From Corynebacterium glutamicum ATCC 13032 (GTDB lineage Bacteria > Actinomycetota > Actinomycetes > Mycobacteriales > Mycobacteriaceae): DNA of 32,000 nucleotides. Where the stretch lies: positions 3,180,001-3,212,000 of the forward strand of contig NC_003450.3 of the NCBI RefSeq assembly GCF_000011325.1, read 5' to 3'. Position 1 is the stretch's first letter. Every line of letters begins with the position of its first letter. Position numbers and translations under genes: made by a program. The notes under the pieces are model-generated. The model searched no databases and was not told the origin of the DNA. It saw only the letters and a list, made by a program, of their open reading frames with translations. Of this stretch, positions 1 to 32,000 are shown in pieces.

Positions 1-396
1 GTTGCAGCGTGGTTGATTGAAAAGTGGGGCCGTCGCAGCACATTGGCCACGTTCCTGGTTGGTTCTGCTATCTCTGCAGCGCTCTACGGCTTGGCAAATG
101 TGGAGTGGCAGATCCTGGTCGCAGGTTGTTTACTATCCTTCTTCAACCTGGGCGCATGGGGCGCACTGTATGCCATTGGGCCGGAGCTTTATCCCACTAA
201 TGTCCGTGGAACTGGAACGGGTGCTGCCGCGGGATTCGGGCGCATTGCTTCCATCATCGCTCCGCTCATTGTTCCGCCAGTGATTGCTTTTGGTGGACCA
301 ATTGCTTTGTTCGCTCTCTTTGCCACCGCGTTTGCGATCGCAGCGATTGCGGCGTTTACGCTGCCTGAGCAGAAGGGTAAGTCTCTCGCTGATTAG
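1..396 (+). CDS. MFS-type transporter, C-terminal fragment (gene starts upstream of the window)
   Basis: The frame is open from base 1 and stops with TAG at 394-396. It encodes hydrophobic TM segments and a motif typical of MFS loop/TM regions (LYPTNVRGTGTGAAAGFGRIASIIAP). Confidence 0.8.
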   Translation, partial: VAAWLIEKWGRRSTLATFLVGSAISAALYGLANVEWQILVAGCLLSFFNLGAWGALYAIGPELYPTNVRGTGTGAAAGFGRIASIIAPLIVPPVIAFGGPIALFALFATAFAIAAIAAFTLPEQKGKSLAD

Positions 397-568
397 TGAG
401 ATCCTTCCACCAGTTTTTCACCTGCCCAACGATGGTGCGTTTCTGCGCCTGGCGGAAGTCCTCCAAATTGCGGGGCAGGTTCGCGATAACCGTGGCACCC
501 TGGGTGCGGGTGACCACGATATCTTCGCGCAGCTGCATGGTACTGGGGTTATAGTCTCTTGATGTCAT
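356..568 (-). CDS. Small hypothetical protein (70 aa) translationally coupled to padR
   Basis: ATG at 568 is preceded by AAGGAG (complement of 577-582) with an 8-nt spacer, located inside the 3' end of padR (20-nt overlap). Codon choice looks host-like (cgc, acc, ctg, ttc). No recognisable domain. The 3' end overlaps the convergent MFS gene by 41 bp. Confidence 0.45.
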   Translation of the reverse strand: MTSRDYNPSTMQLREDIVVTRTQGATVIANLPRNLEDFRQAQKRTIVGQVKNWWKDLTNQRETYPSAQAA

Positions 569-1127
569 CTGCTGCTCTCCTTAAAATCTCGATTATTTGC
601 TCTGCTTTATCGTCGGGAGCAGCTTTCGCTGCTTCCCTGACCTTGTGAAACTCAGAGCGAATGTTAAACACCCGCACCTCTCGGGATTCTGGATTGCGAT
701 AAGCCTCCAGAATTGATCCCCACGCATCCTTGTTCTTTGCCACTTCCTGCGCGCCTTCTTCTGTAAGGCGCGCCATTTTTCTGCCCATTTCATGGGAGAT
801 GGAAATCAGGCCTTCATCTTCAAGCATGGACAAGGTTGGATAGATGGTTCCTGGGCTTGGAGTCCAGTTACCTTCTGTTTGCTCACTGATGGTGGTGATG
901 ATCTGGTAGCCGTGCATTGACTCAGCTTCCAGCAGCACCAAAATCACATTGCGCAGATCGCCTCTGCCAGCACGTCCACCGCGACCACGTCCGGGTCGCC
1001 TGCCGTGATGATGTCCATGTCCGTGCCCTTCAGCGTGCCGTTGAGCATGACGCCTGCCCGGCCTTCCCCTGAATTCTCCGGATCCGCGTGATCCACAAGA
1101 TTCATTGTTTAGTTCTTCAAAATGCAT
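549..1127 (-). CDS. PadR-family transcriptional regulator with a His/Arg/Gly-rich N-terminal tail
   Basis: Winged-helix core typical of PadR (ILVLLEAESMHGYQIITTISEQTEGNWTPSPGTIYPTLSMLEDEGLI). I chose the ATG at 1127 (MHFEELNN...) because AGGAGA lies 7 nt upstream. The ORF-track start at 1175 lacks an RBS and would cover the likely operator. Confidence 0.85.
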   Translation of the reverse strand: MHFEELNNESCGSRGSGEFRGRPGRRHAQRHAEGHGHGHHHGRRPGRGRGGRAGRGDLRNVILVLLEAESMHGYQIITTISEQTEGNWTPSPGTIYPTLSMLEDEGLISISHEMGRKMARLTEEGAQEVAKNKDAWGSILEAYRNPESREVRVFNIRSEFHKVREAAKAAPDDKAEQIIEILRRAADDIKRL

Positions 1128-1156
1128 ATCATTATCTCCTGTTCTTGAACTGAAGT

Positions 1157-1194
1157 TAACGATATATCGCAACATATCTCTACGTCAACGATAT
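1157..1194. promoter_or_regulatory. Candidate padR operator: 10-bp perfect palindrome CGATATATCG (1160-1169) and direct repeat AACGATAT (1158-1165 and 1187-1194)
   Basis: Palindrome and repeat read directly from the sequence, 30-70 bp upstream of the preferred padR start. PadR proteins are commonly autoregulatory. Function not shown. Confidence 0.3.
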
Positions 1195-1281
1195 GGCTAT
1201 TCTAGAACAACTTTGCAGGTCAGTCTATGTCGGTAAGTCTTGCCAAAGATAGGATTGCCTGGGCTGAGTGACTTAGAATCA

Positions 1282-1319
1282 CTAAAGGCAGTGCCCCACA
1301 TCGGAGTCACTGCCTTTAG
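1282..1319 (-). terminator. Hairpin downstream of dnaB (12-bp stem CTAAAGGCAGTG / CACTGCCTTTAG, 14-nt loop)
   Basis: Perfect 12-bp inverted repeat 16 bp after the dnaB stop. There is no clean U-tract on the minus strand, so this is a possible factor-dependent or I-shaped terminator. Confidence 0.4.
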
Positions 1320-1334
1320 AAAAATGAACTTTTC

Positions 1335-2867
1335 TTAACCGCGCGCCATGTCCACAAAACGTGAATAGTGCAGCTGGTGCGCCACCTGGACGGTATCGAT
1401 CGGGCCACCACGGTGCTTAGCCAAAATGATGTCGGCCTCGCCCGCGCGCTCGTCGTCCTTATCCTGGGAGTCTGGGCGGTATAGCAGCATAACGATATCG
1501 GCGTCCTGCTCCAGCGAGCCGGATTCACGAAGGTCAGCAAGCTGTGGTCGCTTATCGGTACGGGATTCAGGTCCACGGTTCAGCTGGGAAATCGCGATCA
1601 ACGGCACATCGAGTTCTTTGGCCAGCAGCTTGAGCTGACGGGAGAACTCGGAGACTTCCTGCTGACGGGATTCCACGCGTTTACCGGAGCTCATCAGCTG
1701 GAGGTAGTCCACCACGATCATTTTCAGATCATGCTTCTGCTTCAGCTTTCTGGCCTTGGAGCGGATTTCCATCATGGTGAGGTTCGCGGAGTCATCGATG
1801 AACAAAGGTGCCTGGGCTACCTTGTCTAACTTCTGCACCATCTTTTCCCATGCGGTTTCATCCATCTTTCCACCACGCATATCAGCCAGGCGGATTTCTG
1901 TTTCTGCAGAGAGCAAACGCATCACGATCTCTGACTTGGACATTTCCAAGGAGAAAATGACAGACGCCATGTTGTTCTTGATGGATGCCGAACGCATGAA
2001 GTCCAAGGCGATGGTGGATTTACCCACACCAGGACGAGCTGCAACGATGATCATCTGGCCACCGCGCAGACCGTTGGTGAGGTCATCGAGATCTTTGAAG
2101 CCGGTTGGAATACCGGTGGCGATGCCGCCGTCGTTGAGCATTTCCAGCTCAGCCATGGTTTCATCCAGAATATCGGCTAGGACTGCATAGTCTTCGCTCT
2201 GATTCTTTTGGGAAACGGCGAAGACTTCTTGCTGCGCGCGGTCAATCACCGCGTCAATTTCGGCGCCTTCATCGCCCTCGTAGCCGAGCTGGACGACGCG
2301 GGTGCCGGCGTCGACAAGCCTGCGAAGCACTGCCTTTTCCGAAACGATTTCCGCATAGTAGCGCGCGTTGGCTGCGGTGGGAACGGACTGGATGAGGTCG
2401 TGGAGGTACGCGCCACCGCCGACGCGGTCCAGATCGTTGGTTCGATCGAGGCGACCGGAGACAATCACGGGGTCAATATCACGGTTGTCACTGAACAGGT
2501 CAATGATCGCCTGGAAAATCAGCTGGTGGGACGGCCTGTAGAAGTCTTCTGGGGTGAGGATATCCAGAATGTCGATGACCGTGGTCGGACTGAGCAGCAT
2601 CGCGCCCAGCACGCCCATCTCAGCGTCATTGTCATAGGGAGGTTGGCGGAAGTCTCGGTATTCACGGGACTCGTCCTTGCGACCCCTCTTCTTGAAGCCC
2701 TGAGAGTCTCCTCCCCTAGTTCCCTGACCAAAGGCCTGGGCCGGGGAGAAATCTTCAAACGCCGGAGCAGGGACATCTACGTGTGCGTCATCCGCGAAGG
2801 AATCGCTTGGCTCCTGTGGAGGTACGTAGTCATCATCAAAACTTGCGGCGTGTGTATCTGTAGCCAT
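1335..2867 (-). CDS. dnaB: Replicative DNA helicase DnaB (510 aa)
   Basis: DnaB N-terminal domain (PPYDNDAEMGVLGAMLLS), Walker A (ARPGVGKST), Walker B (MIVVDYLQLM) and a typical C-terminal RecA-like fold. About 70 aa of acidic, disordered N-terminal extension. No intein-sized insertion. Confidence 0.97.
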   Translation of the reverse strand: MATDTHAASFDDDYVPPQEPSDSFADDAHVDVPAPAFEDFSPAQAFGQGTRGGDSQGFKKRGRKDESREYRDFRQPPYDNDAEMGVLGAMLLSPTTVIDILDILTPEDFYRPSHQLIFQAIIDLFSDNRDIDPVIVSGRLDRTNDLDRVGGGAYLHDLIQSVPTAANARYYAEIVSEKAVLRRLVDAGTRVVQLGYEGDEGAEIDAVIDRAQQEVFAVSQKNQSEDYAVLADILDETMAELEMLNDGGIATGIPTGFKDLDDLTNGLRGGQMIIVAARPGVGKSTIALDFMRSASIKNNMASVIFSLEMSKSEIVMRLLSAETEIRLADMRGGKMDETAWEKMVQKLDKVAQAPLFIDDSANLTMMEIRSKARKLKQKHDLKMIVVDYLQLMSSGKRVESRQQEVSEFSRQLKLLAKELDVPLIAISQLNRGPESRTDKRPQLADLRESGSLEQDADIVMLLYRPDSQDKDDERAGEADIILAKHRGGPIDTVQVAHQLHYSRFVDMARG

Positions 2868-3001
2868 TTTCTTTTCCCCAATCTGATTCTAAGTTCACTC
2901 TAGCCCCTGCATAGGCCTTTCCAGAAGGCACGAAAGCCCCCACCCCGAGGCTTTGTGATTTCCAACTCAACAAGCCGTACAGACACATTCTTTTACAAAA
3001 A

Positions 3002-3311
3002 CAATCCACAGAGCGTTAGGTTAACAACCCTAATTATCCACAGTTTTTAAAAGTTGCACACATTTGCACTCCACGCCTGTGGATAACTTGTGGATAACTT
3101 CCCCACAATTGACATGAATTGAGTCATATCTGCAGGTCACGACGGCGTGTCACACTGTGGATAACTAGTCTCAATCGGTGGATAACTATTCTCACCTGCG
3201 GTTTTAGTGTCCCAAACTCACCGACAATAGGCCTAAGCAGGGGTTATACAGAAAGAGAATAGAAGGTTAACTATCCACAATTACTCACAGTTATCCACAG
3301 GCCTGGGATAA
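3002..3311. promoter_or_regulatory. DnaA-box cluster in the rplI-dnaB intergenic region
   Basis: Perfect TTATCCACA at 3034-3042 and 3291-3299. Perfect complement TGTGGATAA at 3078-3086, 3089-3097 and 3156-3164. One-mismatch boxes at 3177-3185 (gGTGGATAA) and 3271-3279 (cTATCCACA). Two-mismatch boxes at 3002-3010 and 3281-3289. A weak box lies at 3303-3311. Spacing is 11 bp (3078/3089) and 10 bp (3271/3281/3291). Confidence 0.75.
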
Positions 3312-3358
3312 CTTTAAATTCGGGAAAATATCCCTTGTATATTTGTCAAAGTGTGTTA

Positions 3359-3407
3359 GATAAAAAATACTTCAGCCCCACTCCTGCTGTTTGGAGTGGG
3401 GCTGAAG
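3359..3407 (-). terminator. Rho-independent terminator of the rpsF-ssb-rplI operon
   Basis: 15-bp perfect stem CTTCAGCCCCACTCC (3370-3384) / GGAGTGGGGCTGAAG (3393-3407) with an 8-nt loop, followed on the minus strand by TATTTTTTAT. It sits 69 bp after the rplI stop. Confidence 0.85.
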
Positions 3408-3475
3408 AATGCTGTTGTCGTTGGGTGATTTACCTCTTCTGTGGGTAGATCACCGCCGTCGCGTGCGCGTTGTCG

Positions 3476-3928
3476 TTACGCTGCGACGACCTCAAACTTC
3501 ACGCGGGAAACAATTCCGTCGGTGAGCTTTGCTTCTACCTGGTACTTACCGGTGGTCTTAACCAGGTTCTTCGGGAGAACAATGGCACGCTTGTCCAGGT
3601 TCGGGCCGCCGGCTGCCTTGACTGCGTCGACGATGTCGTCAGTCTTAACGGAGCCGAACAGTTTTCCGCTCTCGGAGGTGCGGACTGCAATGGTAACACC
3701 TTCAAGTGCTTCCAGTGCTACCTTAACTTCGCGAGCGTGGTCGAGGTCGCGAATCTCGCGAGCCTCCTGGGCACGCTTGATGCCCTCGATCTGCTTCTCA
3801 GCACCCGGGGTGGCTACGATTGCCAGGCCACGGGGGAGCAGCAGGTTACGTCCGTAGCCGTTCTTAACCTCTACGATGTCGCCAGCGACACCAAGGTTTT
3901 CAACGGCGGCGGTGAGGATCAGCTTCAT
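3476..3928 (-). CDS. rplI: 50S ribosomal protein L9
   Basis: MKLILTAAVENLGVAGDIVEVKNGYGRNLLLPRGLA is the canonical L9 N-terminus. 150 aa. Confidence 0.97.
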   Translation of the reverse strand: MKLILTAAVENLGVAGDIVEVKNGYGRNLLLPRGLAIVATPGAEKQIEGIKRAQEAREIRDLDHAREVKVALEALEGVTIAVRTSESGKLFGSVKTDDIVDAVKAAGGPNLDKRAIVLPKNLVKTTGKYQVEAKLTDGIVSRVKFEVVAA

Positions 3929-3984
3929 GATCCCTGCCTTTCGTGGTTTTTGAGTGTTTGTGAATGTTTTAGAAAAGAAAAGCT

Positions 3985-4662
3985 TTAGAACGGTGGCTCA
4001 TCGTCTGCGCCGCCGAACCCGCCGGAGCCAGCTGGTGGTGCAGAATTCCAAGGGTCATTGTCCGGTGCTGCCTGTGGGCTGCCTCCGCCAAATCCACCTT
4101 GGTTGAAGTTGTTACCCTGGGACTGGTTTTGGTTTCCACCAAATCCGCCCTGGTTGCTTTGCTGCTGGTTGCCTTGGTTTCCACCGAAGCCGCCAGAGTT
4201 CTGGTTGCTGAATCCACCTTGCTGGTTGCCTTGGTTTCCACCGAGGCCACCACCTTGGTTGCCGCCACCGTAGTTTCCGCCAGAGTTTCCACCGCGCGGT
4301 GTGCGCTGGACATCTGCCTTGGCAAATGTTAGTGATGGTCCGACTTCATCCGCTTCGACCTCAAAAACGCTGCGCTTTTCGCCCTCACGGGTTTCATAGG
4401 AGCGCTGCTTGAGGCGACCGGTGACGATAACGCGCATACCCTTGGACAGGGACTCTGCAACGTTTTCAGCTGCCTGACGCCAAACGTTAACGGTGAGAAA
4501 GAGGGCTTCGCCGTCTTCCCACTGGTTGGTTTGGCGGTTGAACGAGCGGGGAGTTGATGCAATGCGGAAGTTAGCCACTGCTGCACCCGATGGGGTGAAG
4601 CGGAGTTCCGGGTCAGCAACAATGTTGCCAACGACGGTGATGTTAGTATCTCCGATTGCCAT
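3985..4662 (-). CDS. ssb: Single-stranded DNA-binding protein with a long Gly/Asn/Gln-rich linker and an acidic DDEPPF tip
   Basis: OB-fold N-terminus ([31 protein letters not shown]), a low-complexity linker and the conserved C-terminal D-D-E-P-P-F. Confidence 0.97.
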
Positions 4663-4698
4663 AATCCTTCAACTACCTCTCTAGAGCCTTAAAGTTCT

Positions 4699-4986
4699 TT
4701 ACTTGTCGAGTCGCAGAACCTTGGTGCGCAGGACACCATCATTCAGGTTCAGAACACGATCGAGCTCGAGTACGGTCGCAGACTCACACTTGAGATCGAC
4801 GACGGCGTAAACGCCCTCTTCCTTCTTGTCGATTGGGTATGCAAGACGGCGCTTGCCCCAAACATCAACCTTCACAACGTCACCCTTGTCCTTGCGGACA
4901 ACCTCGAGGAATTTATCCAGGGACGGGGCAACAGTGCGCTCATCCTGAGAAGGATCGAGAATGATCATAAGTTCGTATTGACGCAC
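4699..4986 (-). CDS. rpsF: 30S ribosomal protein S6
   Basis: The GTG at 4986 gives [12 protein letters not shown], the canonical S6 N-terminus, with AGGAGG 11 nt upstream. The ORF-track ATG at 4998 sits only 2 nt after that RBS. Confidence 0.93.
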
Positions 4987-5114
4987 GGACCTCATCACCT
5001 CCTATGGTCTAGTAATTGTTTTTTCGGCCATGCCGTCGTTGGCATAGCAGGAGGGTCGTTGCGTCAGCAACCTATTCAAGGTACACCAAACGCGCGGAAA
5101 TGTCGATTCCTGAT

Positions 5115-5258
5115 TTATGCGTTTTCGTTCACAGTTCCCGCATGGAAGTTATGCTCTGCTTCCAGCGGCCTCGCTTCAGCGGTGGAGATGCTTGCCAACG
5201 TCAAAGCTGAAGCCGCGAGCATGCCTACAAAGGTGGTTGAAGTCTTAGATTTTTTCAT
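5115..5258 (-). CDS. Candidate small secreted peptide (47 aa), below the ORF-track size cutoff
   Basis: Hand translation: MKKSKTSTTFVGMLAASALTLASISTAEA/RPLEAEHNFHAGTVNENA. It has a classical Sec signal (basic n-region, hydrophobic h-region, AEA cleavage motif). GAAAGG lies about 9 nt upstream of the ATG. Same strand as its neighbours. Confidence 0.4.
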   Translation of the reverse strand: MKKSKTSTTFVGMLAASALTLASISTAEARPLEAEHNFHAGTVNENA

Positions 5259-5345
5259 CTGTTACCTGCCTTTCTACCTTCCTTAACGCACTTAGTTAGA
5301 GGAAAGTTCCCACGGGAGGAGGGAGACGTCGAAAAGCAAAATCTT

Positions 5346-5537
5346 TTAGGCGGGCGTGGTGGCCCAGAAAACCGCAATCGTCACCGGAATCACCGTGATC
5401 AGCACAATCGCGATGCTGAACAGCGTCCAAATCTGCTTATTCGATTTCTTATACATGAAGCTGGCAAACGCGCCGCCGAAACAGAGAAAACCCACAAAAA
5501 CGCTGACCATGGTGACCAGCAAAACTGTTGTGCTCAA
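5346..5537 (-). CDS. Small two-TM membrane protein (63 aa) translationally coupled to the upstream GT-C gene
   Basis: The TTG start overlaps the TGA stop of the upstream gene (TTGA). GAAGGAAG lies 5 nt upstream. Two hydrophobic helices are separated by YKKSNKQ. Confidence 0.55.
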   Translation of the reverse strand: MSTTVLLVTMVSVFVGFLCFGGAFASFMYKKSNKQIWTLFSIAIVLITVIPVTIAVFWATTPA

Positions 5538-6994
5538 CTTACTTCCTTCAATGCTTTTCGACGCTCGCCTGCGCCGAAGGGCCCGGCCAACAAATCGCGC
5601 CCGGCGTGCGCATCCATCACCGGATCTGCACGTCGTCCGAGCATCTGCCGGATTACACCTACTATCATGACCACAATGAAGGCATCTCGGGAAATCACGA
5701 TGAGATCCAACATTTCATGGGGGAGTCCCTTGTTGTCCGTGCCGAGCATGTGCCACATCAAAATTGGCCACACCATGGCGTCTGTAACCATCCACGGGAA
5801 CAGCACTTTCCACTGAGGAAATGCCAGAACAGCCAACGGGACCAGCCACAGTGAATACTGAGGACTCCACACCTTGTTAAACAGCAAAAACGCCGCGACA
5901 ATCAAAAAGGCCAGCTCAGCGACTCGGGGAGTGCGCTGCACCTTGAGCCCAAGGATCAAAATGGCCACACACGATGCACCAAACAAGCCGAAGCTCAGCA
6001 CATTAAGCAGCACTGGATCATTCAAATTGATCGGCAAATTACGGTCGATGACCTGGTAAATCGTGGTCCACTCCGCACCACGCTCCCGGTTCAGGCGCAA
6101 GAATTCATTCCACGCCTTGGGGTACGCGATCATCACTGGCACATTCACCACGAGCCATGTCACCGCAGCCGCTGCAGCCATGGTGATAAACGGCTTGAGA
6201 TTCTTATTCTTGACCGCCAGCACCAAATACGCACCAAGAAGATAAAGCGGCCACAATTTGAACGCCGTACCCGCGCCGATCAGCACACCCGCAACCAAGG
6301 GGTTTCCGCGTTTCACCGCAAGCATCGCACCAATCACCGCCGCAATGGCTGGAGTATCCCAGTTGGTAAACGCATGCACAGCAACCAGGGGAGACGCCGC
6401 AACAAGGACGGTATCCCACACTCGATTGCCAGTGAGCTCCACCATCATGCGGATGACCAACACCCAAAAGAACGCCAACGCAAGCGCGGTGACGATGAAA
6501 TAAAGACCAGATTCAGGCAGCGTATGAAACGGAATGACATCAACAACCGGGTACAAAAACCGCGTGATAATGCCACAAATCCACTGGAAAATTCCGCCCA
6601 ACACCGGGTACTCCATGTACCTGGTGAGATCACCTTCCTGCCACGAAAAGGCATAAGGGAAACCTGGCGCATCAATTCCGCGCCCCCCATAGAGCGGAAC
6701 GATGTCGTTGTAACAGGCTGAGGTGTACTGGCGACTTCCCGACCAGTTCAAAGAAACCACACCATCAGTACCTCTAGAACCCTGGATGCAATTGGCTTTT
6801 GTTAAAAACCCCATGGCCAAAAACACCAGGGAAGTGGTGATCAAAACACGCAGGGGAGTCCAGAACCGCTGAGTGCCCACCTGCGCAAAACGACCAAACC
6901 GACCGCCGATTGCATTGATAAAATCCCGTGCCACCGGTTCACTATCACCGGGCGATACGCGGTCTACCTTCTGCTGGTCCAATTTCTGGTCCAT
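5534..6994 (-). CDS. Polytopic membrane protein, GT-C-fold glycosyltransferase-like (DUF2029/GT87-like, positional equivalent of M. tuberculosis Rv0051)
   Basis: 486 aa with more than 10 predicted TM helices and a periplasmic loop after TM1 carrying acidic and aromatic residues. Its position between the class A PBP and rpsF matches mycobacterial synteny. Family assignment is from memory, no search run. Confidence 0.75.
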   Translation of the reverse strand: MDQKLDQQKVDRVSPGDSEPVARDFINAIGGRFGRFAQVGTQRFWTPLRVLITTSLVFLAMGFLTKANCIQGSRGTDGVVSLNWSGSRQYTSACYNDIVPLYGGRGIDAPGFPYAFSWQEGDLTRYMEYPVLGGIFQWICGIITRFLYPVVDVIPFHTLPESGLYFIVTALALAFFWVLVIRMMVELTGNRVWDTVLVAASPLVAVHAFTNWDTPAIAAVIGAMLAVKRGNPLVAGVLIGAGTAFKLWPLYLLGAYLVLAVKNKNLKPFITMAAAAAVTWLVVNVPVMIAYPKAWNEFLRLNRERGAEWTTIYQVIDRNLPINLNDPVLLNVLSFGLFGASCVAILILGLKVQRTPRVAELAFLIVAAFLLFNKVWSPQYSLWLVPLAVLAFPQWKVLFPWMVTDAMVWPILMWHMLGTDNKGLPHEMLDLIVISRDAFIVVMIVGVIRQMLGRRADPVMDAHAGRDLLAGPFGAGERRKALKEVS

Positions 6995-7039
6995 CGGCGG
7001 TCGGCTCCTTTTTAAGGTCGTTTAGGCTACGACCGGATT

Positions 7040-9202
7040 TTAGCCGATCCCTAAGAGATCTCCCGGGATAGTCAGCCCCGGCAGGATTTCTACCTGACCG
7101 TTACCGGTCTCCTCTGCAGGTGCAGTGGGATCTACAGCAGGGGTATCGATTACTGCATTTGGATCCTCCACTGGAGCTTCCTCGGTTGCTCCTTCTGGAT
7201 CATTAGTCGCGATGTTTGGACTTGGAGTCCACACATATTCCGGAACTGGTGGGTTACCGTACCCCAATGCTGGAGCGATATCCCAAGTTTCGAGAGGGGA
7301 GTTCTCGAGGGCGTTATCCATGGTCTGCTTCCAGATCGTGGCAGGGGAGTTAGAACCATACATACTGCCACCCCAGGTGTTATACAATGCAGTGTTATCA
7401 GCAGTTCCGACCCACACCGCAGTAGCTAGCTGAGGTGCCGCACCCAACATCCACGCATCCTTGTTTGCACCGGTATCACCAAGCTGAGTGGTACCAGTCT
7501 TGGATGCAGAAACCTGGCCATCAGCCAGAGCGTTTCCGTTGGAGTATGCAGCGATTGGCCCCATGGCCTTGAGCAGATTCAGTGCAACCTTTTCAGAAAC
7601 ACGACGCTCGCCGTCGCCATCCTCGAACTCGTAGAGAACCTCACCGCTGACAGTCTCCACCTTGGACACGAAGTGCGGGCGGTGCCAGACACCTTCATTA
7701 GCGATAGTTGCCATCGCAGAAGCCATATCAAGTGGGCGGGACTCATACTGACCCAAGATGATGCCCTCATAAGGGGTCTCTCCGTTTTCAGTCAGTGTCT
7801 CAGGGATAGTTGGCAAAGACTTCGCGATACCCAAAGCATGCGCCATGTCCGCAGTATCCTGTGAACCATTTTCCAGATCCTGCTGCAAACGAATGAAGCT
7901 GGTGTTGTAAGAATGCAACAACGCCTGCTCGATGGAACAGGAACCACAACCGCTGCCACCGACGTTTCCGATTTGAGCATCACCCACAGTCACCGGCGCA
8001 GAGCTGTATGGCTGAGACAGTGGAATACCTTGCTGAAGTGCTGCTGCCAGACCAAAGATCTTGAATGTAGAACCGGTCTGAAGCGGAGCGTTTGCAAAGT
8101 CCCAACCAGTCGCATCCTCGCCGCCGTAATAAGCACGAACCGCACCATTAGAAGGATCAATGGAGACTACCGCTGCACGGTTGTTCTCAGACAGAAGATC
8201 CAACTGGTTTTGTACCGCTTCAACGGCACCTTCCTGAGTCTTTGGATCAATGGTGGTGGTGACCTGCAAACCACGGGTTTGCACATCATCCTCAGTGATA
8301 CCAAGCTCAGACAACTCCGCCATCACTTGGTTCTTAATCAAACCATTAGTGCCGGTGGCTTCGGTGTACGCACTGTTGGACGCAGGGTCAGTGGTTTCAG
8401 GGTAGGTAGCAACTGCGCGCTCCTCTGCCGAGATAGCGCCAATTTCCACCAGGCCGTCCATGACATAGTTCCAACGCGTTTCCGCCTCAACTGGATTTGT
8501 CCAAGGATCCAACTGGCTTGGCAGCTGAATACTGGCCGCCAGCACTGCGCCCTCAGCAGCCGTGAGCTCTTCTACTGGCTTATCAAAGAATGCATGAGCT
8601 GCAGCCTGCACACCATAGGCATTTCGACCGAAGTACACAGTGTTGAGATAAGCCTCAAGGACCTCGTCCTTAGACCACTCATTGGCCATCTTCGCGGAAT
8701 AGACCAATTCCTTAGCCTTACGGATCAGCGAACGCTCATCACCAACCACAGCCTTCTTCACATACTGCTGAGTAATGGTGGAACCACCACCCGCTGAAGA
8801 ATCACCAGTGATTACGCCAAGTGCTGCTCGGGCATAGCCAGTAATGGAAAAACCGGGGTTTGTGTAAAACTCTCGGTCTTCCGCAGCCACCACCGCATTT
8901 TTCACAGTGTCAGGCACCTGATCGATCGTCACCATCTGGCGGTTGCCTTCTGGAGGAACGATGCGTGCCAATTCAGTCTCACCGTCAGATGCGTAAATCT
9001 GCGAAACCTGGGGTGAAACCAACTCTTCCGGTTCTGGAACATCAACCATGATGTAAGCACCCATGAAGACCATTACTGGAATCAAAATGACAGCAACAAT
9101 GGCACCAATGATGGTGTTTCTTACAGCGTAGCCCTTAGAGTCGCTCTTTAAGCGCCTTTTGCCGCTGCTCTTTTTGGCAGGAGGATTTTTACTATTCGTC
9201 AA
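7040..9202 (-). CDS. Class A penicillin-binding protein (bifunctional transglycosylase/transpeptidase), PonA1/PBP1b-like
   Basis: N-terminal TM anchor. GT51 motifs (AAEDREFY, GGSTITQQYVK, RKAKE). Transpeptidase motifs (STFK at QTGSTFKIF; SYN at HSYNTSF; KTGT at SKTGTTQ). Pro/Ala/Glu-rich C-terminal tail. TTG start. Confidence 0.95.
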   Translation of the reverse strand: MTNSKNPPAKKSSGKRRLKSDSKGYAVRNTIIGAIVAVILIPVMVFMGAYIMVDVPEPEELVSPQVSQIYASDGETELARIVPPEGNRQMVTIDQVPDTVKNAVVAAEDREFYTNPGFSITGYARAALGVITGDSSAGGGSTITQQYVKKAVVGDERSLIRKAKELVYSAKMANEWSKDEVLEAYLNTVYFGRNAYGVQAAAHAFFDKPVEELTAAEGAVLAASIQLPSQLDPWTNPVEAETRWNYVMDGLVEIGAISAEERAVATYPETTDPASNSAYTEATGTNGLIKNQVMAELSELGITEDDVQTRGLQVTTTIDPKTQEGAVEAVQNQLDLLSENNRAAVVSIDPSNGAVRAYYGGEDATGWDFANAPLQTGSTFKIFGLAAALQQGIPLSQPYSSAPVTVGDAQIGNVGGSGCGSCSIEQALLHSYNTSFIRLQQDLENGSQDTADMAHALGIAKSLPTIPETLTENGETPYEGIILGQYESRPLDMASAMATIANEGVWHRPHFVSKVETVSGEVLYEFEDGDGERRVSEKVALNLLKAMGPIAAYSNGNALADGQVSASKTGTTQLGDTGANKDAWMLGAAPQLATAVWVGTADNTALYNTWGGSMYGSNSPATIWKQTMDNALENSPLETWDIAPALGYGNPPVPEYVWTPSPNIATNDPEGATEEAPVEDPNAVIDTPAVDPTAPAEETGNGQVEILPGLTIPGDLLGIG

Positions 9203-9293
9203 CTGGTGTTTCCGTTCAATCAGATCTGGTTCTTATCTGAAGCTTGTGCTGTAGAGAATACTGCGCCTAAGCCTATTCATCTGAATCTGAGAA

Positions 9294-9686
9294 TCAGCTG
9301 GCCGTCGCGGTTTCCGCCTTAAGCAGGTGATTCCACTTGCAGGTGGGACATACTTCAACAGTATGCACCGTTGCCTGCCGTCCATTCTTTACCAACTGTT
9401 CGATTTCTTCTTCACTTCGAGCAGAACCTGCCGCCCGACCGATTTCATCGCCATAAACCCACAAAACCACACGTAGATCCTCGCTGCCACAAATCGGGCA
9501 AGGATAATCTGCGAGGTGTCCGTGATATTTGCTCGCAGTCACCAAGATGAACTCGGCGTCACAAATTGTGTCTTTTTGCACCAACCCCGCCCGAAACTGA
9601 CGGAGAGTCTGCCTACGAGCTAGTTGGTGACTGATCTCATTTTGATATTGCACCACGATTAAAAAGTGTAGCCGTAAGCCGACCAA
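9294..9686 (-). CDS. Conserved actinobacterial zinc-ribbon-like protein (DUF5318-like, positional equivalent of Rv0049)
   Basis: Two Cys pairs (CPICGSE ... CPTCKWNH). Located upstream of the class A PBP, as in mycobacteria. The start is uncertain: TTG at 9686, or GTG at 9656 or 9653. Confidence 0.65.
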   Translation of the reverse strand: MVGLRLHFLIVVQYQNEISHQLARRQTLRQFRAGLVQKDTICDAEFILVTASKYHGHLADYPCPICGSEDLRVVLWVYGDEIGRAAGSARSEEEIEQLVKNGRQATVHTVEVCPTCKWNHLLKAETATAS

Positions 9687-9831
9687 TGAAACGACCCTCT
9701 AGAAGCATCGTTTAGAATTGCTTTTAAGTGAATAAGGAACAGCACAGAATTAAGGCCTCGGAGTTATCGCTCACGCTACTTCTCAAGTGACGCCAAGGTA
9801 AGTTGTACTTTTTCTGTCCAAATTATTGCTT

Positions 9832-9859
9832 TTTCCGTAGATAGGTTATCGAACGGAAA
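9832..9859. promoter_or_regulatory. Inverted repeat TTTCCGT-N14-ACGGAAA immediately upstream of marR
   Basis: 7-bp arms at 9832-9838 and 9853-9859, ending 19 bp before the marR start. Possible autoregulatory operator. Short arms, so weak evidence. Confidence 0.25.
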
Positions 9860-9877
9860 TTACTTGGCAATACCGCT

Positions 9878-10351
9878 ATGCTGGCAGGCATGCCTAATTT
9901 AAACGCTGAGGAGCTAGCAGTCCGCGTGCGACCCGCGCTGACAAAACTCTACGTTCTCTATTTCCGCCGCTCTGTGAATTCTGACCTCTCGGGTCCACAG
10001 CTCACTATTTTGAGTCGCCTGGAAGAAAACGGCCCATCCCGAATTAGTCGCATCGCGGAACTTGAAGATATTCGTATGCCAACCGCTTCGAATGCTCTGC
10101 ATCAGCTGGAGCAACTCAACCTGGTTGAGCGTATCCGCGACACCAAAGACCGCCGAGGCGTGCAGGTTCAGCTCACTGATCATGGACGCGAAGAGCTTGA
10201 GCGCGTGAACAATGAACGAAACGCAGAGATGGCTCGACTCCTTGAAATGCTCACCCCAGAGCAGCTGGAACGTACCGAAGACCTGGTGGATATCATTACT
10301 GAGCTTGCAGAGGTGTACGGTAGCTGGAAAGAGACCGACAGCGGTTCTTAA
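9878..10351 (+). CDS. MarR-family transcriptional regulator
   Basis: Winged HTH typical of MarR (LSGPQLTILSRLEENGPSRISRIAELEDIRMPTASNALHQLEQLNLVERIRDTKDRRGVQVQLTDHG). Confidence 0.9.
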   Translation: MLAGMPNLNAEELAVRVRPALTKLYVLYFRRSVNSDLSGPQLTILSRLEENGPSRISRIAELEDIRMPTASNALHQLEQLNLVERIRDTKDRRGVQVQLTDHGREELERVNNERNAEMARLLEMLTPEQLERTEDLVDIITELAEVYGSWKETDSGS

Positions 10352-10378
10352 CAGTTTTCTCCATCTCAACTCCGGAAT

Positions 10379-11323
10379 TTGATGAAACAACCCCTTCGCG
10401 TACTTATTTCTTGTCGACCCGAAGAAAATTCGGGTGGCAAACGTAGTGAACAAAATGATGCTGTTTTTGAGTTCGCCGCATGGCTAGCTCGTACTTCAGA
10501 CATCAATGTTCGTGGAATCACAACTTTCATACGCCCTTGGCCGTCTTCCTCCATCAGTAAGCTCGGAGGAAAATATCATAAGTGGTATAAGAATTTAGAT
10601 TCTTACTACCGCAGTCGCACGATCAAGGGACTCAAAGAGGCCGGAGTTGAGAAGTCCCAATGGGACGATGATGTTTCAGTTTTTGTAGATGGTCCTTCTG
10701 AATCCACGCTGCTCACCCATGCTGCTGAAGAATTCGAAGCGGACCTCATTCTGCTTGGCTCTGATGCGACCGCACCAAAAGGCCGCTTTCTGGCCAGCTC
10801 CACCGCAGATGCCCTCCTTCACTCCTCGCCCGTCCCACTAGGACTTGTGCCGCGAGGGGTGAAGCTTTCCAAAAAGGGTGTCACCCGCGTCAACTACGCT
10901 TTCACCAATGAAAGCGATGACTTTGAGCAAGGTTTACGCTCTTCCGCGGAGCTCGCCACCAATTGGAACGTTCCTCTTCGGATCCTTGCTTTTTCACCCA
11001 CAGGCATTACTTCCGCACCAACGTCGCGGAGCTTGGATATTTCCACTGAGCTTTCCTCCGAGTGGCGTGAACTAACGCTCGCCATGCTTGATCGAGCCCG
11101 TGATGGCGTCCTCACAGACCACCCAAACTTGAGCGTGAGCAGTGAAACCGGTTCTGGCTGGGGTTGGAGCGGTGCAATTGATGCTTTGCGATGGAAGAAA
11201 GGTGACCTGCTGTGCATGGGAAGCCATCGCACAGACACCCTTTCACGTGTCTTTGTCGGTTCGGAAACAATGGAAATTATCCGAAACTCTCCTGTACCGA
11301 CCATCATTTATCCCGGTCTTTAG
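10379..11323 (+). CDS. Tandem universal stress protein (UspA) domain protein
   Basis: Two USP-like halves, each ending in the typical motif (LILLGSDA...STADALLHSSPVPLGLVP and LLCMGSHR...GSETMEIIRNSPVPTIIYP). Confidence 0.85.
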   Translation: MMKQPLRVLISCRPEENSGGKRSEQNDAVFEFAAWLARTSDINVRGITTFIRPWPSSSISKLGGKYHKWYKNLDSYYRSRTIKGLKEAGVEKSQWDDDVSVFVDGPSESTLLTHAAEEFEADLILLGSDATAPKGRFLASSTADALLHSSPVPLGLVPRGVKLSKKGVTRVNYAFTNESDDFEQGLRSSAELATNWNVPLRILAFSPTGITSAPTSRSLDISTELSSEWRELTLAMLDRARDGVLTDHPNLSVSSETGSGWGWSGAIDALRWKKGDLLCMGSHRTDTLSRVFVGSETMEIIRNSPVPTIIYPGL

Positions 11324-11378
11324 GCTCTCCAACAGCAGAGGACTAGACTTAAGTATGCCTGCAAAGGAGGACAACTTC

Positions 11379-11852
11379 ATGAACACCCAACCAGAGCATC
11401 CAGAAAATGATCTAGTCGACGAAGCCGATTTTTCTAACCGGCCCAGGATCTACTCGGACGATCCTGATTCCTTGGCTGATGCGCCAGACCCAGCGCTGGA
11501 GCATGAGAAGAACAAGAAATCTTCACGCCAAGCACTCATTTATCTGTTTGCAGTTCCACTAGTTACATTCGTTTCTGCATACGTATTGGCCTGGGTGTCA
11601 CGACTCCAGGGCGGTCCCATCTGTGACGCCGGTGAGGCCGTGTGGATTTGTTCCCGTGCTGCAGAACTGTGGTGGCCAATTACCACTAGCGTCATCGCAT
11701 TTGGTGGCATGCTTGGATCTGCATGGATCCTCTATGACAAATACCGAAATTACCTACGCTGGCGTCCTTGGATGGGCGTGTTGTGGATTTTGATTCCATT
11801 CAGCATGCTGTGGGGAACCTCGGTGCTCACCTTGTCCATCTTGGGGCACTAA
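11379..11852 (+). CDS. Hypothetical membrane protein (157 aa, 3 predicted TM helices, acidic N-terminus)
   Basis: ATG at 11379 is preceded by AAGGAGG with an 8-nt spacer. The longer ORF-track form (from 11142) overlaps the USP gene by 182 bp and is unlikely. Confidence 0.65.
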   Translation: MNTQPEHPENDLVDEADFSNRPRIYSDDPDSLADAPDPALEHEKNKKSSRQALIYLFAVPLVTFVSAYVLAWVSRLQGGPICDAGEAVWICSRAAELWWPITTSVIAFGGMLGSAWILYDKYRNYLRWRPWMGVLWILIPFSMLWGTSVLTLSILGH

Positions 11853-11870
11853 AAACTTCACATAAATGAC

Positions 11871-11911
11871 AAAAGTCGGAACCTTTGAATCTTTCAAAGG
11901 TTCCGACTTTT
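11871..11911. terminator. Bidirectional rho-independent terminator between convergent genes
   Basis: 19-bp perfect stem AAAAGTCGGAACCTTTGAA (11871-11889) / TTCAAAGGTTCCGACTTTT (11893-11911) with a 3-nt loop. A/T runs on both sides. Confidence 0.85.
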
Positions 11912-11919
11912 CTCTTTCC

Positions 11920-12243
11920 CTACTTAGCGCCGGTAGATCCTAGGACTACTTCGAACTCCAGCAGGGAAGCGCCGGAAGCGACAGGCTTCTTATCTGAGCC
12001 GTGGGCTCCCTGGCCATGACCGCCCTTGGCCTTTTCGGCATCACGCCACGCGTTATAGCTGTCTTCATCAGCCCACTGGGTGACTACAAAGTAGCGGTCT
12101 TCACCGGAAACAGGGCGTAACAGTTGAAAGCCCTCAAATCCCGGAGCGGAATCCACGGCATTTTGGCGGGCTGCGAAGCGCTTCTCAAGCTCTTCACCAG
12201 CGCCTTCGGGTACGGAAATTGCGTTGATCTTAACGATGCTCAT
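11920..12243 (-). CDS. ABM-domain monooxygenase, IsdG/MhuD-like (107 aa)
   Basis: MSIVKINAISVPEGAGEELEKRFAARQNAVDSAPGFEGFQLLRPVSGEDRYFVVTQWADEDSYNAWR ... ASLLEFEVV closely resembles the M. tuberculosis MhuD sequence as I recall it. This includes Asn7, Trp66 and a His near position 75. Confidence 0.8.
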   Translation of the reverse strand: MSIVKINAISVPEGAGEELEKRFAARQNAVDSAPGFEGFQLLRPVSGEDRYFVVTQWADEDSYNAWRDAEKAKGGHGQGAHGSDKKPVASGASLLEFEVVLGSTGAK

Positions 12244-12263
12244 ACCCAGCCACCATACCCTTT

Positions 12264-13202
12264 TTAAGAAGTAACGAGCGGATCAATTCCTTGCTCAGCG
12301 AAATCCGCAGCAATTGCTGCACAGCGTTCGCGCTTGCAATGACGGGTCTCAACATTGGCGAAGCAATCAGGGCACATCAACACGAGCTCGCGGCAATCAT
12401 CTTCGTTGAGGCAGTGCTCAAATTTGTTGGTGGGAGTATCGCAATGGATGCAGTGTCCGACCTCTTTGTAATCCTCGCCGAATTCCATATGCATGCGCTT
12501 ATCGAAAACGTAGAGGGAGCCTTCCCACAGGCCCTTGTTGCCAAACTGCTCGCCGTAGCGAACGATGCCGCCATCGATTTGGTAGACCTCTTTGAAACCA
12601 CGGTTGATCATGAGTGAACTCAGGATCTCACAACGAATTCCGCCGGTGCAGTAGGTGACCACAGGCTTGTCTTTGAGATCGTCGTATTTTCCAGACTCAA
12701 TTTCTGCGATGAAATCATGAGTGGTTTCTACGTCAGGGACAACAGCGTCCTTGAACTTGCCGATCTGGGCTTCCATTGCGTTGCGGCCGTCAAAGAACAC
12801 AACTTCATCGCCACGGGCTTCCACAAGCTCATTGACCTGCTGTGGTTTCAGGTGAACGCCGCCACCGACGACGCCGTTTTCATCCACTTTGAGCTCATCT
12901 GGAGCGCCGAAGGCAACGATCTCATCGCGGACTTTGACACTGAGCTTTGGGAAATCCTCAGCGCCACCCTCGGACCACTTAAACTGCATGCGGTTGAAAC
13001 CTGGGTACTCGCGGGTCTTTTTAATGTACGCCTTGCAATCATCAATATCTCCGCCCACGGTTCCATTGATGCCGTGAGTGGAGATCAGGATGCGGCCACG
13101 AAGATTCAGTGACTCGCAGAGCTCACGCTGCCACAGCTGAACCGCTTTAGGGTCAGAGAGCGGGGTGAATGCGTAATAAAGAAGAATTTTTGAGGTAGCC
13201 AC
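12264..13202 (-). CDS. trhO: Rhodanese-domain protein of the UPF0176/YceA family (tRNA uridine-34 hydroxylase TrhO-like)
   Basis: N-terminal [13 protein letters not shown]...[16 protein letters not shown], a rhodanese active-site loop YCTGGIRCE and a Cys-rich C-terminal tail (CIHCDTP...CPDC...HCKRERC). Confidence 0.85.
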
Positions 13203-13249
13203 AGTTCTTCAGTCTAGTGCGATGTGTGGCTACCTTAAAAACGAGGCTT

Positions 13250-14515
13250 TTACTCATAACGCAAGGCGTCAATTGGATCGAGCTTTGCTGCCTTGTTGGC
13301 GGGGTAGTAGCCGAAAAACAGGCCGATAGCCATGGAAAATACCAAGGCGATCACGATTCCACTCAGTGGTGGCAAGGAAATGTAGCCAATAGCGCTGGAC
13401 ATGATCAATCCCAAAATGCCGCCCAAAAGCACGCCGAGGATGCCACCGATGAAACAAATGATCATGGCTTCAACGACGAATTGCAGGCGAATGTCACGTC
13501 GACGAGCGCCGAGGGCTTTTCGGACACCGATTTCGCGGGTTCGCTCGGTGACAGACACCAACATAATGTTCATCACTCCGATGCCACCGACAAGCAAGGA
13601 AATTCCGCCGATGGCTGAGATACCCAAACTCATTGCGCCGAGAATGGTGTTGAACTCTTCGATCTGTTTACGGAAGTCCAACATGGCAACGTGGTGCGAG
13701 TCATTGTTGGCGTACAGCGCGTCGAAGTAGGTTTGCAGTGAACCCTTAAGTGAATCCTGGTCTACGCCCTGAGCTGCACGGATACTTAACGTGTTCAATC
13801 CATCTTCCGTGTGGGTGATGTCATTGGCCACCGTATATGGGGTGTAGGTGTGGACGGTTGGATTGCTTCCCACAAGTCCACCTGCTGCGGCTTCTTTATA
13901 CACACCGATAACCCGCAAAAATGTCTCTTGACCGTTGAGTTCAAAAGCTACTTCGGACCCCAGAGCGAGGTTGGGGTTTGCGTCGAAAAGCGTATTAAAG
14001 GTGTCTGGGGCGATGACCGCAACGGGGCGCTGAGCGGCAACATCGTCTTGCGTGATGGCGCGGCCGTAGTTCATTTCGACGCCATTCATCCACATATAAT
14101 CCTCGTTGACGCCGAGGAGATCGGATTTAAGATCTGCGGTGTCGCCGATGAGAGTGCCTTGCGTACCCATTCCGCCAACGCTGATTCCCGTGATGCTGCC
14201 TGCGAAACGATCGCGCAGCGTATCAACTGTTTCTTCCGGAATCAGATTGCCACTAGAGTTTGCAGCCCCAGAAAAAGCGAACATATCGGGTTCGGGGGAA
14301 TCTTCGTCGGGGCGTTCCTCCACCTGCGCCGACAGATCATTCGCGCCCAAGCTTTCCAAACTATTCAAAGTTTGATCCTGCAGGGCTTTACCAATGGTCA
14401 AAATTCCGATGACTGATGCGATACCAATGATGACTCCTAACAGCGTCAACAATGCACGCATCTTGTTGCTTCTCAGGCTGGTGAGCGCCAAAAGAATTGA
14501 TTCTGCAAGGCTCAT
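13250..14515 (-). CDS. MacB-type ABC transporter permease (FtsX domain with large extracytoplasmic domain)
   Basis: TM1, then an extracytoplasmic domain of about 240 aa, then 3 TM helices with the FtsX signature region (TERTREIGVRKALGARRRDI). The start overlaps the ATPase stop (ATGA). Confidence 0.9.
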   Translation of the reverse strand: MSLAESILLALTSLRSNKMRALLTLLGVIIGIASVIGILTIGKALQDQTLNSLESLGANDLSAQVEERPDEDSPEPDMFAFSGAANSSGNLIPEETVDTLRDRFAGSITGISVGGMGTQGTLIGDTADLKSDLLGVNEDYMWMNGVEMNYGRAITQDDVAAQRPVAVIAPDTFNTLFDANPNLALGSEVAFELNGQETFLRVIGVYKEAAAGGLVGSNPTVHTYTPYTVANDITHTEDGLNTLSIRAAQGVDQDSLKGSLQTYFDALYANNDSHHVAMLDFRKQIEEFNTILGAMSLGISAIGGISLLVGGIGVMNIMLVSVTERTREIGVRKALGARRRDIRLQFVVEAMIICFIGGILGVLLGGILGLIMSSAIGYISLPPLSGIVIALVFSMAIGLFFGYYPANKAAKLDPIDALRYE

Positions 14516-15204
14516 GAGTGTTTCACCTCAGACCCAATGATGCGCCCGTCAACCATGGTGACCACCCGATCAGATTCATCAGCAAGCTCAGGGTTGTGAG
14601 TAATAAACACGATGGTTTTGCCCTGCTCCTTGTTGAGCTGGTGGAAAATATCCATCACCATCCGGCCCGTTGCAGAATCCAACGCACCAGTTGGTTCATC
14701 AGCAAGAATGATCTCAGGATCGTTCGCCAACGCGCGAGCAATGGCCACGCGCTGCTTCTGACCACCCGAAAGCTCATTGGGCTCATGGTTGAGACGCTCA
14801 CCCATCCCGACCATTTCCAATAATTCAACCGCACGACTTCTCCGCTGCTTAGCCGGAATGCCCGCATACATCATGGGCATTTCCACATTCTTCAACGCAT
14901 CGATCCGGCCAATCAGATTGAAGTTCTGAAACACAAAACCAATCGATTTAGCGCGGTGGCTCGCCAAAGCATCATCGCTGATATCCAACACATCCACGCC
15001 ATCCAAGGTGTACGTGCCATCAGTTGGCTTATCCAACAACCCAATGATGTTCATCATCGTTGATTTACCTGAGCCGGACGTACCCACAACCGACACGAAT
15101 TCGCCACGGTCCACATGGAAATCCACACCGTGCAACACGGTGAGTTCACCTTCAGATCCAATGTTGTAGGTCTTGACAATATTTCGCATTTCGATGAGGC
15201 TCAT
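14512..15204 (-). CDS. ABC transporter ATP-binding protein (MacB/LolD-type)
   Basis: Walker A GTSGSGKST, Q-loop, signature LSGGQKQR, Walker B ILADEPTGALD, H-loop ITHN. Confidence 0.95.
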   Translation of the reverse strand: MSLIEMRNIVKTYNIGSEGELTVLHGVDFHVDRGEFVSVVGTSGSGKSTMMNIIGLLDKPTDGTYTLDGVDVLDISDDALASHRAKSIGFVFQNFNLIGRIDALKNVEMPMMYAGIPAKQRRSRAVELLEMVGMGERLNHEPNELSGGQKQRVAIARALANDPEIILADEPTGALDSATGRMVMDIFHQLNKEQGKTIVFITHNPELADESDRVVTMVDGRIIGSEVKHS

Positions 15205-15207
15205 AGG

Positions 15208-17196
15208 CTAAATCACCTGGCCCACGGTTTGCTTGGCAGAAACGGCAGGGGCTGCAGGGTCAAAAGGGGCCGCAGGACTAAAAGGAGCCGCCGCCTGCTC
15301 CACCGTATCTGCGTGAAGTTTCACAGTTTCTCCGATGAGGCCCCGGTAGTTTCCAGGCTGGGTGAGCACTCGAGCGTCTTCTGAAATTCCAGCACCGCTG
15401 ACTGCGATATCAAAGTCATCGGATTCAGCTGTTTTTACTTCTACTTCTTCTACTTTGTTGTCGTCGCTGATGATCAAAACAGCGTCTTTGCCGTCATCAT
15501 TTTTGTACACAGCTTCCAAAGGAACGGTCAGTACGTGTGGTGCGATTTCATGGACGATGCGTACTCGAGCGGATCCGCCGAGGTTGAGGCCTTCGCGGTC
15601 GCCGGTGACGGAAATTTCGATGGGGAAGGTGACGTCAGTGTTGGTGGTTGTGGCGCCTGCGGCAGCTCCTTCACCTGTAGCTGGGGCACTGGCGGCAGCT
15701 GCAATGGGGGAGACTTTGGATACTCGGCCGGCGAATTCTTTGGTTCCGGTCGATGGGGTAGTGAAGGTGACGCGGGATCCGATGGTGACGTTGCTGATCT
15801 CCGCTTCTTTTACATTCGCGGTGATCTTCAGTTCGGAATCATCAGCAACACTCAACAGTGCGCCGGCTGCTGGTTGACCTTGGGCTGCCTGCACGGATGA
15901 AACAATGCCTGAGTATGGGGAGCGAACGGTGGTGTTGTTGATATCCATCCGCAGCTGGGACGTGGATCTGGTGGCGGCTTCATTATCTACTGATGCCAAA
16001 CCTAAAGCTGCATCGATGGCGCTTGATTGGGCTTCCAATTGGTGTTGGGTGGAAAGCTGCGCGGTCTCGAGGCCAAGTGCTGCGTCTTGTTGTGCTGAGT
16101 GGGCTTCGGCAACGGCGCGCTGTGCGGCGGCTAGTTCTGAGTCAACTTTTCCGAGTGAATCAATGTAGATCCGCTCGGCTATTTCTAGAGCTTCAGTGGT
16201 GGATGCGACGCGTCGCTCAGCTTCCTCCAAAGCGGTGTAGGACTGCAAGTAAGTCTGATCTTGGCTAGGCCACGTGGAGGTTTTGGAAGCAATTGATTGT
16301 TCCAGGCCTGCAACCTTTGCTTCAGCTGCAGCGACTGCCTCTAGGTCACCTGCAGCGCGGGCTTGAGCTAGTTCGGATTCCGCAGAAGCCAAAGATTCTC
16401 TCTCATCGAGCAGACCAATGACATCGTTGAGGTTGCTGCGATCGTTGTTGAGCAGTCCGAAGTCCGCGCGCAGTCGTTCAATTTCAGCAGCATCTGCTTG
16501 CTCACGAGCTGCCTTGAGAGCATCCGATTGAGCGACCATGGTGGAATCCAATCCGCCATCCACATCTCGCTGCTTCGCTTCAAAACTGCGGATCGCATCC
16601 TGATATGCCTGTGAGGACGCCCGCAACGAGGACCGCGCCGAGTTGATCTCCGGGCTCAAACCACTATCAAGAAGTTCCCTGGACTGCTCATATGCTTGCT
16701 GCGACTGCGCGATGGAATTGCGGTTCGCCATGGCTGCACGCGCATTGTTGGCATCAGTTTCATCCAACTGTCGTTGCAGGGCAGAGGCATCCAACTCAGC
16801 CAACACCTGATCAGCTGCCACACGGTCACCAACCGCAACCGGCAAGTTCGCGACCGGCACAGTCAGACTGGTGTAAATGGTGGTGGTTCGCGCAGCTTCA
16901 ATATTTCCGTTGACAGACACACGCGCCACGATTCCCTCGGAGGAAATCTCCCGAACATCAGAAGTGGCAATCACCTGGTCATTCGATGATGAACGCAGAA
17001 AATAAAACGAGGCAGCCGCAATGATCAAAATCAGGACCACGGCCACAATGATTAATTTCTTCGGGGCCAAGGAAAGCGAAGGTGGTAGTGCCACAGTGAG
17101 ATGGCCCCGAGGATCAGGTAACCCCGGGGCACTCCTTTCATAAGTTCTTACAACAAGTCTGTATCCAAAATGCCAGGGTACGGACATACCATTCAC
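15208..17196 (-). CDS. Membrane-fusion (HlyD/MacA-like periplasmic adaptor) protein with an unusually long coiled-coil hairpin (up to 662 aa)
   Basis: N-terminal TM anchor (KKLIIVAVVLILIIAAASFYFL). Lipoyl-like half (VAVGDRVAADQVLAELD ... VRSPYSGIVSSV). About 300 aa of Ala/Gln/Glu/Leu-rich helical sequence between the halves. Beta-barrel and membrane-proximal domains. Ala/Pro repeat tail (AAPFSPAAPFDPAAPA). The start is uncertain (GTG 17196, ATG 17187, or further downstream). Confidence 0.85.
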   Translation of the reverse strand: MNGMSVPWHFGYRLVVRTYERSAPGLPDPRGHLTVALPPSLSLAPKKLIIVAVVLILIIAAASFYFLRSSSNDQVIATSDVREISSEGIVARVSVNGNIEAARTTTIYTSLTVPVANLPVAVGDRVAADQVLAELDASALQRQLDETDANNARAAMANRNSIAQSQQAYEQSRELLDSGLSPEINSARSSLRASSQAYQDAIRSFEAKQRDVDGGLDSTMVAQSDALKAAREQADAAEIERLRADFGLLNNDRSNLNDVIGLLDERESLASAESELAQARAAGDLEAVAAAEAKVAGLEQSIASKTSTWPSQDQTYLQSYTALEEAERRVASTTEALEIAERIYIDSLGKVDSELAAAQRAVAEAHSAQQDAALGLETAQLSTQHQLEAQSSAIDAALGLASVDNEAATRSTSQLRMDINNTTVRSPYSGIVSSVQAAQGQPAAGALLSVADDSELKITANVKEAEISNVTIGSRVTFTTPSTGTKEFAGRVSKVSPIAAAASAPATGEGAAAGATTTNTDVTFPIEISVTGDREGLNLGGSARVRIVHEIAPHVLTVPLEAVYKNDDGKDAVLIISDDNKVEEVEVKTAESDDFDIAVSGAGISEDARVLTQPGNYRGLIGETVKLHADTVEQAAAPFSPAAPFDPAAPAVSAKQTVGQVI

Positions 17197-17272
17197 AACA
17201 CATCAGGGAATCCACCTACTTTGTTTTCCCCTAGAAATCCCCCATTTCATCACTCCCGAATGGGGGTAATGC

Positions 17273-17304
17273 TTGATCGATCAATTGAGTTGCTTGATCG
17301 ATCA
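17273..17304. promoter_or_regulatory. Two CG-centred palindromes upstream of ino1 (LacI-type operator-like)
   Basis: TTGATCGATCAA (17273-17284, perfect 12-mer palindrome) and TGATCGATCA (17295-17304). Each lies inside a direct repeat GCTTGATCGATCA. Centres are 21 bp apart, 110-140 bp upstream of the ino1 ATG. Confidence 0.5.
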
Positions 17305-17412
17305 GGTCTGATTTCTGCTGGGAATCCCCACATTTTGGAACGTAGCGTCGATAAGCGTGCGGCGAAGCTTTTTCGGTCGCGGCCGTTATCTTTTTAAGAG
17401 GAGAAATTTTAG

Positions 17413-18504
17413 ATGAGCACGTCCACCATCAGGGTTGCCATTGCCGGAGTCGGAAACTGCGCGACCTCCCTCATTCAGGGTGTGGAATATTACCGAAATG
17501 CGGATCCTTCCGAAACTGTCCCGGGTTTGATGCACGTCAAATTCGGTGATTACCACGTTGGCGACATTGAATTCGTGGCCGCGTTCGACGTCGACGCCGA
17601 AAAAGTAGGCATCGATCTTGCCGACGCCACCGAGGCTTCACAAAACTGCACTATCAAAATCGCCGATGTCCCACAGACCGGCATCAACGTGCTGCGTGGC
17701 CCGACTCTCGACGGCCTGGGCGATCATTACCGCGCGACCATCGACGAGTCCACCGCCGAGCCAGTCGACGTTGTCCAGGCGCTTATCGACGCAAAAGCCG
17801 ATGTTTTGGTGTCCTACCTCCCAGTGGGCTCCGAAGAAGCCGACAAATTCTACGCACAAGCCGCCATCGATGCAGGCTGCGCCTTTGTCAACGCTCTCCC
17901 AGTATTCATCGCCTCCGACCCTGAGTGGGCTAAGAAGTTCACTGACGCTGGCATCCCAATTGTTGGCGATGACATCAAATCCCAGATCGGTGCAACCATC
18001 ACCCACCGTGTCCTCGCACGCCTTTTTGAAGAACGTGGCGTTCGCGTAGATCGCACCATGCAGCTCAACGTCGGCGGCAACATGGACTTCAAAAACATGC
18101 TTGACCGCAATCGCTTGGAATCCAAGAAGGTCTCCAAAACCCAAGCAGTGACCTCCAACATTCCAGATGGTCCACTGTCTGGAAAGGTGGAAGACCGCAA
18201 CGTCCACATCGGACCATCCGACCACGTCCAATGGCTCGATGACCGCAAGTGGGCTTATGTCCGCCTCGAAGGCACCGCATTCGGTGGAGTTCCCCTCAAC
18301 CTTGAGTACAAACTCGAGGTGTGGGATTCACCCAACTCTGCCGGCATCATCATCGACGCTGTTCGCGCCGCCAAGATCGCCCTCGATCGCGGTATCGGCG
18401 GACCGATCATGCCAGCAAGCTCCTACCTGATGAAGTCCCCACCTGAGCAGCTTCCAGACGATGTTGCTCGTGAACGCCTAGAGGCATTCATCATCGAGGC
18501 GTAA
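17413..18504 (+). CDS. ino1: myo-Inositol-1-phosphate synthase
   Basis: 363 aa. The N-terminal [22 protein letters not shown] and overall sequence are typical of the actinobacterial Ino1 family. GAGGAG lies upstream of the ATG. Confidence 0.96.
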
Positions 18505-18519
18505 AATTAGGCTAAAAAT

Positions 18520-18565
18520 TTGGGTTAAGGTCCAGTTTCGATCCGGACTTTAACCCAATTCTTTT
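18520..18565. terminator. Bidirectional terminator between ino1 and the convergent lipoprotein gene
   Basis: 14-bp stem TTGGGTTAAGGTCC (18520-18533) / GGACTTTAACCCAA (18545-18558) with one G-U pair. TTCTTTT follows on the plus strand and TTTTT on the minus strand. Confidence 0.8.
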
Positions 18566-18579
18566 GCCAGATTCACGTT

Positions 18580-19125
18580 TTAGAAATAATCCTCGCACCA
18601 CTGTTGACCGGCTTCAACAAAGTCTTCGGCAGTACCGAACACATGAGTCGACTCGGTATACATATCCCGCATGACTAGACCTGGATCTATTCCTTCAAGC
18701 ATTCCTACTGATGTGGAAACACTCGGCATATACTTTTCTTTTGCGAAAGGAATCGGCCAACCTTTATCTACCAACCTCGGATTGGCAATAATGTACTTTC
18801 CCTGTTCCGTGGGCAAATTGATTGGCTCAACAACTTCCCACGGTGCTGGATCAGCGATGTTGACTACAACATAACCCGACTCAGGGTTGGAAGTTTTCAA
18901 CATCCCAAGGGCTGGGTTGTTTGTCCCAGGTGGGCCATCGTAAAAACCACCGCTAAGTATCAGTTCATCCACCGCATTATCACCACAGATGTACATGTGA
19001 ACGCTTATATTTCCGTCCTCATCATGGGAAATTCCAGATTTCCCTTGCGACTCTACGTTGACGTAGTTTCCGCAGCCTGCAAGGGCCAAAACCGGAAGAA
19101 TTGGTGCAATCCACTTCAACTTCAT
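18580..19125 (-). CDS. Putative lipoprotein of unknown function (181 aa)
   Basis: MKLKWIAPILPVLALAGC carries a lipobox (LAGC). AAGGTG lies 7 nt upstream of the ATG at 19125. The ORF-track start at 19188 would add 21 non-signal residues. Confidence 0.7.
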   Translation of the reverse strand: MKLKWIAPILPVLALAGCGNYVNVESQGKSGISHDEDGNISVHMYICGDNAVDELILSGGFYDGPPGTNNPALGMLKTSNPESGYVVVNIADPAPWEVVEPINLPTEQGKYIIANPRLVDKGWPIPFAKEKYMPSVSTSVGMLEGIDPGLVMRDMYTESTHVFGTAEDFVEAGQQWCEDYF

Positions 19126-19199
19126 GAGCTTCACCTTATACATCTCTATAAGAACTCGCCCGCTAAACAGCCTGAAACTGCTCGACAAAATCCAGTGCC

Positions 19200-20687
19200 T
19201 TAACGCTTCCGGTACAAAGCTTTGCGCTGGTACTTCGGCTCTGAAGTAACCAAAACTCCGAGGTTGCGGAAAATGCCCTCATCAACTGATCCGAGGATCG
19301 TGGTGGTGTGGACATCGCAGCCGCGGAGATTTTTCAGCTCGTCCAGAGCCCGGCGGGCAGTTTCGGAGTTCGCAGCAGACACTGACAAAGCAATAAGCAC
19401 TTCATCAGTGTGCAGGCGAGGGTTGCGGGATCCCAGGTGCTGGGTCTTCAGCGATTGGATTGGCTCGATGGATTCAGGGGAGAGGAGATCCACGCTGCGA
19501 TCAATGCCAGCGAGTTCCTTCAGTGCATTAAGCACCATCGCTGCGGAGCATCCGAGAAGTTCTGAAGTCTTGCCGGTGACGAGTCGACCATCGTTAAGTT
19601 CAATGGCACAACCCGGCGCGCCGGTGGATTCTTCAACATCAAGTGCTCGGGCAACCACGCGGCGGTCTTCAACGGTGCAACCGGCCTTGCTCATGACAAT
19701 GGCGATGCGCGCTGAAATGGTATCGTCCTGCTCCTCGCGACGCTCGTCGACAAGCGCCTTGAAGTAACGCCGAACAATTTCTTGGCGGGCGGCTTCCTGG
19801 CACGCGGCGTCGTCGATAATTGCGCTTCCGACCATGTTGACACCCATGTCGGTGGGGGATTTGTACGGCGATGAGCCCGACAGCATTTCCAGCATGGTTT
19901 TCAGCAGCGGGAAGACTTCCACGTCGCGGTTGTAGCTGGTGGCTTTGGTGTCATAGGCGGCGAGGTGGAAAGGATCGATGATGTTGATGTCATCGAGATC
20001 TGCCGTGGCAGCCTCATAAGCCAAGTTAACTGGGTGCTCAAGAGGCAGGTTCCAAATGGGGAAAGTTTCAAACTTTGCGTAGCCGGACTTGATTCCGCGC
20101 TGGTGATCGCCATAAATCTGGCTCAAGCAGGTAGCGAGCTTTCCAGAACCTGGGCCCGGTGCGGTCACAACAACCAAATTGCGGGTGGTTTCCACATACT
20201 CGTTGATGCCGAAACCTTCCTCGCTAACAATGCGGCGAGCATCAGTTGGGTAACCTGGAATCACGCGGTGAACAGCAACCTTCAGGCCAAGGCGCTCTAG
20301 GCGCTGCTTGAACGCGAGTGCCTGATAGTTGTCATCCTCCAACTGTGTGAGCACCACATGCTCCGCCAAAAAGCCCAGCTCACGGAACACATCAATGAGG
20401 CGTAAAACATCTTCCTCATAAGAAATGTCGAGGTCGGCGCGGGTTTTCTTGCGCTCCAGATCCTTCGCATTGATTGCGACGAGGATTTCCAGCTCATCTT
20501 TAAGCTCAGTGAGCATAGCGATCTTGTTGTCAGGCGTGAAACCTGGCAGCACACGGGAAGCGTGCATGTCGTCGAAAAGCTTGCCGCCCATTTCCAGATA
20601 CAGCTTGCCGCCGATCTGCTCGCGGCGCTCATTGATGTGCTGCGACTGCATCTTAATATAAAGGTCGCGGTCGAATCCGATGCTCAT
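19200..20687 (-). CDS. UPF0371/DUF1846 family protein (495 aa)
   Basis: N-terminus [55 protein letters not shown] is characteristic of DUF1846. Function unknown. Confidence 0.88.
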
Positions 20688-21070
20688 AGCGCCAACTCCC
20701 CAGTTGCTTCAGCTGAAATCTAACCCCTGAAACATTACCTGGACACCCTATGAAATGGGCAAGGCCCCAGGGAGGAGGCTTATCGCCGAGGTTGGTGGAA
20801 GTCGGTTTTCGCGAGGGGTCGGGGCGTAGCGATTTAAAGGGCTTTGAGGTTGCAGTGACCCATAGATTGGTTTTGAGTGGGTTAGGCCCTTAGAGGCGAT
20901 TCTAGGAGCGTTACTTTTGAGGCGATTGAGGCTGCTGTGATTCCTGCGGGGTCACTGCAGGTTGACTGTTCAACTTCTCGTTACAGATCAGCGGAGAACT
21001 TAAAAATCGAACGAATTTTAGCAATCCCAACACTCCGTCCCCCAACTTGCACCTCCTGTGAGGTTCCACA

Positions 21071-21199
21071 GCAAGGATCCACCACATCCCACGGCAAATT
21101 CCGGAGTCTGTGGTGGATTCGTGCAGGATCCGGCGACGAAAAGTGCAAAAATCCACCACAAATTTCAGGATCAAAAATTTTGTGGTGGATTTTTGCACT
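21071..21199. repeat. Two adjacent copies of a hairpin-forming element of about 52-54 bp (consensus GCAAAAATCCACCACA-N20-22-TGTGGTGGATTTTTGC)
   Basis: Unit 1: GCAAGGATCCACCACA (21071-21086) / TGTGGTGGATTCGTGC (21109-21124). Unit 2: perfect 21-bp arms AGTGCAAAAATCCACCACAAA (21142-21162) / TTTGTGGTGGATTTTTGCACT (21179-21199). A third copy lies at 29628-29680. Confidence 0.75.
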
Positions 21200-21209
21200 A
21201 AGGAAGCCA

Positions 21210-21235
21210 CTGACCCCCGGGCTGGTGGGGGTCAG
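21210..21235 (-). terminator. GC-rich hairpin downstream of dps
   Basis: CTGACCCCC (21210-21218) / GGGGGTCAG (21227-21235) with an 8-nt loop, 23 bp after the dps stop. The U-tract is weak. Confidence 0.5.
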
Positions 21236-21257
21236 CGCCTTAACGCTTTTCGACGTT

Positions 21258-21755
21258 TTACTCTTGGATGTTTCCGTCTACATCAACAATGTGTGCGCGG
21301 ATGAACCACTGGAATTTCTCCAGCTCCGCGGCCTGGCTGATGTAGATGTCTTCAGTTACTGGATCCACTGGGCCGGCTGATGCCATGGACTCGCGAACTC
21401 CGGTCAGCACTTGGGTGTACACGCGATTGAGGTCAGTGAGGTGTGCTTGGACATTTCCGGCATTGCGCTCATATTGCAGTGGGGTGCGGTCAGCAACGTG
21501 GCCTTCTGGGGTTCCAACTGGTGCGCCTCCGAGGGTGGAAATGCGCTCTGCAACTTCGTCAGCATAGCCACGAACAAGGTCAACCTGTGGGTCGAGCATT
21601 TCGTGAACAGCAATGAAGTTGGGGCCAGTGACGTTCCAGTGCACGTGCTTCAAGATGAGGTGAAGATCGTTGTAGTCGGTGAGACGCTCCTGCAGTCCAT
21701 CAATAAGCTGCTTTGCGTCATTCTCGTTGATTCCAGGGACTGTGTAGTTTGCCAT
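21258..21755 (-). CDS. dps: Dps (DNA protection during starvation, ferritin-like)
   Basis: 165 aa. LHLILKHVHWNVTGPNFIAVHEMLD carries the ferroxidase-centre motif typical of Dps. Confidence 0.95.
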   Translation of the reverse strand: MANYTVPGINENDAKQLIDGLQERLTDYNDLHLILKHVHWNVTGPNFIAVHEMLDPQVDLVRGYADEVAERISTLGGAPVGTPEGHVADRTPLQYERNAGNVQAHLTDLNRVYTQVLTGVRESMASAGPVDPVTEDIYISQAAELEKFQWFIRAHIVDVDGNIQE

Positions 21756-21816
21756 GACCCCTATTATAGCACTGCTTGATAAATTGTCACCGGCCCTTAG
21801 CCTAAGCTTATTTATA

Positions 21817-21835
21817 TTAGGTTGTCCTATCCTGA
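21817..21835. promoter_or_regulatory. DtxR-like iron box in the dps / nei divergent intergenic region
   Basis: TTAGGTTGTCCTATCCTGA matches the corynebacterial DtxR consensus TWAGGTWAGSCTWACCTWA at 15 of 19 positions (my count). It lies 62-80 bp upstream of the dps ATG. Confidence 0.45.
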
Positions 21836-21906
21836 AAGTGCCGATTCCCGCAGGCCACGCTTAGTTTTTTATCAAATCGGCACACCGGCTACTAAGGTTG
21901 GTGATT

Positions 21907-22716
21907 ATGCCTGAAGGACACGTGATTCATCGACTAGCTGGGGAACTCACCAAGAATTTTGGCGATACCATTTTGGACGCCACTTCACCTCAAGGACGCT
22001 TTACTTCTGAAGCGGCGATCATCAACGGTCACCGCATCGCGGTTGCGGAGGCTTACGGCAAGCACCTGTTCGTCGAGTTCGATGCGGATCACCCTGAGCA
22101 CATTTTGTATATCCATTTGGGGCTGATTGGCACGTTGCAGTTTGAACCTGCGGAAGAAACCCGCGGGCAGATTCGCCTGCACCTTTCCGACGGGGAGATC
22201 GCAGCTAATTTGCGCGGACCCCAATGGTGCAGGTTGATCACCGATGCAGAGCGCACCCAGGCCATTGGAAAATTGGGCGCTGATCCGATTCGCGATGATG
22301 CCGATCCGGAACCAATTCGGATTAAGGTGCAGCGCTCAGGGCGAAGCATTGGTTCGTTGTTGATGGATCAGAAGCTTTTCGCAGGTGTGGGAAATATCTA
22401 CCGTGCGGAGACACTTTTCCGCCTGGGGATTTCACCGTTCACCATTGGAAAAGACATCACCACGGCACAGTTCCGATCCATTTGGGCGGATCTTGTTGGG
22501 TTGATGAAAGACGGTGTTGTGACTGGTCGGATTGATACTGTGCGCCCGGAACACACACCGGAGGCGATGGGTAGGCCACCGCGGAAAGATGATCACGGCG
22601 GTGAGGTTTACACCTATCGGCGAACCGGTCAAGAGTGCTTTCTGTGCGCAACTCCCATCAAGGAGCAGGTCATGGAGGGTCGCAACTTATTTTGGTGTCC
22701 CGGCTGCCAACGCTAG
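21907..22716 (+). CDS. nei: Fpg/Nei-family DNA glycosylase (endonuclease VIII-like)
   Basis: The start is set at the ATG giving MPEGHVIHR, because the N-terminal Pro2 is catalytic in this family. H2TH region (GVGNIYRAETLFRLGISP) and C-terminal zinc finger (CFLC...CPGCQ). Confidence 0.9.
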   Translation: MPEGHVIHRLAGELTKNFGDTILDATSPQGRFTSEAAIINGHRIAVAEAYGKHLFVEFDADHPEHILYIHLGLIGTLQFEPAEETRGQIRLHLSDGEIAANLRGPQWCRLITDAERTQAIGKLGADPIRDDADPEPIRIKVQRSGRSIGSLLMDQKLFAGVGNIYRAETLFRLGISPFTIGKDITTAQFRSIWADLVGLMKDGVVTGRIDTVRPEHTPEAMGRPPRKDDHGGEVYTYRRTGQECFLCATPIKEQVMEGRNLFWCPGCQR

Positions 22717-22869
22717 ACAGATTCACCTTTTGCTGTCATCATTGGCTCTACACGTTTAAATGAGGAAGTTAAGGAGTCGGCCGTGCGCTTTTATCAGCAA
22801 CTACACCTGCTGCAAAAGCCTGCGCCGCCATGCCTTCTAAACGTGTTGAACTTCTAAAAACACATTTTT

Positions 22870-22917
22870 AAGCCCTCCCGGCGCAGCTGAAAACTCAGTC
22901 GCCGGGAGGGCTTTTTT
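22870..22917 (+). terminator. Strong rho-independent terminator between nei and rtcB
   Basis: 14-bp GC-rich stem AAGCCCTCCCGGCG (22870-22883) / CGCCGGGAGGGCTT (22900-22913) followed by TTTT (22914-22917). It ends only 35 nt before the rtcB ATG. Confidence 0.85.
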
Positions 22918-22940
22918 GTACCCGAATTTGTACCCGAATT
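22917..22940. repeat. Perfect 12-bp tandem duplication TGTACCCGAATT x2 between the terminator and the rtcB RBS
   Basis: Read directly: TGTACCCGAATT TGTACCCGAATT followed by TAAGGAATCGCT-ATG. Confidence 0.7.
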
Positions 22941-22952
22941 TAAGGAATCGCT

Positions 22953-24104
22953 ATGAATCATGTTGTTAATTTTGCTTCACATTTGGAAGACGCAGCCCTG
23001 AAGCAAGCCGAAGCTACTGCCACCATGCCGTTTATTTACCCGCATGTGGCGTTGATGCCTGATGCTCACTTTGGGCTGGGTTCGTCGGTGGGAACGGTGT
23101 TCGGCACCAAGGGTGCGATCATTCCGGCGGCTGTGGGTGTGGATATAGGTTGCGGAATGATAGGAGTGTGTACCAATTACACGGCCTCTGACCTGGAGGG
23201 ACGTGATTTGGTGACGCTTCGGGATTACATCGAGCGGGTGATTCCGTTGTCTCCTGGAAATTACAATTCCACCACCTTGAAGGAAACCGCGAAGGTGAAG
23301 GTCGCGGAGTTGGAGGAACTCGCGGAGCGCGATGGTGTAGATTTGTCGCACTCTCCGACGTGGAAGCGCCAGTTGGGTTCGCTTGGTGGAGGTAATCACT
23401 TCATTGAGTTGTGTCTTGATGAGTTGGATCGGGTGTGGATGTTTTTGCACTCTGGTTCCCGCGGTGTGGGTAACAAGATTGCCCAGAAGCACATCAAGAT
23501 CGCGCAGGCCGAGTGTAAGAATGAGGAGCTTCCCGATAAGGATCTTGCGTACTTGACCGAGGGGACTGAGGAGTTTGAGTCTTACATCAAGGAACTGAAT
23601 TGGGCGCAGCGTTTTGCGTTCCTCAACAGGGAAGAAATGATGGACAGATTCGCACGGGAGCTGGGTTTTTTCGTCGACAAGCAGCTTGAAGAGGTCGAGC
23701 GCATCAACTGCCACCATAACTACACGGTCCAGGAGGAGCACTACGGCGAGACCATTTGGCTCACCCGTAAGGGTGCCGTGTTGGCGGACGAAGGCACGCC
23801 GGCGTTGATTCCGGGGTCGATGGGCACCGCGTCGTACGTGGTCAGTGGCAAGGGCAACGCCGAGGCACTGCGGTCGGCGCCGCATGGGGCGGGCCGGAGG
23901 ATGTCGCGCAACCAGGCTAAAAAGCGCTTCTCGACGGCCGACCTGGATTCTCGGATGGCGGGCATCGTCTACCGGCCCGGCAAGGAGTGGATCGATGAAA
24001 TTCCCGACGCTTACAAAGACATCGATCAGGTGATGGCCGATGCTGCCGATTTGGTGACAATTCGCCATAAATTGCGCCAGATCGTCAACGTGAAAGGCAC
24101 CTAA
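22953..24104 (+). CDS. rtcB: RNA-splicing ligase RtcB (3'-phosphate/5'-hydroxyl RNA ligase)
   Basis: MPDAHFGLGSSVGTV, GVDIGCGM, GGGNHFIEL, HSGSRGVGN and the HGAGR motif are all characteristic RtcB metal and GMP-histidine motifs. Confidence 0.95.
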   Translation: MNHVVNFASHLEDAALKQAEATATMPFIYPHVALMPDAHFGLGSSVGTVFGTKGAIIPAAVGVDIGCGMIGVCTNYTASDLEGRDLVTLRDYIERVIPLSPGNYNSTTLKETAKVKVAELEELAERDGVDLSHSPTWKRQLGSLGGGNHFIELCLDELDRVWMFLHSGSRGVGNKIAQKHIKIAQAECKNEELPDKDLAYLTEGTEEFESYIKELNWAQRFAFLNREEMMDRFARELGFFVDKQLEEVERINCHHNYTVQEEHYGETIWLTRKGAVLADEGTPALIPGSMGTASYVVSGKGNAEALRSAPHGAGRRMSRNQAKKRFSTADLDSRMAGIVYRPGKEWIDEIPDAYKDIDQVMADAADLVTIRHKLRQIVNVKGT

Positions 24105-24156
24105 AGCGCATTAACGGTAAAGTGCGAGAGGTATTTTGACGGGTTTAGATTGAGGG

Positions 24157-24732
24157 ATGTGGATAGTGCTGAAAATCCGACGGCTGCTTCTACGCCGTGT
24201 CCTTCCGCTACTCATCACCTTGGCGCTCCTGTGCGGACTGGTGCTTGCGTGGTTTATCTATCCTGCGAAGGCTGAGCCCAAAAAAGTTGATGTAGTTCTG
24301 GTGCTGGCCGGTTCCAGCGATGGTCGACACGAATATGGTGCCGAGCTTGTTGAAGAAGGCTACGCCAGCAATTACGTCGTCTCCAACCCGAGTGGCTCCA
24401 AAGACAAAGTGGGATATGCCCACTGCGCAGGAAAGTCACGGCCAAAAAATGCGGAAAGTTTCTGCATGGATCCTTACCCCGTGATCACCTCCGGCGAAGC
24501 CCGCACGTTTAACGAGCTTGCCAAAAAGGAAGGCTGGGAAAGCGTATTGGTAGTGACCAGCCGCACGCACACCCAACGCGTTCGCACCATGTTTGACCAG
24601 TGCTATACCGGTGATTCCACAGTGCTCAACGTCAACAGCCTAGGACGTACCGGGCTTCACAATGCAGTACTCCACGAGATTGGCGGCTTCATTAAATTTT
24701 GGATTACCGCTCCGTGCGCGGACACAAACTAA
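24157..24732 (+). CDS. DUF218 (YdcF/SanA/ElyC-like) domain membrane-anchored protein
   Basis: N-terminal TM helix, then VDVVLVLAGSSDGR ... VLVVTSRTHTQR, typical of DUF218. The alternative GTG start at 24166 has better RBS spacing. Confidence 0.78.
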   Translation: MWIVLKIRRLLLRRVLPLLITLALLCGLVLAWFIYPAKAEPKKVDVVLVLAGSSDGRHEYGAELVEEGYASNYVVSNPSGSKDKVGYAHCAGKSRPKNAESFCMDPYPVITSGEARTFNELAKKEGWESVLVVTSRTHTQRVRTMFDQCYTGDSTVLNVNSLGRTGLHNAVLHEIGGFIKFWITAPCADTN

Positions 24733-25205
24733 GGACGTTCCAGCTCCAACAGCCACTGTTTTGCTTCCAAGCCTCCTCTGTAGCCACCTAACGCCCCATC
24801 AGTGCGCAGTACTCGGTGACAAGGAGCAAAGATTGGCAAGGGGTTGGTGGCGCAGGCGCTTCCCACTGCACGAACCGCGCCCACATTATTAAGCTCAGCG
24901 GCGATCTGTTTGTAAGTTTTACTCTCCCCATAAGGAATGGACAGCAAAAATTCCTGCACTTTACCGCGGAAGCTCAGCAGATTTTGGCTTGGCCAATCCA
25001 GGGGAGTGCTGAACTCTTTACGTTTCCCTGCGAAGTATTCTTCAAGCTCAGCAACTGCCTGTTCCAGCACCGCATTGGTTCCCGGGGTCGACCCGACAGT
25101 ACAAGCTGCGTAGTTTTCATCGGAGAATGCCACATAGGTTAGCCCTTGGTCACTTGCAACAAGAAGAAGCTCTCCGATTGGTGATTCATAGCGTAGATGG
25201 TGCAT
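24729..25205 (-). CDS. ogt: Methylated-DNA--protein-cysteine methyltransferase
   Basis: Active-site PCHRV (IFAPCHRVLRTDGALGGYRGGLEAKQWLLELE). 158 aa. Its 3' end overlaps the convergent DUF218 gene by 4 bp. Confidence 0.93.
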   Translation of the reverse strand: MHHLRYESPIGELLLVASDQGLTYVAFSDENYAACTVGSTPGTNAVLEQAVAELEEYFAGKRKEFSTPLDWPSQNLLSFRGKVQEFLLSIPYGESKTYKQIAAELNNVGAVRAVGSACATNPLPIFAPCHRVLRTDGALGGYRGGLEAKQWLLELERP

Positions 25206-25219
25206 TTTTCAAGTCCTCT

Positions 25220-26233
25220 TTATACCCTCACAACAATTTTTCCTGAGGTTTTACCCTGCTCAACGAGCCGGTGCCCCTCCATGATGTTTGCAGCGTTGAG
25301 CCCATCCAGCACCGTTGCTGTCACGGACTCAAACTGACCCCGATCAACCATGTCGGCGATCTTATTCAGAATTTTCCCTTGTTCACCCATATCAGGAGTG
25401 TTGAACATAGCGCGGGTAAACATGAACTCCCAGTGCAAAGCGATCGCTTTTTGCTTAAAAGCGCCCAAATTGGGATCCACTGGATCATCGATGAGCACTA
25501 GGTGGGACTGGGGTTTCATCAACGTGGCGAGCTCTACTTCACGCCCAGTAGTCCACGAGCTGAAAACAAAATCCACGTCGGAGATTTGCTCACTCAAATC
25601 CTTGGAGTGATCAATCACCTCATGAGCACCGAGCTTTGTCACCCATTCTTGTGATTCAGGGCGAGAAGCTGTTGCCACTACTTTCAGACCAGTGAGAGCT
25701 CGAGCAAGTTGAATAAGAGCTGAAGGCACACCTCCTGAACCGCCCAAGACCAACAGTGTTCCAGTAGTTGACTGAGTTACTCCCAATCGGTCAAAAAGTG
25801 ACTCCCATGCAGTGAGCGCGACAAGTGGGAGAGCAGCGGCGTCGTGTGCCCCCAAGCTTTGTGGTGCGTGACCCACCAGCCGTTCATCCACCACCTGGTA
25901 CTCTGCGTTACTTCCTGGACGCTGATTGGATCCTGCGTAGAACACTTTGTCACCAACATTGAAGAGCGTGACCTGCGATCCAACAGCCACCACCTCACCT
26001 GCAGCATCAAAACCTAAAATTTTAGGATGCTTTTGCTTCCCGGCCCGCATGCGTACCTTGGTATCAACAGGGTTAATTGAGACCGCCTCAATGTGGACTA
26101 GCAGATCATGTGGTCCGGGAGTTGGTCGATCTACTTCTACATCGATCAGGAAATCTGGTTGATCAGAAGGGATGGAATCTAACATTGCAACAGCAGACAT
26201 AGTGGGATCAGGGGTATCCATTTGCGCGCTCAT
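25220..26233 (-). CDS. Zinc-type alcohol dehydrogenase / quinone oxidoreductase family (MDR superfamily)
   Basis: GroES-like N-domain (LLVHIEAVSINPVDTKVR) and a Rossmann motif (LVLGGSGGVPSALIQLA). The start is ambiguous among several in-frame Met codons. Confidence 0.88.
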   Translation of the reverse strand: MSAQMDTPDPTMSAVAMLDSIPSDQPDFLIDVEVDRPTPGPHDLLVHIEAVSINPVDTKVRMRAGKQKHPKILGFDAAGEVVAVGSQVTLFNVGDKVFYAGSNQRPGSNAEYQVVDERLVGHAPQSLGAHDAAALPLVALTAWESLFDRLGVTQSTTGTLLVLGGSGGVPSALIQLARALTGLKVVATASRPESQEWVTKLGAHEVIDHSKDLSEQISDVDFVFSSWTTGREVELATLMKPQSHLVLIDDPVDPNLGAFKQKAIALHWEFMFTRAMFNTPDMGEQGKILNKIADMVDRGQFESVTATVLDGLNAANIMEGHRLVEQGKTSGKIVVRV

Positions 26234-26646
26234 GCCCCCGATGTTAGCCCTTGGGTACGTTTCATGCCCGTGTTTTCTCTGCTCAGCGATGTAATCTGCC
26301 GATTCTGTATTTGACGTGCTTTTTTAGCACGCCATTAAGCTAAAAATAAGGTTAGGGTGCGTTATGTTTTCAGGTATCAAAAGGTGCTAATGCCTTTATT
26401 GTGTTTCGCATTGTCATTTACCACATGAAGAAGCGGACCCGTTTAGGTTGAGAATCAAGTACCTGTCATCGAGAATTTCCTCAAAGATCTCAAGCCCAAA
26501 CAAGACTCGTAGCAGAATGTGGCGCAGGCACACTGGCTACCAGCTGAGTTAGATTGATAACTTAGCTGGATATCCACCTTTTTAATCTGGCTGAATTCTT
26601 CACAGCGGGCTACTGTTTTTCGAGACTAACTTTAACGATCTAGAAC

Positions 26647-26742
26647 TTGCCCGAAATATTGCTCAAAGCATCTCTCAAAGCACTGCCTAAAGCACTGCCC
26701 AGAGCCTTGCCCGGAGCTTTGCTCAAAGCATCTCAAGCATCA
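26647..26742. repeat. Degenerate 12-bp tandem array, about 8 units (consensus YTGCYCARAGCA)
   Basis: Units start at 26647, 26659, 26671, 26683, 26695, 26707, 26719 and 26731. Units 2 and 7 are identical, and TTGCTCAAAGCATCTC recurs at 26659 and 26719. The array lies about 105 bp upstream of the MFS start. Confidence 0.75.
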
Positions 26743-26849
26743 GGCAAGACCTCCCCATAAGTTCACTCAAGCAAGTTCTCCCGAACAGATTCACCCGAGA
26801 AGTCGACAGACCCCATTAAACAGCCCGATTCAAGAAAGGCTTCGCAGCC

Positions 26850-28028
26850 ATGAGCACCACCACCGCGCCCGAAGCACGGTTTCCTGTCGTCCCTTTGACC
26901 GCCATGAGTTTCGCGGCATTTGTTTATGTCACGTTCGAGATGTTTGCAGTTGGCCTCATCAAGCCGATGGCCAGCGATCTTGGAGTGTCAGAATCCAGCA
27001 TCGGCCTGTTGATGACTGTGTATGCGACTGTCGTTGCCGTGGTGACGATCCCTGCCATGTTGTGGGTTTCTCGATTTAACAAGCGCACAGTTTTCCTGAT
27101 TACTCTGGCATTTTTGGCCACGGGCATTGTTGTTCAGGCACTGACCGTTAATTATGGAATGCTAGCCATCGGCCGCACTATCGCAGCATTGACTCACGGG
27201 GTGTTTTGGGCACTTGTTGGGCCAATGGCAGCGCGTATGTCCCCAGGTCACACTGGTCGTGCAGTAGGCGTTGTGTCGATTGGATCAACCATGGCGCTGG
27301 TCGTTGGTTCTCCGCTGGCAACATGGATCGGTGAACTCATCGGATGGCGTCCTGCCACCTGGATTCTTGGTGCGCTGACCATTGCGGCCGTGGCTGTACT
27401 CATTCCAACCGTTCCATCACTGCCACCACTTCCAGACACGGAATCAGAGTCCAAAGAAAAGAAATCCCTTCCATGGGGTCTCATTTCCCTGGTCATTTTC
27501 CTTCTCCTTGCCGTCACCGGTGTTTTTGCTGCCTACACCTACCTTGGCCTCATCATCGCTGAAACAGCAGGGGACAGCTTCGTGTCCATTGGCTTGTTCG
27601 CCTTCGGTGCACTCGGACTCATTGGCGTGACAGTGGCAACCCGAACTGTGGATCAACGCATGCTGCGTGGAAGTGTTCACACCACCACTTTGTTTGTCAT
27701 TGCTGCAATTCTCGGACAGATCGCATTCGGATTAGAGGGCACACTAGCCGTAGTAGCTATCTTCCTTGCAGTCACCGTGTTTGGTGGAGCATACGGCGCT
27801 CTCCCAACCCTGGGAACCACCATCTTCCTCCATGCGGGTCGCGACCACCCAGATACTGCATCCTCCATTTATGTGGTCACTTACCAAGTGGGTATCGCGT
27901 CTGGCGCGGCACTTGGCGCGATGGCTGTGGATGCCGATTGGGTTGCTGGCACTTTGTGGATCATGGCTGGACTGTCATTGGCTTCCACGTTGGCCTTGGC
28001 GCTGTGGTCCCGCCCGCTACTGAAGTAG
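26850..28028 (+). CDS. MFS transporter (12 TM, sugar/drug efflux-like)
   Basis: 392 aa, about 12 hydrophobic segments, with the MFS loop 2-3 motif region (WVSRFNKRTV). Confidence 0.88.
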   Translation: MSTTTAPEARFPVVPLTAMSFAAFVYVTFEMFAVGLIKPMASDLGVSESSIGLLMTVYATVVAVVTIPAMLWVSRFNKRTVFLITLAFLATGIVVQALTVNYGMLAIGRTIAALTHGVFWALVGPMAARMSPGHTGRAVGVVSIGSTMALVVGSPLATWIGELIGWRPATWILGALTIAAVAVLIPTVPSLPPLPDTESESKEKKSLPWGLISLVIFLLLAVTGVFAAYTYLGLIIAETAGDSFVSIGLFAFGALGLIGVTVATRTVDQRMLRGSVHTTTLFVIAAILGQIAFGLEGTLAVVAIFLAVTVFGGAYGALPTLGTTIFLHAGRDHPDTASSIYVVTYQVGIASGAALGAMAVDADWVAGTLWIMAGLSLASTLALALWSRPLLK

Positions 28029-28108
28029 CAGCCCAAATTCAGCCCACTGAATCAACCCCAAAACCACCCAAAAGTCACACTTAGCAAACAATTAAATTCA
28101 TCACAAAC

Positions 28109-28149
28109 CACCCCTGTACAAAATTAGCAATAAAGGTCAGGGGTGTTTT
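28109..28149 (+). terminator. Possible terminator after the MFS gene
   Basis: CACCCCTG (28109-28116) / CAGGGGTG (28138-28145) followed by TTTTG. The 21-nt loop makes it weak. Confidence 0.35.
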
Positions 28150-28279
28150 GCAAATGTTCACATTGCGAAATTTTTGTTGAGCTACAGATTTAGCTAGTGT
28201 TTTTGTTCCAGAACCCTAAATGAGGTTCTACCCTTAACAGAGCTTCCCGCAAAAACACCGATTAACAAGGCTAAATGAT

Positions 28280-29458
28280 ATGACCATCGACCTGCAGCGT
28301 TCCACCCAAAACCTCACCCATGAGGAAATCTTCGAGGCACACGAGGGCGGAAAGCTCTCCATTAGTTCCACTCGTCCGCTCCGCGACATGCGCGATCTTT
28401 CCCTTGCTTACACCCCTGGTGTTGCTCAGGTTTGTGAAGCAATCAAGGAAGATCCAGAGGTTGCGCGCACCCACACGGGCATTGGAAACACCGTCGCGGT
28501 TATTTCCGACGGCACCGCTGTTCTTGGCCTTGGCGATATCGGACCTCAGGCCTCCCTTCCCGTCATGGAGGGCAAGGCTCAGCTGTTTAGCTCTTTCGCT
28601 GGCCTGAAGGCTATCCCTATCGTTTTGGACGTTCACGATGTTGACGCTTTGGTTGAGACCATCGCAGCCATCGCGCCTTCTTTCGGTGCTATCAACTTGG
28701 AGGACATCTCCGCTCCTCGTTGCTTCGAGGTGGAGCGCCGCCTCATCGAGCGTCTCGATATTCCAGTTATGCACGATGACCAGCACGGCACCGCTGTGGT
28801 TATCCTCGCTGCGCTGCGCAACTCCCTGAAGCTGCTGGATCGCAAGATCGAAGACCTCAAGATTGTTATTTCCGGCGCAGGCGCAGCGGGCGTTGCAGCT
28901 GTAGATATGCTGACCAACGCTGGAGCAACCGACATCGTGGTTCTTGATTCCCGAGGCATCATCCACGACAGCCGTGAGGATCTTTCCCCAGTTAAGGCTG
29001 CTCTTGCAGAGAAGACCAACCCTCGTGGCATCAGCGGTGGCATCAATGAGGCTTTCACCGGCGCGGACCTGTTCATTGGCGTGTCCGGCGGCAACATCGG
29101 CGAGGACGCTCTCAAACTCATGGCCCCGGAGCCAATCCTGTTCACCCTGGCGAACCCAACCCCAGAGATCGATCCTGAGCTGTCTCAGAAGTACGGCGCC
29201 ATCGTCGCGACCGGCCGCTCTGACCTGCCTAACCAGATCAACAACGTGCTCGCGTTCCCAGGAATTTTCGCCGGCGCTCTCGCAGCCAAGGCTAAGAAGA
29301 TCACCCCCGAGATGAAGCTCGCCGCTGCAGAGGCAATCGCCGACATCGCAGCTGAGGACCTCGAGGTCGGCCGCATCGTGCCTACCGCCCTGGATCCCCG
29401 CGTCGCCCCAGCAGTCAAGGCAGCTGTCCAGGCCGTCGCCGAAGCGCAAAACGCTTAA
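28280..29458 (+). CDS. malE: NADP-dependent malic enzyme (short bacterial type)
   Basis: DLSLAYTPGVA, GTAVLGLGDIGPQASLPVMEGKAQLF, FGAINLEDISAPRCFEVE, HDDQHGTAVV and the Rossmann motif ISGAGAAGVA. 392 aa. Confidence 0.95.
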   Translation: MTIDLQRSTQNLTHEEIFEAHEGGKLSISSTRPLRDMRDLSLAYTPGVAQVCEAIKEDPEVARTHTGIGNTVAVISDGTAVLGLGDIGPQASLPVMEGKAQLFSSFAGLKAIPIVLDVHDVDALVETIAAIAPSFGAINLEDISAPRCFEVERRLIERLDIPVMHDDQHGTAVVILAALRNSLKLLDRKIEDLKIVISGAGAAGVAAVDMLTNAGATDIVVLDSRGIIHDSREDLSPVKAALAEKTNPRGISGGINEAFTGADLFIGVSGGNIGEDALKLMAPEPILFTLANPTPEIDPELSQKYGAIVATGRSDLPNQINNVLAFPGIFAGALAAKAKKITPEMKLAAAEAIADIAAEDLEVGRIVPTALDPRVAPAVKAAVQAVAEAQNA

Positions 29459-29516
29459 AAATTTGCTTATCGACGCCTCCCTCCCCGTCGAGGCGCCAAT
29501 ATTTTAAGAGCAAACT

Positions 29517-29548
29517 TGAGGCCCACAGAAGCAATTCTGTGGGCCTTC
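29517..29548. terminator. Bidirectional terminator between malE and the convergent FGGY kinase gene
   Basis: AGGCCCACAGAA (29519-29530) / TTCTGTGGGCCT (29535-29546) with a 4-nt loop GCAA. The flanks extend the stem with one bulge. Confidence 0.75.
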
Positions 29549-29627
29549 AAATTCACTGATCAAGAACTCACCACAACCCCGAGACCAGACCTTTAAATCA
29601 AACAAATTTTTGCACTTTATCCAATTC

Positions 29628-29680
29628 GCAAAAATCCACCACGAATCACAGAATTTCTGCGTCTTGTGGTAGATATTCGC
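29628..29680. repeat. Third copy of the GCAAAAATCCACCAC hairpin element (more degenerate right arm)
   Basis: GCAAAAATCCACCAC at 29628-29642 is identical to 21145-21159. The right arm is TGTGGTAGATATTCGC (29665-29680). A solo half-site ATTTTTGCACT at 29606-29616 is identical to 21189-21199. Confidence 0.65.
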
Positions 29681-29702
29681 ATGCGCGTTCCACTGCGAAA
29701 AG

Positions 29703-31187
29703 CTAGACCAACTTGAGGTAGAGGGCGTCGAAAAGCTCTCTTGCCTTGGAGTAATGGTGCGCAAAGCGCGGCTGATGCGTCGTGCCGAATGGTGGCGTCG
29801 CGCGCGTGCCGCCTGGTTCGAGCTGCTCAAGGACGATAAGTGCGGTGCCGCGGAGGGTGGCGCGCTTCATTTCCAGAGGGATGACTGGGGTGTCGAGGGC
29901 GTCGGAAAGCATCGCGAGGAATTCTGGGTGGTCGGTGGAGACTCGTCCTGATGCGATGACCCGTTCAGGGGCTGCGCCGGCTTTCCCCATGTGTTCCCAA
30001 ACGCGCTGGTAGGAGAGTGCGAGGGCTTCGAAAACGCCGCGCCACAAGTGTTCAGGGCCGGTTTGTTCCTGAATGTTGGTGATCGTGGCCTGCGCTGAGG
30101 CTGCCCAGCCGATGGAGCGTTCCCCGGAGAAGAACGGCAGGACAGCTGGGGTGCCTTCGAGGGGTTCGCGGATCAGCACTTCGTCGAGGTTTTCAGGCTT
30201 GATAATGGTGCGTTCCAGCCAGGTGACGGCGCGTCCGACGTCGTTGAGTGCGCCACCAACGATGCACTGGTCGCGGGAAACGCGGTAACACCACAGGCCA
30301 GAGGGGATCTGTTCGGGAACGCTCGGAAGGATCACGCGCATGGCGCCGGATGTAGCGGCGGCGACTGCGACGGTTTTAGAATCCACGGCGCCTGGGCCAA
30401 TGTTGGAAGGCCAGCCGTCTGGAATGGCATGGAACCAAGGGATTTCTTCCAGGTGCTTCCACTTTTTGTCGACAACTTTGGCATCGGTGGCTGGTTCATC
30501 AGGGTTTCTGATCTCACCGAACAGAGCCGGATCAACACCGATGTGCTCCAAGATAGTCAGATCAAGTTCGCCGGTATGGGCGTCCAAAATGCCACTCCAC
30601 GCGGCAATCGAAGTAGCCATTCCGGTGATGCCTGCAAGTTTGAAGTAGACGTACTCACCGATGGTCATCACATACTTGGCTTTGTTGAACTCTTCCTCGA
30701 ACTCAGTTTTCAGCCACAGCAGGCGCGATGGGTGGTAGGAGGTGTGCAGGCAGACGCCGGTGCGGCCGTGGTAGGCCTCCTCATCGATTTCCGCGCGCAG
30801 CTGCTCCACATACTGTGCAGAACGAGAATCCGCGTAGGTAATGCACGGGGTGAGCGCATTGCCTTCACCATCGACCAAGATTAATGAGGATGCAAAAGAA
30901 TCTAGCGCGACAGCGGCGATCTGATCTTTGATGTTGTGATGATCAGCCGCGTTCAAAATGCCATTAATAACTGAGGTGATCTCCGAAACCACCTGGTCAG
31001 CATCAATGGTGGAAACGCCCTCACCGGTGGTGAATTCATGGGATTCGCGCTGCTTGGTGCCTTTGATTGGGCAGCCGGAAGCATCATAAAGTCCACCTCG
31101 TGATGCAGTGGAACCAATATCCATAGCAAGGACATAAGGTCCACGTGAGTCATCAAAAGGGATGGACATTGTTGGAATTGATCCCAT
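29703..31187 (-). CDS. FGGY-family carbohydrate kinase (gluconokinase/xylulokinase-like)
   Basis: N-terminal phosphate-1 motif (YVLAMDIGSTASRGGLYD) and an FGGY C-domain (GGALNDVG ... FFSGERS). AAGGAA lies 6 nt upstream of the ATG at 31187. Confidence 0.88.
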   Translation of the reverse strand: MGSIPTMSIPFDDSRGPYVLAMDIGSTASRGGLYDASGCPIKGTKQRESHEFTTGEGVSTIDADQVVSEITSVINGILNAADHHNIKDQIAAVALDSFASSLILVDGEGNALTPCITYADSRSAQYVEQLRAEIDEEAYHGRTGVCLHTSYHPSRLLWLKTEFEEEFNKAKYVMTIGEYVYFKLAGITGMATSIAAWSGILDAHTGELDLTILEHIGVDPALFGEIRNPDEPATDAKVVDKKWKHLEEIPWFHAIPDGWPSNIGPGAVDSKTVAVAAATSGAMRVILPSVPEQIPSGLWCYRVSRDQCIVGGALNDVGRAVTWLERTIIKPENLDEVLIREPLEGTPAVLPFFSGERSIGWAASAQATITNIQEQTGPEHLWRGVFEALALSYQRVWEHMGKAGAAPERVIASGRVSTDHPEFLAMLSDALDTPVIPLEMKRATLRGTALIVLEQLEPGGTRATPPFGTTHQPRFAHHYSKARELFDALYLKLV

Positions 31188-31243
31188 AAGGTTTCCTTTA
31201 AAGGTCTGACTAATAAAGAATATTCTTTAAGGATATAGCGTGA

Positions 31244-31837
31244 TCACGCGAAAACATGCATGGGAGTATTGCTCAATTGCTGTGCTTCTCCCAGATCAAC
31301 CACCTTGTCGGGATCGCCAAGCCTTGGCCCCAGTGCCACCAAGACTGCAAAAACTACTGCCAGAATCAGTGCGAGCCAAACCCACACCTTAAAAAATCTC
31401 TCCCCAAAGATCTTGGCAATTAATGCTCCCGCACCGGCACCAAGAGTATTGAAAATAAGGTCATCGATGTCGCTGTAGCCCAGCATGAAAACATACTGAG
31501 ATATCTCAATAGCCAGGCTAAATAGCGCGCCCACCCGCATCGTGTGAATGACTGAATTCTTATGCCACGACCCAGATGTTTTTAACAGGACGTAGAACAG
31601 CACTCCGAAGGGGACAAAGAAAGCGAAGTTTCCTCCGTAACCAAATAGCGGAGAAAACCATGAACTGGATTCGATGAAGTCATTGAATGGCACTAAAGAA
31701 ATCGAACGATTCCTATGGGCTTCCGGTACCCACAACAATCCAATGACGAAGAATGATTTCAACATGGTCAACGAAACCATGACAGCGCTGTAAGCAATCA
31801 GCGCGAGGGCAATCATCGAAGTGGAAGGGGCTCTCAT
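31244..31837 (-). CDS. VanZ-like family membrane protein
   Basis: 197 aa with about 5-6 TM helices. VPFNDF ... NFAFFVPFG ... EISQYV ... SDIDDLIFNTLGAGAGA are typical VanZ-like motifs. Confidence 0.78.
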   Translation of the reverse strand: MRAPSTSMIALALIAYSAVMVSLTMLKSFFVIGLLWVPEAHRNRSISLVPFNDFIESSSWFSPLFGYGGNFAFFVPFGVLFYVLLKTSGSWHKNSVIHTMRVGALFSLAIEISQYVFMLGYSDIDDLIFNTLGAGAGALIAKIFGERFFKVWVWLALILAVVFAVLVALGPRLGDPDKVVDLGEAQQLSNTPMHVFA

Positions 31838-31901
31838 GAGTCCTGATCATATAAGGACAACATGGATTTTTCGCCCGCGCAAGCGGAACTGCTGAAACCT
31901 T

Positions 31902-32000
31902 CTAGGCGATAAAACTTGAATACATCATCATCGCCATCACAGATAGTGAACCGCCCATGATGATTCCGCTGACTACCTTGGAGGATTTAAGCGAGACAAG
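31902..32000 (-). CDS. 3' end of a gene running off the window (hydrophobic C-terminus ...GIIMGGSLSVMAMMMYSSFIA*)
   Basis: The frame is open from base 32000 down to a TAG at 31902-31904. Only 32 codons are visible, so the call is tentative. Confidence 0.3.
   Translation of the reverse strand, partial: LVSLKSSKVVSGIIMGGSLSVMAMMMYSSFIA

Follow-up and report, generated by a model that had tools for sequence, protein, structure and literature searches.

The 608-bp spacer between rplI and dnaB in Corynebacterium glutamicum ATCC 13032 carries a dense group of DnaA boxes, which raises the question of what an array of initiator-binding sites does in front of the gene for the replicative helicase. 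The window analyzed here is a stretch of 32,000 nucleotides of this genome. A preliminary description of the locus offered three roles for the group: control of helicase expression, titration of DnaA, or an origin-like element. The first of these is the best supported, because boxes lie on the -10 element of the mapped dnaB promoter and directly 5' of it, and dnaB mRNA falls in the DnaA I282T mutant of Mycobacterium tuberculosis. On balance, we favor the reading that 3002-3311 is a DnaA-binding array that makes up the dnaB promoter core together with its upstream regulatory region. The cluster itself is real, is probably functional and is the counterpart of the strongest mapped mycobacterial DnaA site.

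A scan of the whole window finds five perfect TTATCCACA boxes in 32 kb, all of them within 3034-3299. The chance level for such boxes was set with 100 dinucleotide shuffles of the window, which contain a mean of 0.25 perfect boxes and never reach five (0/100). Matches with at most one mismatch number 16 in the window where 5.4 are expected, and seven boxes of this grade fall inside 266 bp, outside oriC. The boxes have an extended 12-mer in common, AGTTATCCACAG. They are arranged in orientation blocks (+ + / - - - - / + + +) and repeat at steps of 11 bp (3078/3089), 10 bp (3271/3281/3291) and 21 bp (3156/3177), and they are found 135-444 bp upstream of the dnaB ATG. The scan thus confirms the five perfect, two one-mismatch and two two-mismatch boxes of the preliminary description, along with its argument against chance, its orientation blocks and 10- and 11-bp spacings, and its placement of the cluster between the rplI terminator and dnaB. 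Two additional two-mismatch matches, at 3099(+) and 3244(+), were missing from that first list; they are not kept in relatives and were rejected as chance matches. The degenerate sequence TTATCCCAG keeps seven of nine columns invariant in four species but has three mismatches to the consensus, which makes it a candidate DnaA box. All features of the locus are collected in Table 1.

Table 1. Features of the rplI-dnaB region in window coordinates, with box positions given relative to the dnaB transcription start
Feature	Coordinates	Strand	Remarks
rpsF	4998-4699	-	
ssb	4662-3985	-	
rplI, ribosomal protein L9	3476-3928	-	Pfam Ribosomal_L9_N and Ribosomal_L9_C; last gene of the upstream operon (published operon cg3306-cg3314)
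rplI-operon intrinsic terminator	3370-3407	-	15-bp stem, then T-run
AT-rich filler	3312-3369	.	74% AT; between terminator and first box; not conserved
Candidate degenerate box TTATCCCAG	3303-3311	-	head-to-head with box 3291, 3 bp between
Distal trio CTATCCACA, TTACTCACA, TTATCCACA	3271-3299	+	10-bp step; -246 to -274
Middle pair, TTATCCACA at 3156 and TTATCCACC at 3177	3156-3185	-	-131 to -160
Tandem perfect pair	3078-3097	-	11-bp step; dnaB sense; -53 to -72
Perfect box on -10 element	3034-3042	+	-9 to -17
Two-mismatch leader box CAATCCACA	3002-3010	+	+16 to +24, in the 5'UTR
dnaB transcription start	3025	-	published RNA-seq
dnaB 5' untranslated leader	2868-3024	-	158 nt counting the start base
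dnaB, replicative DNA helicase	1335-2867	-	510 aa; Pfam DnaB and DnaB_C
All perfect boxes, TTATCCACA	3034, 3078, 3089, 3156, 3291	+, -, -, -, +	
One-mismatch boxes of the cluster	3177, 3271	-, +	TTATCCACC, CTATCCACA
Retained two-mismatch boxes of the cluster	3002, 3281	+, +	CAATCCACA, TTACTCACA

The DnaB protein shares 96% identity with the replicative DNA helicase of C. suranareeae and 95% with the C. crudilactis protein. The rplI terminator corresponds to a published element at 3156674-3156715 that is rated as giving significant termination (Pfeifer-Sancar 2013, PMC3890552), and its stem is kept in 4/4 aligned species. A domain scan of the 27 larger ORFs of the 32-kb window revealed neither DnaA nor DnaN, in agreement with the initial remark that dnaA and dnaN are missing from it. 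The locus is thus a dense cluster of high-affinity boxes outside oriC, as expected of a titration locus. Elsewhere in the window, two 392-aa ORFs at 26850 and 28280 were considered as possible duplicates and rejected, since one is an MFS transporter and the other an unrelated malic enzyme.

The position of the boxes relative to the promoter can be read from published transcript data. Window positions are obtained by subtracting 3,153,306 from the published C. glutamicum ATCC 13032 genome coordinates, an offset that both the RBS string of dnaB and the terminator of rplI confirm. A single start is reported for dnaB (cg3304), at 3,156,331 with a 158-nt 5'UTR (Pfeifer-Sancar et al. 2013, PMC3890552, supplement 5), and the gene is classed as monocistronic behind an effective rplI-operon terminator (Pfeifer-Sancar 2013, PMC3890552). 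Because this start corresponds to 3025 in the window, the boxes fall at +16/+24, -9/-17, -53/-72, -131/-160 and -246/-286, the last interval including the degenerate box at -278 to -286. The best -10 candidate is GATAAT at 3038-3033, and the perfect box beginning at 3034 overlaps it. Boxes therefore both overlap and adjoin an experimentally mapped dnaB promoter, as expected of a promoter regulated by DnaA. The AT content around the cluster is moderate. Both AT-rich stretches singled out in the preliminary description are present (67% at 3041-3070 and 74% at 3312-3369), but the first is the spacer (-17 to -45) of the promoter mapped for dnaB and the second is not conserved in relatives.

The same start is also the 5' end of a short RNA, cgb_33045, that was listed independently (Mentz 2013), and the region could in principle encode or belong to this RNA, with an RNAz structure explaining the conserved inverted blocks. 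The published 45-nt RNA lies at 3156331-3156287 (window 3025-2981), and an RNAz match with p = 0.91 extends over 3156621-3156254 (window 3315-2948) (Mentz 2013). This explanation is nevertheless very improbable. Nearly all of the RNAz region is situated 5' of the sole mapped start and is therefore not transcribed from the dnaB promoter. Its conserved blocks consist of exact DnaA-box 9-mers, present in either orientation, and inverted copies of the 12-mer would mimic helices. The shared 5' end of cgb_33045 and the dnaB mRNA is most simply explained if the short RNA is a leader fragment. An Rfam scan of the spacer returned only sub-threshold noise, with no family near threshold, and the predicted fold of the 158-nt dnaB leader is unremarkable (z = -1.58). 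A structured small RNA was accordingly rejected on the Rfam result, the location of the RNAz region 5' of the start and the leader fold. The RNAz-positive region (3315-2948) and the box cluster have almost exactly the same extent.

Conservation was evaluated by aligning the spacer of the window with those of C. suranareeae, C. crudilactis and a MAG of 85% identity. In this four-species alignment, 82% of columns are invariant in boxes versus 41% outside them (Fisher p = 7.5e-12), and the boxes stand out as islands of identity while the rest of the spacer diverges. The six boxes at 3078, 3089, 3156, 3177, 3271 and 3291 keep 52/54 columns invariant across the four species, divided into 17/18 for the tandem pair, 17/18 for the pair 3156/3177 and 9/9 for each outer box of the distal trio. 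The middle trio box, 3281, varies: two relatives have a closer match there and one has no box. Box 3034 turns over in close relatives (5/9 columns invariant), and box 3002 turns over among species, the 85%-identity MAG having a perfect match at this position. The least conserved boxes are thus the promoter-proximal ones, 3034 and 3002, and the most conserved are the far-upstream arrays. A 25-nt inverted repeat (I1, 2894-2918 / 3229-3253) was considered as part of the element and rejected, as the upstream arm alone is conserved.

A cluster upstream of dnaB is also found in C. suranareeae, C. crudilactis, a MAG and C. durum, the last of which has four boxes including an 11-bp tandem pair. In Corynebacterium L001, an 8-box cluster is intact just after the rplI terminator, and a 1.7-kb GH15/trehalase-like gene is inserted between this cluster and dnaB.

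These comparisons bear on whether the boxes arose by chance or neutral accumulation, or are the sites of another DNA-binding protein. The spacer does contain other conserved motifs, namely GTTAAC-containing 13-mers, GCAGGT/ACCTGC arms and GTCAC repeats, and other factors may therefore bind it too. As an account of the boxes themselves, however, this reading is scarcely credible: shuffling does not reproduce the count of perfect boxes, the boxes are the identity islands of a diverging spacer, the same motif cluster recurs 5' of dnaB in distant genera, and DnaA binding has been demonstrated at the mycobacterial orthologue. Conservation effectively refutes this reading.

The alignment also weighs against a secondary, cryptic or ancestral replication origin. 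Dense phased boxes in opposed orientation blocks, with a 74%-AT stretch (3312-3369) adjoining them, would suit such an element. In close relatives, however, that stretch gives way to other DNA, an insertion of roughly 580 bp in C. suranareeae and GC-rich sequence in the 85%-identity MAG, so that the boxes have no conserved AT-rich unwinding element beside them. No DnaA-trio run was found on either strand of the spacer when searched with a simple criterion of our own (a run of four triplets with central A, at least two of them TAG or TAA), so this origin feature also fails to appear. The cumulative GC skew of the window shows no turning point near 3 kb, and the region has neither a skew switch nor dnaA or dnaN beside it; it has a mapped promoter function instead. 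With no conserved AT-rich element, DnaA-trio run or skew switch, the origin-like role of the preliminary description is disfavored, and we consider it most unlikely.

Comparison with mycobacteria places the spacer at an orthologous position. The gene order is rpsF-ssb-rplI-spacer-dnaB in the window and rpsF-ssb-rpsR-rplI-spacer-dnaB in the M. tuberculosis complex and M. marinum, so that the array and the mycobacterial rplI-dnaB DnaA site occupy the same syntenic slot, with rpsF-ssb-(rpsR)-rplI on its upstream side and dnaB downstream. The spacers are also similar in length (528-531 bp in mycobacteria versus 608 bp). Relative to the dnaB ATG, the window has box 3156 at -297 and its tandem pair at -230/-219, with an 11-bp step and in dnaB sense. 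The M. tuberculosis complex has TTGTCCACA at -296 from the dnaB start and its tandem pair at -231/-220, and M. marinum has TTGTCCACA at -298 and a tandem pair at approximately -233/-222. The window thus has the same arrangement as both mycobacteria, a box near -297 followed by an 11-bp pair near -230/-220 in dnaB sense, and the site is origin-proximal in each case. The preliminary description had staked its proposal on conservation of this spacer, which is borne out by boxes kept across the four glutamicum-group species and by a core layout common to Mycobacterium. The two sites differ in box content. Mycobacteria have about three recognizable TTGTCCACA-type boxes, and in M. tuberculosis this count is within chance (3 versus 1.3 expected; 36/200 shuffles reach 3). 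The window has seven boxes of the TTATCCACA type with at most one mismatch and two or three weaker ones, including extra distal and promoter-overlapping boxes. The measurements of DnaA binding come from the mycobacterial site.

A dnaB profile search extends the comparison, with an actinobacterial sample of six loci among the matches listed. In Nocardioides, Marmoricola and three actinomycete MAGs among these matches, 3-6 boxes lie directly 5' of dnaB, although rplI and dnaB are now parted by other genes. In Streptomyces, a divergent MatE gene stands between rplI and dnaB, and the spacer between MatE and dnaB holds 5-6 boxes at -191 to -291, with only 1-2 boxes elsewhere in 12.4 kb (1.8 expected; 0/200 shuffles reach 7). 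As a negative control, 74 non-Actinomycetia dnaB loci among the matches listed, mostly from Clostridia plus Gaiellaceae and Acidimicrobiales, show no cluster, with 0-3 boxes per 600 bp upstream and mostly none. Since the cluster stays with dnaB after adjacency to rplI is lost and is found at none of the 74 control loci, it tracks dnaB rather than rplI. Its distribution so far is limited to the sampled orders of Actinomycetia. The L9 probes used for M. tuberculosis and Streptomyces were approximate and served as bait only; the conclusions rest on the database proteins and loci retrieved.

Direct measurements of DnaA binding come from M. tuberculosis, by IDAP-seq with purified DnaA and genomic DNA, and from M. 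smegmatis, by ChIP-seq of myc-DnaA (Hicks et al. 2020, PMC7738170). Both assays recover the same five sites, one of which is given as 'Rv0057 (upstream of dnaB)' (Hicks 2020, PMC7738170). The top in-vitro windows of M. tuberculosis are at H37Rv 60175-60200, 195-220 nt upstream of dnaB (PMC7738170), so that the binding maximum falls on the tandem pair. In M. smegmatis, the top ChIP peak is in the dnaB-rplI spacer, with 225-fold enrichment versus 44-fold for oriC (PMC7738170). The DnaA I282T variant of M. tuberculosis gives about 3-fold weaker enrichment at the dnaB-upstream site, and dnaB is one of the genes whose expression falls most in this mutant (log2 -0.70, p = 1e-49; PMC7738170). The M. 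tuberculosis dnaB starts are at -111 and -260 (Shell et al. 2015), which places the tandem pair between them, 5' of the stronger start and 3' of the weaker one. The promoter geometry of M. tuberculosis is related, but not identical, to that of C. glutamicum (-111/-260 versus -158). The suggestion of a secondary DnaA-binding locus outside oriC is now supported strongly, if indirectly, by the conservation of the box footprints, by their association with dnaB and by the orthologous spacer being the top mycobacterial DnaA site. DnaA binding in Corynebacterium itself is predicted from these orthologues.

Taken as a dnaB control region, the array could operate as follows. DnaA would bind the high-affinity 9-mers, and boxes of the same orientation at 10-, 11- and 21-bp steps would allow cooperative DnaA oligomers to form. 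Occupied upstream arrays, above all the pair at -53 to -72, would then tune the recruitment of RNA polymerase. This effect would probably be positive, as in M. tuberculosis; the conserved upstream pair has what looks like an activator position, consistent with the mutant data from that species. The boxes on the -10 element and in the early leader would limit transcription at high DnaA, and the supply of helicase would thereby be coupled to the level of the initiator. We infer, rather than observe, the direction of regulation in Corynebacterium and any effect on initiation. The evidence on the regulatory sign is opposed, as the box on the -10 element predicts repression while the M. tuberculosis mutant data point to activation. 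Several points speak against this reading. The most conserved arrays are far upstream, which fits a sink or an architectural role at least as well as simple promoter control; the L001 cluster is parted from dnaB by the GH15 gene; and the M. tuberculosis box count is within chance, with start positions that differ between species.

The second role raised in the preliminary description, titration, is plausible. In its strong form the cluster would be primarily a DnaA sink of the datA or Streptomyces D78 type that restrains re-initiation, its effect on dnaB being secondary. Such a sink would act near the origin by sequestering DnaA or by inactivating DnaA-ATP. A sink role is suggested by the strength of mycobacterial binding, where the locus surpasses oriC in the amount of DnaA bound in vivo (M. 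smegmatis) and is the top site in vitro (M. tuberculosis); by an excess of boxes, 9-10 being more than a promoter switch needs; by far-upstream arrays that are better conserved than the promoter-proximal boxes; and by an origin-proximal position (~126 kb in C. glutamicum, ~60 kb in M. tuberculosis and ~47 kb in M. smegmatis). At ~126 kb from the coordinate origin, the array is copied soon after each replication round begins. L001 also keeps its eight boxes despite their separation from dnaB. Other evidence speaks against a primary sink. Where synteny is broken, as in Streptomyces and Nocardioides, the cluster stays at dnaB and not at rplI or at a fixed position; one box sits on the -10 element of the mapped dnaB promoter; dnaB expression in M. 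tuberculosis shifts with binding; and no initiation phenotype is known for the dnaB-upstream site in any species. We regard a primary sink as rather unlikely, though it is the main rival or complement to promoter control. As a dnaB control region, the array probably also sequesters a meaningful share of DnaA, a logic known from datA, the B. subtilis box clusters and Streptomyces D78.

Known systems provide parallels for both functions. E. coli datA is likewise an early-replicating cluster of high-affinity boxes away from oriC that may reduce free or active DnaA once initiation has occurred, but it is not the promoter of a replication gene. Its function needs an IHF site and stimulated DnaA-ATP hydrolysis, and to our knowledge classical IHF is absent from actinobacteria. 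S. coelicolor has the DnaA-box clusters H69, H24 and D78 near oriC (Smulczyk-Krawczyszyn et al. 2006, J Bacteriol, as cited in PMC3479198). These are also non-oriC boxes near the origin of an actinomycete; D78, however, is described as a titration element and not as a promoter, and rplI and dnaB are split by MatE in Streptomyces. The affinity of D78 for DnaA is reportedly higher than that of oriC, and initiation frequency is said to change when D78 is deleted or amplified. H24 is perhaps the dnaB-upstream Streptomyces cluster, a guess we base on the location of dnaB (SCO3911) on cosmid H24. In B. subtilis, DnaA-box clusters and promoters include dnaA, sda, ywlC, yydA and others (Okumura 2012, as cited in PMC3479198). 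They share with the present array intergenic consensus TTATCCACA boxes bound by DnaA, and some of them repress or activate an adjacent promoter while collectively restraining initiation, the dual logic proposed here. Their target genes are different, and the Firmicutes helicase genes sampled among the matches listed have no upstream cluster. Finally, dnaB expression in Caulobacter crescentus is DnaA-dependent, as cited by Hicks 2020 (PMC7738170, ref. 40), so that there, too, DnaA regulates transcription of the gene for the replicative helicase. Caulobacter belongs to an unrelated phylum and its promoter is not known as a dense multi-box array; the likeness is probably convergent.

The kind of element described here is already known, in mycobacteria by experiment (2020) and through the related Streptomyces clusters (2006). 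Our literature search returned no C. glutamicum DnaA ChIP and no description of the cluster in Corynebacterium, nor a statement of conservation across Actinomycetia or of overlap with the mapped C. glutamicum dnaB promoter. A broader proposal, which we advance tentatively as a possibility, is that the dnaB-upstream array is the actinobacterial counterpart of datA: the highest-affinity DnaA site of the genome, conserved throughout Actinomycetia, which would set initiation frequency by sequestering DnaA just after origin firing, would tie helicase synthesis to the availability of DnaA, and would have expanded from about three to about ten boxes in Corynebacterium. If this is true, the 'licence to initiate' and the supply of helicase would be coupled through a single short element.

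The analysis has consequences for the annotation of these genomes and for the biology of the group. The published RNAz and sRNA annotation of the cgb_33045 region is explained as a DNA-level signal, and by comparison Rv0057 of M. tuberculosis looks like a stretch of regulatory DNA, not a gene. With its many perfect boxes, mapped promoter and easy genetics, C. glutamicum is the better system in which to separate promoter control from titration. The array points to a conserved and under-studied link between initiator and helicase in actinobacteria, including M. tuberculosis and industrial Corynebacterium and Streptomyces, at a site that in mycobacteria out-competes oriC for DnaA.

Two published RNA annotations lie over the DnaA-box cluster in the rplI-dnaB spacer (3002-3311), both from Mentz et al. 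(2013). The first, cgb_33045, is a 45-nt 'trans-encoded sRNA' on the minus strand (2981-3025) whose 5' end is the dnaB transcription start, and this short RNA is probably a fragment of the dnaB leader. The second is an RNAz conserved-structure signal (p = 0.91; 2948-3315, minus strand) that has the same extent as the box cluster, and is probably a DNA-level artefact generated by the conserved inverted DnaA boxes.

Across the glutamicum-group species, the spacer also holds several conserved motifs other than DnaA boxes, which may be sites of another regulator. These motifs are listed in the following table.

Conserved non-box motifs of the rplI-dnaB spacer (window coordinates)
Motif	Position	Remark
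13-mers with AGGTTAAC, two copies	3018-3030, 3264-3276	one includes the dnaB transcription start
GCAGGT/ACCTGC inverted arms	3130-3140, 3193-3201	flank boxes 3156 and 3177
GTCAC repeats, two	3136-3140, 3149-3153	13 bp apart
TATAACCCCTGCTTAGG	3229-3253	conserved in the glutamicum group

The spacer of C. suranareeae (L082) is 1187 bp, doubled by an insertion of ~580 bp with all boxes still in place; the inserted segment (L082 about 1930-2500) separates the boxes from the rplI terminator. In the uncultured Corynebacterium locus L001, an intact 8-box cluster (764-968) is separated from dnaB by a GH15/trehalase-like gene (573 aa, 1163-2884), which ends only 75 bp from dnaB, and the cluster may drive a two-gene operon of both. 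The gene rpsR (S18) is missing between ssb and rplI in the Corynebacterium loci (window gap 3929-3984) and is present there in Mycobacterium and Streptomyces (L086 2714-2968; L088 5746-5982).

Some Firmicutes loci carry DnaA-box clusters downstream, not upstream, of the helicase gene (L075 4333-4453, L077 4332-4551, L029 6406-6547 and L019 6174-6313). Two Peptostreptococcaceae have 5-6 boxes in the spacer directly after dnaB, before a gene of ~428 aa, and Clostridium beijerinckii has a downstream array of six boxes with a step of ~26 bp. Elsewhere in the window, three one-mismatch DnaA-box matches within ~1 kb (23138-24166) around an rtcB-like gene do not exceed the window-wide chance rate and were judged to be noise.

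For the corresponding spacer of the M. tuberculosis complex (L086 3460-3987), the H37Rv annotation gives a hypothetical gene, Rv0057. Both mapped starts of dnaB transcription (-111 and -260) fall in this segment, as do the DnaA boxes and the windows of strongest DnaA binding, so Rv0057 is probably regulatory DNA and not a gene.
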